Positions 1 to 64,000 of a stretch of DNA of 64,000 nucleotides are shown one piece after another (within the stretch, counting starts at the first letter, position 1; the number at the start of each line of letters is the position of its first letter). The notes beneath the pieces were generated by a model. That model was not told the origin of the DNA, searched no databases, and was given only the letters and a program-made list of their open reading frames with translations. Origin of the DNA: Candidatus Methanomethylicia archaeon (GTDB lineage: Archaea; Thermoproteota; Methanomethylicia; Nezhaarchaeales; B40-G2); NCBI GenBank assembly GCA_029259155.1, contig JAPDJI010000001.1:1-64000 (forward strand). Direction: 5' to 3'. The position numbers were made by a program, and so were the translations under genes.

Positions 1-360
1 ATTAACTAAAGGCGCAATTAATAGACAGGATGAGAACATTTATCTTAAACATAGATCACAATGGTCTTGCAATGAACTTAAAAAGTTAGGCTTTAAAGTT
101 CGGGGTATTCCTAGGTTGAACGCATTATGGTTTGTTCTTCCACTCTTATTACCTTGGTGTCTATTTATCAATTCCGAAAATGTTTTGGCATATAAAAGAA
201 TTAAATAAAAAAATTGCTTTTTTAGGTTATCGCCTTTTAAACTCGTCATTTATGTAATCATTACCGATTGAACATAAGTATGGTAAGAAAGATGAGGAAA
301 ATGCTTAGCTTTTGCTTGCCATTGAACCTCATTTTGAAGGATTGACTTAGTAAGTTGTTT

Positions 361-1295
361 TTATCTTTTTCTAGATAGCTTTAACCGTTTTATATCCTCT
401 AGAATTTTTACTTTTTCGCTTATCTATTGGTATACCACGTCTTTCTTAGCTAAGATGCTGTCCTCCTCGAATAGTTCTTTCAAGACCCGCCCCTCCATAT
501 CTTTAGGAATAGGTACATCAAACATGTGCAATATTGTTGGGGCTATATCTACTATTTTAATATCGTTTATTTTTTCCCTTTTTTATCTCTGGTCCTGCTG
601 CTAAGAAGATACCTTTGGGGTGATTACCACTTGTCCAAGATACCAGTCTACTTTGGAAAATTTCATGTCCTATACCACCATAGATCTCATAACCATTGTT
701 TGGCAGCAGAATAATGTCAGGCGCTATCTTCATGAATGGGCCAGAATAGAGCTCCTCCTTTCTATAACATTTAATTATCACTTTTTCCCTGTTTGAGGAT
801 CTTTGACCCTCTTTAATTTTTCAATCAATTCCTCTCTTAATTGGTGATACTTATTGCCTACTTTTCTTTCGTTGATGTAGATAATTCCCATGCTAATACC
901 CACAGCATCAGACTCTATCCAGTTGATCTTCAAGTCTATCATGCTAGTTGAAATGTATTCGTTAAACCCAGGAAACTTTTCTAGTATTTGAAAAGGAAGA
1001 ATCTTTCTCATGGCTCTTGAGAGATATCTTCTCTTTACTCTTAAAGTTCTGATTAAAAAGTCGTCAAGTTTATTGAAGAGGTCGCTAACATCTCTTTTTA
1101 ATTTAAGGTAGCCCTCTTTAATTAATCAATTGTTTATTAGAAAGCTCCTATTTATGTACATGTTTCCATGATCGGAAATGATTATTATATTATGACCCTT
1201 GTTAAATGCCTTCTCTGTCAATTCCTTAAGGCAGTCATCTATAAGTCTCCAAGCGTTTATTACTGCCTTACTCCTTCCAAAGAAATGCGTTAATA
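361..1295 (-). pseudogene. Alkaline phosphatase / nucleotide pyrophosphatase-phosphodiesterase family gene, C-terminal half only, disrupted
   Basis: Minus-strand fragments join into one family-typical sequence: IIIISDHG (~1160-1190), ELYSGPFMKIAPDIILLP, HPKGIFLAAGPEIK, IVDIAPTILHMFDVPIPKDMEGRVLKE. Broken by in-frame stops and frameshifts; the N-terminal half is absent. Confidence 0.75.
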
Positions 1296-1320
1296 CTATA
1301 ATATAGAAGATGGTGACAAT

Positions 1321-2590
1321 ATGAAGGTGCTCTTCATATATGATGATTTTCCTTTAAGCAGTGAAGACACCGTTGGTTGCTTTGTTTTAGAAGAAGCCAC
1401 AAATCTTATCAAGAGGAACGTGGAACTACTTGTGTTTAAACCCTTGCTAGGGCTTGGTTGCATCGAAGTCTCAGGCATCGAGGTAGTAGGGCTTAAGGGA
1501 GCCCAAGATTTAAGAGGCGACATCCTTCATCGAGTCTCTCTTATGTTTAAGCTGTTTAAGTCACTTCCACTTTTAGGGAAATACATCGTTAAACATCCTA
1601 AAGGAACCTATCGCCTTTTAAAGATGGCTTTCTTGGCAGCTAAGATAGTACGTAATAAGCAGGTTGACGTCATTCATGCTCATTTTGCCTATCCGAACGG
1701 GCTCATTGGTGCCATAGCTAAACAACTCTAAAAAACCTCTTGTGGCTTCTCTTCGAGGAGTAGACTTAATGGTTGAACCTTCAATAGGATACGGTTTAAG
1801 ACTAAATAAGGACATTGAAAAACTTATAGCAAAAGTTTTACGCGTTGCAGACAGTCTAATTGCCGTAAGTCCTCCCATCTATAAAGAAGCTATTAAACTT
1901 GTAAGAGGAAAGGAAGCGCGAAAGTTTCATTATATACCTAATGCTGTTGACATTGAGCGCTTCAACCCTTACCTTAATGGTAAGAAAATAAGAGAAACTT
2001 TGGGATTAAAGAATGATCATTACATTGTTCTTAGCGTTAGACATTTATCGAAAAACGAGTTTAGAAATATCTTTTTAAGGCTTTTTCTTTGGTGAAGACT
2101 AGGCATCCTGAAGCAAAATTAGTGATATGTGGCCGTGATAAAAGGATGAAGAAAAAGCTTGAAGAATTAGCTAAACGCTTAGGTATTGAGGAGGATGTTC
2201 TATTCGTTGGCGAAGTCAAGCGCTCTGATATCTCTTATTACTTTGCTGCCTGCGATGTATTTGTAATACCGTCTCTCTCTGAAGGTATGCCTAATGCTGC
2301 CCTTGAGGCCATGGCATGCGCGAAACCTATAGTAGCAACTAACGTTGGTGGTCTTCCTGAAATCGTTATCGATGGTGTCAATGGCTTTTTAGTAAAGCCT
2401 AAAGACCCTGAAGCCTTAGCTGAAAAAATATGTATATTGCTTGACAACGAAGAGATGAGACTCAAAATGGGAAAAAGTCATTAGAAATCGTTAGGACTAA
2501 ACATAACTATGATAAAAAAGTAAACCAGATAATAGATGTTTACAGCTCTTTGTTATCCACGAGGCACCGTCTCCAGAGTCTTGATGAATA
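1321..2590 (+). pseudogene. GT4 (GT-B) glycosyltransferase, frameshifted
   Basis: Three successive ORF fragments carry DVIHAHFAYP, HYIPNAVD and DVFVIPSLSEGMPNAALEAMACAKPIVATNVGG. Frameshifts near 1730, 2055-2075 and 2472; the C-terminus continues in another frame to ~2590. Confidence 0.8.
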
Positions 2591-2976
2591 AGAAGTCTTT
2601 ATTCTATGATCCATAATAACATAAGCCTCAAAAGGAGTACAAGTTTCTGAGAGAAATATTAAATTTTCATACGAAAACTTACATTATCATAAAACTTAGA
2701 AAAACACTTTATTTAATAAGGGTGTAGCTTGAATATTTAATGTATAGTTCTTAGAAACTTTTAGATGACGTTGTCTTTATTAGGGATTGTTATTGTATTT
2801 AAAAAAAGGCATTAAGCTTCTTAATGACAAGCTTCCCTGAAACATCTGTTTTGTTAAATATGATTACTTAAGGGTGTCCAGATAACCTTCTAAATTTTGG
2901 AATAAATCATCAGTGTTCTTCTCGTCGAGAAATATCGTGGTAACAAGGATCCTCCAGAAATTAGAACTGGTCAAGC

Positions 2977-2984
2977 TATATATA
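2977..2984 (+). promoter_or_regulatory. TATA box candidate for the surface-protein gene
   Basis: TATATATA about 55-60 nt upstream of ATG 3040; a GGGGAG SD-like motif lies just before the ATG. Confidence 0.5.
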
Positions 2985-3039
2985 CTGCTGCTGAATAGAC
3001 GCTGCTCAGCTGTCTTCGGATAGTAAAGGGGAGAATATA

Positions 3040-6000
3040 ATGGAAAAGGAGAGGACTTTGCTTGTCTTAACGCTCTTGCTAGCGGCGGCTATAGTTGTAG
3101 GCTTAAACGTAAATGCAGTATCTGCGAGTGCAACAAAGGTTGATTTCAAACTTCAAGTGGCATACTATGACCACAATCAGTGGAGTGCGTGGCCGGGGGC
3201 GACTATAACCATCGTCTTCTGGAACCAAACACCCTATTCCCATTATGGACGGTCTCCAACTGTTCTAGGCCGCTTTGTTACTGTCACGACTGATAATAAT
3301 GGTAACTATACCGGGTCGTTTTCTTGGACTCATCCTCCTGCAGGCCATAATCAGCGTTTCAACGTAACTATTTACTGGAACTTCACAGCAGCTGACGGCA
3401 CTAAGTTGTCCTTCCTCGTAAACAATACTGCTTTAGGTTTTGCTGATAATCCTGGTGTGTTCTTCATAGACCTGGATCAAGACGCAGCGCTTGATACAGG
3501 GGAAATGTACTTCAACACCACTCGCTTCTACTTAGCAGTCTGCAACATAACAGTAATGGCCAGAGATAGCATGGATTCTCCATACGGGCCTAATCCACTT
3601 GGCGGAGCAAGAATAGTCATAATCAACGGTACGAATTGGGATGGAAAGACTTGGGGTGATGGGAGTAAGCCAGCTGTACTATACAATGTTACAACCCCTG
3701 AATCTGGAAGTCTTGCAGGAACGTATTCATTCCTCATACCAAACACTACCAACGTCTTCCTTACTCCGGACGATTGGGGTTATCCAGCGCGCTATGCTAA
3801 CTATACCATCGGTATTAGAATCTTCTGGAACAACATGCTAGTATACAACCACACGTTCGCCCAGTCCTCAAATAATACAGGGTGGTACCCCAGCCACCAG
3901 TGGTATGACCAAGCTCATGCAGTAGGCTATAGATATAGTCCATATAACTTCACGCACTTGAGCAGACTCACAGCAGCCCTTAATCGCCCAGTCTATTTGA
4001 ATTGTAGCGTTTACGCCTATGAAATGTATCTCCTAGATCACAGCACGCCTGGAAACCGATTAGCAAGTACTGCTGGCTACCTCGAAATTGAGGCTTCTAT
4101 GTACCTTTCTAATTCTTCATTGGGCACGGTACACATAGCACGTCCAAGATCTACTGACTCTCACGGCAAAGTTGTACTAAGATATGCTGCTCGTTGCGTA
4201 GACGAGGAAGAAGGTCATAGATTGCTAGGTATACCTTCTACACCCACCAACCTAACTGTGTACTGGAAGTCAACGATACTAGGAGTGCAGTACCTTATCC
4301 TCAACTTAACCTTGAGCTATGATACCCCTGGTTACGGCAATATAGCACCTTATGGTAATATGACTGGTGTTCGAGCAACGTGGTTCAAGTGTTATGCAAA
4401 CTATACTTATATCCAGCTGGTCGATAGCTCTGATCCCACTTACCCGCAGCCTTTATTCGAAAACACGCAAGTGACACTTACATTCCCTGGCGCTAACCCA
4501 ATAGAATGTTCGGTTAACAACACAGGTTTCGTGGACTTAAGCTTCGTGAACTACACATTACCTTTAAGGAATGGTATGGAAGCGTTAGATGATTACCACA
4601 TAGCTGTAGACTACTTAGGGGTCCAAGTACTAGACACGGACTTCGATCCTAATACATTCAGCCGATATACGGTAGATGGCATCCTCTATCCGTTCGCCTT
4701 CAAGCACTTTGTTTGCAATGTATATCTGGTTGAATTCTATTTACTCGATGCACATGACAGGAACTTGGCTAACATGTCTCAAGTAAAACTGGTTCATCCC
4801 ACAGGCGCATCATTCATAATAACGATTCCTGCGGGCGGTTCAGGGACTTGGAGGATACCAGGTGGCACAGGCTATACCTTAACTATAAGGTATAAGAGCG
4901 ACGACTGGCTTGAACCGCTAAACACTGCAACCTTTGATGTAGCTTCAAACAAGATAGGTGCAGATGCTCTGACGTTTAAGGCGCCTGTCTACGACGTATT
5001 CGTAAAGATAACCAACTTCGAAAAAACATGGTGGGTTGAGGGAGTTAACGTATGCTTGACATGGTCCTATCCCATTACATGGACACAGTGGGGTAACATG
5101 AGTTCCACGGTGGCCTCACAGTCGCGTTCAATTGAACCAATACGCTACATACTACTATACCAGATACCCAAGGGTACACATACTCTGGCAATGTATGCTA
5201 GTGCTACACCTGGTTTAGAGAGATACTTCGAGAAGATCGGTGAATACACCATAACAGTTGTGGACAGCGATGTGTATGATAGTAAGGTAAATACGTGGAT
5301 ATTTGACCCCAAGATTACAATCTTAACTGCGGATGGTGAAGTATTGCCGGCATATACCTTAGTAGCTAATACTACATATCTAGTAACTGTATTCAATGTA
5401 TCTACTGCGTACACGACAACCTACAACTCAACCAACGGTCTATCCTACATACAACTATACACCAACATTACACAACAAAGAGTATTCGTAGGAGGGGCTA
5501 CATACAACTTCACGATATACGCTGGCGGAGTGACGGTGTATGGTCCCTCAATAACCTTTGCTGCACCACCGACGACTGAGATTGAGGTTACGACCAGCAT
5601 CCATAAAGTGACTTTTGTCACTAAGGACTATGAGGGAGAGTTCACAATACCAAACCTAAAGGTCGCCGTTTACTGGACAGGTATAAACTACACCTACTTC
5701 AGAAGCCAGCTAACTGCAGGAGATGCTTGGATAACCAGGTACTCATTCATGAACACGAGTGTTATATGGTCGAACTGGACCATCTTCAGGAACGTTGATG
5801 CAAACTATGCTCCATGGGTAAGCGGCGTCACGAGAAACTTCATGCTTTACAACGTCAGCTCTCTCACTAACGAGAGTGGTGAGGCAGTCTTCTACATACC
5901 CGTATGGTGCTACAGCAAAAGACCAGAACCTTATCACACGCCAATAGAGTATAACGTAACCACCGTCCCAGGCACCACTCCTGACGTACCCTCAGACTTA

Positions 6001-7869
6001 GAGACACGTTCAGTAATATACAGAAGGTACCCAACTGTTCTAGGTACTAACGCAGAATTCGAGTACCACGCTCCATGGTTCTACAACGTAAGCACAAGCG
6101 AGACGAAAACACTAAACGTTTATGCTGCCTCCTTCAAGGTACGTGTAGTCGATTCAAACAACAGGCCGCTTGAAGGCTACTACGTTAAAGCTTTCATCAG
6201 ACCTCGCAGTCTAACCACGATTAAGAGTGCGCATATCATAGGGCAAGCTATGACAGACAGTGACGGATGGGCCTACCTAACCTCATCCTCAGGCGAAGAC
6301 ACCATTTACTGGTGTAACTACTCATACGTACTGTGGATATACCGTGTTCCTGCTCCTGACGCAGTAGACCAGGATGGCAATGCAATAGTTTTCGATTACT
6401 ACGTTGTAAGGACTATGAACTACTCCTTCAGGTACAGCTATACTGGCACTGCCCTATCTTCAATATCTACTGATAGGAGCTTACCAGAACACGGAGGATG
6501 GGATCCATGGATGTGGACTATCGTTCAGTACGCTGGTACTATCTCTGTCGACTTAGTCGATGCTTACAATGAACCTCTCCAGAATACGTTAGTAGTTGCG
6601 AAGGCAACTAGTGGTGCAGGGACAGGGCAAGTTATTGCTTACGGATTTACCGATGAGGATGGAAAAACAGACCTGCTCTTCCCTGAAGAAGTGACCACTC
6701 CCGGCGCAGTCTTCTATTACTATGGTTACTACAATGAGACCGATGACACCTATAGACTCGAGAGTTGCAGGTATGTCAACCTAAGAGTCTACTGGACCAA
6801 GATGACCGAGAGCTACAAGGTATTCTGGGATGTACAGATAGGTGCAGCGGATGGCTGGTCTCCAGATAGCCATGTGACCTTACAATGCGCTGTCTACTAT
6901 GCCAAGTTAAGGTTCGTGAGCGATACTGGTAGGGCTTTAGAGTGGGCTGCATTAGAAGTACCCGAAGGCACTGACGTAGGCATACCGTTCAAGGTGACCT
7001 TCTACTTGGAGGGGCAACCAAGAGAAGATGTCTATGTGCTTGAAGGCTTCACTCTAGCCAACGCCACCTTCAACGTTAATAGATGTCCAATTGGTGACTA
7101 CAGGGTTGAAGCTTGGTGGCCAAACTACAGGGACATTAAGATCTACGACACCACGATATCCATCGACAGCAACCTACCAGGTCCAGATGTAGCTGAGCCT
7201 GTCCACGACCTCAAGTGCCTCGTCTATGACATAACGCTCAACTTCAAGACGCCGAGAGGCACTGTATGTGACAACGCTGAAGCTACTATTGTATGGCCAC
7301 AAGGAGTAACCACCGTTGAGTCCTCTGACGCTAATGGTAACGTCGAGCTAATCAACGTGCCGACCGGCACGTTAACGATTCAGAGCTTAACGTGGCACGG
7401 CTGGGATGCCATCACTGCATCCATCGAGAAGACCATACAGGCCACGACGACCTACTACATCACTGCAGACAACATTGTCACGCTGAACATCAAGGTCGTA
7501 GGTGCGAGAGGACAAGGCTTACCTTATGCTTCAGTAGTCATAGAGGACATCGCTACGTTAACAGCTGACGAGTCGGGCGTAGCTTGGTACGAGCTTCCAA
7601 GGATCCCTGTAACCGTGAGGGCTGACTATAAGGGCAAGACTGCTGAGATAACTGTCGACCTGTCCGAGCTTGCTGCAACAACCTATGAGACCACGGCGAC
7701 CGTCCAGCTCGACGTGTTCATCGAGCTCTTCGGCTATGCCATGTCTGCCAGCGAGTTTGCCTTAGCAGTGATACTGACGATAATCATAGTGTTAGTGGTA
7801 GCCTTCATAATACACGAGTACATCGTCTGGCGCAGGAAGCGTATAGCCGCCGCTGTAGTAAGAGCGTAA
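3040..7869 (+). CDS. Large S-layer-like cell-surface glycoprotein (1609 aa)
   Basis: N-terminal signal peptide, very many N-x-S/T sequons, Thr/Tyr/Val-rich beta repeats (V.D....PL....V; TD..G), C-terminal TM helix followed by a basic tail (WRRKR); adjacent to glycosylation genes. Confidence 0.8.
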   Translation: MEKERTLLVLTLLLAAAIVVGLNVNAVSASATKVDFKLQVAYYDHNQWSAWPGATITIVFWNQTPYSHYGRSPTVLGRFVTVTTDNNGNYTGSFSWTHPPAGHNQRFNVTIYWNFTAADGTKLSFLVNNTALGFADNPGVFFIDLDQDAALDTGEMYFNTTRFYLAVCNITVMARDSMDSPYGPNPLGGARIVIINGTNWDGKTWGDGSKPAVLYNVTTPESGSLAGTYSFLIPNTTNVFLTPDDWGYPARYANYTIGIRIFWNNMLVYNHTFAQSSNNTGWYPSHQWYDQAHAVGYRYSPYNFTHLSRLTAALNRPVYLNCSVYAYEMYLLDHSTPGNRLASTAGYLEIEASMYLSNSSLGTVHIARPRSTDSHGKVVLRYAARCVDEEEGHRLLGIPSTPTNLTVYWKSTILGVQYLILNLTLSYDTPGYGNIAPYGNMTGVRATWFKCYANYTYIQLVDSSDPTYPQPLFENTQVTLTFPGANPIECSVNNTGFVDLSFVNYTLPLRNGMEALDDYHIAVDYLGVQVLDTDFDPNTFSRYTVDGILYPFAFKHFVCNVYLVEFYLLDAHDRNLANMSQVKLVHPTGASFIITIPAGGSGTWRIPGGTGYTLTIRYKSDDWLEPLNTATFDVASNKIGADALTFKAPVYDVFVKITNFEKTWWVEGVNVCLTWSYPITWTQWGNMSSTVASQSRSIEPIRYILLYQIPKGTHTLAMYASATPGLERYFEKIGEYTITVVDSDVYDSKVNTWIFDPKITILTADGEVLPAYTLVANTTYLVTVFNVSTAYTTTYNSTNGLSYIQLYTNITQQRVFVGGATYNFTIYAGGVTVYGPSITFAAPPTTEIEVTTSIHKVTFVTKDYEGEFTIPNLKVAVYWTGINYTYFRSQLTAGDAWITRYSFMNTSVIWSNWTIFRNVDANYAPWVSGVTRNFMLYNVSSLTNESGEAVFYIPVWCYSKRPEPYHTPIEYNVTTVPGTTPDVPSDLETRSVIYRRYPTVLGTNAEFEYHAPWFYNVSTSETKTLNVYAASFKVRVVDSNNRPLEGYYVKAFIRPRSLTTIKSAHIIGQAMTDSDGWAYLTSSSGEDTIYWCNYSYVLWIYRVPAPDAVDQDGNAIVFDYYVVRTMNYSFRYSYTGTALSSISTDRSLPEHGGWDPWMWTIVQYAGTISVDLVDAYNEPLQNTLVVAKATSGAGTGQVIAYGFTDEDGKTDLLFPEEVTTPGAVFYYYGYYNETDDTYRLESCRYVNLRVYWTKMTESYKVFWDVQIGAADGWSPDSHVTLQCAVYYAKLRFVSDTGRALEWAALEVPEGTDVGIPFKVTFYLEGQPREDVYVLEGFTLANATFNVNRCPIGDYRVEAWWPNYRDIKIYDTTISIDSNLPGPDVAEPVHDLKCLVYDITLNFKTPRGTVCDNAEATIVWPQGVTTVESSDANGNVELINVPTGTLTIQSLTWHGWDAITASIEKTIQATTTYYITADNIVTLNIKVVGARGQGLPYASVVIEDIATLTADESGVAWYELPRIPVTVRADYKGKTAEITVDLSELAATTYETTATVQLDVFIELFGYAMSASEFALAVILTIIIVLVVAFIIHEYIVWRRKRIAAAVVRA

Positions 7870-7883
7870 ATATTTAACCTCCA

Positions 7884-7900
7884 CCTTTTTATTATATTTT
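7884..7900 (+). terminator. Oligo-T archaeal terminator candidate
   Basis: CCTTTTTATTATATTTT just after the stop codon, between convergent genes. Confidence 0.5.
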
Positions 7901-7928
7901 AACGAAGAATTAAGCTTACTTTCTCGGT

Positions 7929-8870
7929 CTATGTTTTCATGGATTGTTCCCTGAACCAATCTATAGTTTTAATCAAGCCCTCCGTGAGGCTGGTTCTAGG
8001 CTTCCACCCTAACAAGGCTTCCGCCTTATGAATATCCGCATAGCTATATTTAACGTCGCCTTTTCTAGGCTCGGTGTAGAGGGGTTTCACCTCTTTAAAG
8101 CCCATTAGCTCTATGAGTAGGCTAGCTAGATTGTTAATGCTTATTGGACTGCTCGAAGCTATGTTGATCGCTTCTCCTCCAACTTGCTTGGCTTCTAAGG
8201 CCTTAACTGTAGCCTCTGCCACATCCTTGACGTACGTGAAGTCTCTGGTCTGCTCTCCATCTCCGAATATTATTGGGGGTTGTCCGTTGAGCAATCTATT
8301 GATGAAGATAGTTATTACACCGCTATATGGACCGTATTGCTGTCGAGGCCCATAAACGTTAAAATAACGTAGTGCAACAGCTTCGAGACCATATACTTTA
8401 TGAAAAACCCTACAAAACTCCTCACCGGCATACTTGGATACAGCATAAGGTGATAGAGGGTTTGGCTTCATGTCCTCGCGCTTAGGTAGTGTCGGGGTAT
8501 CGCCGTAGATGGATGAAGATGAAGCGTAAATCAGCTTTTTCACACCTAATTCAACGCAGGCTTTAAGGAGGTTTAACGTACCTTCCACATTTACTTGATT
8601 TACGGTTAATGGGTCTTCAATAGACCTTGTTACACTTGCTAGAGCAGCTTCATGTATCACAGCATCTGCACCATTAACGGCCTCTAAGACCTTGCCATAA
8701 TCCCTGACGTCCCCTATTACGACCTCGACTGTCTCTTCAACATGTTTTAGGTTCTCAAGTCTACCTGTTGAGAGGTTATCCAGTACTCTTACTTCATATC
8801 CTTTGACGATCAGCTCTTCTACTACATGGCTACCTATAAACCCAGCCCCTCCTGTAACCAGAACCTTCAA
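7929..8870 (-). CDS. NAD-dependent nucleotide-sugar epimerase (GalE/WbpP-like extended SDR)
   Basis: TGGAGFIG, YAVSK (YxxxK), LRYFNVYGPRQ, GDGEQTRDF. Confidence 0.9.
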   Translation of the reverse strand: MKVLVTGGAGFIGSHVVEELIVKGYEVRVLDNLSTGRLENLKHVEETVEVVIGDVRDYGKVLEAVNGADAVIHEAALASVTRSIEDPLTVNQVNVEGTLNLLKACVELGVKKLIYASSSSIYGDTPTLPKREDMKPNPLSPYAVSKYAGEEFCRVFHKVYGLEAVALRYFNVYGPRQQYGPYSGVITIFINRLLNGQPPIIFGDGEQTRDFTYVKDVAEATVKALEAKQVGGEAINIASSSPISINNLASLLIELMGFKEVKPLYTEPRKGDVKYSYADIHKAEALLGWKPRTSLTEGLIKTIDWFREQSMKT

Positions 8871-9589
8871 GGCATGTTCCTCCTAAGCTTATGATCTAGA
8901 AAGCTGGTTAATAGTAGTTTGAAGTATCCTACACCCATCCTAGCTAACTTAAGCTTAGCTTCACCCCTTACCCTTCCTCTCCACCCTACGGGTACATCAG
9001 TGATCTTATAGCCTTTAAAATAAGCTTTTATGAGTAACTCAGCAGAGATGTCGAAGCCGTCAGAGACTGGATTAACCTCTGTGATGACCTGTCTTCTGTA
9101 GGCTTTGAAGGCGTTGGTTACATCAGCCGTCGGCGTACCAAGCAAGAGCCTAGAAATTTTGGAGAAACCCACGCTGAAGATCCTTTTAAGTAATGGCATA
9201 CCCTGTGCCCATCCTCCTCTTCTCCACCTTGCGCCTACGGCTATGTCATAGCCTTCATAAGCCACTTTTCCGTATAGCTTCAATGCATCTTCAGGTATGT
9301 CCGAGAGGTCGCCCATGAAGGGGATTAGGATATCCCCTTCAGCTTCCTTAAACCCCTCCTTCAAAGCTTTCCCAAATCCAGGAGATCCTCTTCTATGTAT
9401 GACCCTAACCCTATGGTATTTTGATGCCCACTCCTCAGCTAGATAACCTGTACGATCAGAGCTACAGTCATCCACAAGTAATACTTCAAAGTCGTCTTTA
9501 AAGTCTCGCAGAGCCTTCAATACCTCCTTCATTAACCTATCCAGATTCTCCTCCTCGTTGTGTAGTGGAATGATTAAGGATAGCTTCAA
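8867..9589 (-). CDS. GT2 polyprenol-phosphate glycosyltransferase (DPM1/ArnC-like)
   Basis: LSLIIPLHNEEENL, VDDCSSDRT, GFGKALKEG. Start placed at TTG 9589, which overlaps the upstream TGA. Confidence 0.85.
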   Translation of the reverse strand: MKLSLIIPLHNEEENLDRLMKEVLKALRDFKDDFEVLLVDDCSSDRTGYLAEEWASKYHRVRVIHRRGSPGFGKALKEGFKEAEGDILIPFMGDLSDIPEDALKLYGKVAYEGYDIAVGARWRRGGWAQGMPLLKRIFSVGFSKISRLLLGTPTADVTNAFKAYRRQVITEVNPVSDGFDISAELLIKAYFKGYKITDVPVGWRGRVRGEAKLKLARMGVGYFKLLLTSFLDHKLRRNMP

Positions 9590-10695
9590 GGAGTAACACC
9601 CAGCTTCTCTAGGAAGCTTTCCCACGATTCCTGTAGCATTGCATGACTGTTCGTATATTCTACTAGGTATAAGCCTATTGCAATGCTGAGCACCACTGAA
9701 ATTATTAATAGCGCCTTAAACCATCTTCCTGTTTTCCTCAGCAAGATGATGGAGATGAAAGGAAAGATAGGAGATGACCATCTAGCTATACGTTCAGATG
9801 CTACAACTTGGCCTAGTGAGGTGTAGGTGTTAAAAGATTGATAAACATAGTAGCCTAGGTGGAAAAGCAGCCATAGGAATACTAGCTGTAGAAGTAGGCT
9901 TACGTTTTCTCTTTCAAGCTTAAGGTATGGTAGTAGGGGGATTAAGGGAAGTAACATCAAGGTTAGACCCATCGAAACCTTGAACAGCATAGGTTGAATA
10001 GCACCGAGATCAATGGTAGGTATCCCTCCAAGCGTATAAAGCAGGGAGTAGTATTCGGTTTGTAAAAGTGTACCTGTCGCTAGGATAGATGTTACTTGCC
10101 AAGAAACGAACACGGAAACGAAGCTAACCGTATATAGAAGCATCTTTTTAATCTCCTTTTCACGGTATAGATGGATGATAATTACAATTACTAGTAAAAG
10201 AGCGGGATACCTACATAGGTAAGCTAACCCCACAAGCAACCCTGCGATGAGAACCTTAAAGGCCTCTTTCTCTAAGGAGAGAAGGAGCGAGGACGTCAAG
10301 AGAACCATGAATAATGGCTCTGTTAAGGCATGTGAAGAGGTCCATATAAACATGGGGTTAGATGCCGTCAGCAAAGCGACTGTTAGGCTAAGTTTTTTAT
10401 CAAGATACCTTGACGCTAGCTTATAGATCGGTATGATCAAGATCGTGCCCATACCAATGGTTGTAGCTAAGTAACTCCATTTAGATGGCCCTAGAGTCTT
10501 GATGAAAAGGGACATAATTATAGGGGTGAGCGGGAAGATGGTAGGTAATTCTCCTTTAAAGGCGAAGCTATAAGCCTGCGTACAGTACAACCACTCGTCA
10601 AATATAAGCACCTTGGTTAAGTACGCTCCAATAATTCTGACGGCTAAAGCAAGACATAATATAAGTGATAAACCATAAACCTCTGCCCTATCCAA
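9586..10695 (-). CDS. Multi-pass membrane glycosyltransferase (GT-C, PMT/ArnT-like)
   Basis: DE motif after the first TM helix (IFDEWLY), many TM helices, LTEPLF and LAYLCRY motifs. Confidence 0.7.
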   Translation of the reverse strand: MDRAEVYGLSLILCLALAVRIIGAYLTKVLIFDEWLYCTQAYSFAFKGELPTIFPLTPIIMSLFIKTLGPSKWSYLATTIGMGTILIIPIYKLASRYLDKKLSLTVALLTASNPMFIWTSSHALTEPLFMVLLTSSLLLSLEKEAFKVLIAGLLVGLAYLCRYPALLLVIVIIIHLYREKEIKKMLLYTVSFVSVFVSWQVTSILATGTLLQTEYYSLLYTLGGIPTIDLGAIQPMLFKVSMGLTLMLLPLIPLLPYLKLERENVSLLLQLVFLWLLFHLGYYVYQSFNTYTSLGQVVASERIARWSSPIFPFISIILLRKTGRWFKALLIISVVLSIAIGLYLVEYTNSHAMLQESWESFLEKLGVTP

Positions 10696-10708
10696 GAGCC
10701 TTGTCCAC

Positions 10709-11761
10709 CTATGTCGGGAAAAGGTGTTTGTTTTCTTGGACCCAGTTCGTTAGTTTAACTACGCCTTCCTTGGGATGTACTTTAGGTCTCCAGCCAAGTT
10801 TATTCGCAATTTTACTGATGTCGGAAATATAGACCTTCTGGTCTCCAGGCCTCCAGTCGCTGAAAGACACTTTAGCCTTGAGCCCTGTGATCTCCTCTAG
10901 TAACCTCAGCAGCTCTAATAATGATAAGGTGTTATGGGGACCTCCCCCTATGTTAAAGACCTCATGGGTCAACTCACTCCTAAAGAATAAGTCGTAGGCT
11001 TCAATTAGATCCTTAACGTAAAGAACGTCCCTAACCTGCTTTCCGTCTCCATAAATAGTGATCTCTCTGCCGGTTAGCAAGGCTATGGTAAACCACGCTA
11101 GCCACCCTTGATCTTCGGCCCCCATCTGACGCTCCCCGTATATGCAGCTCATTCTGAAAACTCCTGTTTTGAGGCCGTAAACCCTTGCGTAGTCTTGGAC
11201 GTAAAGTTCTCCGGCTAACTTTGAACATCCATATGGTGTATGTTCGCAAAGATCTACTGGGTATTCTTCAGGTATGCCTTGTTGATAACGTGGATCTGCA
11301 TAGACATACCTGCTGTCTCTCGGCTCTACAGGTATTTTGTTAACGTTATCTCCGTACACTTTATTGGTGGAGCAGTATATGATAGTAGGGTTGCTTTTAG
11401 CTCTCCTAGCAGCTTCCAATACGTTGAAGGTGCCTAGCGCGTTTATCTCAAAGTCTACCTTAGGGTCGAGGAGTGAAGTGGTGACGGCTACCTGAGCAGC
11501 GGTGTGGACTACAAGGTCTGCGTCTCTAACCTCTTTGGAAAGCTTCTCAAAGTCTCTAACGTCCCCTTCCACCAACCTAACTCTTTCACCAAATCTCTCC
11601 TTTAGGTATCTCCAGTTATGTAGAGAGGCTTCTCGGCTTTGTTTAAGTAGTGATGCTCGTAGGAAGTTGTCATAAACCACTACTTCATACCCCTTTTCAG
11701 CATAGAATTCTACTACGTGACTGCCAATGAAACCTGCTCCACCAGTTACTAGAACTTTCAA
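10709..11761 (-). CDS. CDP-paratose 2-epimerase-like SDR (RfbE/Tyv family)
   Basis: HTAAQVAVTTS, STNKVYG, TPYGCSK, FRMSCIYG...EDQGW, WRPGDQKVYISD. Confidence 0.8.
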   Translation of the reverse strand: MKVLVTGGAGFIGSHVVEFYAEKGYEVVVYDNFLRASLLKQSREASLHNWRYLKERFGERVRLVEGDVRDFEKLSKEVRDADLVVHTAAQVAVTTSLLDPKVDFEINALGTFNVLEAARRAKSNPTIIYCSTNKVYGDNVNKIPVEPRDSRYVYADPRYQQGIPEEYPVDLCEHTPYGCSKLAGELYVQDYARVYGLKTGVFRMSCIYGERQMGAEDQGWLAWFTIALLTGREITIYGDGKQVRDVLYVKDLIEAYDLFFRSELTHEVFNIGGGPHNTLSLLELLRLLEEITGLKAKVSFSDWRPGDQKVYISDISKIANKLGWRPKVHPKEGVVKLTNWVQENKHLFPT

Positions 11762-11872
11762 TGCTAACAGCTCCTTGTGTTCTCTAGCGACTTTAAGCCT
11801 TCTATATCCAACCTATATTAGTCTTAACTCTACTAGGTAAAAGATTAGCCTTCATGGTTAGGGCGTAAGCCT

Positions 11873-13009
11873 TTAGCCCACTAAGCCTTTTTCTTCAAGC
11901 TCTCTCAAGCTCTTCTCGAAGAGGTCGAGAACTCCCCACTTTTCCTTTGAAGCCCAAGCCGCTAGCTCCTTGAGTCCTTCTTCGATTTCGATTGATGGTG
12001 TATAGCCTAAAAGCTCCTTAGCTATGGATATGTCGGCGTAACAATGCCTTATATCTCCTTTCCTGAACCTGTTGGAGATGTATGGTTTAAGGTTTGATCC
12101 TAATGCCTTAGCTATGATTTCCGCCACCTTCTTTATCGAAGTAGGCTTACCTGTCCCTATGTTAACTGCTTTATAGTCAGCTCCACTACGTTCAATTGCT
12201 AGCAAGTTGGCTTTGGCTACGTCCTTAACGTGAACAAAATCCCTTAGCTGCTCTCCATCCTCAAAGAGGTATGGAGGTTTATTGTTGAGGATCCTGCTTG
12301 TGAAGATGGCGCAAGCACCTGTATATGGATTAGAAAGCGCTTGTCTTGGGCCGTAGACGTTAAAGTATCGTAATGCTACGGTGGGTATCCCGTAAGTTTT
12401 ACCTATGAGGAGGCACATCTCTTCTTGATGGCGCTTGGTCTGCGCATAGATTGAAGTAGGTGACAAAGGTTTTTCTTCGTCGGTAGGCCTTGGCTTCAAC
12501 TCAGAGCCACATGTGGGGCAAAGATGCTCCCAACGTCTCTCCTGAAGCTGTCTTAGATCCCTTAGCCCAGGATTAAGGTATCGGTTGCATTTTTCACAGA
12601 AGTACTTTCCCTCTCCATATATGCTCATAGAAGACGCTACTACGAATTTCCTTACTCGGTTCTCAGTGTTTATGAGAACGTCAAGAAGAGTGGCTGTCCC
12701 TCTAGTGTTGTAGTCAACATACCTCTCAACCTGGTACATAGACTGTCCTACACCCACAGCAGCCGCCAGGTGTATAATGGCATCTACGTCCCTCAAGTAT
12801 TCTTGGAGAACTCTTCTATCTCTCACGTCACCTATTGTTATCGAGGCCTTCGGGTTGAAGTAGCTGGGGAGTTTACCTCCATGAACCTGGCCTTCCAAGT
12901 TATCTACCACTATAACGTCGTACCCTTCCTCTAGGAAAAGGTCCACGGTGTAGCTACCGATGAAACCTGCTCCACCGGTTATCAATACTCTATCTATGCT
13001 TCTAGGCAT
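11873..13009 (-). CDS. NAD-dependent epimerase/dehydratase with a CxxC...CxxC insert
   Basis: TGGAGFIG, HLAAAVGVGQSMY, YAQTK, LRYFNVYGPRQALSNPYTG; CEKC and CPTC. Confidence 0.85.
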   Translation of the reverse strand: MPRSIDRVLITGGAGFIGSYTVDLFLEEGYDVIVVDNLEGQVHGGKLPSYFNPKASITIGDVRDRRVLQEYLRDVDAIIHLAAAVGVGQSMYQVERYVDYNTRGTATLLDVLINTENRVRKFVVASSMSIYGEGKYFCEKCNRYLNPGLRDLRQLQERRWEHLCPTCGSELKPRPTDEEKPLSPTSIYAQTKRHQEEMCLLIGKTYGIPTVALRYFNVYGPRQALSNPYTGACAIFTSRILNNKPPYLFEDGEQLRDFVHVKDVAKANLLAIERSGADYKAVNIGTGKPTSIKKVAEIIAKALGSNLKPYISNRFRKGDIRHCYADISIAKELLGYTPSIEIEEGLKELAAWASKEKWGVLDLFEKSLRELEEKGLVG

Positions 13010-13059
13010 AGTGAATCCCTTAACAGAGAAGCTGAAGTCTTATTAAGCTGTGCGTATCA

Positions 13060-13446
13060 GTGAAGGGCTTGGCGGTGTTGTCGTTGTCTCCTCTAATATT
13101 CGCTCTCCTTTCTGTTCTGCTTGGAGCTTTAGGGCAGGTATTATGGAAGTACGGCCTCTCTTTAATGGAGTTCAGCCCTGAGATGTTCTTCAACCTCAAA
13201 GGCTTAATTAAAATTGTAAGTAATGGGTGGATACCAGCAGGGATCCTATGCTACTTCTTTTCTATGACCCTCTGGCTCAAGGCGTTGAAAGAAGCGGAGC
13301 TAAGCTACGTCTACCCTTTAATTAGTCTAAATTTCGTAATACTAACTGTGGTGGGGGTTTTACTTTTTCACGAAAATGTTACTTGGCTGCGGGTCTTAGG
13401 CATACTCTTGATAATCTCAGGGATAGTGATGGTGGCCCAAAGCTGA
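13060..13446 (+). CDS. Small EamA/SMR-type membrane protein (ArnE/ArnF-like)
   Basis: About four TM helices; GQVLWK, ELSYVYPLISL, LFHENVT..R.LG. Confidence 0.75.
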   Translation: MKGLAVLSLSPLIFALLSVLLGALGQVLWKYGLSLMEFSPEMFFNLKGLIKIVSNGWIPAGILCYFFSMTLWLKALKEAELSYVYPLISLNFVILTVVGVLLFHENVTWLRVLGILLIISGIVMVAQS

Positions 13447-13458
13447 GGTGTAGTAAAC

Positions 13459-14466
13459 ATGAATATTTTTGCTGCTGTCCTAGGTTTCCTATCTGCAAGT
13501 CTAGTAACTCTCTTCCTTACACCTTTCCTAATCAGAAAACATTATGCCTTAGGGATCGTTGGAAGAGATGTACATAAACCTGGCAATCCAGTGGTCCCTG
13601 AAGTAGGTGGTCTGGCCATTGTTGTAGGGGTAACTATAGGCTCTATACTGGTGGCCCTAAACGTTACGACGTTGAGGGTTCATGTATTAGCTTTCCTCCT
13701 ATCGTTCCTCTTCGCAGCCATGATAGGACTATACGATGACCTGCGTGGACTTAAAGCGAAGGTTAAAACTGCCCTCACTGTGATCTGCTGTACTCCCATA
13801 ATTATAGGTTCACTGCTGGCACCCCACCTTATAACTTTAGGTAGGCCTGAACTACCCTTGGTAGGTCCTCTTCGTTTAACCATCATTTACTGGGTACTGC
13901 TACCCTTCGCTATCGCTGTTCCTGCTAATGCCGTTAACATGATGGATGTATACAACGGTGTGATGCCTGGAACTTGTTTCTTCGCTACGTTGGCCTTGTT
14001 TCTCTCAGGTCTCCTTCTGGGGAGGTGGGAGGCCATTTACATGTCTTCTCCTCTTTTAGGGGCCTTGGCTGCATATTACCTCTACAATAAATACCCAGCT
14101 CGGATTTTTTCAGGAGACACTGGAAGTTTAGCTGTGGGTGCATCTATAGGAGCAATTGCTGTGCTCTCAGGCCTAGAGGTGGTTGGTATAGTTGCTCTCA
14201 TGCCCCATATCATGAATGCTTTTCATAGCCTTACGAGCGTAAAGGGCCTCCTTGAGAGGCGTGAAATTGATCAACGGCCAACTATAGTACTCGGCGATCT
14301 GCTGGCAGCGAATCCTGATCCTAGAGCTCCCTTGACGTTAGCTAATATAATCCTCTCGAAGGGCCCGTTACCTGAGAAGGTCCTTATCAAGCTTTACATA
14401 GCCCTATCTGTTGTAGCTTGTGTGTTGGCTGTCCTAACAGCGTTATTAATGACCGTTAACATATAA
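13459..14466 (+). CDS. aglH: UDP-GlcNAc:dolichol-phosphate GlcNAc-1-phosphotransferase (AglH/GPT, MraY family)
   Basis: GRDVHKP..P.VPEVGG, GLYDD, NAVNMMDVYNG, YPARIFSGDTG. Confidence 0.8.
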   Translation: MNIFAAVLGFLSASLVTLFLTPFLIRKHYALGIVGRDVHKPGNPVVPEVGGLAIVVGVTIGSILVALNVTTLRVHVLAFLLSFLFAAMIGLYDDLRGLKAKVKTALTVICCTPIIIGSLLAPHLITLGRPELPLVGPLRLTIIYWVLLPFAIAVPANAVNMMDVYNGVMPGTCFFATLALFLSGLLLGRWEAIYMSSPLLGALAAYYLYNKYPARIFSGDTGSLAVGASIGAIAVLSGLEVVGIVALMPHIMNAFHSLTSVKGLLERREIDQRPTIVLGDLLAANPDPRAPLTLANIILSKGPLPEKVLIKLYIALSVVACVLAVLTALLMTVNI

Positions 14467-14500
14467 GAGACCTTAGTCTAAGCGGTAGAGGGCGAGAAAA

Positions 14501-14743
14501 TTGGATAGAATTGTCCCGCTCGCCCTCATCATGGTTGTGATATGGGTAGCCATGCTTTTGCTCTTCATAGTAATTCAAAGACTGATAGCCCCTATACCAG
14601 CCTTACCTCCATATCTAGGTGGGGCTTTCGCTACAGGCTTGATCAAAGCAGTTTTATCTTTCTCCTTGGCTTTAGCCTGGCTTTACCTTTGGCATACTTT
14701 GGTCCAAGTTTACCGTAGACGTTCTTTGAGGAACAGGGCTTAA
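14501..14743 (+). CDS. Small two-TM hypothetical membrane protein
   Basis: 80-aa ORF with two hydrophobic stretches and a basic C-terminus, filling the gap between genes. Confidence 0.6.
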   Translation: MDRIVPLALIMVVIWVAMLLLFIVIQRLIAPIPALPPYLGGAFATGLIKAVLSFSLALAWLYLWHTLVQVYRRRSLRNRA

Positions 14744-15792
14744 CTGGCTTCCTCTATATGTTTAGCTATAACCTCGACGGGATCCTCCATGCTGGCTAAA
14801 GCTTTCCTCGCTCTCTTCTCTTGAGCTTTTCTTTCTATTCTTAAGTTACCAAGCACCTTTAGCCCTTCTTCGAGAGCCTCTTCGCTACTCCTAGCCTTAC
14901 GTATCAATCCCAACTTAACCATGTACTTTTCGACATCGATATCATCCACCGGAGTACATGAGATGGATGGGACGCCCATCAAGGCGGCCTCCCAGGTCAT
15001 GGTTCCTCCTCCACCTATAAAGAGGCTTGTTTGTGGGAACAGCTTCAACGTGTCTATTACCTTGATTGGGACGAAGGCTACTCCTTTAAGCTTGCTTCGC
15101 AGTTCTTTGACCTGTTCGGGGTACCTAGCCAAGACCACTATGTCTATTTCCTCACCTAGCTGTTCCTTTAGCCCTCTAGCCACCTTCTCCACCATCATCC
15201 TCCTCTCTTCCTTATTAAGGAGGTAGGACGCATAGATCTCCTCAGTCCTTATCACTACTAACTTCTTTCTTCTTCTGGTCTTTGAGGTTAGATCTTGATC
15301 CTTAAGCCAGGCAGCCGGATCGACAGCATTGTACTGAACTATATCCTCGGAACGAGCTCCCAGCTTCGACCATTTCTCTATGGGAATACACTTTGGGGTG
15401 AAGAGCTTGGCTGAAAGAGGAATGGTCAGCTTAGCCACGGCTTCAGAGTGTGGACTATCATTAACACAGTAATGGGGTATTGCGAGACCATAAGCCACGC
15501 GTGCAGCTTCAGGGGAGCTGAAGGAGATCGCTATGTCAGGTCTCCAGTCCTTAACGACCTTTAATAGTCTTAGAGCTCTTTTGAGACTGGCTTGAAGTTT
15601 ACCTGCGAGATCTGCTCCTCCATATTCTCCAACCACTATAGCGTCCATTCCCTTAGCCTTAAGCAGCTGTTCTACTTCTCTGTACTTCCTGGAGGTTTGA
15701 AGAACTTCATGGCCTTTTGCTTTGAGTATATCTATCAACCTACCGAAGAATCGCACCTGTTTAGGTGTGTTCAAGTCTATCCAAACTCTCAA
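14740..15792 (-). CDS. DUF354-family GT-B-like protein
   Basis: RVWIDLNTPKQVRFF, DSPHSEAVAKLTIP, IGGGGTMTWEAALMGVP. Confidence 0.8.
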   Translation of the reverse strand: MRVWIDLNTPKQVRFFGRLIDILKAKGHEVLQTSRKYREVEQLLKAKGMDAIVVGEYGGADLAGKLQASLKRALRLLKVVKDWRPDIAISFSSPEAARVAYGLAIPHYCVNDSPHSEAVAKLTIPLSAKLFTPKCIPIEKWSKLGARSEDIVQYNAVDPAAWLKDQDLTSKTRRRKKLVVIRTEEIYASYLLNKEERRMMVEKVARGLKEQLGEEIDIVVLARYPEQVKELRSKLKGVAFVPIKVIDTLKLFPQTSLFIGGGGTMTWEAALMGVPSISCTPVDDIDVEKYMVKLGLIRKARSSEEALEEGLKVLGNLRIERKAQEKRARKALASMEDPVEVIAKHIEEAS

Positions 15793-15942
15793 TTTATTAC
15801 ACCTTAGCTTGCATTAGCCTAAAGGTACCTAACCTTCCTTATATGAAATTTTTACTCTAACCCTTGACGATGTAGACCTGCCGTAACACGCCCTTTGTTC
15901 ACGTCTACTTCAAGAATTAATGGGCGTCCATGACGATCTATC

Positions 15943-16470
15943 TTAAGGTCTGCCTTTGAAGAATCCTCGCTGCCTGTATAACGACAAAGCAATTAATAAC
16001 GTCGCTACAACGAAGCCTTCGCTTGAAAGGACAACTCCTTCAGCCTCTACGAAAGGCGTGTAAGCCTCCACGGCCACTTTCTCTAAGAGCTTTAACGTAA
16101 AAGTAAGGGTAGGAATGCTAGATACATGTATATCTACCTGTACCAGTAGCCAAAAGGAGTTAGGGTGAAGTGGCCAGAAGAGAGGTGTATAGCCGGTAAA
16201 GAAATCCAAGATTATATGTGAACAGTAGGCGGCAACCATAATCAGTAATGTAGTACCCCTTACTTTCCTATTCCTTGAAAGTCCGTATAGGACTGGTATA
16301 GTAGCTAAAGGGAATATTAAGGAATGACTCATCGATCTATGTATATGTAGCAAGATATCGAGATCTGGCGTCGTGGATATTGCGGACGCCGCCAAGGAAC
16401 GTTTAAGGTCTACTCCGAGCAGGGTAAGGGAGGTTAAAACCACGGCGAAGTGAATAATGGGCTCAGGCAA
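15943..16470 (-). CDS. Membrane-bound metal-dependent hydrolase (YdjM-like)
   Basis: N-terminal His, PDLD, HRSMSHS, SHIILD, PLFWP. Confidence 0.8.
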   Translation of the reverse strand: MPEPIIHFAVVLTSLTLLGVDLKRSLAASAISTTPDLDILLHIHRSMSHSLIFPLATIPVLYGLSRNRKVRGTTLLIMVAAYCSHIILDFFTGYTPLFWPLHPNSFWLLVQVDIHVSSIPTLTFTLKLLEKVAVEAYTPFVEAEGVVLSSEGFVVATLLIALSLYRQRGFFKGRP

Positions 16471-16581
16471 CCATCATTACAGCTCAAACCTGACTCCGTA
16501 GAGGCTCCTCTATTTAAGACTTATTGAGGTTGGAAAGGCTTTTAACTTTAAGGACTCGTCGCTTTTGGTAGGGGTCCTCTA

Positions 16582-17964
16582 TTGCCTAAAATAATGGAAA
16601 TGGATTCCTCTCAAGTGGCTGAGGCTGCAGCTCAAGGAGCCCTCTGCATAGCTGTCATAGGCTGCGGCTGGATGGGCTTACCTACAGCTCTGCTATTTGC
16701 TGAGACAGGAGCTAAAGTTATCGGGGTGGTGAAGTCTGAGGAAGAAGCATCTCTGCTTAATCAGGGAATCGCTACCGTAGCTGAGCCTGGCATAGAACCT
16801 CTCCTACGTAAACACGTGGAGAGCGGGAGGTTTAAGGTAACTCTGGACGCTGCTAATGCGGCTTCTCAGGCTGATGCTATATTAATAATTGTGCCTACGC
16901 ATGTGGGGAGGGGAAAGAAGCCTGACTACTCAGCCATTGTGGATGCTAGTAGGAACGTGGGCAGAGGGCTTATGAAAGGTAGCTTAGTGATCGTTGAGAG
17001 CACGGTTGGTCCAGGCGTAACGGAGGAGGTTGTTAAGTTTGAACTCGAAGAGGTTTCCGGCCTAAAAGCTGGCGTAGACTTCGGCTTAGCTTACAGTCCA
17101 ATAAGGGCCAGCGCGGGAAGGGTCTTTAGAGACTTAACCTCTTATCCTAGGATTTTAGCGGGCTTTGATGAAAGAAGCTTTCATGCAGCCTCTTCTCTAC
17201 TAAGCTTGATTGTGAAGGGAGGTATAATTAAGGTGAGGGACATTAAAACAGCAGAGGCAGTGAAGCTGTTCGAGAACATTTACCGAGATGTAAATATTGC
17301 CTTAGCCAATCAATTAGCGCTTTTCTGCGAAGCTGCGGGGATTGACGTGGTGGAGGCCATTAATGCCGCCAATACCCAACCCTTCTGTCACTTACATAGG
17401 CCTGGAATGGGTGTTGGAGGTCACTGTCTCCCTTCTAACCCATACTTCTTGCTGGAGAAGGCTAGGAAGCTTAAAGTAAACTTAGACCTTGTTCGGGCTG
17501 CAAGGAGAATCAACGATAGCATGCCCTTCCACACCATCAAGCTAATAACCGCTGCTCTGCGAAGCTGCGGTAAAACCTTGAAGGGCTCTCATGTGGCTAT
17601 ATTGGGAGTTTCCTTTAAGGAGGACGTTAAGGAACATCGATATTCGCCTTCCATTTACGTGGCGGAGAGGCTTATGAGGAGGGGTGTGAAGATCTCTATT
17701 TATGATCCTTTCTTCACACCTGAGGAACTTAGCGTACCGGGGGTGAGGATAGCCCCTACCCTAGAATCATGTGTAGAAGGTGTGGACTGCATACTTTTGG
17801 CGGTGGCTCACGAGAAATTTAAGTCATTAGATCTTAATCTATTGGCTAAGCTCGTCAAAATGCCAGCAGCTTTGGTGGATGGCCGTCAAGTAATAGACCC
17901 TGTAAAGGCTAGGGAAGCAGGCTTTGTCTATGCAGGGATAGGGAGGGGCTTGGTTGTTGCGTAG
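16582..17964 (+). CDS. Nucleotide-sugar 6-dehydrogenase (WecC/WbpA family)
   Basis: GCGWMGLP, ESTVGPG, AEAVKLFENIYRDVNIALAN, PGMGVGGHC. Confidence 0.9.
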   Translation: MPKIMEMDSSQVAEAAAQGALCIAVIGCGWMGLPTALLFAETGAKVIGVVKSEEEASLLNQGIATVAEPGIEPLLRKHVESGRFKVTLDAANAASQADAILIIVPTHVGRGKKPDYSAIVDASRNVGRGLMKGSLVIVESTVGPGVTEEVVKFELEEVSGLKAGVDFGLAYSPIRASAGRVFRDLTSYPRILAGFDERSFHAASSLLSLIVKGGIIKVRDIKTAEAVKLFENIYRDVNIALANQLALFCEAAGIDVVEAINAANTQPFCHLHRPGMGVGGHCLPSNPYFLLEKARKLKVNLDLVRAARRINDSMPFHTIKLITAALRSCGKTLKGSHVAILGVSFKEDVKEHRYSPSIYVAERLMRRGVKISIYDPFFTPEELSVPGVRIAPTLESCVEGVDCILLAVAHEKFKSLDLNLLAKLVKMPAALVDGRQVIDPVKAREAGFVYAGIGRGLVVA

Positions 17965-18922
17965 ATTAAAGGTAGCGGTAATAGGTTGCGGTTTTTGGGG
18001 GCTTAACCATGCAAGGGTATTTAAGGAACTTGACTCGGCAGAGCTGGTGGCTGTATCGGACGTTGATGAAGCGAGAGCCAGATTAGCCGGGGCTAAATAC
18101 GGCGCTAAGTGGTATTCAGATAATCTGTCCCTGCTGGCGAAGGACGACGTGGATGCCGTAACGATATGTACACCCTCCTCTACTCATATGGAGGTGGCTA
18201 TCCAAGCCATTGAGTACGGTAAAGACCTCCTCGTAGAGAAGCCTTTAGCTTCCTCTGCCGAGGAGGCTTTAAAGATCATTAAGGCTGCTGAGAAGGCAAA
18301 CGTCAGACTCATGGTTGGCCACATAGAACGCTTTAACCCAGGTGTCAGGAAGGTTAAAGCTTTGATAGAGGAGGGCAGGGTCGGTGAAGTTGTGTTGCTT
18401 TCTTCGAGGAGGGTGTCTATGTGGCCAGTTAGAATCGGAGATGTAGGAGTGGTTAAGGACTTAGCTATACATGATATAGACGTCATGAGGTTTCTGTTAA
18501 ATAAGGAACCTACTGAAGTGTATGCTGTTGCGGGGAGTTTAAGGCATACCTATGAAGACTACGCGCACATAATCTTAAAGTTCGCCTCTAAGGAGGCAGG
18601 TTTCATAGAGGCTAACTGGTTAACGCCTCATAAAGTAAGGAAACTGATCGTAACATGCACTGAGGGCATAATCACCCTCGACTATATAACTCAGCAGGTA
18701 ACTATTGAAGATTCTAGAGGCTCCCATACTCCGGCCTTCCAATGGCAGGAGCCTCTGAAGCTTGAGCTTCAAAGCTTTGTAAACTCGCTTTTAGAGAATA
18801 GAAAGTTTGAGGTAGACGGTAAAGACGGCTACAGGGCTCTCAGCATAGCTGAAGCAGCTTTAAAGTCTGCGGCTCAGGGCTCCTCAGTAAAAGTGGGATA
18901 CGAGGATTTAATGTTTAATTGA
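17954..18922 (+). CDS. Gfo/Idh/MocA oxidoreductase (WbpB/GnnA-like UDP-sugar 3-dehydrogenase)
   Basis: GCGFWG, VEKP, VGHIERFNP, DLAIHDID; overlaps the upstream dehydrogenase gene. Confidence 0.85.
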   Translation: MLRRLKVAVIGCGFWGLNHARVFKELDSAELVAVSDVDEARARLAGAKYGAKWYSDNLSLLAKDDVDAVTICTPSSTHMEVAIQAIEYGKDLLVEKPLASSAEEALKIIKAAEKANVRLMVGHIERFNPGVRKVKALIEEGRVGEVVLLSSRRVSMWPVRIGDVGVVKDLAIHDIDVMRFLLNKEPTEVYAVAGSLRHTYEDYAHIILKFASKEAGFIEANWLTPHKVRKLIVTCTEGIITLDYITQQVTIEDSRGSHTPAFQWQEPLKLELQSFVNSLLENRKFEVDGKDGYRALSIAEAALKSAAQGSSVKVGYEDLMFN

Positions 18923-19008
18923 TTATTTAAAGTTTAGTGAATCTCTTCAATTAACTTTTTATACACCTCAGTTAAAAAGCTACCCAGAGGTTGAAGGCTG
19001 GGGTATAG

Positions 19009-19728
19009 GTGAAGGTAGGAGCTAAGATAGCTAGTGGAAAAACAAAAAACATCTATGAGCTGAATGACCCATCCCTCGTACTCATAGAGTTTAGGGACGA
19101 CGTAACGGCCCTTGATGGGCGTAAGCGAGATTTTATCGCTGGTAAAGGAGCTATCAACGCTGCGATAACGGCAAAGCTCATGGAGGTGCTAAACACTTCT
19201 CAAACTCCTACACACTTCGTTAAGCTGGAGCCTCCTTCGGCTATAATAGCCAAGAGATTACGCATGTTACCCTTAGAGGTAGTATGCCGTAACATAGCTG
19301 CTGGCCACCTTGTTAAGCGCTTACCTTTCAAGGAAGGTGATCTTCTCGACCCGCCTATTGTCGAGTTTTACTTAAAGGATGACGAGAGAGGGGATCCTAT
19401 GGTTAATAAGAGGCACATGGCGGCTCTCGGCTTGGCTACACCAAGCGAAGCGGAGTATATGGAGGAAGCTACGCTTAAAGCCAACGAGGTCTTAAAGAGG
19501 TTCTTAGCTTCCAGGGAGCTAACCCTCATCGACTTTAAGCTTGAGTTCGGTAAACTGCCTAATGGCTCCCTTATCATAGGAGATGAGCTTGACCCCGACT
19601 GTATGAGAATTAGAGACTCCTCGACGGGGAGGATCTTAGATAAGGATCTTTATAGACGAGGGTCACCACTCGAGGAAGTCTTGAAGGCTTACTTGGAGTG
19701 TAAGAGGAGGATAGTTGAAGGTGGTTAG
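19009..19728 (+). CDS. purC: SAICAR synthetase
   Basis: GKTKNIY, PLEVVCRN, EFYLKDD..GDP, DFKLEFG, DE..PD..R, LDKD.YR. Confidence 0.95.
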   Translation: MKVGAKIASGKTKNIYELNDPSLVLIEFRDDVTALDGRKRDFIAGKGAINAAITAKLMEVLNTSQTPTHFVKLEPPSAIIAKRLRMLPLEVVCRNIAAGHLVKRLPFKEGDLLDPPIVEFYLKDDERGDPMVNKRHMAALGLATPSEAEYMEEATLKANEVLKRFLASRELTLIDFKLEFGKLPNGSLIIGDELDPDCMRIRDSSTGRILDKDLYRRGSPLEEVLKAYLECKRRIVEGG

Positions 19729-21133
19729 AGAAGCCTGCGGAGTCATAGGAGTCTTATCAGCCAAGAAGGATCATGTCGCCTCTGATATATATAGAGGGCT
19801 CTACGCCCTGCAACATAGAGGTCAGGAAAGCGCAGGTATCTATATATGTGGCTCTTCACCCATACAGGGCTTCAAGGGATTGGGCTTTGTTCATGAAGCG
19901 CTAAGCGGTAAAGCCGAGAATCTTGAAGGATGGTGTGGAGTAGGTCACGTAAGGTATTCCACTACCGCTAATTCTACAATTGAAGAAGCTCAACCTTTAC
20001 TTTATGAATGTGCTGGTAGACGTTTTGCCTTAGCCTTTAATGGTACTATATCTAACTACTTGGAGCTTAAAGAGAAGCTCGGCAAGGAAGGTTTCTCCTT
20101 CAAGACGATGACTGACACTGAAGTCTTAGCTGCTCTCCTATCGCTTAACTTGGCTGAGACAGGGGACTACGTGGGAGCCTTAAGACGATGTATGGAACAG
20201 CTTGAAGGCGCGTACTCGCTGGTCATCCTCGATGAAGGAGGAGAACTATATGTAGCGCGTGATCCTTTAGGGTTTAAACCGCTATGTTTAGGCTTAAACC
20301 ATGACCGTGAACTCTACGTGGTGGCTTCTGAGAGCTGCGCTTTAGACACTTTGAACGCTCAGTTATTGATGCATGTTGAGCCAGGCATGGTAATGAGAGT
20401 ATATGATGGAGGCTACGAAGCTAAAAGGATGGTTACGTCAAGACGCCACGCACGCTGCATGTTTGAGTACGTATACTTCTCTCGTCCCGACTCGGAGTTT
20501 GATGGGATATGGATCTACGAAGCTAGACTTAAGATAGGCAGAGAGCTCGGTAAACGTTTTCCTGCTGAAGCTGACGTGGTCGTGCCTGTACCTGATTCGG
20601 GTAGGACAGCAGCCATAGGGTTCTCAGAAGCTACGGGAATACCGTTGGTGGAGGGTTTAATGAAGAACCGTTACGTGGGAAGGATTTTCATAATGCCTGG
20701 TGAACGTAACCGAAATGAAATGGTCAGAGTCAAGTTGAACCCTATAAAGCCATTGATTAAAGGTAAACGCGTGGTATTGATTGATGACTCCATCGTCAGG
20801 GGGACCACCATGAAGTACATAGTAAGTCTTCTACGTGGAGCGGGAGCAGAGGAGGTTCACGTTAGGATCAGCTGTCCACCTATAATAGCTGGATGTTACA
20901 TGGGTATTGATTTTCCTACTCGACGAGAACTAGTGGCTTCATCACATAGCATAGAGGAGATAAGGGACATGTTAGGAGCTAACTCGCTTCACTATAATTC
21001 CATAGAAGGCTTAGTTAAAGGAATAGGCTTGCCTAGAAACGAGTTATGCTTAGCTTGTCTTACCGGGGAGTATCCTATCAAGGCTGATGCCTCGCTTTTG
21101 GAGAAGGCTATAGGTGAGATGAGGAGGCCTTAA
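19715..21133 (+). CDS. purF: Amidophosphoribosyltransferase with propeptide and catalytic Cys
   Basis: REA-CGVIG, LQHRGQESAG, GHVRYST, CMFEYVYFSRPDS, LIDDSIVRGTT, CLAC. Confidence 0.95.
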   Translation: MKVVREACGVIGVLSAKKDHVASDIYRGLYALQHRGQESAGIYICGSSPIQGFKGLGFVHEALSGKAENLEGWCGVGHVRYSTTANSTIEEAQPLLYECAGRRFALAFNGTISNYLELKEKLGKEGFSFKTMTDTEVLAALLSLNLAETGDYVGALRRCMEQLEGAYSLVILDEGGELYVARDPLGFKPLCLGLNHDRELYVVASESCALDTLNAQLLMHVEPGMVMRVYDGGYEAKRMVTSRRHARCMFEYVYFSRPDSEFDGIWIYEARLKIGRELGKRFPAEADVVVPVPDSGRTAAIGFSEATGIPLVEGLMKNRYVGRIFIMPGERNRNEMVRVKLNPIKPLIKGKRVVLIDDSIVRGTTMKYIVSLLRGAGAEEVHVRISCPPIIAGCYMGIDFPTRRELVASSHSIEEIRDMLGANSLHYNSIEGLVKGIGLPRNELCLACLTGEYPIKADASLLEKAIGEMRRP

Positions 21134-21693
21134 TGTTCTTCCTGTTTGGCTACCATAACTTCCGTAGCCTTAATGACCGCTTCCACCACGTCACCTTCTC
21201 GCAATCCTAGCTCTTCTGCGGCCTCCTTGGATATGAGTGAGGTTATGGTGACAGGTTCCTGTACTTCAATTTTCACCTTAGCTGCTACGCCGTTTACTAT
21301 TACTTCCTTGACGACTCCCCTAATCCTATTTCTAGCACTTATCTTCAAGCCTAGAGCCTCCCAGCCTTCAGTATCGCATCTTACACTCTCAAAGAAGCCT
21401 TCAAGCCTTTTATATTTCCTTAAAAGCTCTCTCCCTGCTTCACTCAGTCTAGTTCCACCTCCCTTTCTACCTCCTCTACGGGTTTCCACCACGGGAGATC
21501 CTATGGCTTCAGACATTCTGTTTAGATAGTCCCACACGTACTTATAGGACATTCCTAGCTCCTTGGCAGCCTTGGCTATGGAGCCTAACCTATCTACGGC
21601 CTCTAAAATAGCGGCTCCTCCCTTACCGACGATGTGTCCTGTTGGTCCCTCCATCCATATCCTTACATTAGGTGAAAACTTCGCTTCGCTCAT
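21130..21693 (-). CDS. ModE-like regulator (wHTH plus TOBE/Mop domain)
   Basis: GSIAKAAKELGMSYKYVW, RGGRKGGGTRL, ISARNRIRG, VEAVIKATEV. Confidence 0.85.
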   Translation of the reverse strand: MSEAKFSPNVRIWMEGPTGHIVGKGGAAILEAVDRLGSIAKAAKELGMSYKYVWDYLNRMSEAIGSPVVETRRGGRKGGGTRLSEAGRELLRKYKRLEGFFESVRCDTEGWEALGLKISARNRIRGVVKEVIVNGVAAKVKIEVQEPVTITSLISKEAAEELGLREGDVVEAVIKATEVMVAKQEEH

Positions 21694-22124
21694 TGTTTTA
21701 CATGTTAACTCCCTGTGTCCTTAATATTTATCGGACTCTGCGTAAGATCAGCCCTCAACTCCCTAACTATTCACTAGAAAAAGATTGATGAAACTTAAGT
21801 AACCGGCATATACAAGGCTGATATATCGTGGTGTCGATGGGTAAGCGCACCGCATGAGAAGCTGTTCTCGCCATCGCCTAGGCCTGTACGCTGCTGTGAT
21901 TTACATCTGAAGAAACGAGGAGCTTAAGGTTGACGTGGATCCCATACTTAAAGCTATAGTTGGTAGAAGATCTTTCACGAAGCTCGAAATCAAGGTAGGG
22001 GTCGGAGGTGTACTTGATCTTTAAGGAACCTCCGTTAAGCTTCTCTAAAGATTAGGTTGAACACTTAAAAACTAGTTTCGTTGAACCGTAACTGTATTCG
22101 TTTAAGTTTAAGGGAGGATGTATA

Positions 22125-23465
22125 TTGGCAGGTATAATAGGTATATATGCGTTTGATGAGCTGTGGAAGATCTCGCGCTTCGTATACTACGGCCTCCTCG
22201 CGCTTCAACATAGAGGTCAGGAAACCTGCGGCATAGCTACCTTCGACCGTGAAGGCCTGCACTCATATACATCATCAGGAGTGGCGGATAGAGTTTTCAA
22301 CGAAGAGACACTCACCAATCTTCCAGGATGGGCTGGAATCGGCCACGTCAGTCCTCAGCTACCGAGTGAGGGAGTATTACAGCCAGTTGTCGTAGCCGAT
22401 CCTGTTAAACTAGCGTTTTGCTTTAATGGCAAACTCTTGAACGCTGATGTATTAGCTAAGGAGCTGGGCATTATTGAAGCGTCTGAGGCAGAGGTCTTTG
22501 CGAAGCTCTTATCTAGACTATTAACTCGCTTGGACCCTATGGAGGCAGCAGCCGCGGCTATGGAAAAAGCTCTGGGAGCCTATAGCTTCGTAGCCTTAAC
22601 GGAGAGAGGAGAGATGATAGCGGCGAGAGACCCTTCAGGTCTAAAGCCTCTAGTTATAGGTAGTTTCGGTTTCGATTACGGCGTGGTTGCTTCTGAGTCC
22701 TCAGCCATAGATGTGGTGGGTGCGGAGTTTAAAGCTGACGTGGAGCCTGGGGAGGCCTATGTCTTCACCCCCTACAGCATCGAGAGGCGAAGGCTGTTTA
22801 AACCTAAACCTAGGTATTGTGCTTTTGAGTACGTGTACTTTGCTAGACCGGACTCGATTATTAATGAACGCAGCATTTATGAAGTTAGGATAAAGATAGG
22901 AGAGCGGCTAGCGAAGGAACATCCTGTCGAGGCTGACGTAGTAATAGGGGTACCTGAGACCGCCATACCTTTCGCTATGGCCTACTCTAACGTCACCAAG
23001 GTACCTATAGCTATGGGCTTTGTGAGGACAGGTCCCCATATAAGGAGTGCTATCAAGCCAACTCAGTTTGAAAGGCTTGTAGGCGTTCAACTTAAGTTGA
23101 ACCCCATAAGATCTGCGATTAAAGGGAAACGCATAGTGCTTATCGATGATAGCGTGGTTAGAGGCAACACAACTAAGAACACTGTGACGTTAATGAGAAA
23201 TAAGCTGGGCGTTAAGGAGGTTCATGTTAGGATCGGGAGTCCCAGGCTTATAGCTCAATGTCCCTTTGGCGTGGAGGTTCCGTCGAGGGATGAGCTTATA
23301 GCAGCCCACTTAAATGATGAGGAGGTGGCAGCAGTTGTTGGGGCTGACTCCTTCCATTGGCTTTCGCTCGAGGGCCTTATTGAAGCGATAGGTGTCTGCA
23401 AGGAGAACTTATGTTTGGGCTGCTTTACAGGTGAATACCAAATAGATGAAATGTGTCGTCGATAG
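22125..23465 (+). CDS. Second PurF-like protein lacking the N-terminal catalytic Cys
   Basis: Begins (M)AGIIG with Ala at the Cys1 position; keeps LQHRGQE, CAFEYVYFARPDS, LIDDSVVRG and CLGC. Confidence 0.85.
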   Translation: MAGIIGIYAFDELWKISRFVYYGLLALQHRGQETCGIATFDREGLHSYTSSGVADRVFNEETLTNLPGWAGIGHVSPQLPSEGVLQPVVVADPVKLAFCFNGKLLNADVLAKELGIIEASEAEVFAKLLSRLLTRLDPMEAAAAAMEKALGAYSFVALTERGEMIAARDPSGLKPLVIGSFGFDYGVVASESSAIDVVGAEFKADVEPGEAYVFTPYSIERRRLFKPKPRYCAFEYVYFARPDSIINERSIYEVRIKIGERLAKEHPVEADVVIGVPETAIPFAMAYSNVTKVPIAMGFVRTGPHIRSAIKPTQFERLVGVQLKLNPIRSAIKGKRIVLIDDSVVRGNTTKNTVTLMRNKLGVKEVHVRIGSPRLIAQCPFGVEVPSRDELIAAHLNDEEVAAVVGADSFHWLSLEGLIEAIGVCKENLCLGCFTGEYQIDEMCRR

Positions 23466-23508
23466 CGAGGCTTAAATAACAGTTTCTGTAATATAATCAA
23501 AGATAGTA

Positions 23509-24231
23509 ATGTTTCGAAAGAGGGCCTACTGGCAGCTATTGCTAGAGTTTGGTGAACAAGAATTTACCGTTGAGCAGGCAGGAAGAATCTTACATCCACG
23601 AACTCCTACACCTCTTCTTCTTCATAGGCTATGTAGCGACGGTTTTCTTGAGAGAGTTTCGAGAGGGAGGTTTAGGGCGTTAAACCCTTTCATCGTAGCG
23701 TTGAGGGAGATGGGCTTTGACTGGAGGGATAAGGTAAAGCAGAAAGCTTACCTACCTATGCTCGATTTTGTCGTGGCGAGACTTGTCAGCGGTCTCTTAG
23801 GCCGGCTGCGCTCGTTGATAGTGTTCGGCTCTATAGCTTCAGGTAGGGCTAAGCCTGAGAGTGATGTTGACCTCTTAGTTGTCAGTGAAGGCTTACCGGA
23901 AAAATACTCTGATAGGTTGAGGTTGTTTAATTCGCTTGTCGAGGGGGTGGAGGAGGTTAGGTTAAGGCTTTGGCGAAGTGAAGGCATCTATCCGCTGCTA
24001 GACCCGATTCTCCTACTACCTGAAGAGGCTCTCATAAGCCACCCCTTCTACATAGATATGTGGGAGGAGCATATCATAGTTTACGATAGAGACAGGTTTA
24101 TGGAGAAGAAGCTTGAGCAGGTTAAGGCTAAGTTAATGGAGCTTGGTGCAAGGAAGGTGATCGCACCTGATGGAAGCTGGTTCTGGTTGTTAAAGCCAAG
24201 CGTACACCGTGGAGAGGTCGTATCGCTATGA
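23509..24231 (+). CDS. Minimal nucleotidyltransferase (MNT) with an N-terminal winged-helix domain
   Basis: FGSIASGRAKPESDVDLLVV matches GSX10DXD; the N-terminal ~75 aa look wHTH-like (LLHRLCSDGFLERVSRGRF). Confidence 0.8.
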   Translation: MFRKRAYWQLLLEFGEQEFTVEQAGRILHPRTPTPLLLHRLCSDGFLERVSRGRFRALNPFIVALREMGFDWRDKVKQKAYLPMLDFVVARLVSGLLGRLRSLIVFGSIASGRAKPESDVDLLVVSEGLPEKYSDRLRLFNSLVEGVEEVRLRLWRSEGIYPLLDPILLLPEEALISHPFYIDMWEEHIIVYDRDRFMEKKLEQVKAKLMELGARKVIAPDGSWFWLLKPSVHRGEVVSL

Positions 24232-24656
24232 GGACGGACGTGATGGCTCGAGATTATTTAAGGAGGGCTGCATCGAGGCTTCTGGACGCTAACTCAGCTT
24301 TAAGCCGTGGAGACTGTCCTGAGGTTGTTAGGTACTCACAAGAATGTGTTGAACTTTCCCTCAAGGCTTGTCTAAGGGCAGTAGGCGTAGAGTACCCTAA
24401 GGTTCACGATGTCGGAGACCTCCTCCTCGTGAGCCTTGATAGGTTTCCAAGCTGGTTTAAAGAGGTAGCTAGCAAGTTGGCTGAGTTTTCTAGGAGCTTA
24501 GCTGAGAAGAGGTCTCCAGCTATGAATGGGCTGGAGCTTTTAGGTAAACCTCCCAGCGAGCTTTTCGGTTTCGATGAGGCTAAGGAGGCGTACGAGGAGG
24601 CTGTTTTCACGCATAATGTGGCTAAGCGCTTCATAGAGGAGTTTTTAGGTCAATAA
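24228..24656 (+). CDS. HEPN domain protein, partner of the MNT
   Basis: SQECVELSLKA.L, YPKVHDV; ATGA overlap with the MNT stop codon. Confidence 0.85.
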   Translation: MRTDVMARDYLRRAASRLLDANSALSRGDCPEVVRYSQECVELSLKACLRAVGVEYPKVHDVGDLLLVSLDRFPSWFKEVASKLAEFSRSLAEKRSPAMNGLELLGKPPSELFGFDEAKEAYEEAVFTHNVAKRFIEEFLGQ

Positions 24657-24804
24657 AGGAGGACTGAGCCCCAGACCCTTCATTTCCAGCCTCTATATCA
24701 ACCTCGTTGCGGGACTACATCTTGATCAGGTTAGGGTGCTTTGAACTACTTGAAGCATTAAGGTTTAAAGCTCCAGAGAGGGAGGAGGAGCTAGGTGCAC
24801 TTAT

Positions 24805-26289
24805 TTGGTTAAAGTCCTACTTGTAGGCGACGCCTCGAGGGAAAATGCAATAGCTGACGCTTTGGCTAGGAGTACTAAGGAGCCTAGGCTTTATGCCGTG
24901 ATGAAATTAAGGAACCCAGGCATAGCTAGGCTCTGTGAACAGACAGGGGGGGAGTTTTACTTAGGGAATTTCACGGATCCTAAAGTTGTAGTTGACGCAG
25001 CGTCTCGCTATTCAGTAGACCTAGTATTCATAGGGCCTGAAGAACCACTCTTCAGAGGTGTGGCTGATGCTTTAACGGAGGCAGGCTTCCCTTGCGTAGG
25101 TGCTTTGAAGGCAGCGGCTGAGGTTGAGATGTCTAAGGCTTTCATGAGGAGGCTTATGTGGAAGTACAATATCCCGGGTAGGTTGAGGTTTAAGGCTTTT
25201 AAGAACGTTGAAGACGCTATCGCCTACATCGCTGCGTACGCTGAAAGCATTGCTTTAAAACCTGCTAGACAAGCTGGAGGTAAAGGCGTGAAGGTCATAG
25301 CAGACCTCCAAGTATACCTCAGCAAGGAGAAGCAGGAGGTGAAGTCGAAACACGCTCAAGTTATACATGAAAAACACATGGCCGAGTACACCGACATAGA
25401 GGACCGTATATTGATAGAGGAGAGAGTTGAGGGACCTGAATACACGCTTCAAACCTTTACCGACGGCAGGACGGTTAGGCCGCTACCCTTAGTCCAAGAC
25501 AATAAAAATGCCTTTGAAATGGATATAGGCCCTGAGACCGGCGGTATGGGCTCCATAGCTGGGCCAGGTTTAACCCTACCTTTCATAACCGAGGACGAAT
25601 TTGAACGCTCCGTTGAAATAGTGAGGCGCGTCGTGGAAGCTATCTGGAAGGAAACGGGAGTCAGGTATAAGGGCGTTATCTCAGGGCAAATGATGCTCAC
25701 GGCTTTATGGGGACCCACCATAATAGAGTTCTATAGCAGGCTTGGCGACCCTGAAGCGTGCAACGTGCTTCCTATCCTTAAAACAGACCTTCTCGAAGTG
25801 GCGGAAGCCATAGTGAAGGAGAGCCTACATAAGGTCAAGCTAGAGTTTGAAGAGGGGGTAGCTACGGTGGTTAAGGCAGTGGCTCCTCAGGGCTACCCTG
25901 ACCACCGTGACCTAGCTAAGGGACATCCTGTGCAGGTGGACGAGGAAGCTATTAGGCGTAAAGGATGCATCATCTACTACGGCTCTGTCAACCAGAACCT
26001 GGATGGCTCTTTAGTTACAGGTGGCTCTCGCGTGGCTGAGATTGTGGCTAAGTCTAAGACCATACCTGAAGCTGGCGAAATAGCTGAAGAATGCGTGCCT
26101 TATGTTAAGCTCCTCGATGGCTGGAAAACTTTCCACCGAAGCGATATAGGGAGTGAGACTCTTCTCAAGAGGAGGATGGAGCAGGCTGAGCTGATAAGGG
26201 ACATATACAGGTATAGGATGTCGAAAGGCCTAGTAGGCAAGGTAATCGACTGGATACCTGGAAGAGGGAAGATCGAAACTACGCTCTAA
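24805..26289 (+). CDS. purD: Phosphoribosylamine-glycine ligase
   Basis: FIGPEEPL, AGGKGV, GPETGGMGS, RLGDPE, VTGGSRV, RSDIG. Confidence 0.93.
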   Translation: MVKVLLVGDASRENAIADALARSTKEPRLYAVMKLRNPGIARLCEQTGGEFYLGNFTDPKVVVDAASRYSVDLVFIGPEEPLFRGVADALTEAGFPCVGALKAAAEVEMSKAFMRRLMWKYNIPGRLRFKAFKNVEDAIAYIAAYAESIALKPARQAGGKGVKVIADLQVYLSKEKQEVKSKHAQVIHEKHMAEYTDIEDRILIEERVEGPEYTLQTFTDGRTVRPLPLVQDNKNAFEMDIGPETGGMGSIAGPGLTLPFITEDEFERSVEIVRRVVEAIWKETGVRYKGVISGQMMLTALWGPTIIEFYSRLGDPEACNVLPILKTDLLEVAEAIVKESLHKVKLEFEEGVATVVKAVAPQGYPDHRDLAKGHPVQVDEEAIRRKGCIIYYGSVNQNLDGSLVTGGSRVAEIVAKSKTIPEAGEIAEECVPYVKLLDGWKTFHRSDIGSETLLKRRMEQAELIRDIYRYRMSKGLVGKVIDWIPGRGKIETTL

Positions 26290-26360
26290 CCTTAAACCTC
26301 GCTGTGCGGCTCCGTGAAGCTTTAAAGCTTCAGGAACCTCAAGGTAGCAGCGGTGGTGGA

Positions 26361-27746
26361 ATGACAATTAAGCCTAGAGAGTACTTGGGCACCCCTCTTT
26401 TTGAAGGAGCTGTTAAGCTTCTACTTTTAGGCTCAGGAGAGCTTGGCAAGGAAATAGCCATAGAGGCTACTAGGATGGGGGTCGAGGTAATAGCGGTGGA
26501 TCGCTACGAGAACGCGCCGGCAATGCAGGTGGCTCATAAAAGCTATACCGTCAATATGCTCGACGGAGCAGCGCTGAAAGCTATAGTGCATAGAGAGAAA
26601 CCTGACGTCATAGTACCTGAGATAGAGGCTATTAACACCGATGCCTTAGTGGAGCTCGAGGAGGAAGGCTTCTTCGTCATACCTAACGCTAAGGCTGTCA
26701 AGGCTACCATGGATAGGGTTCTACTAAGAAAATTGGCTGCTGAAGAAGCAGGGGTTCCAACCTCTAGGTATGAATTTGCTGAAAACCTCGATGAACTCAA
26801 AGACGCCTGCGAGAAGGTAGGCTATCCATGCATAGTTAAGGCGCAGATGAGCTCGGGCGGCCTCGGCTCTAGCCTAGTATTTAGCCTCAACGAGGTTCCA
26901 AAAGCCTTCGAAGAGGCTCGTACGAAGGCGAGAGGGTTTGGAGGTAGGATGATAGTGGAGGGCGTCATAGAGTTCGACCTTGAGGTTACGGAGCTAGCGG
27001 TAGCTCACCTGGGTGATGACGGAAAGATGAAGATAAGCTTTCCTAAACCGGTAGGCCATGTCAGGTCGGGTAGCCACTACCATGTCAGCTGGCAGCCCTT
27101 CTTAGACTTGGATGAGCAGGCAGGCATGACTAAATCGCCGGTGGAAGGTTATGGTAGCCAACGACACCTAGCCGAAGATCCTCCCAGAGGAAAGCTTCTA
27201 TGGAGCTCTAAATGGAATGGGAAATATGTGCCTAAGGAGGTTGTGGAGGAAGCTGAGCGCAAGATATACGATGTGGCCGGTAAGGTGGTCTCTAGGCTTT
27301 TAGGAGATAGAGGTGGCTTAGGGCTTTTTGGCTGCGAAATTTTCGTTAAACTAGGCGAAGATAATGGAAAGCCAGAGGTCTATTTTAATGAGATCTCGCC
27401 TAGGCCTCACGACACAGGGATGGTTACTATGATCACCCAAGACCTCTCTGAAATGGCTCTCCACGTAAGGGCGGTGCTAGGCCTACCTATACCTGAAATA
27501 AGGCTTAGGAGCATAGGCGCAGCCCACGTGATCTTATCCCATAAGGATGGAAGGTGGGCTCCAAGATATCGAGGTGTCTGGGAGGCTTTGAGCATGCCAG
27601 GGGTTCATGTAAGGCTTTTCGGTAAACCTGTTACTTACTTTGAGCGTAGAATGGGTTTAGCATTAGCCACTGCTTCCTCCATTACTGAGGCCAGGGAGAA
27701 GGCTTTGAAGGCAGCTCATCTACTAGAGTCTAAGATACAATATTAG
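26361..27746 (+). CDS. purT: Formate-dependent GAR transformylase
   Basis: [55 protein letters not shown]. Start placed at ATG 26361 after GGTGGTGG. Confidence 0.92.
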
Positions 27747-27756
27747 GGTGTTTTTC

Positions 27757-28191
27757 TTGATCACTCCACTTATAGCTTTAATCATGGGCAGTGAGTCTGA
27801 TCGACCTATAGCTGAAAAAGCAATCAAGTTATTAGAGAAGCTTTCCATTCCCTTTGAGTCGAAGGTATTATCGGCGCATCGGAACCCTAAACAACTTGAA
27901 GAATACATCGAGAAATGCACCGCCGAGGTCTTCATAGCTATCGCTGGCCTCTCAGCCCATCTACCCGGCTTCATAGCTTCAAGAACCCTTAAACCAGTAA
28001 TAGGGGTACCTGTAGGTGCTAAGCTGGGGGGACTTGACGCTCTCTTATCCATCGTTCAAATGCCTAGAGGAGTGCCAGTTGCTTGTGTAGGGATTGATAA
28101 TGCTGAGAACGCAGTCCTCCTAGCAGCTGAAATATTGGCGCTTAAGTATCCTGAAGTAGCTGAGAGCCTCAAACACTACAGGATGGCTTAA
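27757..28191 (+). CDS. purE: N5-CAIR mutase
   Basis: [40 protein letters not shown]. Start is TTG 27757 or GTG 27748. Confidence 0.93.
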
Positions 28192-28239
28192 TGGCCAATA
28201 GCCAAAATAGCTATTAAGCCTAATACTGATTTCTAAACC

Positions 28240-29310
28240 GTGTCTGAGGAAGGCTGGACCTATGCTAAGAGCGGCGTGGACCTAGCTAGGGTTAAGAAGG
28301 CTCATCGCGACATAGCTAGGCTCTTATCGTCCACCTTTAAGCTCAGGGAGGGTAAGGTAGGTAAGGTGCTATCTTCGATAGGGCATTACGCTGGATTAAT
28401 CGATGTGGGAGGAGGGTTAGCGCTAGCCCTCCATGCTGATGGAGTAGGGACGAAGGTTCTTGTTGCCCAACTCGTGGATAGATACGATACGGTAGGTATA
28501 GATTGCGTGGCTATGAACGTCAACGACCTGGTATGTATAGGTGCGGAGCCCATAGCCTTGGTTGACTACTTGGTGGTGGAGAGGGCAGAGGAGGATATGA
28601 TAGCGGAGATTATGGAGGGGTTGGTAAAGGGGGCCGAATTAGCTGAGGTGGCTATTGTGGGTGGGGAAACGGCTGTAATGCCTGATGTAATTAAAGGAGA
28701 AGTAGAAGGGAAAGGCTTTGACCTTGCTGCCCTCAGCATAGGGGTAGTAGATCGACGCCTCATCTTGACGGGATCTAAGCTTAGACCTGGAGACGTTATA
28801 GTGGGCGTGGAGAGCAACGGTATACATAGTAACGGTCTTACGTTAGCTCGTAAGGTACTACTTCAAGATAGGTCGGTGTACGACTCTTTGCCTGAGCTTG
28901 AATGTAGCATAGGCGAGGAGCTGCTTAAGCCCACTTTCATCTACGTCAAGCCAACGCTTAAAGCCTTAAAGAGTTTAGAGCTACACGCAATTGCTCACAT
29001 AACGGGTGGCGCCTTCACAAAGCTGAGGAGATTTGAAGAGTATTCACGTGTAGGCTTTAAGCTAGATGGAATGCCTGAGCCTCCGCCTGTGTTTAAGGCC
29101 ATTAAGAGGCTAGGCAAGGTTTCGTGGGAGGAGATGTATAAAACCTTTAACATGGGTATAGGGCTCTGCTTAATGCTTAGCTCAGAACAGGTAGACGATG
29201 CCGTAGGTTTCTTCGAGAAGGAAGGCTTTAAGGCTAGGCCTATAGGCAAGGTCGTTGACGAGCCAGGGGTAACGGTTAATGTACCGGGATATGGATTTAT
29301 AGAGGTTTAA
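28240..29310 (+). CDS. purM: AIR synthetase
   Basis: YAKSGVD, DGVGTK, AMNVND, GGETA, SNGIHSNG, HITGG, TFNMGIG. Confidence 0.95.
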   Translation: MSEEGWTYAKSGVDLARVKKAHRDIARLLSSTFKLREGKVGKVLSSIGHYAGLIDVGGGLALALHADGVGTKVLVAQLVDRYDTVGIDCVAMNVNDLVCIGAEPIALVDYLVVERAEEDMIAEIMEGLVKGAELAEVAIVGGETAVMPDVIKGEVEGKGFDLAALSIGVVDRRLILTGSKLRPGDVIVGVESNGIHSNGLTLARKVLLQDRSVYDSLPELECSIGEELLKPTFIYVKPTLKALKSLELHAIAHITGGAFTKLRRFEEYSRVGFKLDGMPEPPPVFKAIKRLGKVSWEEMYKTFNMGIGLCLMLSSEQVDDAVGFFEKEGFKARPIGKVVDEPGVTVNVPGYGFIEV

Positions 29311-29351
29311 ATATTTAAATATTAAAAGAGGCCCTTGCGCGGTAGTGAGCC

Positions 29352-30158
29352 ATGTTTGAAATCCTCCTCCCCAAGGAAATGAAACCTAACACCATGGTAG
29401 AGGTCTACCTCCTTGTTGAACCTTTTATAAGAGCTAGGTGGCCTTTCCACTATGGTCTTACTAAGAAGAGGCCGACGTCTGCTCTAGAATACATGGCTGG
29501 AGGTATACCTACCAGTCATGGATGCTTAGTTCTTTGGTACTTAGGTCTGGATTGGCCTCTTTTCTTTAGAGAAGCATCAGATAAGCTTGATGGGTACGTA
29601 TTGGATGAGCTCAAAGAACTGATAGCTAAAGGTAACTACATGAAGGCTAGGAGGCTGTTACATAGACTAGACAGGTCTAAATTAAAGTCCATTCTCCTAG
29701 CTCGCAAAGGTTTAGTAAAGCACCTCGAATATGAATTGATTTTATCTATCCCCATACCAACGGAGGTAGAGGGGGTAGACGTAGAGCTAGAGATTTCTTC
29801 CATGGCTCGGTCTTTGGGGTCTCTTCTAGATTTTCGTAGGAGGGTTGTTGAGGGTAAGTCTCCATTCCTCGACGTTGAGTTACTTAAATGGCGCGTACCT
29901 ATGGCTGATCCGTTAGAGATCTATGGTATCTATGAAGAGTTTTCCGGCGACGTAGAGGAGGTACTAAAGCTTGCTGTGAGCGAGCTGCTAGCAATAATAC
30001 ATGAAAGTATGAGTAGACCAGCATACATAGCGATAGTTAGAGGAGATGTTAACGCGGAGCGGACGTTAAGCGACTTTGAAGCTGAGTTAAGCAGGGAATT
30101 ATCACCTATTGTGCGTTATGTTAACCCTTCTTCCATCTTCGCCACTTTAGTCTCGTAG
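29352..30158 (+). CDS. Hypothetical protein
   Basis: 268-aa ORF with genome-typical codon usage; no motif recognised. Confidence 0.65.
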   Translation: MFEILLPKEMKPNTMVEVYLLVEPFIRARWPFHYGLTKKRPTSALEYMAGGIPTSHGCLVLWYLGLDWPLFFREASDKLDGYVLDELKELIAKGNYMKARRLLHRLDRSKLKSILLARKGLVKHLEYELILSIPIPTEVEGVDVELEISSMARSLGSLLDFRRRVVEGKSPFLDVELLKWRVPMADPLEIYGIYEEFSGDVEEVLKLAVSELLAIIHESMSRPAYIAIVRGDVNAERTLSDFEAELSRELSPIVRYVNPSSIFATLVS

Positions 30159-30195
30159 CGCAACGACTAATAGCTTATAAAGTCCATTTTTACAT

Positions 30196-30852
30196 ATGTA
30201 TGAAAGGGTTAGACTAGCTATGACCAAGTTCCTTGGTATATTTAGAGAACTTCCCGAGGAGGAGGAGCTGGTCTTTACACCTAAATCATCGGTTCCTACC
30301 CTCTTCGCTAGGGAGATGGAAATAAGGAAGCTGATGGGAGTTGAACGTAAAGAACAGCCTCTCATATATGCTGTGGCGTACCCATACCTAACTGACAAGC
30401 GCTTAATAATCCTCGCTCTCCACCAAGTGGAGTCTAAGACCCTAACTGAACGTAAAGCTCCGAGGATGGCTGCTAGGTCAGGTGCATGGCTGGATATCCC
30501 CCTTAGTTCAATAAGTGTGGCTGAGCTTAGATCAATAGAGGTTAAGAAAGACCGAGATCTTTCAGGTTTTCTAGACTGGAGCGGTTTCAGAGAGGCACTT
30601 GTCGAACGTTCACCTGCGATAGAGGTTATCTACGACGAGAAGCAGGCCTCAGGCAAAGTAAAAGATTACATTGATCTAGTCGCTGAAATGGGCTTCATAG
30701 TTAAGGACCCTAGGAAAGTGGAGCGCTCATACGATAAAGTATTCTTAATAGGGGAAATGATGGTTGAAGACTTCTTACCATTACTTAAGGAACAGCTTGA
30801 GAAGACCTTAGAGATCAGGGAGAGCTCTGAAAGCGAGGAGGCTCTAGCTTAA
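30196..30852 (+). CDS. Hypothetical protein, possible PH-like domain
   Basis: 218-aa ORF; YLTDKRLII...DIPLSSI resembles a PH-like fold signature. Confidence 0.6.
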   Translation: MYERVRLAMTKFLGIFRELPEEEELVFTPKSSVPTLFAREMEIRKLMGVERKEQPLIYAVAYPYLTDKRLIILALHQVESKTLTERKAPRMAARSGAWLDIPLSSISVAELRSIEVKKDRDLSGFLDWSGFREALVERSPAIEVIYDEKQASGKVKDYIDLVAEMGFIVKDPRKVERSYDKVFLIGEMMVEDFLPLLKEQLEKTLEIRESSESEEALA

Positions 30853-31534
30853 CGGGTATAGGCTCTGTTACATTAACCTCCCCCTCCTTCAATACTACTT
30901 TATAGGCTAGTGGCTTAACCCCAGCTCTGAAAGCTTCTTTTAAGGCCTCGGCGAAGCCAGGGTCAACTTCATAATTAGGCCTCAGCTCTCCAGCTTCACA
31001 CCTAGCCACTAGGAACAGTACATATCCTTCATATCTGTCCTTCACTGCCTTCGCTAACTCTTTTAGGTGTCTTTTCCCCCTAAAGGTAGGGGCATCTGGA
31101 AATAGGGCTATCTCTCCTACAGATAGAGTGCATCCTTTAACTTCAACTAAAGCCTCTACGCCTTCAGCTGACTTTAAGAGGAGGTCTAGGCGGCCATCAC
31201 CATATTTAATTTCCTTTCTCACCACTTCGTAACCTCTAAGCTCCCTGACCACTCCTCTTCTAATGGCCTCTTCAGCTAGCTTGACGTGAAGTGCTGAATC
31301 AACCAACACCCAGCAGTTGTTAGTCAATGTAGCCACCATGTATAGCTCAGTCTTACGGCTACGCCCTATGTGAGGCCTAACCAATACCGTAGCTCCTCTA
31401 ACCAGTAGCTCGGTGAGCCTCCCTGGATCATGTACGTGGACGGTCTTTACCTTACCGTCGACCTCAACGTAGGCCCTAAACCGCCCTTCTCTCCTAATAA
31501 ACCGCCCTTCCATTAAAGGATGAGAAATTTTCAC
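30815..31534 (-). CDS. sfsA: SfsA-family DNA/RNA nuclease
   Basis: HDPGRLTELL, RLDLLL, VEVKGCTL, ALFPDAPT.RG.RHL.EL. Confidence 0.9.
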   Translation of the reverse strand: MKISHPLMEGRFIRREGRFRAYVEVDGKVKTVHVHDPGRLTELLVRGATVLVRPHIGRSRKTELYMVATLTNNCWVLVDSALHVKLAEEAIRRGVVRELRGYEVVRKEIKYGDGRLDLLLKSAEGVEALVEVKGCTLSVGEIALFPDAPTFRGKRHLKELAKAVKDRYEGYVLFLVARCEAGELRPNYEVDPGFAEALKEAFRAGVKPLAYKVVLKEGEVNVTEPIPVKLEPPRFQSSP

Positions 31535-32253
31535 ATATGCTCCCTCAAAAGGAACCTTGCTACCTCAAAGGGTATGAACGCCGCTAATAGGAACCATGCC
31601 AAGTAGTAGAGGAAGCCAACGATGAAGACTATGAAGAAACTATGTCCTTCGACTTGGAAGGGAGCCATTAACGCCATGACAAGGGTGAGGGTCAAGCAAA
31701 AAGCTACCACGTCCCTCCTTTCAACCTTCATGAATTTTTCTGAGCTTATCACCCCGAAGAGAAGACCTGAAATCAGCACTAAGATCCTAACGTCAAGCCA
31801 TGGCGCATAGGGCCTAACGAGAATAAAGATTATTCCTAGCGTTACCCCTATGAAGGCTGGGGCCTTGATCATGGTTTTAATAACCATCTCTAGGCTTGAT
31901 GCTTCCTTAACCTTAACCTTAAGCTGCACCTTGTCAGGCAAGCTTCGGTAGAGCTCATCTTTCGACCCCCTTCCCTCCATGAGGTCTATGCAGGCTTTGG
32001 CTAGCTCCGTAGCTTCATAGACATACTTTCGATTCACCTTTCTTCTACTAAGAAGGCCTGTTTCTAAGAGTTCCTCTAAGTGCTCATCTACCGTGCTTCT
32101 GGCTTTACTAACTCTCTCTGCTAACTCGCCTGCTGTGGCTGAGCCTTCTTCTATAAGGGATTTAGCGATGCGATACCTAGTTTCATCGCTGAGCGCTACA
32201 ATAGCTCTCCTAACCAGCTCGCCTTTGCTCCTCTCCACGGAGCTCCCTTCCAT
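31531..32253 (-). CDS. ArsR-type wHTH regulator with a C-terminal membrane domain (~4 TM)
   Basis: ALSDETRYRI, ELAERVSKARSTVDEHLEEL; hydrophobic C-terminal half; 4-nt overlap with sfsA. Confidence 0.8.
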   Translation of the reverse strand: MEGSSVERSKGELVRRAIVALSDETRYRIAKSLIEEGSATAGELAERVSKARSTVDEHLEELLETGLLSRRKVNRKYVYEATELAKACIDLMEGRGSKDELYRSLPDKVQLKVKVKEASSLEMVIKTMIKAPAFIGVTLGIIFILVRPYAPWLDVRILVLISGLLFGVISSEKFMKVERRDVVAFCLTLTLVMALMAPFQVEGHSFFIVFIVGFLYYLAWFLLAAFIPFEVARFLLREHM

Positions 32254-32289
32254 GATAACTCCCCTCAACTCATAGGAAAAATCTTTCGG

Positions 32290-32301
32290 CTCCGGCCGGA
32301 G
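32290..32301. promoter_or_regulatory. Perfect 12-bp palindrome in a divergent intergenic region (operator candidate)
   Basis: CTCCGGCCGGAG is self-complementary; further TCCGG copies at ~32330 and ~32354. Confidence 0.4.
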
Positions 32302-32427
32302 TTTAGCCTCACTTAAGCCAAGTGCTTTTTCCGGCCTAAATCGTCAGTTCAGCTCCGGTGTAGACCTTAACAAAGTTTAACCTCGAGCCTTGCGCCACGC
32401 CTCCTCGACGCGCTTGGAGGGAGCTGG

Positions 32428-33111
32428 TTGAGGAGGAGCGTAGTTGTCAAGGTGGTTAAGGATAAAGGGTTGTTGGGACAGGCCTTAGCGCTACTAATCC
32501 TAGCTTTACTTATAACGATGATCCCAAGCCTCATAGCTCTACTGGTATTGCTCATAGCGTACAGGGTTATCAAAGCATTAAGGCTAAGGAGGAAAAACGT
32601 AGGCTTCAAGGCTTTGAAGCTAAAGAATAGATGGCCTATCTTCACCGGGAGGATTAAGTCAAATGGGCTTAAGAAGGTGGGAAGTTTAGGTGGATGTGGG
32701 CTCTACGTACCGGAAGGAGGATCTACATGTCTACTTTGCTTAAATGGCTTCACTTTGACTGGTAGTGGTTACCTATCTCTTAAGCCGTTAGAGCCCTTCT
32801 CTATCGATGTTAAGCCTCTCATGCACGCTGCCTTAAAAATGAGGAGACAGCTAGTTGTAGCGTTCATCGTAGATCCTGGTCGTTATGGTCCTTTAAAGGT
32901 CAAAGTAGCTACTTTGGTCGTGGTTAGGGCGGTAAGGAGGTGTTTAACGGTCGATGAAAGCCAAGTAGAGTCTCTCGTAAACGAGGTCGAACGCTGTCTT
33001 GATGGGGTAAGGGCGGTCCTGATGTCTCAGCCTTACCATCTAGAACTTGATGTCCTAAGCGGTGACGACCTCATCAACGCCAACCTGCTCTTGGTGGGGG
33101 GCTATGCGTAG
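32428..33111 (+). CDS. Hypothetical protein with an N-terminal membrane anchor
   Basis: Hydrophobic stretch at aa ~14-45 (1-2 TM) followed by basic residues; first gene of a coupled operon. Confidence 0.7.
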   Translation: MRRSVVVKVVKDKGLLGQALALLILALLITMIPSLIALLVLLIAYRVIKALRLRRKNVGFKALKLKNRWPIFTGRIKSNGLKKVGSLGGCGLYVPEGGSTCLLCLNGFTLTGSGYLSLKPLEPFSIDVKPLMHAALKMRRQLVVAFIVDPGRYGPLKVKVATLVVVRAVRRCLTVDESQVESLVNEVERCLDGVRAVLMSQPYHLELDVLSGDDLINANLLLVGGYA

Positions 33112-34525
33112 GGACATTTATGAAGGTTCTGACGTGTTTTCGCCCTTCATTCCCACTCCTCTACCACCAATAGAGGGGGTGAGGGGCGAGTTATTCCATA
33201 TAGGCGATGTTAGAGGGGAGGATGGATGGCAGCCTTTCCTCGTGGACCTTAGAGACCTTAAGTTCATCATCCTTGCGGGCCCTAAGAAAGCCAGGGTTTC
33301 CATAGGAGCTTCCTTATTGTTCAAAGAGTTCTTGGCGAGTATAGGGTTCACGGTGCTGGATACTGGAAGAGGTTACCGAACACTGTTCAAGGCTCTCCCG
33401 AGAGCTAAGCTATATAGGCTTGGCCTCGACTCTACATTAAATCCTTTCTCGATACCTGAAACTTGGAGAGAGTTTGAGGCTTACAGCTACGCATCGTTGG
33501 TTTCGAAGAGCTATGCTATATGCTTCAACCTTACGAGGATCCATGCTTCATTGATGTGTCGGGCTCTATGCAAGCTATATGCCGAGAAATCCAATCCCAC
33601 ATTATTGGAGGTAATACAGGCTGTTGAGGGTGAAGTGGAGCCTCTAGCTAGGCTTCAAGGCTTTGCTGAAGAGTTGAAGTCGCTGTTGGCCTCCATGCAG
33701 GAAGGCTATGTAGGTGCCTGCCTACTAGGCGTAGAGGAGGTACCTTCACCTTCGGAGTTGGAGGAAGCGTGCATAGTGGAGCTTAGTTATCTACCTACCT
33801 CTGAGCTTAGGGCGTTTATCCAGGCCTGCTTCATGGCCAAGCTCTCCATTACAGCTAGGCTGAAAGGTTTAATGAGTCAATATACCTTGCTTATCGAGGA
33901 TGCTCAGCACCTCTTCCAGGAGACTAGGGGATGGAAGTTGGAAGAACTTATCTCAAATATGTTAGATGCTGGCTTAAACCTACATTTAAGCACCCCTAGC
34001 GCAGCAGCCTTACCCTCTACTTTGAGAGGAGAAGGCATTATCATACTAGAGGCTTTGGAGGGGGGCTTAGCTCACTTGGTTAAAGTTTCAACTTCTCGCG
34101 GGAAAATGGAAGCTAAATTAAGCACCTACTCATGGTTGGAGGATGACCTCACAGATTGTGACGTAGACCTCCTCGTGGAGTCGAGGACGGGAGTAAAGCC
34201 TAGAAGAGTTGGAGCTCCACGTAGACGTAGCTTAACGACTCTTGAGGAACTTTTCTTAAAGGAAGAAGTCAGAGCTGAAGCCTATAACATTCTATCTTAC
34301 CTGAGAGATAACTACTCGACGTTTAAAGGCCTCTTCGAGCTCATGAACTTGCCTAAGGAGCTTGCTAGGAAGACCCTCATTAAGCTTTATCGAAATAAAC
34401 TCATCGCCCAGAGCGAGGTGGGAGGAGTCAAGGTAGTTACGCTGACTGATCTTGGTAGGCTAGTACTTGAAGAGTATGAAAGCTCTCTGGAAGGTGAAGG
34501 AATTGATGGAGGTAAGGTGGCTTAG
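33104..34525 (+). CDS. Degenerate HerA/VirB4-like ATPase with a C-terminal winged helix
   Basis: FHIG..., FIILAGPKKARVS (eroded Walker A), TVLD.GRGY, TLNPF, LLIEDAQHLF (Walker-B-like), C-terminal LIKLYRNKLI...VTLTDLGR. Start placed at ATG 33104. Confidence 0.65.
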   Translation: MRRDIYEGSDVFSPFIPTPLPPIEGVRGELFHIGDVRGEDGWQPFLVDLRDLKFIILAGPKKARVSIGASLLFKEFLASIGFTVLDTGRGYRTLFKALPRAKLYRLGLDSTLNPFSIPETWREFEAYSYASLVSKSYAICFNLTRIHASLMCRALCKLYAEKSNPTLLEVIQAVEGEVEPLARLQGFAEELKSLLASMQEGYVGACLLGVEEVPSPSELEEACIVELSYLPTSELRAFIQACFMAKLSITARLKGLMSQYTLLIEDAQHLFQETRGWKLEELISNMLDAGLNLHLSTPSAAALPSTLRGEGIIILEALEGGLAHLVKVSTSRGKMEAKLSTYSWLEDDLTDCDVDLLVESRTGVKPRRVGAPRRRSLTTLEELFLKEEVRAEAYNILSYLRDNYSTFKGLFELMNLPKELARKTLIKLYRNKLIAQSEVGGVKVVTLTDLGRLVLEEYESSLEGEGIDGGKVA

Positions 34526-34805
34526 CGGAAGTAGCTGCGAATGGTTGGTAAAGAGGCTAGGCTCATCTTTCATCTTTGTTAGGCTCGAGGTGGCTGATAA
34601 AGATGGCTCACCTTTACTTCGCCGAAGCCTCTTATTGAAGGGGAAGCGCGGTCGTGTGAAGCTAGTTTTCACGGAGGAGTACGAGCTGGAGGATGCGTTA
34701 AAGACGCTTAGGGCTCAAGGCCTCCTTGTCGGCAGGTTAAGGCTACGCTCCTCCAGGCCTCCTTCCAAGCTCATTCCTGAAAACCTGAAAGGGGGTGGTG
34801 GATAA
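34503..34805 (+). CDS. Small basic hypothetical protein
   Basis: Overlaps both neighbours; GGTG SD before TTG 34503 / ATG 34506; TAATG junction with the radA-like gene. Confidence 0.55.
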   Translation: MMEVRWLSGSSCEWLVKRLGSSFIFVRLEVADKDGSPLLRRSLLLKGKRGRVKLVFTEEYELEDALKTLRAQGLLVGRLRLRSSRPPSKLIPENLKGGGG

Positions 34806-35764
34806 TGAAAGAATTAACCCTAAAGGATATCACCGGTATAGGGGAGAAGACCGCTAAGAAGCTAGAGAAGGCTGGAGTTACTTCGCCTAGGCAACTAGCG
34901 TTAATGACAGCATCTGAGCTGGCAGCGCTAGCTGATATAGGCGAGGCTCACGCCCTGGCCATAACTGAAGCCGCTAGGAGGGAGCTTGAAAAAGTGCTGG
35001 GCATAGGTGTGGTGAAGGCTAAAGAACACTACGAACAGTTGCTGAGACAGCGAAAGCTCACCACTGGATGTAGTGGTCTCGACACCATTCTCGATGGAGG
35101 GTTAGAGCCCGCCGCTATAACAGAGTTCGTTGGAGTTTTCGGTAGTGGCAAGTCTCAGCTCATGCACCAGCTATGCGTAACAGTTCAGCTGCCTGAAGAA
35201 CAGGGTGGTTTACGTGGAAGGGCCTTCTACTTAGATACCGAGCGAGGTTTCTCGCCCAAGAGGCTGATAACCATAGCGTCAAGGTTCGGCCTGAACCCTG
35301 ACGAAGTATTGGATAACGTCTTCAGCGTCTACGTAGTCAACTCGGACCACCAAGTAGTGCTTCTCGATGAAGTTGAGAGGCTTGTTAGCAATGAAGGAGT
35401 GAAGTTGGTGGTTGTGGACAGCTTCACCTCGCATTTTAGGAAGGAATATCCTGGAAGGGACCACTTAGCGGAAAGGCAGCAGAGGCTCAACAGGTATTTG
35501 GGGCAACTCATGAGGATAGCGGTGACCTACAATGCAGTGGTAGCGGTTACTAACCAGGTAATGTCTTCACCTGATCCGAGGGATCCTCAAGAGAAGGCTG
35601 TAGGGGGCCATATCATGGGTCACGGGACCACCCACCGCATATGGTTCTGGAAACGTAAGGGACGTAAGAGACTAGCGCGCGTCATCGACTCTCCGAGACT
35701 TCCTGAAGCAGAGGCATGGTTTGAGATTCAGGATGGAGGTCTTTATGACGCTGAGCCGGAATAG
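34805..35764 (+). CDS. radA: RadA recombinase, probably a divergent paralog
   Basis: N-terminal HhH (ITGIGEKTAKKL), Walker A GVFGSGKS, LDTE, VVDSFTSHFRKEYPGR..LAERQQRL, TNQV, GGHIMGH, IDSP.LPE.EA.F. Confidence 0.85.
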   Translation: MKELTLKDITGIGEKTAKKLEKAGVTSPRQLALMTASELAALADIGEAHALAITEAARRELEKVLGIGVVKAKEHYEQLLRQRKLTTGCSGLDTILDGGLEPAAITEFVGVFGSGKSQLMHQLCVTVQLPEEQGGLRGRAFYLDTERGFSPKRLITIASRFGLNPDEVLDNVFSVYVVNSDHQVVLLDEVERLVSNEGVKLVVVDSFTSHFRKEYPGRDHLAERQQRLNRYLGQLMRIAVTYNAVVAVTNQVMSSPDPRDPQEKAVGGHIMGHGTTHRIWFWKRKGRKRLARVIDSPRLPEAEAWFEIQDGGLYDAEPE

Positions 35765-36071
35765 TGCTGAGCAGCTTTCTTGGGCGTTAACTAAGCTTAA
35801 GTCTAGGTTTACGGGTAAAAGCGAGTCTTGGGTACGTCGATGCCTTAAGAGGCTCAGAGACGTAGAGGAAATAGAAGTCGGTACTTGGAGGGTTAAGGGA
35901 AGATTTGAGCTCGGCGACCGTTATCCCAATTACCTCGTCAAGGTAGTGAACGGTAGATACCAGTGCTCCTGCCATGATCCTCATAAGCCTTACTCTAGGT
36001 TTCGTAGGAGGTCGGTGTGCAGCCACATAGGTGCTGTCATACTTTACAGGGCTTTGAGGAAGCTAAGGTGA
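35745..36071 (+). CDS. SWIM zinc-finger protein
   Basis: W.V.G.....Y.V followed by CSC-x15-CSH (CxC-xn-CxH). Confidence 0.85.
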   Translation: MTLSRNSAEQLSWALTKLKSRFTGKSESWVRRCLKRLRDVEEIEVGTWRVKGRFELGDRYPNYLVKVVNGRYQCSCHDPHKPYSRFRRRSVCSHIGAVILYRALRKLR

Positions 36072-36613
36072 AGGATTTGAGCTACGAGAAGCTCCAACAG
36101 ATAGTAAAGGGAGGCTTGACGGCTCTGGTTTACGGTGGAAGTGCGCTTGAGAGGATCGAGTACCTCATGGAGGTGGCTAAGCTAGCCTTAAAGGAGGGCT
36201 CCTTCGCCCTCTACTTCTCTATCTATGAAGGATCCACGTTCCTCATAGTGGATGTCGCCTCGAGAAAGGGGTTGGAGAATTTACTCGACAAGATCTACGT
36301 TGCTATACTACCTCTAGATGTCGCGAAGCTTGGAAAGGTTATCGAAGCTCTCCGGGGCTTATTGAACGAGGAGAAGTTAACTCTAATCGTCTACGACCAG
36401 GTCTTTACAGCCATTTATTACACGTCGCTGGGCGATCCTGAGGTCAAGAGTAGGCTTAACACCTTGCTGTCAATGGTTAAGGCTCTTTCAAGGAAACATG
36501 GATTCTGCACCTTACTGCTAGACAGGGCTAAGGTGGATGGTTCTCCTCGAACTCCTCGTTTTATTTTAAGGTATGTAGACGAAAGCGTATCTTTACGCTC
36601 AGTCAACGTTTAG
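36068..36613 (+). CDS. Degenerate RecA-fold (RadB/Rad55-like) protein
   Basis: GGLTALVYGGSALERI (eroded Walker A), ALYFS, LLDKIYVA, LIVYD (Walker-B-like), LSRKHGFCTLL; GTGA overlap with the SWIM gene. Confidence 0.6.
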   Translation: MKDLSYEKLQQIVKGGLTALVYGGSALERIEYLMEVAKLALKEGSFALYFSIYEGSTFLIVDVASRKGLENLLDKIYVAILPLDVAKLGKVIEALRGLLNEEKLTLIVYDQVFTAIYYTSLGDPEVKSRLNTLLSMVKALSRKHGFCTLLLDRAKVDGSPRTPRFILRYVDESVSLRSVNV

Positions 36614-36991
36614 GGAGGAGGGCTTGGTTTCCATAAGTATGTTTTTTTCCTCCGTAAATGAAGGGGCACATATACACCAGAACTTGAGCTCCCTATTGCC
36701 ATTATTCACGGCATAGTGAACAGCTCCTTTAGGTATCAATACACAGTCTCCACGTGCAACTTTAAAGATCTCGCCGTCCACGTATACCTCTCCTTTCCCT
36801 TCAATGACTAGGTAGAGCTCCACGAAGTCGTGGTGGTGGCTTAAAGTGGCTTCACCTGGCTTAACGGTAGCTAGAGCTAAGCTGACCTCATAAGTGTTGG
36901 TCGGCCTAATACCTATGAGTTCTATTACTTCAGCCCCATCGGGAGCTTTCACTCTTAGCCCTTTGCGAAGGTTTCTCTTAACAGGCTTCAA
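36599..36991 (-). CDS. Cupin domain protein
   Basis: PG......HHH...ELY.V.EG.G and GDCVLIPKG..H...N.G. Confidence 0.9.
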   Translation of the reverse strand: MKPVKRNLRKGLRVKAPDGAEVIELIGIRPTNTYEVSLALATVKPGEATLSHHHDFVELYLVIEGKGEVYVDGEIFKVARGDCVLIPKGAVHYAVNNGNRELKFWCICAPSFTEEKNILMETKPSSLNVD

Positions 36992-37637
36992 GCTTTTTCA
37001 GAACCTCCAAGAGCTTAAAAGGTGAGTCTATAACATAGTCTACCCATGGACTCACTACCTCTTGATTAGAGACGAGGACGGTTATCATACCAAGCTCCTT
37101 AGCTGGCTTAACCTCATCTTCCACCCTATCACCCATATAGACGGTTTCCTTCGCTGGTACGCCTAACAACTCTAAGCCTCTCAGGTACGGTTTGGGGCTA
37201 GTCTTAGGTTCTACTTCGCTACTAGTGATTAAAGCATCTACGGCATCGAGAGGTATCTTGAGCGCTCCCATGGTTCCTAGCGCGTGAGGTCTACCCGAGT
37301 TGGTTATGATAGCTACCTTATAGCCCATGCTACGTAACTGGCGTAGAAACTCAGCGATTTTAGGATCTGGTTTAAGCAGCTCTGTATACCTGAGCCTTTT
37401 AGATAACTCATCATAGAAGTAGTGTCGTGATACCCCTACATACTCGATGCTCCTCGTCAAGGTTACGCATATTTTCCTAGCTTCTGTCAATCGGTGCTGA
37501 GCTTCTTCAACGCTCACACCGAGTTTTTCCGATACGATCTCCAGCGTCAGCCTCTTAATCTCAGCCTCATACTTAGGACATCTATAGAGCGTGCCGTCGA
37601 GATCGGTTAGTATAGCTTTAATCTTAGTCAACTTCAT
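36978..37637 (-). CDS. HAD-superfamily hydrolase
   Basis: DLDGTL, ITNS, PK, MGDR...EV.PAKELGM. Confidence 0.9.
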   Translation of the reverse strand: MKLTKIKAILTDLDGTLYRCPKYEAEIKRLTLEIVSEKLGVSVEEAQHRLTEARKICVTLTRSIEYVGVSRHYFYDELSKRLRYTELLKPDPKIAEFLRQLRSMGYKVAIITNSGRPHALGTMGALKIPLDAVDALITSSEVEPKTSPKPYLRGLELLGVPAKETVYMGDRVEDEVKPAKELGMITVLVSNQEVVSPWVDYVIDSPFKLLEVLKKLEAC

Positions 37638-37698
37638 CCCTTTCCTTGTTCGAGCAACTTAGACTTATAACTTTCAGCTAGCTATTAGTCTAGCGTGA

Positions 37699-38136
37699 AT
37701 GGGAATGAAGCTTAAGACTGTTTTCTTAGCGGCAGGGGTTTTCATAGCAGCCTTGGGGGTAGGTGCCTTATATTACGCTCTTGAGGTGTATCCATACCTT
37801 GTGGCTGGCTATGGAGGCTCTGAGCCCTTTACGTTGAGTACGGTTAACGGCTATACTTTCATACTCCCTGTTTGGACCGGGTCTAAGGTAAATGTTCAAG
37901 TCTACGCTAACAACACGGTTCAGGTGTGGGTCGAAGGTGAGTTGATGGGAGAGGGGAATCAGGTTTTCTTTGACCTAGAGCCTGAGAAGCAACATCTAAT
38001 TATGGTTACTTCCGAGGTTCCCGTCGAGGGGAGAATTTCCTTCAGACAGCAGCCTCCGGAGGTGCTCTTGCTGGTAGCAGGTTTTATGGTTGTATTAGGG
38101 GTGTCTATTTTCATTGCCTCCTTTAAGCTACGCTAG
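37699..38136 (+). CDS. Hypothetical membrane protein (N- and C-terminal TM helices)
   Basis: 145-aa ORF with two terminal hydrophobic helices. Confidence 0.65.
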   Translation: MGMKLKTVFLAAGVFIAALGVGALYYALEVYPYLVAGYGGSEPFTLSTVNGYTFILPVWTGSKVNVQVYANNTVQVWVEGELMGEGNQVFFDLEPEKQHLIMVTSEVPVEGRISFRQQPPEVLLLVAGFMVVLGVSIFIASFKLR

Positions 38137-38189
38137 CCTTCCTGTAGCCTCAGTTTTATAGCATACTCCTCCTATCCACTTTTAGGGGC

Positions 38190-38977
38190 TTGAACTTGTA
38201 TAATCCATTAGAATATGCTGAAAGGCTGAAGCAACTTGTAGTTAGAGGTATGGCAAGGAAGTATTATAGAGTAGCTAGAGGCGGTAGATGGTACGGCGGT
38301 AAGTAGGCTTACGCCTACCCGCATTCGCTACCGCAGACTGTGTAGGCTGTCCTCTAAAATGCGTGTTCTGCTGGAGTAACGTGTCTCGAGACTCTCCTGA
38401 AAGCGTGGGGCGTTTCTATACGCCATCACAGGTGTTTAAGGCTCTCGATGCTATTGCAAGTAAACGAGGCTACACTCAGCTTAGGGTGAGTGGTAATGAA
38501 CCTACTCTCGGCAGGGACCACCTTCTAAGCCTCTTAGACCTCGTTGAGGAGGCAGGGCGCTACACCTTCATTTTGGAAACTAACGGCATCCTAATAGGCC
38601 ATGACTCATCTTATGCACGCGATCTAGCCAAGTACAGGTGTATTCATGTTAGGGTGAGCTTGAAAGGAGCTTCACGTGAAGAGTTTACCAGGCTTACTGG
38701 AGCTATACCTGAAGCCTTTGACCTTCAATTAAAGGCACTTGAAAACCTCCTCAAGGAAGGTGTACCGTGTCATCCAGCTGTCATGTTATCCTTTAGCTCT
38801 AAGGACTCGCTCAAAGCGCTAACATCAAAGTTAAGGTCCATCGACCCCACCCTCGTCGAGGAACTTGAAGAAGAATACGTGTTCATGTACCCTCACGTAG
38901 CTGAGAGGCTTAAGAAGGCTGGAATACAACCTAAGATAGCCTACAGCCCCAACAGGATACCTGAAGAGCTTATATGA
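38190..38977 (+). CDS. Radical SAM protein interrupted by an intron (exon 1 38190-38301, exon 2 38325-38977; 254 aa spliced)
   Basis: Exon 1 reads ...RKYYRVARGGRWYGG; exon 2 reads ATADCVGCPLKCVFCWS...SGNEPT...LETNG...VRVSLKG. Joining gives GG-I-ATADC and an intact CxxxCxxC. Start is TTG 38190 or TTG 38196. Confidence 0.88.
38302..38324 (+). other. 23-nt archaeal bulge-helix-bulge intron in a protein-coding gene
   Basis: Central helix GCGG(38296-99)/CCGC(38319-22); 3-nt bulges TAA(38300-02) and ATT(38323-25); intron stem GTAGGC/GCCTAC with a TTAC loop. Cuts after the second nucleotide of each bulge restore the frame. Confidence 0.88.
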
Positions 38978-38986
38978 ACAAAATAC

Positions 38987-39004
38987 CCGCTAAGAGGTTA
39001 GCGG
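38987..39004. terminator. Hairpin between convergent genes
   Basis: CCGCTAA-GAGG-TTAGCGG, a 7-bp perfect stem 10 nt after the radical SAM stop codon. Confidence 0.4.
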
Positions 39005-39061
39005 AAAGGTTTACGGTTTGCATCAAAGCTACGTAAGCTTCGCGTGGCAGCTTGCCTATAT

Positions 39062-39775
39062 TCATCCTTCTAGACCCATTAACCTAACCGCATTTCCCCC
39101 AAGCACTCTAGCCTTGTCCTCCTCGCTTAGTTGAAGAGAAAGCAGCTTCTCAACCTCATGCTTCATGTAGCCAAAAGGTATGTCAGAGCCGAACAATAAG
39201 CGATGGGAGCCAAGTTCCTCTAAAAACCTCTTTACGGTGCTGCTCGGAGCCAGCGAGGTGTCGAAGTAGACATTATCTTCATGCTTAAACTTCTCTAGGA
39301 AAGCTAGCGGAGAACCTCCGAGCATACCTAAATGAGGTATCACGAGCGTCACCTCTGGGAATAAGTTCACGAACCTAACCGTAAACTCAAGCTCCTCCTC
39401 AAAGATGACGGGTAAGCGTAACTTGGCAACTGTCCTTGCGAATCCCTCAAGCCTAGGGTCAGAGAGCACGCTGTAATTAGATTTTGTATCCGATATCCCT
39501 CTGACCCAATGCCACTTAACGCCTCGGAAACGTGGATTGCTAGGTGGCGTTAAGTCGTCTGGGGCGTAGTAAAACGGTATGAAACTACTATGGTGTTCGG
39601 CTTGCCCCAATACCCACTCAACTATGGATGGATCTGACACGGCTGTGGAAGGGAATGGAAACACTACGGCCCTATCTACCCCAGCCTCCGACATTTGCCT
39701 TAAAATCTCCTCTGAGGTTATAGAGATCCCGAGCACCAGCGACGGCCCCAAATGTGTATGGAAGTCTATAATCAC
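39062..39775 (-). CDS. Amidohydrolase family (TIM barrel) protein
   Basis: IIDFHTH, GVKWH, PHLG, VYFDTS, LLFGSDIPF. Confidence 0.88.
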   Translation of the reverse strand: MIIDFHTHLGPSLVLGISITSEEILRQMSEAGVDRAVVFPFPSTAVSDPSIVEWVLGQAEHHSSFIPFYYAPDDLTPPSNPRFRGVKWHWVRGISDTKSNYSVLSDPRLEGFARTVAKLRLPVIFEEELEFTVRFVNLFPEVTLVIPHLGMLGGSPLAFLEKFKHEDNVYFDTSLAPSSTVKRFLEELGSHRLLFGSDIPFGYMKHEVEKLLSLQLSEEDKARVLGGNAVRLMGLEG

Positions 39776-39886
39776 GTTTATCTGCCCCCTAGGGCTCAGC
39801 TGGTGATGGTTTTTGTAATTATAGTTCAGAGGAAACCTCCACTTTTAAGTATGTCGAGTTACGCTTCCTCTATAAGAGGGTCTACT

Positions 39887-40351
39887 TTGAAGCGTATTAA
39901 GCTAGATCACGTAGCTATCCTCGTAAAGAACTTTGACGAAGCGCTAAGCTGCTTTAAAAAGCTCTTAGAGCTGAGCGATGACGACGTCATCATTGCTAGG
40001 GGGCTGGAGGATGGAGAGGACGTGGTGGATGCAGCCTTCCTCGAACTAGGCGGGGCTTACATAGAGATATTTTCACCAGCAAAGCCCGATGGAGCCATGA
40101 GCAAGGCATTAGAGGAGCGAGGAGAAGGGCTACATCATATATGTTTCTCAACCACCGACCTAGAATCAGAGCTGGAAAGAGTTAAGGGACTAGGTTTAAC
40201 GTTGATAGACGAGAAACCGAGGGTGGATAAATTTGGCGTCAAGTACTTCTATATACATCCACGAGCTACGTATAGAACCCTGGTATGCTTCATCCAGGCA
40301 TGGAGAAGAACAGGCCCAAATTCATGGGAAGCTGAAACTAGAGCTAAATAA
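39887..40351 (+). CDS. VOC-family protein, methylmalonyl-CoA epimerase-like
   Basis: LDHVAILV, IEIFSP, RGEGLHHICF, FYIHP. Start uncertain (TTG 39887 or ATG 39851). Confidence 0.8.
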   Translation: MKRIKLDHVAILVKNFDEALSCFKKLLELSDDDVIIARGLEDGEDVVDAAFLELGGAYIEIFSPAKPDGAMSKALEERGEGLHHICFSTTDLESELERVKGLGLTLIDEKPRVDKFGVKYFYIHPRATYRTLVCFIQAWRRTGPNSWEAETRAK

Positions 40352-40384
40352 CTGCCTCTGCCAGGTACCTTTAGGGAGCTTGAC

Positions 40385-41071
40385 ATGGCATTAAAGGATC
40401 TACTGGGCGTAGGTGAGGAAGCCTCTCCAGAACAGCTGGCTTCAAAGATACCTCAACACCTAAATGACCTTCTTAGAAAATATGGTGAACTGACAAGGGA
40501 AGAGAAGATAGCTATAGGTCGGAGTATCCCACTGCTTTACCCAAACCTATCTCAAGCTCCACCAGAGCTTCAAAGCTTAGAGTATGTAGGAGCCTATAGC
40601 GAAGGCCTCGTTGTGAGGGGTGGAAGCTACGGTAACTGGGCTCTCTACAGAGCTAGAAGACCTATAGTGCTTGGAGGGCGTTTTGGCTACGGTGCTCTTG
40701 GCGAGTCAGAGGAGGCGGTAGTGCTTGGAGGTTTCTTCACTACGTCAGCTTTCTGGGCTGCTAAAAAACCAATAGTGGTCGGAGGCCAGCTTGGCCAAGA
40801 CGCCTTCCTAAGAGCAGAGGGGGTGAAATGCTACGTAAACACTATAGGATCTCTATGTGAAACCCTTAGCGGAGTAATAGTTGCTAAGAAGCTTGGCAGC
40901 GTAGTGGCCCCAGCCTCAACCCTAACCATATACTGTGTAGAGGTAGACCATGGAAGTGAACACTGTATTAAGATAAACGAGGAGGACTTTGACGACCAGC
41001 TCACTCTCGATGGGCTGGAGAAGGCCTTAGAAAAGCTTAAACTTAAGTATGGTAACCAGTGCCGAAGGTAG
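40385..41071 (+). CDS. Hypothetical protein with internal (V/I)VxGG repeats
   Basis: Four ~20-aa units: LVVRGG, IVLGG, VVLGG, IVVGG. Confidence 0.65.
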   Translation: MALKDLLGVGEEASPEQLASKIPQHLNDLLRKYGELTREEKIAIGRSIPLLYPNLSQAPPELQSLEYVGAYSEGLVVRGGSYGNWALYRARRPIVLGGRFGYGALGESEEAVVLGGFFTTSAFWAAKKPIVVGGQLGQDAFLRAEGVKCYVNTIGSLCETLSGVIVAKKLGSVVAPASTLTIYCVEVDHGSEHCIKINEEDFDDQLTLDGLEKALEKLKLKYGNQCRR

Positions 41072-41579
41072 TGGAGGCTACGCCTTGGAGTACCTAGAGA
41101 TCAAGGCTGAACCCAATAAGACTAAGAGGATAAAAGTTGAATGCGGAGAGTATGAAGTCATCCTTGAGGTTAAGCCTAAAACTACACCTAAACCTCTCGA
41201 AGGAAAACTGGCCCTCGTCTTAGATCAAACCCATAAAGGCTACAGTCAAACCCTCGAAAGGTACACACCTAGCGGAGTCGAAATCCATGAAATAGCAGGT
41301 ATAGGCTTAACCGAGACCGTAAAGGTAGGGGAACGGACCTATAGACATCCAGCTGTCGACGACTACGACGTTCTAAGAGTCATAGAGAGCTTAACCAAAC
41401 GCTTCCCTGTAACGATTTTCGTCACTGGAGACAAAACCCTCAGTGAAGAAGCCAAGCTCTTAAGGACAGCTAAAGGTCTAAACGTCGAAGTCCGCTACAT
41501 GCCGCCCTCCGACTACATGGGAAAGGAAGCTATCATACAGGCCATCATAGACACCATTAAGCAGATACTTGAAGCCTAA
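41049..41579 (+). CDS. Hypothetical protein with a PIN-like C-terminal domain
   Basis: LVLDQ...DDYDVL...IFVTGDKTL acidic pattern; overlaps the upstream gene. Confidence 0.55.
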   Translation: MVTSAEGSGGYALEYLEIKAEPNKTKRIKVECGEYEVILEVKPKTTPKPLEGKLALVLDQTHKGYSQTLERYTPSGVEIHEIAGIGLTETVKVGERTYRHPAVDDYDVLRVIESLTKRFPVTIFVTGDKTLSEEAKLLRTAKGLNVEVRYMPPSDYMGKEAIIQAIIDTIKQILEA

Positions 41580-41640
41580 ACGGCCAACCAAGCCGCAATG
41601 GAGTAATCATTTAAAACCCCCTCTCTATAACACAGCCCGG

Positions 41641-41713
41641 AGCCGGGTGGTGTAGCGGCCAAGCATCACGGGCTTTGGCCCCGTGGACGGCGGTTCAAAT
41701 CCGCCCCCGGCTA
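41641..41713 (+). tRNA. tRNA-Gln(UUG), intronless, CCA not encoded
   Basis: Acceptor stem AGCCGGG/CCCGGCT (A1-U72), anticodon arm ACGGG-CTTTGGC-CCCGT, T arm GGCGG-TTCAAAT-CCGCC; TTTAAA TATA box at ~41610. Confidence 0.95.
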
Positions 41714-41895
41714 TAATTGAATAACTAAAGTTTTGCTCTGATTTTGACCCTTGGCCCTTCGTTAGGGATTAAAAATTTTGGATGAACTCATGTAAATCTT
41801 CCATCAGTTTTCCTACTCAATCATACTAAGGTAGACTTGCATGGCGAATAGTCTTTATTAAGGGGGTTTGCTTTATCTGGGGCGCTGCTGGAGGT

Positions 41896-44217
41896 ATGGA
41901 GGGCTCCGAGGCCTCAGGTTACCATGACCGTTTCGTATGGATTTTAGATAGACTACGTGGGTTCAGAGGACCCTTCGTCTTAGCTGGGCTGCGCATGTAC
42001 CTTATGGGTCTTGAAAACGGAGGTTTTGAAGGCAGGTGGAATGGTGTATGGAACCTCCCGATAAAGGTGGCTGACTCTATAGACTTTGGCGTTAGCTTAA
42101 ATGGCGAGAGGATTCTGTGGCTGAAAGATCATTGTGTCAGGTGTGAGGCTCATGTATCACACGCTGAAAGGGTCTATGTTCTCCCTAACGGTTTAACGAT
42201 TAGGGAGAAGGTGTTTATACCAGACGTATACCGAGCGGTATGTTGGCTTTTCAGGTTTGAAGGGGTTAGAAATCTAGGCCTAAAGTTCATTGTTAGGCCT
42301 GTCATCAACCTCATGTGGGAGGTTAGGCAGGCTGGTGAACCGTGGCGTGAGAAAAGGATGCTGGCTGTCTATGACCGTGCCAGGAGAGCTTTGATATTTA
42401 GACATCACATGAGGCCTGAGTGGTTAGCTATCTTTGGAGGAAGCCTTGAACCTAGCGTGGTGAGCGTAGGACATCAAGAAGGTGTAGGGCTTCCAAGAGA
42501 GAATAGAATTCCAGGTCCTCGTGAACACATCTACGGCGAAGCGCTGATGGTTTACGACCTTCGCTTAGGCGATGAAGACTCATTGGAGCTCTCCTTCGTG
42601 CTTGTCGGAGGAGTAGCCTCCTTGATCTTTCTCCTAAGAGAGTATGACGAAGCAGCGAAGGGGGTTCAAGAACTTTTTGAGAGGAGCCGGAAGAGCGTAA
42701 TGGACTATCTGCTTAACACCGTCGATCTCTCTGTGGGGCATGCAGCTATCGATAAGGCTTTCACCTGGTCGAAAGTAAACTTACACCTCCTCAAGCATTA
42801 TCAGAGAGGCTATGGCTTGGGCTTTATGGCAGGCCTTCCTCACTTCCCAATCTACTTCGGTAGAGATACGGTGTGGACTCTTTTCGGCATAAATGCTATA
42901 GGTGACTTTGAGGCCTCTAAAGGATCTCTAAGTCTTCTTGCTAGGTTTCAGGCTAAGGAGGATGGCGAGGATCAACTCATGGTCCCCTACTATAAAGGGG
43001 AAGTACCTCATGAAGTGAGGACCGATGGCACGGTAATATACTACAGCATAGACTCCACTCCTCTCTTCGTAGTAGGGGTTTACGACTACTACTTATGGTC
43101 TGGTGACGAAGTCTTCCTAAGGTACATCTACGACAATGTCCATAAGGCGCTTGCCTGGTGTTTCGAGTCTGATAGGGATGGAGATGGCCTCGTAGATCAT
43201 GGACCTGAAGGCTTCCTACCCGATGTTACTTGGATGGACTCTACGTTTAGAGGTAAATCGGCTATTGACGTCCAAGCCATCTTCGCTTATGCTTTCAAGT
43301 GTGGAGCTGAGATCGCTAAAGTGGTCGGAGACGTGGACATGGAGAAGGTGGCTTATCGTAAATATGAGGAGCTAAAGGACCTCCTCATTAAACACTACTG
43401 GGATGAAGAGCGAGACTTTTTCTATGATGCCATCAAGCCTGACGGAGAGCCCAGCGCTGACATGACCGTTAACGCCGTGGTTCCGCTTCTCTTCAACCTT
43501 GTGGAGGAAGAGAAGGCTGACAAAGTGCTCTGTAAGCTTGAAAGCCCTGATTTCATGACTGACTGGGGTGTCAGGACGAGGGCTAAGAGCGATCCTGAGT
43601 ATGATGGTAGAAGTTACCAAAAAGGTGGGGTTTGGCCCTTCACCACGGGTTGGGTGGCGCTCGCTCAATTCAGGTATGGTAGGCTTAGTGAAGGCTACGA
43701 CATAATCTTGAGGATGGCTGAGGCTCAGCACTTCATTCCAGCTTACTTCAGAGAGGTGCTGCCTGGCGATGGATCGATCAAAGAGGCGTTGTCCCAGCAC
43801 CCACTTGGATGCTTTATTCAGGCCTGGTCTGCAGGTATTTATCTGTACTCTCTTATTACCGGATTAATGGAAGTAGAGCCTAGAGCCCACCTCGCCGAAG
43901 CTACGGTCTGTCCTTACATGCACAGCTTGTCAATACAGCTCTACCTCGACAAGCTGCGAGTGGGTTCAAGCATGCTTGACTTAAAACTGAAGCGTAACGG
44001 AAGGATGGTAGAAGCAAAGTTACATGTTGAAGGCCGAGACCTTGACCTTAACTTAGGATTCAGGTCGAAGGGATCGAGCATGGACTGCGATGTCAAGCTA
44101 GACGGCTCCGACGTGGAGAGCTATATCCAGCCGGTAGGCAAGGAGTGCTTCAAGGTGCTAGCTCGAGTTAAGGTGAAGGAAGGTCAAACAGTTAAACTGA
44201 CCTATAGACTGAAATGA
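41896..44217 (+). CDS. Amylo-alpha-1,6-glucosidase / glycogen debranching-like (alpha/alpha)6 glycosidase (GH133-like)
   Basis: AGLPHF..YFGRD, GEVPHE, YYSIDSTPLF, TWMDS, WGVRT, SYQKGGVWP, C.IQAWS. Confidence 0.82.
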   Translation: MEGSEASGYHDRFVWILDRLRGFRGPFVLAGLRMYLMGLENGGFEGRWNGVWNLPIKVADSIDFGVSLNGERILWLKDHCVRCEAHVSHAERVYVLPNGLTIREKVFIPDVYRAVCWLFRFEGVRNLGLKFIVRPVINLMWEVRQAGEPWREKRMLAVYDRARRALIFRHHMRPEWLAIFGGSLEPSVVSVGHQEGVGLPRENRIPGPREHIYGEALMVYDLRLGDEDSLELSFVLVGGVASLIFLLREYDEAAKGVQELFERSRKSVMDYLLNTVDLSVGHAAIDKAFTWSKVNLHLLKHYQRGYGLGFMAGLPHFPIYFGRDTVWTLFGINAIGDFEASKGSLSLLARFQAKEDGEDQLMVPYYKGEVPHEVRTDGTVIYYSIDSTPLFVVGVYDYYLWSGDEVFLRYIYDNVHKALAWCFESDRDGDGLVDHGPEGFLPDVTWMDSTFRGKSAIDVQAIFAYAFKCGAEIAKVVGDVDMEKVAYRKYEELKDLLIKHYWDEERDFFYDAIKPDGEPSADMTVNAVVPLLFNLVEEEKADKVLCKLESPDFMTDWGVRTRAKSDPEYDGRSYQKGGVWPFTTGWVALAQFRYGRLSEGYDIILRMAEAQHFIPAYFREVLPGDGSIKEALSQHPLGCFIQAWSAGIYLYSLITGLMEVEPRAHLAEATVCPYMHSLSIQLYLDKLRVGSSMLDLKLKRNGRMVEAKLHVEGRDLDLNLGFRSKGSSMDCDVKLDGSDVESYIQPVGKECFKVLARVKVKEGQTVKLTYRLK

Positions 44218-44343
44218 CTCTTTGTTCATGAAGAGTTGGCTTCACGTCATTCATGTAACGAGCGCGCTACCGAAAGAAAAATTAACCCCCTTTACGGCGC
44301 CCCCTCCCCCTTATATATAATAATATTAAGTGGGGGGTTCAGC

Positions 44344-45438
44344 GTGGAGGCCCTAAACATCGGTTTACTAAGCACCTGCGTGTTAACTACTCCACCTGGA
44401 GGCTATGGGGGCACTGAAGCAGCGGTTGCTGACTTGGCAGTAGCTTTAGCGAAGCAGGGCCATAGAGTAACGGTGTATGGGGCTGAAGGTTCGAGAAAGC
44501 TCATGGCAGAGCACGTCGATGACCCTGATTTGATCGACGTGGTCGAGTGGTGCCCTCTTATCGAGGACTGGGTCGGGTCAGAAGCTTCGGTGAGGGTTAA
44601 GGAGGCTGAATATGTGAGTTTTGAGGAGTTTAAGGAACTAATAAGCATGCACGACGTAGTTAACGATCATACTTGGTTTAAGCCAGGATTAAAGCTTAGA
44701 GCTGAAGGCAAGGCTGCCTGTGCTACCTGTCACGGCTTCCACGTGGAACTCCCTGATATAAATGTGGATAAGAAATGTATTATAGGCGTGTCCAAGTGGC
44801 ATGCCAACTACTTGTCACATACCCTCAACTTGAAGGCTGAGTGGGCCTACAACCCAGTTGACATCAGCAAGTATGAGGTTGAGAAGAACAAGGAAGATTT
44901 CATACTGTTCTTAGCTAGAATTTCACCCGAGAAGGGGGCCATGGAGTTCGTGGAGATCTGTAGGGAGCTTGGCGTTAAGGGTGTGGTAGCAGGGTCGATC
45001 TCGGTGGTGTCAGATAAAGACTATGTCAGGAGGGTTAAGGAGCTCTGTGAAGGTAGCCAGGGGCTGGTGAGGTTTATTGGTGAAGTAGACTTTAACGGTA
45101 AGGTTAACCTGCTCAAGAGAGCTAAGGCCCTGGTTATACCGTTGTCTCCTAGGTACTGGGAGGTCTTCGGAATAGTGTTCATTGAGGCTATGGCCTGTGG
45201 AACTCCTGTAATAACTACGGATAGAGGTGCCCCCAGAGAACTCATTATTCAGAGTAAGACAGGTTACGTATGCAGCGATCTAGAGGAGCTAAAAGGAGTG
45301 GTGGCTAGATTGATGAGGGGCGACCTGGTATTTGACTCTGACGACTGCAGGAGGAGAGCTGAAGAGTTTGATAGGATGAATGTAGTTAAAAGATACGTGG
45401 AGCTTTATAGAAGAGTTTTGAGCGGTGACGCTTGGTAA
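44344..45438 (+). CDS. GT4 glycosyltransferase
   Basis: PPGGYGGTE, ARISPEKG, EVFGIVFIEAMACGTPVI. Start placed at GTG 44344. Confidence 0.88.
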   Translation: MEALNIGLLSTCVLTTPPGGYGGTEAAVADLAVALAKQGHRVTVYGAEGSRKLMAEHVDDPDLIDVVEWCPLIEDWVGSEASVRVKEAEYVSFEEFKELISMHDVVNDHTWFKPGLKLRAEGKAACATCHGFHVELPDINVDKKCIIGVSKWHANYLSHTLNLKAEWAYNPVDISKYEVEKNKEDFILFLARISPEKGAMEFVEICRELGVKGVVAGSISVVSDKDYVRRVKELCEGSQGLVRFIGEVDFNGKVNLLKRAKALVIPLSPRYWEVFGIVFIEAMACGTPVITTDRGAPRELIIQSKTGYVCSDLEELKGVVARLMRGDLVFDSDDCRRRAEEFDRMNVVKRYVELYRRVLSGDAW

Positions 45439-45686
45439 ATAGGCTATCTAAACAAGGTAAATGTAAGGTCAAAGGGTTAAGACACTACTATCATTATTTA
45501 GTTTTTTAATTCTTCTGCTTTTCTCTTCTATCGGTGGACTAATGAGTTCTTTGACCGTCTTTTTCAAGGCTTCTAGCAATTAAGCCCTAAGTCTATGCTT
45601 AAACCTCCTTACCGCTATGTAGCCGTGGGAACCTAACATCCTTTAATTCGTGAGACTTTTTAGGCTGAAGGACCTCTAGGCTAAGC

Positions 45687-47084
45687 GTGATCCTCGAAGA
45701 GGTCCTCTCAAAGCTAATTGACCATGCTTTGAAGGCTGGAGCCTCCTATGCCGATGCTAGGGCAAGGAGAGTAGAGGGAACCAGAGTAGAGGTAGTGGAT
45801 GGTGGTTTAAGGGAGGTTCGCTGCGGGCTAGAGGAAGGTTTTAACGTTAGAGTCTTGGTTGAAGGTACGTGGGGCTTTGCTTCCTCCTCTTTTGTCAGCC
45901 CTGAGGAAAGCCTAAGGTTGGTCAAAAAGGCTATCAGTGCAGCTAAGGCTCTGGCTGGAAGAGTGAAGCAACGAGCGGAGGTTTACCCTCAGTCTACGTT
46001 GAGGAGTAAGGCGAGGGTTAAGGTGAAAGTTCCTCTAAACTCCGTGGACTTGGAAGAGAAGGTTGAATTAGCCTTTAAACTGAATAAGGAGTCTTTGAGC
46101 TTAGATGAGAAGGTGAAGAGCGCCACCACTGTATATAGTGATGCTGTGGAGGCGAGGGCTGTTTACACTTCTCATGGCAGATACGTAGAGGTGGAGACTA
46201 GCTACCTATACTTATCATCTCTTGCCTACGCCTTTGAGGCTGGGTTGAGGCAGAGAGGCTTTAAGGTTCATGGCGGTGTCGGGGGCTTTGAGCTGACTCG
46301 GAGCACAGAGGCTTTAGAGTTGGGGGTTGAGGCTGCATCCATGGCTCTACGTCTCCTTAAAGCTCCTCCTTCGCCCTCAGGTAGGTTTACCTGTGTACTT
46401 GACCCTGAAATTGCGGGTACGTTTATCCATGAGGCTTTCGGCCATGCTTGTGAAGCTGATCTTGTTCTGAGCAACTCCTCTATCCTTGAGGGAAAGCTGG
46501 GTACTAGAGTAGGTAGTGAGGAGGTGACGGTGGTAGATGATCCGATGCTTGAAGGACTTTACGGCTGGTATCCCTTCGACGATGAAGCTTCTGAGGGTAG
46601 GAGGACGGTGATCGTGGAGGAAGGCATACTTAAGAGTTTTCTGCACAGCCTCGAGACGGCTATTTCACTTAGAGCTAAGCCTACCGGCAACGCGAGGGCG
46701 CAGGGATACAGTAGTAGGCCCATAGTACGCATGACCAATACCTTCATAGCCCCAGGTACCTGGAAACCTGAAGAACTATTAGGAGAGACGAAGACGGGCC
46801 TCTACGTTAAAGGCAGTAACTATGGCTACGTGGACACGGCTAAAGGCTTGTTCTCCTTTAAATGTAAGGAAGCCTACCTCCTAGAGAACGGTGAGCCTTC
46901 CAAGCTCCTTAGAGACGTGGCTCTCTCAGGCTTAACTCTAGAAGTGTTAATAAATGTGGATGGTGTAGCCAACGATCTTAAATTCAACCCAGGCATATGC
47001 GGTAAAGAAGGGCAATACGTGCCTGTCACTGACGGTTCTCCTCACATAAGGGTGAAAGGAGTGCTAGTAGGAGGAGGTTCTTGA
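45687..47084 (+). CDS. tldD: TldD metalloprotease
   Basis: FIHEAFGHACEAD (HExxxH), FDDE, TGNAR, PIVRMTNT, CGK.GQ.VPV..G.PH. Confidence 0.9.
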   Translation: MILEEVLSKLIDHALKAGASYADARARRVEGTRVEVVDGGLREVRCGLEEGFNVRVLVEGTWGFASSSFVSPEESLRLVKKAISAAKALAGRVKQRAEVYPQSTLRSKARVKVKVPLNSVDLEEKVELAFKLNKESLSLDEKVKSATTVYSDAVEARAVYTSHGRYVEVETSYLYLSSLAYAFEAGLRQRGFKVHGGVGGFELTRSTEALELGVEAASMALRLLKAPPSPSGRFTCVLDPEIAGTFIHEAFGHACEADLVLSNSSILEGKLGTRVGSEEVTVVDDPMLEGLYGWYPFDDEASEGRRTVIVEEGILKSFLHSLETAISLRAKPTGNARAQGYSSRPIVRMTNTFIAPGTWKPEELLGETKTGLYVKGSNYGYVDTAKGLFSFKCKEAYLLENGEPSKLLRDVALSGLTLEVLINVDGVANDLKFNPGICGKEGQYVPVTDGSPHIRVKGVLVGGGS

Positions 47085-48439
47085 TGGAGCTGAACGCCGA
47101 GCTACCTCGCTTAGCGGTGGAGCAGGCCTTAAAAATGGGCGTTGAGCAGGCAGAAGCTTTCGCTACGGTAGCTCGGCGTGTGTCGGTAAACGCTGAAAAA
47201 TGGGATATTAAACAAGCCACAGTTTCCTTCACGGGCGGTTTAGCAGTTAGAGTAATTAAGCAACGACGTCTAGGGGCTAGCTACACCAGCAAGTTAACTC
47301 CTCAAAGCACTTATGAAGCGGTAAAGAAGGCTGTGAAGCAGGCTTCAATAAGCTTCCTTGAGGATGTTCGCTTACAAGGCCTACCTGGGCCATCCAAACC
47401 TACTGAGGTGGAGGGTATATGGGATCCTGGGCTTGCCGACCTTGAACCTGAAGACGCAGTTCGCTTCGTTTCCGAGAGCTTAGAAGCCTCCAGAATAGAT
47501 CCCCGCCTATCTTCCATAAACATCTCATTTTCCTCCGTGTCTAGAACCGTAGCTATAGCGAACTCGCTGGGTGTTGAAGGAGAGTTTAAGGATTCATGGG
47601 CTAGGATAGATGTGGAGGCAGTAGCTAAGGATGGAGTAGAACAGGCCTCAGGCTACTGTCCTGGCTGGCGTAGGAGGTTAAAGGAACTTAAAGGATGGAT
47701 GTTTGCTCAGGAAGCTGCTAGGGAGGCTTTGATGGGTCTTGGAGCTAGGAAGGTCAAGACTCAAGACCTGCCAGTCATACTGAGCGGTTTAGCACTACAC
47801 GCTACGATTTCTTCGATAAGCTATGCTCTCGACGCCGAGCTAGTGCAGCGAGGAAGATCCTTTATTTCAAACCTACTAGGTGTTAAAGCGGCGTCTCCTC
47901 TATTAACCATAATCGACGACGCCACTACGCCTGGAGGGGTCAGGAGCAGACCTTTCGATGCTGAAGGGTCTCCCTCGAAGAAGGTGGTGTTGGTAGAGTC
48001 AGGAGTGATCAAGTCTTGTTTACATAACTACTACACGGCCTCTTATGAAGGAGTAGAGAGTACAGGACATGCTGCTAGAAATGGAGGTTTCAGCTACAAT
48101 GGTAGGGTGGGAGTGGCGCCCACTAACCTTTTCGTTAAACCTAGCGGTAAGGGGGGAGCTGAAGACCTAGCGAGCGAAGCTGGCAGAGCGCTGTTGATGA
48201 AGACAACCTTCGATAAACCTAACTTGGCAACCGGTGATTTCTCAGCTGTGGTTGTCAGTGGCTTCATGGTTGAGGAGGGCTCCGTAACTTATCCTGTTAA
48301 ACAGGCGGTGGTACATTTCAACCTTTCAGACCTCATGAGAAACATCGATGCTGTAGGGGGTTCCCTGGAGGAAATATTAGATCTACGGTCTCCTCCTATC
48401 TTGGTCTCAAGAGCTAGAATCGCGGGATCAGCTATTTAG
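47081..48439 (+). CDS. pmbA: TldE/PmbA partner subunit
   Basis: SRPFDAEG, STGHA, PTNL, TGDFS; lacks HExxxH; coupled to tldD. Confidence 0.85.
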   Translation: MMELNAELPRLAVEQALKMGVEQAEAFATVARRVSVNAEKWDIKQATVSFTGGLAVRVIKQRRLGASYTSKLTPQSTYEAVKKAVKQASISFLEDVRLQGLPGPSKPTEVEGIWDPGLADLEPEDAVRFVSESLEASRIDPRLSSINISFSSVSRTVAIANSLGVEGEFKDSWARIDVEAVAKDGVEQASGYCPGWRRRLKELKGWMFAQEAAREALMGLGARKVKTQDLPVILSGLALHATISSISYALDAELVQRGRSFISNLLGVKAASPLLTIIDDATTPGGVRSRPFDAEGSPSKKVVLVESGVIKSCLHNYYTASYEGVESTGHAARNGGFSYNGRVGVAPTNLFVKPSGKGGAEDLASEAGRALLMKTTFDKPNLATGDFSAVVVSGFMVEEGSVTYPVKQAVVHFNLSDLMRNIDAVGGSLEEILDLRSPPILVSRARIAGSAI

Positions 48440-48544
48440 CTCTCTACATCATATTATTCTCCTACTCCATTAATATATAGAGATTAACTTTTTATGAAAG
48501 TTTAAATAAGATCAGTGGAAGACTAAATAATCTGGGAGAAGTTT

Positions 48545-49552
48545 ATGGAGAGTAGAAGGGTTCAACTTGTCGGTGGAGCGACCTACACTGTTTCTTTACC
48601 TAAAGCATGGGCTCAAAGGGCTGGTCTTAAACCTAGCAGCCAGGTATACATGCTTGAACAAAGCGATGGCTCACTTATCATTTATCCTAGTAGGGCTCCT
48701 GTGGGGAAACGTGAGCTAACCATTACCACTACTCCAGGCGAGAAAGCCAGTATACTTTCACGGAAGATTATAGCTGCCTATCTAGATGGCTATGACGTCA
48801 TAAAGATACAGTCAATGGGTAGATTGACCTATGAGCAATTGAAGGAGATAGACGACTTCGTGAAGAGAATGAGCGGCCTGGAAATCATAGAAGAGTCGGC
48901 GGAAGGAGTGACGATAAACGCTCTTGTAAGCATTACCGATTTCCCTGTGGAGCGAGGTTTCCAGAGGGCTCACCTAATAACTTCGCTAATGTTTCAGGAA
49001 ACCATGAATGCCTTAAGGAAAGGTGATGTAGAACTGGCTAAAAGCGTAACCTTGAGGGATGGGGACGTTGACCGCATTTACTTCCTAGTAACTCGTCAAC
49101 TTAGGGCTGCTATCTCCAACCCCAGCACCGCTAAAGCCTTAGGCATGGACTCTTCAGATGCCATAGACTATCTCATAGCTATTAAGCGTATCGAGGATGC
49201 TGCGGATAGCATTGAGAACGTGGCCAACATGATTGAAAGCCTTTACCATAGCAGGGTTGTCATACCTGAGCCTCTCCTTAACGACCTCCTAGACATAGGT
49301 TCAGCCTCCTTCAACGCCTACGAGAAAGGTGTTAAAGCCTTCCTCTCTAAGGACCCCGTAATGGCTGACGAAGCCCTAGACACAAGGGTTTCGGTGGAGC
49401 GCATGCGCTGCAGAGTGGAAGGTAGCTTAGCTGAACAAAACCAGCTACTAGTACTTCATGTAGGTGTCATTCTAATCAACCTCCGCAACATAGCTTACCA
49501 CGGAGGCGACATAGCTGAGGTAGCCATAAACCGAGCTGTGAGGTTAAAGTAG
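48545..49552 (+). CDS. phoU: Archaeal phosphate-uptake regulator (AbrB-like domain plus two PhoU repeats)
   Basis: RRVQLVGGATYTVSLPKAW, D.DVDRIYF, KRIEDAAD, DIAE. Confidence 0.85.
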   Translation: MESRRVQLVGGATYTVSLPKAWAQRAGLKPSSQVYMLEQSDGSLIIYPSRAPVGKRELTITTTPGEKASILSRKIIAAYLDGYDVIKIQSMGRLTYEQLKEIDDFVKRMSGLEIIEESAEGVTINALVSITDFPVERGFQRAHLITSLMFQETMNALRKGDVELAKSVTLRDGDVDRIYFLVTRQLRAAISNPSTAKALGMDSSDAIDYLIAIKRIEDAADSIENVANMIESLYHSRVVIPEPLLNDLLDIGSASFNAYEKGVKAFLSKDPVMADEALDTRVSVERMRCRVEGSLAEQNQLLVLHVGVILINLRNIAYHGGDIAEVAINRAVRLK

Positions 49553-49640
49553 CTTCCTCTCCACCCTTCTTTAGCTTCTCATAGAAAAACTTAAGATTAC
49601 TTCAGAGCGATCTTTCTATCCCCAGGAAAAGGGAAAAGCC

Positions 49641-52568
49641 ATGGCCACTACGCCATCTTCAGTTCAGTTAAACTGGCAGGAGATCGAGGAGAAATGGAGG
49701 AGACGCTGGGAGGAGGCTAAGGTATTTGAAGCGGACCCTGACCCATCGAAACCTAAATACTACTTAACGGTCGCCTACCCTTACCCCAATTCACCTCAAC
49801 ACATCGGTCACGGTAGAACCTACACGATTACGGACGTCTATGCTAGGTTCTTGAGGATGAAGGGGTTCAACGTTCTCCTCCCTATGGCTTTCCATTACAC
49901 CGGTACACCTATCTTAGCCATGGCTAGAAGGCTAGCTTCGGGGGATGAGGAGCTCAGTGAAACCTTCCTCAAGATTTACAAGGTACCGGAAGAGCTATTA
50001 TCAGAGTTTACAGACCCCTTGAAGATTGCTAGGTATTTTCATGAGGAGATCAAGGCCGGAATGAGAGAGATTGGATACTCCATCGACTGGCGTAGGGAGT
50101 TCACCACGATAGACCCTGAATATAACCGGTTTATCGAGTGGCAGTTCCATAAGCTTCACGAGAGAGGCTTCATAACTAAGGGAAGCCACCCTGTAGGCTG
50201 GTGTCCTAAATGTCAGAACCCTGTTGGCCAACACGACACTAAAGGTGATGTAGAGCCTGAGATAGGCCAGTTTACCTTAATCAAGTTTAGGCTAAGCGAC
50301 TTCATATTGCCCACCGCTACGCTTAGGCCTGAGACGGTTTTCGGAGTAACCAACCTCTGGCTTAAGCCTAATTCGCGCTACGTTAAAGCGAAGGTGAATG
50401 GAGAGACCTGGCTCATAAGCCCTAAATGCGCGGAGAAGCTTATTTTCCTCAACTTTAAGGTAGAGGTTCTTGAAGAGGTTGATAGCGATCAAGTCATTGG
50501 TAAACAAGCCGTAAACCCCGCTACGGGACGAAGAGTACTGGTGCTTCCAGGAGACTTCGTAGACCTAGACAACGCTACAGGAGTAGTTATGTCAGTACCT
50601 GCCCACGCGCCTTACGACCTAGTGGCTTTAAGGCAGTTAAAGGGAGCCTCGGCCATACTTGAACGTCATGGTTTAAGCCCTGAAGAAGTTGTTAAGATTG
50701 AGCCCATACCGATTATCTCTACACCGGGCTATGGCGAAGTACCAGCAGCTACTGTTGTGGATAAGATGGGTATTAAAGATCAGCTCGACCCTAAGCTGGA
50801 AGATGCCACTAAGGAACTCTACAGGGTAGAGTTCCACTCAGGGTTAATGAAGGACAATACAGGGCCCTACGCAGGCTTATCGGTTGTTGAAGCGAGAGAC
50901 AAGGTCAAGGAAGATCTAGCTAAAGCAGGCGATGCAAGTTTCATGTATGAGCTCCTCAATCGCCCCGTGCACTGTAGGTGTGGAGCAGAGTGTGTGGTGA
51001 AGGTTTTTGAAGATCAGTGGTTCATAAACTACGGTGACCCTGTCTGGAAGAAATTAGCGCATGAATGCCTAGATAATATGAGCTTCATACCTGAGGAGCT
51101 CAGGGCAGAATTTAGTTATGTTCTGGATTGGCTGAAGGAGAAGGCTTGCGCCCGCCGGTCAGGGCTTGGAACGAAGCTCCCATGGGACCCTGAATGGATC
51201 ATTGAGAGCCTCTCAGACTCCACGATATACATGGCGTACTACACCATAGCTAGCGTGATAAAGAAAAAGGAAGTGAAGGCAGAGCAGCTTACCGACGAGG
51301 TCTTTGACTACGTTTTCTTAGGTAAGGGGACAGTCACGGATATTTCGATTAAGACTGGCATACCTGTAGATACTTTAGAGGAGATGCGGCGTCAGTTCAC
51401 TTATTTCTATCCATTGGATAGTAGGCATTCAGGTAGAGATCTTTTATGGAACCACCTGGCCTTTATGGTGTTTAACCACGTAGCTATCTTTCCGCGTGAA
51501 CACTGGCCTAAGCAGATCGTAGTTAATGGAAGTGTGTTGATGGAAGGCAAGAAAATGTCCAAGTCCATGGGAAACATCATTCCGCTGAGGGAAGGCATCA
51601 AGGTTTATGGAGCTGATCCTCTAAGACTGGCGCTCTTAATATCAGCTGAGTTGATGGCTGACGCTGACTTCAGCCCTGCTCTAGCTAAATCGATGGATGA
51701 GAGACTACGCCGCCTCTACGGCCTAGCTTCCTGGGTAATAAGTCTCGGAGGCTCGCCCAATAACTTAAAACTTATTGATAAATGGTTGCTCAGCCGTCTT
51801 CAAAGATATGTGAAGGCAGCTACTGAAGCCATGGAGAAGGTACGAGTCAGGGAGGCCTGTCACGTAGCCCTCTTCAACATCGACCGAGACCTTCAATGGT
51901 ATCTTAAGCGCTGCTCAAGAGACCTTGAAGACGGAGCTAGAAGAGGAACCGTGGCAGATGTACTAAAGAAAGCCCTAAACATTCAGGTCAGGCTGCTGGC
52001 ACCTATGGCACCACATCTCTGCGAGGAAATATGGGAGATGATGGGAGAGGAAGGTTTCATTTCTGTGGCTGCTTGGCCCAGCTTTGACGAAAGCCTAGTG
52101 GACGTAGAGGCCGAGCTTGCGGAGGAGCTAATTAAATCCACACTCGAGGACGTTAAAAGCATCTTAGAGGTATTGAAGACTAGGCCCGCATCAGCTCATT
52201 TCTATGTAGCCTCTGACTGGAAGTGGAAGGCTTACAGGATAGTGGCGGACGCTCTTTCTAGGGGCTTAGAGCTCGGGGTGGTCCTCAAGGAGACCATGGG
52301 TAAGGAGGAGTTTAGGAAGATAGGTGGAGCTGCAGCAAATTGTGTCAAACGTATTTACAGCTCTCTCCTCGAGCTACCACAGGAAGAGAGGTCGAAGAGA
52401 GCTTCTATTAAAATAGATGAATACGAGGTGCTTAATGAAGCCAAACCCTTCTTTGAGAAGGAGCTTGGCTTGAGGATCTATATCTACAGGGAGGATGAGT
52501 CTAAGTACGACCCAAAAGGAAAAGCGCAGCAAGCGCTTCCATACAGGCCAGCCATCTACCTAGAATAG
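49641..52568 (+). CDS. leuS: Leucine-tRNA ligase (archaeal type)
   Basis: AYPYPNSPQHIGH, ATLRPET, GVVMSVPAHAPYD (editing domain), KMSKS, A.P.RPAIYLE. Confidence 0.97.
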   Translation: MATTPSSVQLNWQEIEEKWRRRWEEAKVFEADPDPSKPKYYLTVAYPYPNSPQHIGHGRTYTITDVYARFLRMKGFNVLLPMAFHYTGTPILAMARRLASGDEELSETFLKIYKVPEELLSEFTDPLKIARYFHEEIKAGMREIGYSIDWRREFTTIDPEYNRFIEWQFHKLHERGFITKGSHPVGWCPKCQNPVGQHDTKGDVEPEIGQFTLIKFRLSDFILPTATLRPETVFGVTNLWLKPNSRYVKAKVNGETWLISPKCAEKLIFLNFKVEVLEEVDSDQVIGKQAVNPATGRRVLVLPGDFVDLDNATGVVMSVPAHAPYDLVALRQLKGASAILERHGLSPEEVVKIEPIPIISTPGYGEVPAATVVDKMGIKDQLDPKLEDATKELYRVEFHSGLMKDNTGPYAGLSVVEARDKVKEDLAKAGDASFMYELLNRPVHCRCGAECVVKVFEDQWFINYGDPVWKKLAHECLDNMSFIPEELRAEFSYVLDWLKEKACARRSGLGTKLPWDPEWIIESLSDSTIYMAYYTIASVIKKKEVKAEQLTDEVFDYVFLGKGTVTDISIKTGIPVDTLEEMRRQFTYFYPLDSRHSGRDLLWNHLAFMVFNHVAIFPREHWPKQIVVNGSVLMEGKKMSKSMGNIIPLREGIKVYGADPLRLALLISAELMADADFSPALAKSMDERLRRLYGLASWVISLGGSPNNLKLIDKWLLSRLQRYVKAATEAMEKVRVREACHVALFNIDRDLQWYLKRCSRDLEDGARRGTVADVLKKALNIQVRLLAPMAPHLCEEIWEMMGEEGFISVAAWPSFDESLVDVEAELAEELIKSTLEDVKSILEVLKTRPASAHFYVASDWKWKAYRIVADALSRGLELGVVLKETMGKEEFRKIGGAAANCVKRIYSSLLELPQEERSKRASIKIDEYEVLNEAKPFFEKELGLRIYIYREDESKYDPKGKAQQALPYRPAIYLE

Positions 52569-52579
52569 TAAAATGCGAA

Positions 52580-53734
52580 TTAAACCTCCTCTCTGAGGAT
52601 TTCTTTTAGATCTCTCATAAACCTGGTGATGTGTCTAAGTTTGACGTGAGGCATGACCACGATCCTTATGAAACCTCTAACTGTTGATATGGCCCATCCC
52701 CTCCTACGGAGCTTCTCAGCCACAGCTTCAACCTTTACTCCGTCGAAAGTTATCCCCACTACGTTCATTACAGGCTTTCTGACTAGCCTAGCCTTAGGGA
52801 TACGTTCAACCTCAATAGCGATTATCTCAGTGAGCTCCATGCATCTAGCCACTACTTTCCTGTAACCTTCTCTTCCGAGGTGTTTGAAGAGTGCCCAAAC
52901 AGCTATGGCTGAAGCCCCGGGCCTCGTGCCGGTAATGGTATATTGGAGAGCAGGCCCCCCACTCAGGTATGGTAGGTTAAAGCTTAAAGGTTTCAATGAT
53001 TCCTCATCCCTGAAAAGTATCCCTCCTGCCGGTATAGGTACCATACCCATCTTGTGAGGGTCTACAGTTATCGAAGCCACCCCCTGAAGCTTAAAGTCGA
53101 AGTCTGGAACCTTGTAGCCTAGTTCCTTCAGGAAAGGGATGACGAGACCTCCGAAGGCAGCATCGACGTGTAGGTGTATATCATAGCTTAAGGCAAGCTC
53201 GCTAAGTTCAGGAATAGGGTCTATGACGCCTAGATCGGTGGTTCCAGCTATGCTCACTATGGCTGCGGTATCATCATTAATGAGCCGTCTAACTGCGTCT
53301 ACGTCGACTTCACCCTCCTCAGTGACTGGTGCTTTAACTAACTTTAACCCCAATAAGGCAGCTGCTTTATCTATTGAAGCATGGCAGGAGGCGGAGGCCA
53401 CTACTTGTCTTTTGTTTAGTTTATCCCTAGCTGACCATAAGGCGAGGATGTTTGCTTCACTCCCCCCTGAGACGATGAAGCCAGGGGCGTCGGGTTTAGA
53501 CATTAATGAAGCGAGCATGCATATTGCTTCTCGCTCCACCTCTACGGTTCCTTGGAAGAGGCCTGGGTCTCCAAGGTTCTTTTCGAGGTGCTTCTGGAAT
53601 ACTTCTTTAGCGAAGGGGTGAGGCTTAGTACACATAGACCCTAATATGAGGCCTGAAGTGTAGGTTAAGTCGCGTTTAAGCTTCTCGCTTAATTGCTTCA
53701 AAACCTCCGCTTGATTCATCCCTCTTTCATCCAA
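52580..53734 (-). CDS. mfnA: PLP-dependent L-aspartate/L-tyrosine decarboxylase
   Basis: ILGSMCT.PH, NLGDPGLF.GT, SGGSEAN, HVDAAFGG, DPHKMG; last gene of the CoA operon. Confidence 0.9.
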   Translation of the reverse strand: MDERGMNQAEVLKQLSEKLKRDLTYTSGLILGSMCTKPHPFAKEVFQKHLEKNLGDPGLFQGTVEVEREAICMLASLMSKPDAPGFIVSGGSEANILALWSARDKLNKRQVVASASCHASIDKAAALLGLKLVKAPVTEEGEVDVDAVRRLINDDTAAIVSIAGTTDLGVIDPIPELSELALSYDIHLHVDAAFGGLVIPFLKELGYKVPDFDFKLQGVASITVDPHKMGMVPIPAGGILFRDEESLKPLSFNLPYLSGGPALQYTITGTRPGASAIAVWALFKHLGREGYRKVVARCMELTEIIAIEVERIPKARLVRKPVMNVVGITFDGVKVEAVAEKLRRRGWAISTVRGFIRIVVMPHVKLRHITRFMRDLKEILREEV

Positions 53735-53755
53735 GCGAAAAAGCCTCCCTGCAGG

Positions 53756-54547
53756 CTAAAGGGATAAAAGCACGCCTTTCTCTGCTAGTTCAGCCAATCT
53801 TTCAAGGATGTGAGCTATTGCTTCGCTCAAGACCTGCTTGTTATCGTAGTTTTCAATGTTCTGCCTCAGCTCATCGATAGGTACTTTACGTAAAGCTCTA
53901 GCCTCCTCTACCATTCTAGGCAACGCCCTTACTACGTTGTCTACAATGGTCACCGAGGCGGTTTGCGCCGTCCTGCTTAAAGGGTTCAAGTCTATCGCTA
54001 TCACAGTTTTACCTAGACGTCTCAAAGCGTCTGTGCGATCTCCGTCTTCAAGGGGTACTAGGACAACATCGGCTTTAAAGATACCTTCTGGGTCAACTTT
54101 TCTACGCTCACTCTGTAGCTCAGGTATCTTAGCTGAGGCGGCTTCACCTACGCCCAACACTTGTGTAGCTCCAGCCTTCATTAATGCCTCGGCTATGAGC
54201 TCCTCTCTACGTTTAGACCTATAGAAGAGATTGACTTCAAGCTTAGCTTTTACTTCCTTAGCTAGCTCAACGAGACTTTCAGCAGCTAAGGCAGCTGTGT
54301 TACCGTTAACCGATATCACTGGGTATTTGGCAAGAAGTAGATGGGCTACTGCTGCTTTGATAGCCTTGAGCGCGTAAGGCTGGGTTTGTTCACCTATCAG
54401 GTAATCGAAGGCTTCACCTCTACCGTGAGCTATCAGCCCAGCCTCGACGACCAGCCCTTTCTTATAGCCTTCTGTTAACCTATGTCTAATCTTAAGCGAC
54501 TCTGCTCGTGGATGGTCTGGAGGTATGGTTTCTACTAATTCCTCCAC
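53756..54547 (-). CDS. pps: 4-phosphopantoate--beta-alanine ligase (phosphopantothenate synthetase)
   Basis: HPRAESL, GLIAHGRGEAFDYLIGE, SVNGN, VPLEDGDR, IDLNPLSRT. Confidence 0.93.
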   Translation of the reverse strand: MEELVETIPPDHPRAESLKIRHRLTEGYKKGLVVEAGLIAHGRGEAFDYLIGEQTQPYALKAIKAAVAHLLLAKYPVISVNGNTAALAAESLVELAKEVKAKLEVNLFYRSKRREELIAEALMKAGATQVLGVGEAASAKIPELQSERRKVDPEGIFKADVVLVPLEDGDRTDALRRLGKTVIAIDLNPLSRTAQTASVTIVDNVVRALPRMVEEARALRKVPIDELRQNIENYDNKQVLSEAIAHILERLAELAEKGVLLSL

Positions 54548-55440
54548 CTTACTCCCTCCATAGCTTTGACTAGTTTCGTTAAGGCCTCGTTTAATGGGGC
54601 CTCCATACCTACCTGTTGAGCTGACCTCACTATAGCTCCATTTATGTAGTCCACCTCCGTCCTCTTCTTCCTTTCAAGGTCCTGCAGCATGGAGTTCTTG
54701 TTATTAGCAGTATCCTTCGCTACCTTAAAGGTCAACTCGACAGGATCTATGCCTAGCTCAACCCCCATCTTTTTAGCTATACTCGCTCCTTCCTCCACGA
54801 CCGCCTTCATGAGGCTCCTTAGCCATCCAACCTCCAAAAGCTCTCCATTCCTAAGCCCAGTTATAGCTCCTAATGGGTTTATGCCTGCATTCACTAAGGT
54901 CTTTATCCACACCACTTCCGCTATGTTGTCTACCTTCCTAGCCGGCAAGCCCGAAGCGTTAAGCATGGTTACTAGTTTCTCCATGAGAACTCCACGTCCA
55001 CCGATCAGAGTTTCGCCTACGCCAGTATGAAGTACTGTTCCTGGCTGAGCTAACATTGCTCCATTGTTTGTCACCCCCCTAAACACCACTGTACCGAGTA
55101 CTCTGGAGGCCTCCTCTTCTACACCTAGCCCGTTCTGTAAACATAGAGGAACAGCTTGTTTCTCGACTAGTCTTTTAACTTGCTTGGCTGCTTCGGCCGT
55201 GTCGTAAGCCTTGACGGTTATCAACACCAGGTCGAAGTCTCCTTTAGCTTCTTCAGGTTTTTCGTGAGCATCCACCTTCACAGTGAAGCTGCCTAAAGGA
55301 CCCTCTACCCTAAGCCCTCGACTCCTTACAGCTTCTACATGAGCCCTCCTACCTACAAGCACCACCTCGGCTCCTGCTTTGGCTAAGAAGCCTCCCATGA
55401 GGCTTCCTATTGCCCCAGCCCCCATAATGAGGGCTTTCAA
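54535..55440 (-). CDS. panE: Ketopantoate reductase
   Basis: GAGAIG, VKAYD, LQNGLG, W.K..VNA.INP, NSMLQD.....TEVDYING. Confidence 0.92.
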   Translation of the reverse strand: MKALIMGAGAIGSLMGGFLAKAGAEVVLVGRRAHVEAVRSRGLRVEGPLGSFTVKVDAHEKPEEAKGDFDLVLITVKAYDTAEAAKQVKRLVEKQAVPLCLQNGLGVEEEASRVLGTVVFRGVTNNGAMLAQPGTVLHTGVGETLIGGRGVLMEKLVTMLNASGLPARKVDNIAEVVWIKTLVNAGINPLGAITGLRNGELLEVGWLRSLMKAVVEEGASIAKKMGVELGIDPVELTFKVAKDTANNKNSMLQDLERKKRTEVDYINGAIVRSAQQVGMEAPLNEALTKLVKAMEGVRWRN

Positions 55441-55453
55441 GGTCTACCAACCT

Positions 55454-56767
55454 TTAACCGATGATTTTCTCCCATTTCTTTAACCGAAGTACTTGTGACA
55501 GCGTGCTTCCTCGCTTAATCTCCTCTCTGACTCTATTCTCTTTCTCCAAGACATCCATAGCTCTATTAGCCATCTCTACTGCTAGCTCTTGAGGTACTAC
55601 CACTACTCCGTTGTCATCACCTATTACCCAGTCCCCAGGCCTGATCTTCACTCCGCCGCATGTGATCTCCACGTTAAGCTCTCCGAAGCCTTTAGGGTCG
55701 CCGGCTGTTGGGTTGATGTGGCGGGCGAACGCTGGGAAACCCAGCGCCCTTATCTCATCAACGTCTCTAATCGCCCCGTCAATCACCACCCCTCTAATCC
55801 CCTTGACCACACAGCTCCACGTGGCCAGCTCGCCCCAGACAGCTTTTTCACCGCCTGAAGCGTCAATAACTATGACACTGCCTGGAGGAGCATGGTCTAT
55901 GGCCTCTACAGGCTTAGCCCAGTCGCCTGGATAGGTCCTAACGGTGAAGGCTCTCCCAGCCATTTTAGCTCCAGGCGTTATAGGCCTTATTTCCTTTAAC
56001 TCGCCTCTACGCTGCATCGCATCTGATACATTAGGGGTGGAGACCTTCATAAACACTTCATAGAGGTCCTCCTCGCCGTATTTCTTGTAAAGCTTGGTTT
56101 CTATTGGTTTCCTGGTCAACATGGCCTGCTTAACGACCTTGGCGGCTTCCTCGGCATTCTCGGCCTTTATTATAGCGCCTCCCACGATAATAATACTAGC
56201 TCCAAGCTCCACAGCTTTAGCCGCTGTTTCGCTATTGATCCCTCCGGCTATAGCCACGGGGCGTTGAACTACAGAGACCACTTGGGAAAGGAGCTGAAGC
56301 GGATCGGTACCTTTCATCTGTTGATCTATGCCTACATGTACACAGATGTAGTCTACCCCTAACTCCTCTACCTGTTTAGCTCTTTGCACAGGGTCTTCGG
56401 CGTTGATCAGGTCAACCATCACCCTGGCTCCATAACGCCTGGCAGCTTCCACAGCCTCGCGTATAGTAGAGTCATCGGCTACTCCTAGCACTATAACTAC
56501 ATCGGCTCCGGCCTTCGCGGCTATCTCTACCTCAGCGGCTCCGGTATCCATGGTTTTCATGTCAGCAACTATTACCTTGCCTGGGAAGCTTCTCTTAAGC
56601 CTCCTAACAGCCTCTAACCCCTCGCTCTTAATGAGCGGGGTTCCAGCCTCCACCCAGTCTACGCCGCCTCGAATAGCTTCTTCGGCTATTTCCAGCGCTC
56701 TATCTAGGTCAGGAAAGTCCAAAGCTAATTGAAGCGCAGGAGAGTGAGGAGACGGATTAAAGCTCAC
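55454..56767 (-). CDS. Hexulose-6-phosphate synthase domain fused to an RraA/HMG-aldolase-like domain
   Basis: N-terminal LQLALD, EAGTPLIK, ADMKTMDTG, HVGIDQQ; C-terminal STPNVSDAM, AVWGELA, DGAIRDVDEI, GDDNGVVVVP. Confidence 0.88.
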   Translation of the reverse strand: MSFNPSPHSPALQLALDFPDLDRALEIAEEAIRGGVDWVEAGTPLIKSEGLEAVRRLKRSFPGKVIVADMKTMDTGAAEVEIAAKAGADVVIVLGVADDSTIREAVEAARRYGARVMVDLINAEDPVQRAKQVEELGVDYICVHVGIDQQMKGTDPLQLLSQVVSVVQRPVAIAGGINSETAAKAVELGASIIIVGGAIIKAENAEEAAKVVKQAMLTRKPIETKLYKKYGEEDLYEVFMKVSTPNVSDAMQRRGELKEIRPITPGAKMAGRAFTVRTYPGDWAKPVEAIDHAPPGSVIVIDASGGEKAVWGELATWSCVVKGIRGVVIDGAIRDVDEIRALGFPAFARHINPTAGDPKGFGELNVEITCGGVKIRPGDWVIGDDNGVVVVPQELAVEMANRAMDVLEKENRVREEIKRGSTLSQVLRLKKWEKIIG

Positions 56768-57666
56768 TTCTCCACCACCCTTGCCCCATAGGGATCGATA
56801 CGTGAAGTGAAGTATCTTGTCTTAGGTAGAAAGGCGCCAAATACCTTCAATACCTCCTCTACGTCACGCTCTCTAACGAGAGCGAAGGCGACTCTCTTCT
56901 TGACAGAGAAGCCTAGGGCTCCAGCCTCGACCGAAGCGGCCATGAACTTTTTCAGAGCTGCGTCTACGAAGCCAACCTCCTCAGCGAAGCGAGCTGAAAG
57001 CTGGATAAACCTTGAAGGGGTGGGTTGAGCTAAGAAACTGCTTAGAGCCCACCTGCCAACTTTATTGATCTTCTCCTTCATGCTTGGGTTGGTGATCATG
57101 CTACTAGTTTTATAGATACCTAGTGGAGCACAAACCACGGTTATCTCAGAGCTCGGTACTTTCTCTACCAACCCTACGCCAGGAGCCCCTGGGCTCTTTC
57201 TAATCTCTAAGCCCCCTACGAGCTGGCCTGCTACGTCTCCTAAGCCTGTCCTATACTTCACCTCAGCTATGTGTGCTGCCTTTGCTGTCTCTACCTTTGT
57301 GAGCCCAAGCTTCAGTGCTTCGTTAACCGCTAAAGCCGTGCTTAAAGCTCCTGCGCCGCTAGAACCGAAGCCTGAACCTATGGGTACCTGGAACCTATGC
57401 GTTACCACCACTCTATAGGGTTTATCGGCTAGTTTAAGCAGCTCCTCTACGGTCCTCTTAGTCACCTTGAAGTCTACGACCTTTGAGCCTAGCTTAACCA
57501 CCACTATGTTCCTATGGCTTCGACGAACCTCTACCTCCGTAAGCACGCCTAGGTTAATGGAGACCCCTGCCCCCCTAGACCCTATTAAAAGGGGGTTGGA
57601 GCTTGTATCGCATATCTCGAAGAAGCCGGTTATGTGAGCTGGGCTAAAGGCATATGCCTTAGCCGT
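56764..57666 (-). CDS. pok: Pantoate kinase (GHMP family)
   Basis: AFSPAHITGFF, GSRGAG, PIGSGFGSSGA, AHIAEV...TGLGDV. The conserved N-terminus lies upstream of the ORF-track start; start proposed at ACG 57666. Confidence 0.88.
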   Translation of the reverse strand, partial: TAKAYAFSPAHITGFFEICDTSSNPLLIGSRGAGVSINLGVLTEVEVRRSHRNIVVVKLGSKVVDFKVTKRTVEELLKLADKPYRVVVTHRFQVPIGSGFGSSGAGALSTALAVNEALKLGLTKVETAKAAHIAEVKYRTGLGDVAGQLVGGLEIRKSPGAPGVGLVEKVPSSEITVVCAPLGIYKTSSMITNPSMKEKINKVGRWALSSFLAQPTPSRFIQLSARFAEEVGFVDAALKKFMAASVEAGALGFSVKKRVAFALVRERDVEEVLKVFGAFLPKTRYFTSRIDPYGARVVEK

Positions 57667-57672
57667 GATCTT

Positions 57673-58926
57673 TCACCCCTTAAGCCTCATCCGCTCAGCA
57701 GCTATGTCTAATATCGCCTTAGCCACCTCCCTCTTCGAGGAGAGTGGCACGTGAACTATGCGACATTCCCTATCTATGATGAATACTTCGTTAGTATCAT
57801 GTCTGAACCCGCAACCCTTCCTGCTTAGGTCGTTAGCCACTATGAGGTCCATGTCGGCCTCCTCGAGCCTCTCGTAAGCCTTCTTGACCAGCTCTTCGTC
57901 TGAAACTCCATACTCTGCCTTAAACCCTATGAAGAAGGCTTTAGGAGCTAGCTTCCTGATGCTCATAGATATCTTAGGCCTAGGCTCAAGCTTAACTTCC
58001 AGAGTGGACGTGCCTGAAGGAATCTTATATGGGTAAGTGTGACTGAACCCATAATCTAGGGGCGCAGCGGCTAGGATGATGATATCGTAAGAGTTCTTAG
58101 AGATCTCCTCATCGACAGCATCATACATCTCCTTAGTGGTTACCACCTCTACTGCCTTGACCCCTGGAGGAGGGTTATATGTAGAGTTCGTGGGTCCTTT
58201 AATTAAGGTAACTTGTCCCCCTCTCCTCCAGGCTTCTTCGACTAGGGCAAACCCCATCTTTCCTGAACTGGGATTAGTTAAGTATCGGACCATATCCAGG
58301 GGCTCTAGCGTAGGGCCAGCGGTGACGAGGAACTTAAGTCCTTTAAACTGGTCTCTACGCTCCAAGAGATCTACAACCTTCTCCACGACCTCTGTGATGG
58401 GAGGTATCTTAGCCTTCCCCTCTTCCCACCTAGGTTCTACCACCTCCACACCCATCTCTTTAAGTAGAGCTAAGCTACGTTGAAACGCAGGGTTCTTGTA
58501 GAGAGAAGCGTGCATGGATGGAACGAGAACCACAGGTATACGTGAACCGAGGGCTGAAGCTACCACTGCTGTCACAGCGGTGTCACAGATGCCATGAGCT
58601 GCTTTACTGACCGTGTTAGCTGTAGCTGGAGCCACTAGGACTAGGTCGACCTTTCCCTCTCCTTCCCCAGCCAAGGCTATATGTTCAATGTTTCCCGTGA
58701 GCCTAGTAACCACGGGGTTACCAGTAGCCCACTCCATGAACTTGGGATGTATGAGCCTGCTTGCAGCTTTGCTCATAATGACGTAGACTTCTGCTCCAAG
58801 CCTCATTAACTCCCTAGCCAGCTCAGGACACTTATAGGCCGCAGCACTACCAGTAATACATAGAGCTATCTTTCGCCCTTTAAGGGTCTGTCCTTTAGTC
58901 CCTATGATATCCTTAGATGGGTGCAG
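57673..58926 (-). CDS. coaBC: Bifunctional phosphopantothenoylcysteine decarboxylase/synthetase
   Basis: HPSKDI, CITGSAAAYK, APATANT, PSMH, TAGPT.E.LD.VRYLTN.SSGKMG, GFKAE, ANDL. Start proposed at CTG 58926. Confidence 0.92.
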   Translation of the reverse strand: MHPSKDIIGTKGQTLKGRKIALCITGSAAAYKCPELARELMRLGAEVYVIMSKAASRLIHPKFMEWATGNPVVTRLTGNIEHIALAGEGEGKVDLVLVAPATANTVSKAAHGICDTAVTAVVASALGSRIPVVLVPSMHASLYKNPAFQRSLALLKEMGVEVVEPRWEEGKAKIPPITEVVEKVVDLLERRDQFKGLKFLVTAGPTLEPLDMVRYLTNPSSGKMGFALVEEAWRRGGQVTLIKGPTNSTYNPPPGVKAVEVVTTKEMYDAVDEEISKNSYDIIILAAAPLDYGFSHTYPYKIPSGTSTLEVKLEPRPKISMSIRKLAPKAFFIGFKAEYGVSDEELVKKAYERLEEADMDLIVANDLSRKGCGFRHDTNEVFIIDRECRIVHVPLSSKREVAKAILDIAAERMRLKG

Positions 58927-59309
58927 CGTTTAACACCGAGCCGCCGGGGCTCGTGCATAGTACGTTTGTATAGTGAAAAAACTTATGTAAGTAGGTTACC
59001 TACGATGTAGAAACCTATTATAACCTACGTAATCTTAGTAGATAAAAAGAAAACTAGACTAGTTCTAAGTTTTTTGATCGGCATAGAACCTTAAATGCTA
59101 CAAGTATAGTTTTTATAACTTTATAGTTGTTAATTAATCTCCATTTGGATCCCTTTTCTCCATTATAGATTAAGGAATTGCTGCCGATAAACTATACTTA
59201 CATTGCCTTGGCTGACAAAGCTCTTTGTAAGATGTAGACTATATCTTAGAATTTGAGTGTAAAAAGCTAATGGTGATGTGTTATTACGCCGTCTTTGTCC
59301 ACGAGCCGT

Positions 59310-60713
59310 CTACGTCACTATCTCAGGCAATAAGTTCTTCTTGCACGCTCTCCTAACTTCTAAGGCTATCCTGTCGCCCACGCTCATTCTGCGCTTATAC
59401 CTAGCTACAGCGTACTTACCGCCTACACCTAAGTGTACGTTTGCTCCTCCACCGTGGCGTAGAGCAACATCCTGGGTGTAGGGGACGTGCATATATGTTT
59501 CGGCTGCTTCAGGTACATCGTATAGGCCTAGCTTAACTCCCTCATAGACTTTTACCTTAGGTACCTTCGTCCAGGTGACGATCGTCTGAAGACACCAAGC
59601 TCCTATAATGCCTGGCGGCTCATAGAGCTGGGTAGCTTTAAGGAAAGCATTAGCAACTAAGTGGACGTCCTTCAACAACGACTCCCTTATCGAGAGGTCT
59701 CCATGGAAAGTTACCTCGAAGCTTAAGGGGTAGGGGGTTTTAGTCCAATCTATCTTGAGCTGGACGTCTGCTGGTAGCCTAATAACTCCGTCATGGGTGG
59801 TTTCACGCCTCTCATCTATGGAGAGCAGCTCGTTGGCTAGGTATGATCTAGCCTCCTCAATGGTTATACTGTATAGCTTGGAGTACCACTGCTCTACGTC
59901 ACCCCAGCTTTCCTTAGCGTTTATGGGTGAGTAGAAGAAGTTGAAGTTAGCGTGAGGTCCAGGTACGTATTCCTCGACACGGGCATATTGTAGGCCTTCT
60001 TCATCGAGGTGGCCTGCTTCAACCTCCTTTCTAACTTTTTCTTCTAAGTCGTCTGAGTTAGCGGCGAAGATGAAGCCTCTCTCGAACTTTCTATGGGCAA
60101 ACTCAGCCTTCAAGATTAAAGGCTGCTCTATCCTCTCCTCGAACTTTATCCCTGTCTTAACTACCTTGAACTTAAACGCTTTAGGATAAGGTATCCCAGC
60201 TTTCTCAGCGAACCAGTAGTAATCCTTCTCTATTTCACCGCGGTTCTCTATTTTAAGAAGTCTACGTGAGCCTACAATGGGCACGGCGAACTTATCCTCA
60301 ATAACGCTGCACTTCTCATCTCCACCTACGTATACGCTGAAGGCTCTGTTAGGTATTTGGAGGCACTGCAGTTCAAGGAGGTCATCCACGTACTTAACCA
60401 CGTCAGAATAGTGGTCGAAGATAACTATGCAGCTTCTCCATCCTTTCTTTTTCTTAGCGTCAGCTGGATCCTCCACCACTATCACATCTCTTCTCACTAG
60501 CTCAGGTAGATCTTCAACTTCCTCTTCAGATGAGCCAGCCATAGCGTTCTGTAGGTATATTCTGGCTCTATCCTTCGTGGTGTATATCAACGCCTTTAGC
60601 CCATAGTTCCTAGCTCCCTGCCAAGCATCGAGCGCGCTATGGGACCCTAGGATCAACAATGTTGGTTCTTTAAAGCGTGAAGCTACTTCCTGCATCTCTC
60701 TCCTATTAATCAC
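59310..60713 (-). CDS. purP: PurP-like ATP-grasp protein (FAICAR synthetase family)
   Basis: LGSHSALD, IPNRAFSVY, LLKIENR, ERGF, IEEY-like RVEEYV.G, IRESLL, PPGIIG.WCLQ, GDRIA.E. Confidence 0.75.
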   Translation of the reverse strand: MINRREMQEVASRFKEPTLLILGSHSALDAWQGARNYGLKALIYTTKDRARIYLQNAMAGSSEEEVEDLPELVRRDVIVVEDPADAKKKKGWRSCIVIFDHYSDVVKYVDDLLELQCLQIPNRAFSVYVGGDEKCSVIEDKFAVPIVGSRRLLKIENRGEIEKDYYWFAEKAGIPYPKAFKFKVVKTGIKFEERIEQPLILKAEFAHRKFERGFIFAANSDDLEEKVRKEVEAGHLDEEGLQYARVEEYVPGPHANFNFFYSPINAKESWGDVEQWYSKLYSITIEEARSYLANELLSIDERRETTHDGVIRLPADVQLKIDWTKTPYPLSFEVTFHGDLSIRESLLKDVHLVANAFLKATQLYEPPGIIGAWCLQTIVTWTKVPKVKVYEGVKLGLYDVPEAAETYMHVPYTQDVALRHGGGANVHLGVGGKYAVARYKRRMSVGDRIALEVRRACKKNLLPEIVT

Positions 60714-60916
60714 AGTCCTATCCCCAAAGTCACTACCATGCTACGCTTTAAAGAGGTTTCGAGGAGGGTGAATTTAGCTCCTTGGATGGTGCTGTTGAAT
60801 GTCAGCGAAGCGATAAAAGCTCTTATCCTCACATGTTCCCTGATGTTCTCTACCATTGAGGCAGAGCTTTTTTAATTACATATAGGAAAGATGGTTTCCA
60901 TTAAAGGTGAGGACAC

Positions 60917-61132
60917 ATGAAGTATGAGGTTGAAGTAGAGTTCCACAAGGATTTTATCAAGGTAGATGGAAGTAGAATCGTTGTCGGTTTAACCTCCAGG
61001 CCTGAAGGAGGTAAGGCCAACCTTGAACTAATTAAGAAGTTTGCTAAATACTTCAAAGTTTCCTCATCTCAAGTCAGGATACTGTCGGGTTTAAAGTCAA
61101 GGAGGAAGATAGTCGAGATAATCGAGAAGTAA
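60917..61132 (+). CDS. DUF167 (YggU/UPF0235) protein
   Basis: PEGGKAN.EL....A.YF.V....V.I.SG..SR.K. Confidence 0.85.
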   Translation: MKYEVEVEFHKDFIKVDGSRIVVGLTSRPEGGKANLELIKKFAKYFKVSSSQVRILSGLKSRRKIVEIIEK

Positions 61133-61281
61133 AGTTTCCTCTAGCTCCCAGTCCAAAAGTTCAAGTTTCTTTACCTACGGGTTTAAAATGAGTAGCTCAT
61201 TTTAATGTCTATAGCTTGGGTAAGAAAAATTGGTTAACTTTAAAGAGAGCTACGAGTCAAAACTTTGACCGGCGAATAAGG

Positions 61282-61539
61282 ATGAAGCTTAAGGCTAGGG
61301 TAGAGATCAGGCTTAAACCAGGCTTAACCGATGCGGAAGGCCTAGCTACCCTTGAATCTCTACGGGACCTAGGCTTCAATGTCCTAGACGTGAAAGTGGG
61401 GAAGATCTTCTACATGGTGCTTGAAGCCCCCAACTTGGAGGAAGCGAGGCAGCAAGTGGACGTTATGTGTAAGAGGCTTCTGGCCAACCCTGAAGTCAAA
61501 GATGACTACACTTACACCGTGGAACCTGAGGAAGGTTAA
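61282..61539 (+). CDS. purS: FGAM synthase PurS subunit
   Basis: LKPG.TD.EG......L..LG, VKVGK, MCKRLLANP; start at ATG 61282. Confidence 0.9.
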   Translation: MKLKARVEIRLKPGLTDAEGLATLESLRDLGFNVLDVKVGKIFYMVLEAPNLEEARQQVDVMCKRLLANPEVKDDYTYTVEPEEG

Positions 61540-61690
61540 GCTAGATCTGCTATGACCATAACTGGCGGGCGAAAGTTTAAAGGAGTTCTCTAGGCCTCTC
61601 TTCTGCTTTTTATGGTAAAGTCCGGCGAAACCTTCGCTGCTCTCTTAAACCCTAAATCTAAAAAGCTCGAGATACATCTGCGGTAATGGT

Positions 61691-64000
61691 ATGCAGGGAC
61701 AAGGACAAAGCTACACATTGAAGGTTAAAGACGTACCCTTCGACCTTTATCTCATCGACCTCCTCAAGGCAGATGATGCGATGTTAATGAAGATCAGCGA
61801 CGAAATGGGGTTATCGTTAAGCCTAGAGGAAATGAAGGTTATTCAACGACACTATAAAGATCTCAAGCGACTACCAACCGACGTGGAGCTCCAGTCTCTG
61901 GGACAAGTATGGTCGGAGCATTGTTTTCACAAGACGTTTAAAGGTTATGTGATGGCAGGGCGTACGCGTGTGAAGAACATGCTTAGGCGCTTCATAGCTA
62001 AGGTCGTAGCGGAGCTTAAGCCTGAGTGGTGCGTGTCGGTCTTTGAGGATAATGCTGGGATCGTGGATTTTGGTGATGGTTACGCCGTAGCTATTAAGGT
62101 GGAGACTCATAACCATCCTTCAGCTATAGAGCCTTTTGGCGGCGCGGCTACGGGCGTAGGCGGAGTGATTAGGGATATCCTTGGAGTTTGGGGTGATCCG
62201 ATAGCTAATACGGATGTGCTGTGTTTTGGCCCGCTTGACTACAGTTACGAGAAGCTTCCTCGAGGGGTTAAGCATCCTCGCTACCTTTATAGGGGTGTTG
62301 TGGCTGGGATCGGCAATTACGGCAATAACATGGGCATTCCTACGGTGAACGGAGCAATCGTATTCGATGAGGGGTACGTGGGTAACGTCGTAGTTTACTG
62401 TGGCTGTGTGGGGATCTTACCTATTGATAGGTACTTGAAGTGGGCTAGAGAGGGTGATTGCTTGGTGCTTGCAGGCGGTAGGACTGGACGTGATGGGATA
62501 CATGGTGTAACTTTTGCTTCAGCCGAGCTTACTGAGGAGTCAGAGGAGGTTTCTAGGCCAGCAGTGCAGATACCTAATCCTATCGAGGAGGAGAGGCTTA
62601 AGAGAGCTATCTTAAGGATTAGGGATGAAGGATTAGCCACTGCTGTGACTGACCTAGGCGGTGGAGGGGTTTCCTGCGCTGTTAGCGAGACTGCTCACCG
62701 TTTCGGGCTTGGAGCTCAAGTATGGCTGGAGAAGATTCCGTTAAAGTATCCAGGACTGGCACCATGGGAGATCTGGCTGTCAGAATCTCAGGAGCGCATG
62801 TTACTGGTCTCGCCGCCTGATAAGGTAGACCGTTGCCTTGAAGCCTTCGAGGACGAAGAGGTTGAAGCCAACATCATAGGTAGGCTTACAGGTACCGGAG
62901 AGCTCTGCGTAGACTACCTTGGATACCGCGTAGCTACCTTGGACCTAGATTTCTTATTTAAGCCTCCCACTGTCACGAGAAGGGCTGAGTGGACTCCACC
63001 TGTCTTCGAAGAACCCTTCTTCAAGCCCCCTAAGGACTTAGGCGAGACCTTGCTTAAGCTCCTTTCCTCCCCTAACGTTTGTAGTAAGGAGGAGGCTGTT
63101 AGGACCTATGACCATGAAGTGAAAGGAGCCACTGCCGTTAAGCCATTCCAAGGGTTGAGGGCTGGTCCCAACGACGCAGCTGTGTTGAAGCCTATAGTAT
63201 CTTCTTGGAGAGGGATAGTGGTTTCCTGCGGCATTAAGCCTCGTTACGGTAAGATAGATCCCTACTGGATGGCGGCTTCGTCCATAGACGAAGCTATTAG
63301 GAATAACGTGGCGGTAGGCGGTAGACGAATAGCTTTGCTCGATAACTTTACGTGGGGCAACCCTGAGAAACCCGATAGGATGGGCGGCCTCTTAAGGGCT
63401 GTGAAGGCGTGCTACAGGCTCGCTAAGGCTTATGGTACGCCTTTCATATCAGGTAAGGATAGCCTATATAATGAATCCCCCCTAGGACCTGTTACCCCCA
63501 CGCTACTCATAACAGCTTTAGGCATAATACCTGACGTTAGGCTCGCCGTCACCTCAGACCTTAAGAGGCCAGGTAACCCATTATACCTCGTCGGCTTTAC
63601 GAAGGCTGAGCTGGGCGGCTCCGAGTACTATTCATTAATGAACATCCTCGGTAGGTCAGTGCCTAAGGTGTACATGCCTATGGCTAAGAGGCTGGTTGAG
63701 GCGATGGTTGAAGCTATCGACCAGCAGCTCGTTAAGGCTTGCCACGACCTCTCTGAAGGTGGTTTAGGCGTAGCGGCAGCTGAGATGGCTATAGGTGGAG
63801 GGTTAGGGATGGAACTATACCTAGCTCAGGTGCCTAGGCCTAAGTCTCTTAGACGCGATGACTTCATCCTATTCTCAGAATCGAATACCCGTTTCCTCGT
63901 GGAGGTTAAGGCAGATGCTGAGGAGGAGTTTGAGAAGGTTATGCGTGGTGTTCCACACGGTAAGGTGGGACAAGTTCTACGTGAGCCAACGTTAGTGGTT
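61691..64000 (+). CDS. purL: FGAM synthase PurL subunit (runs off the window end)
   Basis: Translated by eye: QVWSEHCFHK, FEDNAG, KVETHNHPSAIEPFGGAATG, TGRDGIHG, DLGGGG, LSESQERM, YDHEV, SGKDSLYN, CHDLSEGG, FSES. Confidence 0.93.
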   Translation, partial: MQGQGQSYTLKVKDVPFDLYLIDLLKADDAMLMKISDEMGLSLSLEEMKVIQRHYKDLKRLPTDVELQSLGQVWSEHCFHKTFKGYVMAGRTRVKNMLRRFIAKVVAELKPEWCVSVFEDNAGIVDFGDGYAVAIKVETHNHPSAIEPFGGAATGVGGVIRDILGVWGDPIANTDVLCFGPLDYSYEKLPRGVKHPRYLYRGVVAGIGNYGNNMGIPTVNGAIVFDEGYVGNVVVYCGCVGILPIDRYLKWAREGDCLVLAGGRTGRDGIHGVTFASAELTEESEEVSRPAVQIPNPIEEERLKRAILRIRDEGLATAVTDLGGGGVSCAVSETAHRFGLGAQVWLEKIPLKYPGLAPWEIWLSESQERMLLVSPPDKVDRCLEAFEDEEVEANIIGRLTGTGELCVDYLGYRVATLDLDFLFKPPTVTRRAEWTPPVFEEPFFKPPKDLGETLLKLLSSPNVCSKEEAVRTYDHEVKGATAVKPFQGLRAGPNDAAVLKPIVSSWRGIVVSCGIKPRYGKIDPYWMAASSIDEAIRNNVAVGGRRIALLDNFTWGNPEKPDRMGGLLRAVKACYRLAKAYGTPFISGKDSLYNESPLGPVTPTLLITALGIIPDVRLAVTSDLKRPGNPLYLVGFTKAELGGSEYYSLMNILGRSVPKVYMPMAKRLVEAMVEAIDQQLVKACHDLSEGGLGVAAAEMAIGGGLGMELYLAQVPRPKSLRRDDFILFSESNTRFLVEVKADAEEEFEKVMRGVPHGKVGQVLREPTLVV

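What the first reader, a model, noticed from the sequence alone, without database searches (positions are those of the whole stretch)
38281..38371. Canonical BHB intron interrupting a radical SAM gene (mRNA intron outside cbf5)
Seen in sequence: the frame from TTG 38190 reads ...RWYGG-K-stop, while ATADCVGCPLKCVFCW continues in a different frame. The junction folds into a strict bulge-helix-bulge: 4-bp helix GCGG(38296-99)/CCGC(38319-22), 3-nt bulges TAA(38300-02) and ATT(38323-25), an internal 6-bp stem GTAGGC-TTAC-GCCTAC, and exon-exon pairing GGTACG/CG(C)TACC. Established: the archaeal splicing endonuclease EndA cuts after the second base of each bulge and RtcB ligates the exons. Applying that rule removes exactly 38302-38324 (23 nt), deletes the stop, corrects the frame and creates an Ile codon (A|TC), giving RWYGG-I-ATADC. 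The well-documented archaeal protein-gene introns of this type are in crenarchaeal cbf5; I know of none in this radical SAM family. Inference: the tRNA-splicing machinery gates expression of an Fe-S enzyme. Gene callers would report a truncated protein missing two of the three cluster Cys.
Basis: partly seen in the sequence, partly recalled or inferred. Interest (0 to 1): 0.95.

Follow-up and report, generated by a model that had tools for sequence, protein, structure and literature searches.

The report
tRNA-type intron splits archaeal enzyme gene
A 23-base intron of the kind normally found in archaeal tRNA genes interrupts a protein-coding radical SAM gene, and the same genome carries four more such introns in core translation genes, so messenger-RNA splicing in archaea looks broader than the single textbook case (cbf5).

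Summary
A radical SAM gene (38190-38977, +) is broken at 38302-38324 by 23 nt that fold into a 3-4-3 bulge-helix-bulge (BHB). Cutting after the second base of each bulge restores the frame and makes an Ile codon. The result is GG-I-ATADC, as in 16 of 16 full-length homologs read and 27 uninterrupted loci in relatives.

Two other lineages (G004/L022, 26 nt; metagenome contig L032, 30 nt) carry different BHB introns at the same codon, with compensatory changes. Contigs of two independent DNA runs contain the 23 nt. The genome encodes two EndA-family proteins and RtcB.

The same genome also has strict BHB introns in cbf5, aIF5B, uS5 and aEF2. In each, the same cutting rule reproduces the uninterrupted sequence of relatives. 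I found no paper reporting BHB introns in these genes.

No RNA data were available, so splicing is inferred and not observed. Verdict: a real intron and a new member of a known kind. The regulatory "gating" idea is untested.

The parts
38155..38160 (+). TTTATA, a possible archaeal TATA box about 30-35 nt upstream of the first start codon
   Evidence: Read. The consensus is recalled; this is inference only.
38190..38301 (+). Exon 1 of the radical SAM gene. The start is TTG 38190 or TTG 38196; the latter matches homologs that begin MYNPLEY. It ends with A38301, the first base of the Ile codon.
   Evidence: 72-74% identity to G001 ortholog residues 3-41.
38302..38324 (+). 23-nt BHB intron (predicted excised segment)
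   Evidence: present in DNA contigs of runs X5 and X6.
38325..38977 (+). Exon 2. TC completes the Ile codon, then ATADC... runs to stop TGA 38975-38977.
   Evidence: Pfam Radical_SAM 74 bits against cut-off 29.5; 77-79% identity to the G001 ortholog.
38290..38295 (+). Outer (exon-exon) helix, 5' strand GGTACG
   Evidence: helix 1, 83% of cells paired in 3 sequences.
38296..38299 (+). Central 4-bp helix, 5' strand GCGG (exonic, codons of Gly-Gly)
   Evidence: 100% of cells paired in 3 sequences, one pair with a compensatory change.
38300..38302 (+). 5' bulge TAA; predicted cut between 38301 and 38302
   Evidence: the cutting rule is recalled and was checked internally on five genes.
38303..38318 (+). 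Inner intron hairpin GTAGGC-TTAC-GCCTAC
38304..38306 (+). In-frame stop TAG that ends the unspliced exon-1 reading frame
38319..38322 (+). Central helix, 3' strand CCGC (intronic)
38323..38325 (+). 3' bulge ATT; predicted cut between 38324 and 38325
38326..38332 (+). Outer helix, 3' strand CGCTACC (C38328 unpaired)
38348..38371 (+). CxxxCxxC cluster motif (CPLKCVFC). It can be joined to a start codon only after splicing; the first start codon in this frame is GTG 38363.

Best explanation
The 23 nt at 38302-38324 are an archaeal bulge-helix-bulge intron inside the mRNA of a conserved, uncharacterised radical SAM enzyme of about 253 aa. The pre-mRNA folds so that exonic GCGG pairs with intronic CCGC, with a 3-nt bulge on each strand. 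The splicing endonuclease is encoded here as two EndA-family genes, which suggests the hetero-oligomeric type. It would cut after the second base of each bulge, and RtcB would join the exons. The join makes the codon A|TC (Ile) and the reading GG-I-ATADC, which links the N-terminal 37 residues to the Cys-motif domain. Shown here: the anatomy; the exact restoration of the homolog sequence; recurrence with covariation in other lineages; presence in DNA of independent samples; presence of the enzymes; and four parallel cases in the same genome, three of them in single-copy core translation genes. Inferred: that cleavage and ligation actually occur. The intron is most simply a tolerated selfish or neutral insertion that must be removed. 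Any regulatory role is speculation.
For: (1) Homologs of 250-255 aa read ...RWYGGIATADC... without interruption: 16 of 16 full-length proteins among the 19 fetched. The other three are two truncated calls and one with a false N-terminus. Of the 30 loci from 41 related genomes, 27 are contiguous, 2 are interrupted (G000, G004) and 1 shows no motif. (2) Removing 38302-38324 gives exactly this sequence. (3) G004 (L022 1479-1504, 26 nt) and metagenome contig L032 (1803-1832, 30 nt, in frame but containing TAA and TAG) have strict BHBs at the same codon with unrelated inner stems. On the 3-sequence alignment 90.5% of 42 cells pair, against 24-62% when partners are slid by 1-3 columns, and 4 of 14 pairs show changes on both sides. 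(4) Contigs from runs X5 (38267-38700) and X6 (38077-38700) span the intron with 0 gaps and no difference inside it. Of 7 strain differences in the gene, 4 are synonymous and 3 are conservative. (5) Two PF01974 (EndA) genes score 105.7 and 72.7 bits, and RtcB scores 593 bits. (6) In the same genome the same rule works on four other genes. The cbf5 intron (23 nt) recreates the Asp codon of GTL-D-PKV. The introns in aIF5B (29 nt), uS5 (28 nt) and aEF2 (32 nt) are flanked by exon pieces that are consecutive in Pfam profiles, for example GTP_EFTU 1-51 then 53-187 for aEF2. The spliced junctions equal the contiguous sequence of intron-less relatives: aEF2 24 loci, aIF5B 10, uS5 16. Each of the three genes gave a single match in G000. 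(7) G000 shows no second copy of this radical SAM subfamily; the other matches are at most 30% identical.
Against: No RNA evidence: no listed run is on record as RNA. The MFE fold does not give the canonical 3' bulge. The outer helix next to the 3' bulge has only 2 contiguous pairs. BHB-like motifs are frequent by chance (41,947 loose hits), and an ORF-only filter showed no enrichment over shifted registers (2536 against 2423-2500). A second, overlapping BHB (38293-38327, 35 nt, outer 6, inner 3, one G-U) would also restore the frame, but it drops YGGIA. The three other genomes of the same family lack the intron, so it is dispensable and could be a recent disabling insertion. The genome is a metagenome assembly (94% complete, 2.6% contamination).
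Confidence: 0.88

Rival explanations
1. The gene is a recent pseudogene. A 23-nt insertion disabled it, and its BHB-like fold is coincidence or a relic that is never processed.
For: Same-family genomes G001-G003 have the gene uninterrupted. Loose BHB motifs are common. There are no RNA data.
Against: The motif lies in the one register that restores Ile and the frame; the chance of a BHB this good at a fixed site and length is about 5.6e-6. Two other lineages have different BHBs at the same codon. Both exons are otherwise intact and 72-79% identical to G001. Strain differences are mostly synonymous or conservative. Single-copy core translation genes in the same genome carry the same kind of interruption.
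Confidence: 0.06
2. Splicing uses the overlapping 35-nt BHB (38293-38327), or both registers, giving an isoform that lacks YGGIA.
For: The scanner finds it with an outer helix of 6 pairs, and it also restores the frame. The MFE fold uses that outer helix.
Against: Its inner helix has only 3 pairs and its central helix has a G-U. The product removes residues that are near-invariant in homologs. G004 and L032 show no equivalent frame-restoring hit.
Confidence: 0.03
3. The ribosome bypasses or frameshifts over the 23-24 nt, so there is no RNA splicing.
For: A stop codon and a stable hairpin follow the Gly-Gly codons, which superficially resembles a hop site.
Against: I saw no matching take-off and landing codons. 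Any hop would give Phe (TTC) and not the conserved Ile. Bypass does not explain the BHB geometry or its covariation in three lineages and five genes.
Confidence: 0.02
4. The 23 nt are an assembly or sequencing artefact.
For: The genome is a metagenome assembly.
Against: Contigs of two other runs from different studies contain the 23 nt with 0 gaps. A 99%-identical truncated gene call (P0003) exists in the protein collection. The G004 version occurs in both a genome and a metagenome contig (L022 = L034).
Confidence: 0.01

Closest known systems
cbf5 pre-mRNA BHB intron of Crenarchaeota (Watanabe 2002; Yoshinari 2006; Yokobori 2009, PMC2738675: abstract, passages and reference list seen)
   Same: [quoted passage not shown] It shows lineage-specific gain and loss, it misleads gene callers, and it is associated with a hetero-oligomeric endonuclease. 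The same genome has this very intron, which recreates the Asp of GTL-D-P, and 26 of 30 relatives' loci are interrupted there.
   Different: The host gene is a radical SAM enzyme, not cbf5. The distribution is sporadic (2 of 29 loci with the motif, plus one metagenome contig). The splice creates an Ile codon.
BHB intron in the 5' UTR of HVO_1309 mRNA, Haloferax volcanii (Schwarz 2020, PMC7714728: passages seen)
   Same: An mRNA substrate of the tRNA splicing endonuclease.
   Different: That one lies in the untranslated leader and was shown in vivo and in vitro. This one is inside the coding region and is only predicted.
Archaeal tRNA and rRNA BHB introns
   Same: The same 3-4-3 motif and the same presumed enzymes. 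aragorn flags introns in 14 of 42 tRNA genes of this genome, two of them implausibly long.
   Different: The substrate is an mRNA, and excision has to preserve a reading frame.
HAC1/XBP1 unconventional mRNA splicing (IRE1 cut, RtcB or Trl1 ligation) in eukaryotes (recalled; mentioned in PMC13149111 passages)
   Same: Spliceosome-independent removal of a short mRNA intron flanked by stem-loops. A tRNA ligase does the joining, and a frame change gives the active protein.
   Different: A different nuclease and a proven regulatory role. No regulation is shown here.

Membership tests
Archaeal bulge-helix-bulge (BHB) intron | Two 3-nt bulges on opposite strands, separated by a 4-bp helix | tested here: met
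   GCGG/CCGC with bulges TAA and ATT. Also met in L022 and L032.
Archaeal bulge-helix-bulge (BHB) intron | Flanking helices on both sides (hBHBh') | tested here: met
   Inner helix of 6 bp. Outer helix of 2 contiguous bp, then one unpaired C, then 4 bp. The MFE fold prefers a different outer pairing.
Archaeal bulge-helix-bulge (BHB) intron | Excision at the bulges yields the functional product | tested here: met
   The spliced reading equals the uninterrupted homologs.
Archaeal bulge-helix-bulge (BHB) intron | The organism encodes the splicing endonuclease and RtcB ligase | tested here: met
   Two PF01974 genes and one PF01139 gene, all above cut-off. Assignment to alpha and beta subunits was not tested.
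Archaeal bulge-helix-bulge (BHB) intron | Spliced RNA or excised intron is observed | not testable with these tools
   No RNA run was listed. The single read-laying run covered DNA contigs only.
Radical SAM superfamily (PF04055) | Pfam match above the gathering score, and a CxxxCxxC motif | tested here: met
   74 bits against 29.5, with CPLKCVFC at 38348-38371. No NCBIfam equivalog reaches its cut-off; the best is 44-50 bits against 400-490. No close solved structure; the best is 6y1x at E=3.8e-6.
cbf5-type pre-mRNA intron | The host gene is cbf5 (TruB family) | tested here: not met
   The host is a radical SAM gene. The genome's own cbf5 carries a separate intron.
Known RNA families, including group I/II introns (Rfam 15) | Covariance-model match | tested here: not met
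   Nothing on the + strand in 37600-39200. The only match is a sub-threshold miRNA model on the opposite strand.
Programmed frameshift or translational bypass | Slippery site, or matched take-off and landing codons that give the conserved residue | tested here: not met
   By reading: there is no matching landing codon, and a hop would encode Phe, not Ile.

The most novel reading that the evidence does not exclude
In this archaeal class a set of mRNAs can be translated only after processing by the tRNA-splicing enzymes EndA and RtcB. The set holds cbf5, aIF5B, uS5, aEF2 and, sporadically, this radical SAM enzyme. On this reading the set acts as a post-transcriptional regulon that ties production of the translation apparatus to tRNA-maturation capacity, an archaeal counterpart of IRE1/RtcB splicing of HAC1/XBP1. 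Intron gain would be ongoing and would recur at sites where the coding sequence already supplies half of a BHB. The radical SAM enzyme would then probably act on RNA or the translation machinery, like the other four hosts.
Probability: 0.15. Interest if true: 0.92.

Novelty: new member of a known kind. Interest (0 to 1): 0.8.

Why it matters
Reviews and primary papers up to 2025 still cite cbf5 as the only archaeal protein gene with a BHB intron; Schwarz 2020 adds one 5'-UTR case (PMC7714728, PMC12397907, PMC2738675: passages seen). Here one genome shows five such introns. Two of them, in aIF5B and uS5, extend over whole families or orders of relatives.

If confirmed by RNA data, archaeal mRNA splicing is a recurrent phenomenon and not a curiosity of one gene. 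The splicing endonuclease would then be needed to produce EF-2, aIF5B and ribosomal protein uS5 in these lineages.

There is also a practical cost. Gene callers truncate or mis-start these proteins (P0003, P0023). These genes are, as I recall, commonly used as phylogenomic and completeness markers, so the errors could affect annotation and trees for this group.

The predictions can be tested directly by RT-PCR wherever a relative is in culture.

Tried and rejected
RNA evidence: no RNA holder was listed. Run X1 gave 0 laid contigs despite a word share of 0.92, and run X2 gave only two 61-nt pieces, which come from uninterrupted relatives.

A pure-Python BHB scan timed out, so I rewrote it with numpy. 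An ORF-only filter for BHB-bridged frames was not discriminating: 2536 candidates against 2423-2500 with shifted cut sites. I dropped it in favour of homology tests.

In the split-HSP comparison of G001 ORFs with G000, 58 co-linear pairs were found. Eleven rows had some frame-compatible strict BHB, but only the radical SAM junction reproduced the G001 sequence. The rest were paralog alignments or deleted homologous residues. Pairs with 8-60 extra nt and no BHB were inspected, and I judged most to be antisense or low-complexity frames. One, at G000:C14 about 20954-21099 (-), remains unresolved. The reverse test found no G001-specific case among 52 pairs.

The junction-peptide comparison used 3187 G000 and 3233 G001 candidates. 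By my own inspection it gave cbf5, aIF5B, uS5 and aEF2; the other listed pairs are adjacent genes (for example uL13, uL22/uS3, Rpo10/enolase) or non-coding frames. A looser follow-up of 289 candidates added nothing. This census sees only strict BHBs in genes shared with G001, so five is a minimum.

The genome contigs pattern scans gave 0 hits and then 1 chance hit. G004's own locus matches the pattern locally but was not returned, so absence in that collection is not evidence. Of the 4 metagenome hits, L031 and L033 are chance matches.

Function: no NCBIfam equivalog, no close PDB relative, and only generic names in the Atlas. I considered that the enzyme might be RaSEA, the archaeosine radical SAM enzyme (PMC11298593, passages seen), but did not test it. 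The intron has no other copy in the genome.

Whether the radical SAM intron was gained twice or lost twice cannot be decided from its distribution.

Full report
THE OBSERVATION. An ORF from TTG 38190 reads ...KYYRVARGGRWYGGK and stops at TAG 38304-38306. A second frame, open from 38306, reads ...ATADCVGCPLKCVFCWSN... to the stop at 38975-38977. That part matches Pfam Radical_SAM (74 bits, cut-off 29.5). The first start codon in the second frame is GTG 38363, inside the CxxxCxxC motif. No full cluster-binding protein can therefore be made without joining the two frames.

Between the frames lies the structure. GCGG 38296-99 pairs with CCGC 38319-22. The bulges are TAA 38300-02 and ATT 38323-25. 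The inner hairpin is GTAGGC-TTAC-GCCTAC, and the exon-exon helix is GGTACG/CG(C)TACC. ViennaRNA's MFE fold (z = -2.97) contains the central helix, the 5' bulge and the inner stem, but it pairs the flanks differently. The canonical form is therefore a close alternative and not the optimum.

IS IT MORE THAN CHANCE? The motif alone is not. A scanner for strict 3-4-3 BHBs (inner helix at least 3 pairs, outer at least 2, at most one G-U in the central helix, length 12-150) finds 41,947 hits on the two strands of the 1.55-Mb genome. That is about 1e-4 per site-and-length, and 5.6e-6 for hits as good as this one. What is not chance is the position and register.

Homologs are 250-255 aa long. Of 19 fetched, 16 are full-length and all 16 read WYGG-I-A[T/S]AD without interruption. 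Among 30 loci from 41 related genomes, 27 are contiguous, 2 are interrupted and 1 has no recognisable motif. Removing 38302-38324, that is cutting after the second base of each bulge, gives exactly this sequence. A shift of one base either way gives Phe or Asn in place of the conserved Ile.

COMPARATIVE SUPPORT. The second interrupted genome (G004, same order but another family; L022) has a 26-nt insert at the same codon, with central helix GUGG/CCGC, bulges AAA and UAU, and inner stem GCGG/CCGC. A degenerate pattern scan of metagenome contigs returned an identical copy of it (L034). It also returned a third case, L032, in a protein only 50-55% identical. That one has a 30-nt insert (in frame but holding TAA and TAG), central helix GUGG/CUAC and bulges AAA and AAU. 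All three splice to GG-I-ATADC.

On the three-sequence alignment a common structure of 14 pairs has 90.5% of 42 cells paired, against 24-62% when partners are slid by 1-3 columns. The central helix is 100% paired, and 4 pairs change on both sides. Three sequences give little statistical power (15 of 500 shuffles reach the observed values), but the direction is clear.

NOT AN ARTEFACT, AND PROBABLY NOT A DEAD GENE. Contigs of two other public DNA runs from different studies span the intron with no gap and no difference inside it (X5, 38267-38700; X6, 38077-38700). Of the 7 strain differences inside the gene, 4 are synonymous and 3 are conservative, two of them changing towards residues common in homologs. 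The same samples also hold uninterrupted relatives whose contigs diverge exactly at 38296-38299 and continue with GG-I-A-T-A codons (loose ends). G000 shows no second copy of this subfamily.

THE MACHINERY AND THE PRECEDENTS IN THE SAME GENOME. G000 encodes two EndA-family proteins and RtcB. aragorn flags introns in 14 of 42 tRNA genes, two of them implausibly long. While looking for cbf5 I found it split as well. A 23-nt strict BHB sits there, with outer helix GGGA/UCCU, central helix CCCU/GGGG and bulges AGA and UUA. Its predicted splice recreates the Asp codon in GTL-D-PKV. This is the classical cbf5 intron.

I then fetched almost all of a same-family genome, G001, and ran two censuses. First, G001 ORFs were aligned to G000. 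Of 58 split alignments, only the radical SAM junction combined a strict BHB with reproduction of the G001 sequence; the reverse test found none. Second, BHB-spliced junction peptides of the two genomes were compared. This recovered cbf5 and three more shared cases: aIF5B (29 nt), ribosomal protein uS5 (28 nt) and aEF2 (32 nt). All three are textbook BHBs with long inner stems.

Their exon pieces are consecutive in Pfam profiles. For aEF2, GTP_EFTU 1-51 is followed by 53-187. For aIF5B, GTP_EFTU 4-30 is followed by 61-184 plus the IF-2 domains. For uS5, exon 2 begins at position 17 of Ribosomal_S5. Each of the three genes gave one match in G000.

DISTRIBUTION OF THE OTHER INTRONS. These figures use up to 30 loci per gene from the same 41 genomes. 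The scanner was relaxed to inner at least 2 pairs and at most two G-U, with outer at least 2 and at least 1.
- aEF2: interrupted in 4 of 28 analysable loci, all four from family f1 and all strict BHBs; 24 are contiguous.
- aIF5B: interrupted in 20 of 30 loci. These are all 15 loci of the three families of the order, plus five genomes of one genus in another family. Seventeen are strict BHBs and three are near-BHBs; 10 are contiguous.
- uS5: interrupted in 14 of 30 loci, all strict BHBs, including a double compensatory change in the central helix (ACGG/CCGU to ACAG/CUGU); 16 are contiguous.
- cbf5: interrupted in 26 of 30 loci. Fourteen pass the scanner, and 12 have a mismatch next to the 3' bulge; 4 are contiguous.

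In every case the spliced junction equals the contiguous sequence of the intron-less relatives. Core translation genes that gave a single match in the genome, interrupted in this way across many genomes with abundant covariation, are hard to explain unless the mRNAs are spliced. That in turn makes splicing of the radical SAM mRNA the natural reading.

WHAT THE ENZYME IS. It is an uncharacterised radical SAM family, widespread in archaea. Its nearest named homologs are called Nezhaarchaeota/Nezhaarchaeales, Methanomethylicota, Hadarchaeales, Bathyarchaeia and others by their sources. No NCBIfam equivalog reaches its cut-off, there is no close solved structure, and the Atlas gives only generic names. 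Some sources label it 'MoaA', which looks like an over-annotation. The four other intron hosts all act on RNA or in translation, which hints at a similar role for this enzyme. That is speculation.

RIVALS. A recent pseudogene is the main alternative (about 6%). It is supported only by the absence of the intron in the three same-family genomes and by the lack of RNA data. An overlapping 35-nt BHB (38293-38327) would also restore the frame but would delete near-invariant residues. Translational bypass would give Phe and not Ile, and it does not explain the structure. An assembly artefact is excluded.

WHAT IS KNOWN. Schwarz 2020 (PMC7714728, passages) states that besides tRNA and rRNA only the cbf5 mRNA intron had been reported, and adds a 5'-UTR case in Haloferax. 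Yokobori 2009 (PMC2738675, conclusion) says splicing had been confirmed for no gene other than cbf5, although putative introns in other genes had been predicted (Peng 2004; Brugger 2006; reference list seen). A 2025 structural paper (PMC12397907, reference list passage) still cites only the cbf5 papers. A 2026 review of non-canonical splicing (PMC13149111, passages) mentions archaeal tRNA splicing only. Full-text searches combined BHB or intron terms with radical SAM, elongation factor 2, aIF5B, Nezhaarchaeota, or names of the class. They found no report of these introns. The library lacks most subscription journals, so a report could exist elsewhere.

VERDICT. The finding is real and correctly interpreted: a BHB intron in a radical SAM mRNA. 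It is a new member of a known kind, and one of at least five mRNA introns in this genome. Splicing is inferred and not observed. A regulatory 'gating' role is untested.

Noticed in passing
G000:C2:28850-28872 (-) = L039 1797-1819: The genome's cbf5 gene carries a 23-nt strict BHB intron. The predicted splice recreates the Asp codon of GTL-D-PKV. G001 has a 19-nt intron at the same site, and 26 of 30 relatives' loci are interrupted there.
   Followed up: yes
G000:C2:13183-13211 (-) = L145 1783-1811: A 29-nt strict BHB intron lies in the aIF5B (IF-2 family GTPase) gene between ...VGAM and TQHIG.... Twenty of 30 relatives' loci are interrupted at this site (27-33 nt) with many compensatory changes in the inner stem, and 10 are contiguous.
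   Followed up: yes
G000:C13:32002-32029 (+) = L146 302-329: A 28-nt strict BHB intron lies in the ribosomal protein uS5 gene between ...KQTD and AGE.... Fourteen of 30 relatives' loci are interrupted (22-34 nt), all as strict BHBs, including a double compensatory change in the central helix.
   Followed up: yes
G000:C13:34951-34982 (-) = L146 3251-3282: A 32-nt BHB intron lies in the aEF2 gene between ...EIEQ and LRQM.... It is present in all four genomes of the family (29-32 nt) and absent from 24 other analysable loci.
   Followed up: yes
window 38293-38327: A second, overlapping BHB (35 nt, outer helix 6 pairs, inner 3, one G-U) would also restore the frame but would remove YGGIA. It could be an alternative splice form or a chance by-product of the same helices.
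   Followed up: partly
proteins P0003, P0023, P0122: Public gene calls for interrupted copies are wrong. P0003 (198 aa) starts after all three Cys. P0023 (230 aa) begins with a peptide read through the intron. P0122 (190 aa, 73% identical) may be a further interrupted copy, but its DNA could not be fetched.
   Followed up: partly
G000:C14 about 20954-21099 (-): A G001 ORF aligns in two pieces, with about 19 extra nt in G000 around a strong hairpin. I found no strict BHB, so it could be a relaxed intron, a divergent segment or a frameshift.
   Followed up: partly
G000 versus G001: Many co-linear split alignments differ by -2, -1 or +1 nt. They look like plain frameshifts, assembly errors or alignments of antisense frames; none was examined individually.
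   Followed up: no
window 38290-38295 / 38326-38332: Part of the outer helix is made by the codons for Trp-Tyr pairing with those for Ala-Thr. The coding sequence itself therefore supplies half of the splice structure, which may explain why introns recur at this codon. In runs X5 and X6 a synonymous T>C at 38329 removes one of these pairs.
   Followed up: no
window 41641-41713: The only tRNA gene in the window is tRNA-Gln(UUG), with no intron reported.
   Followed up: no
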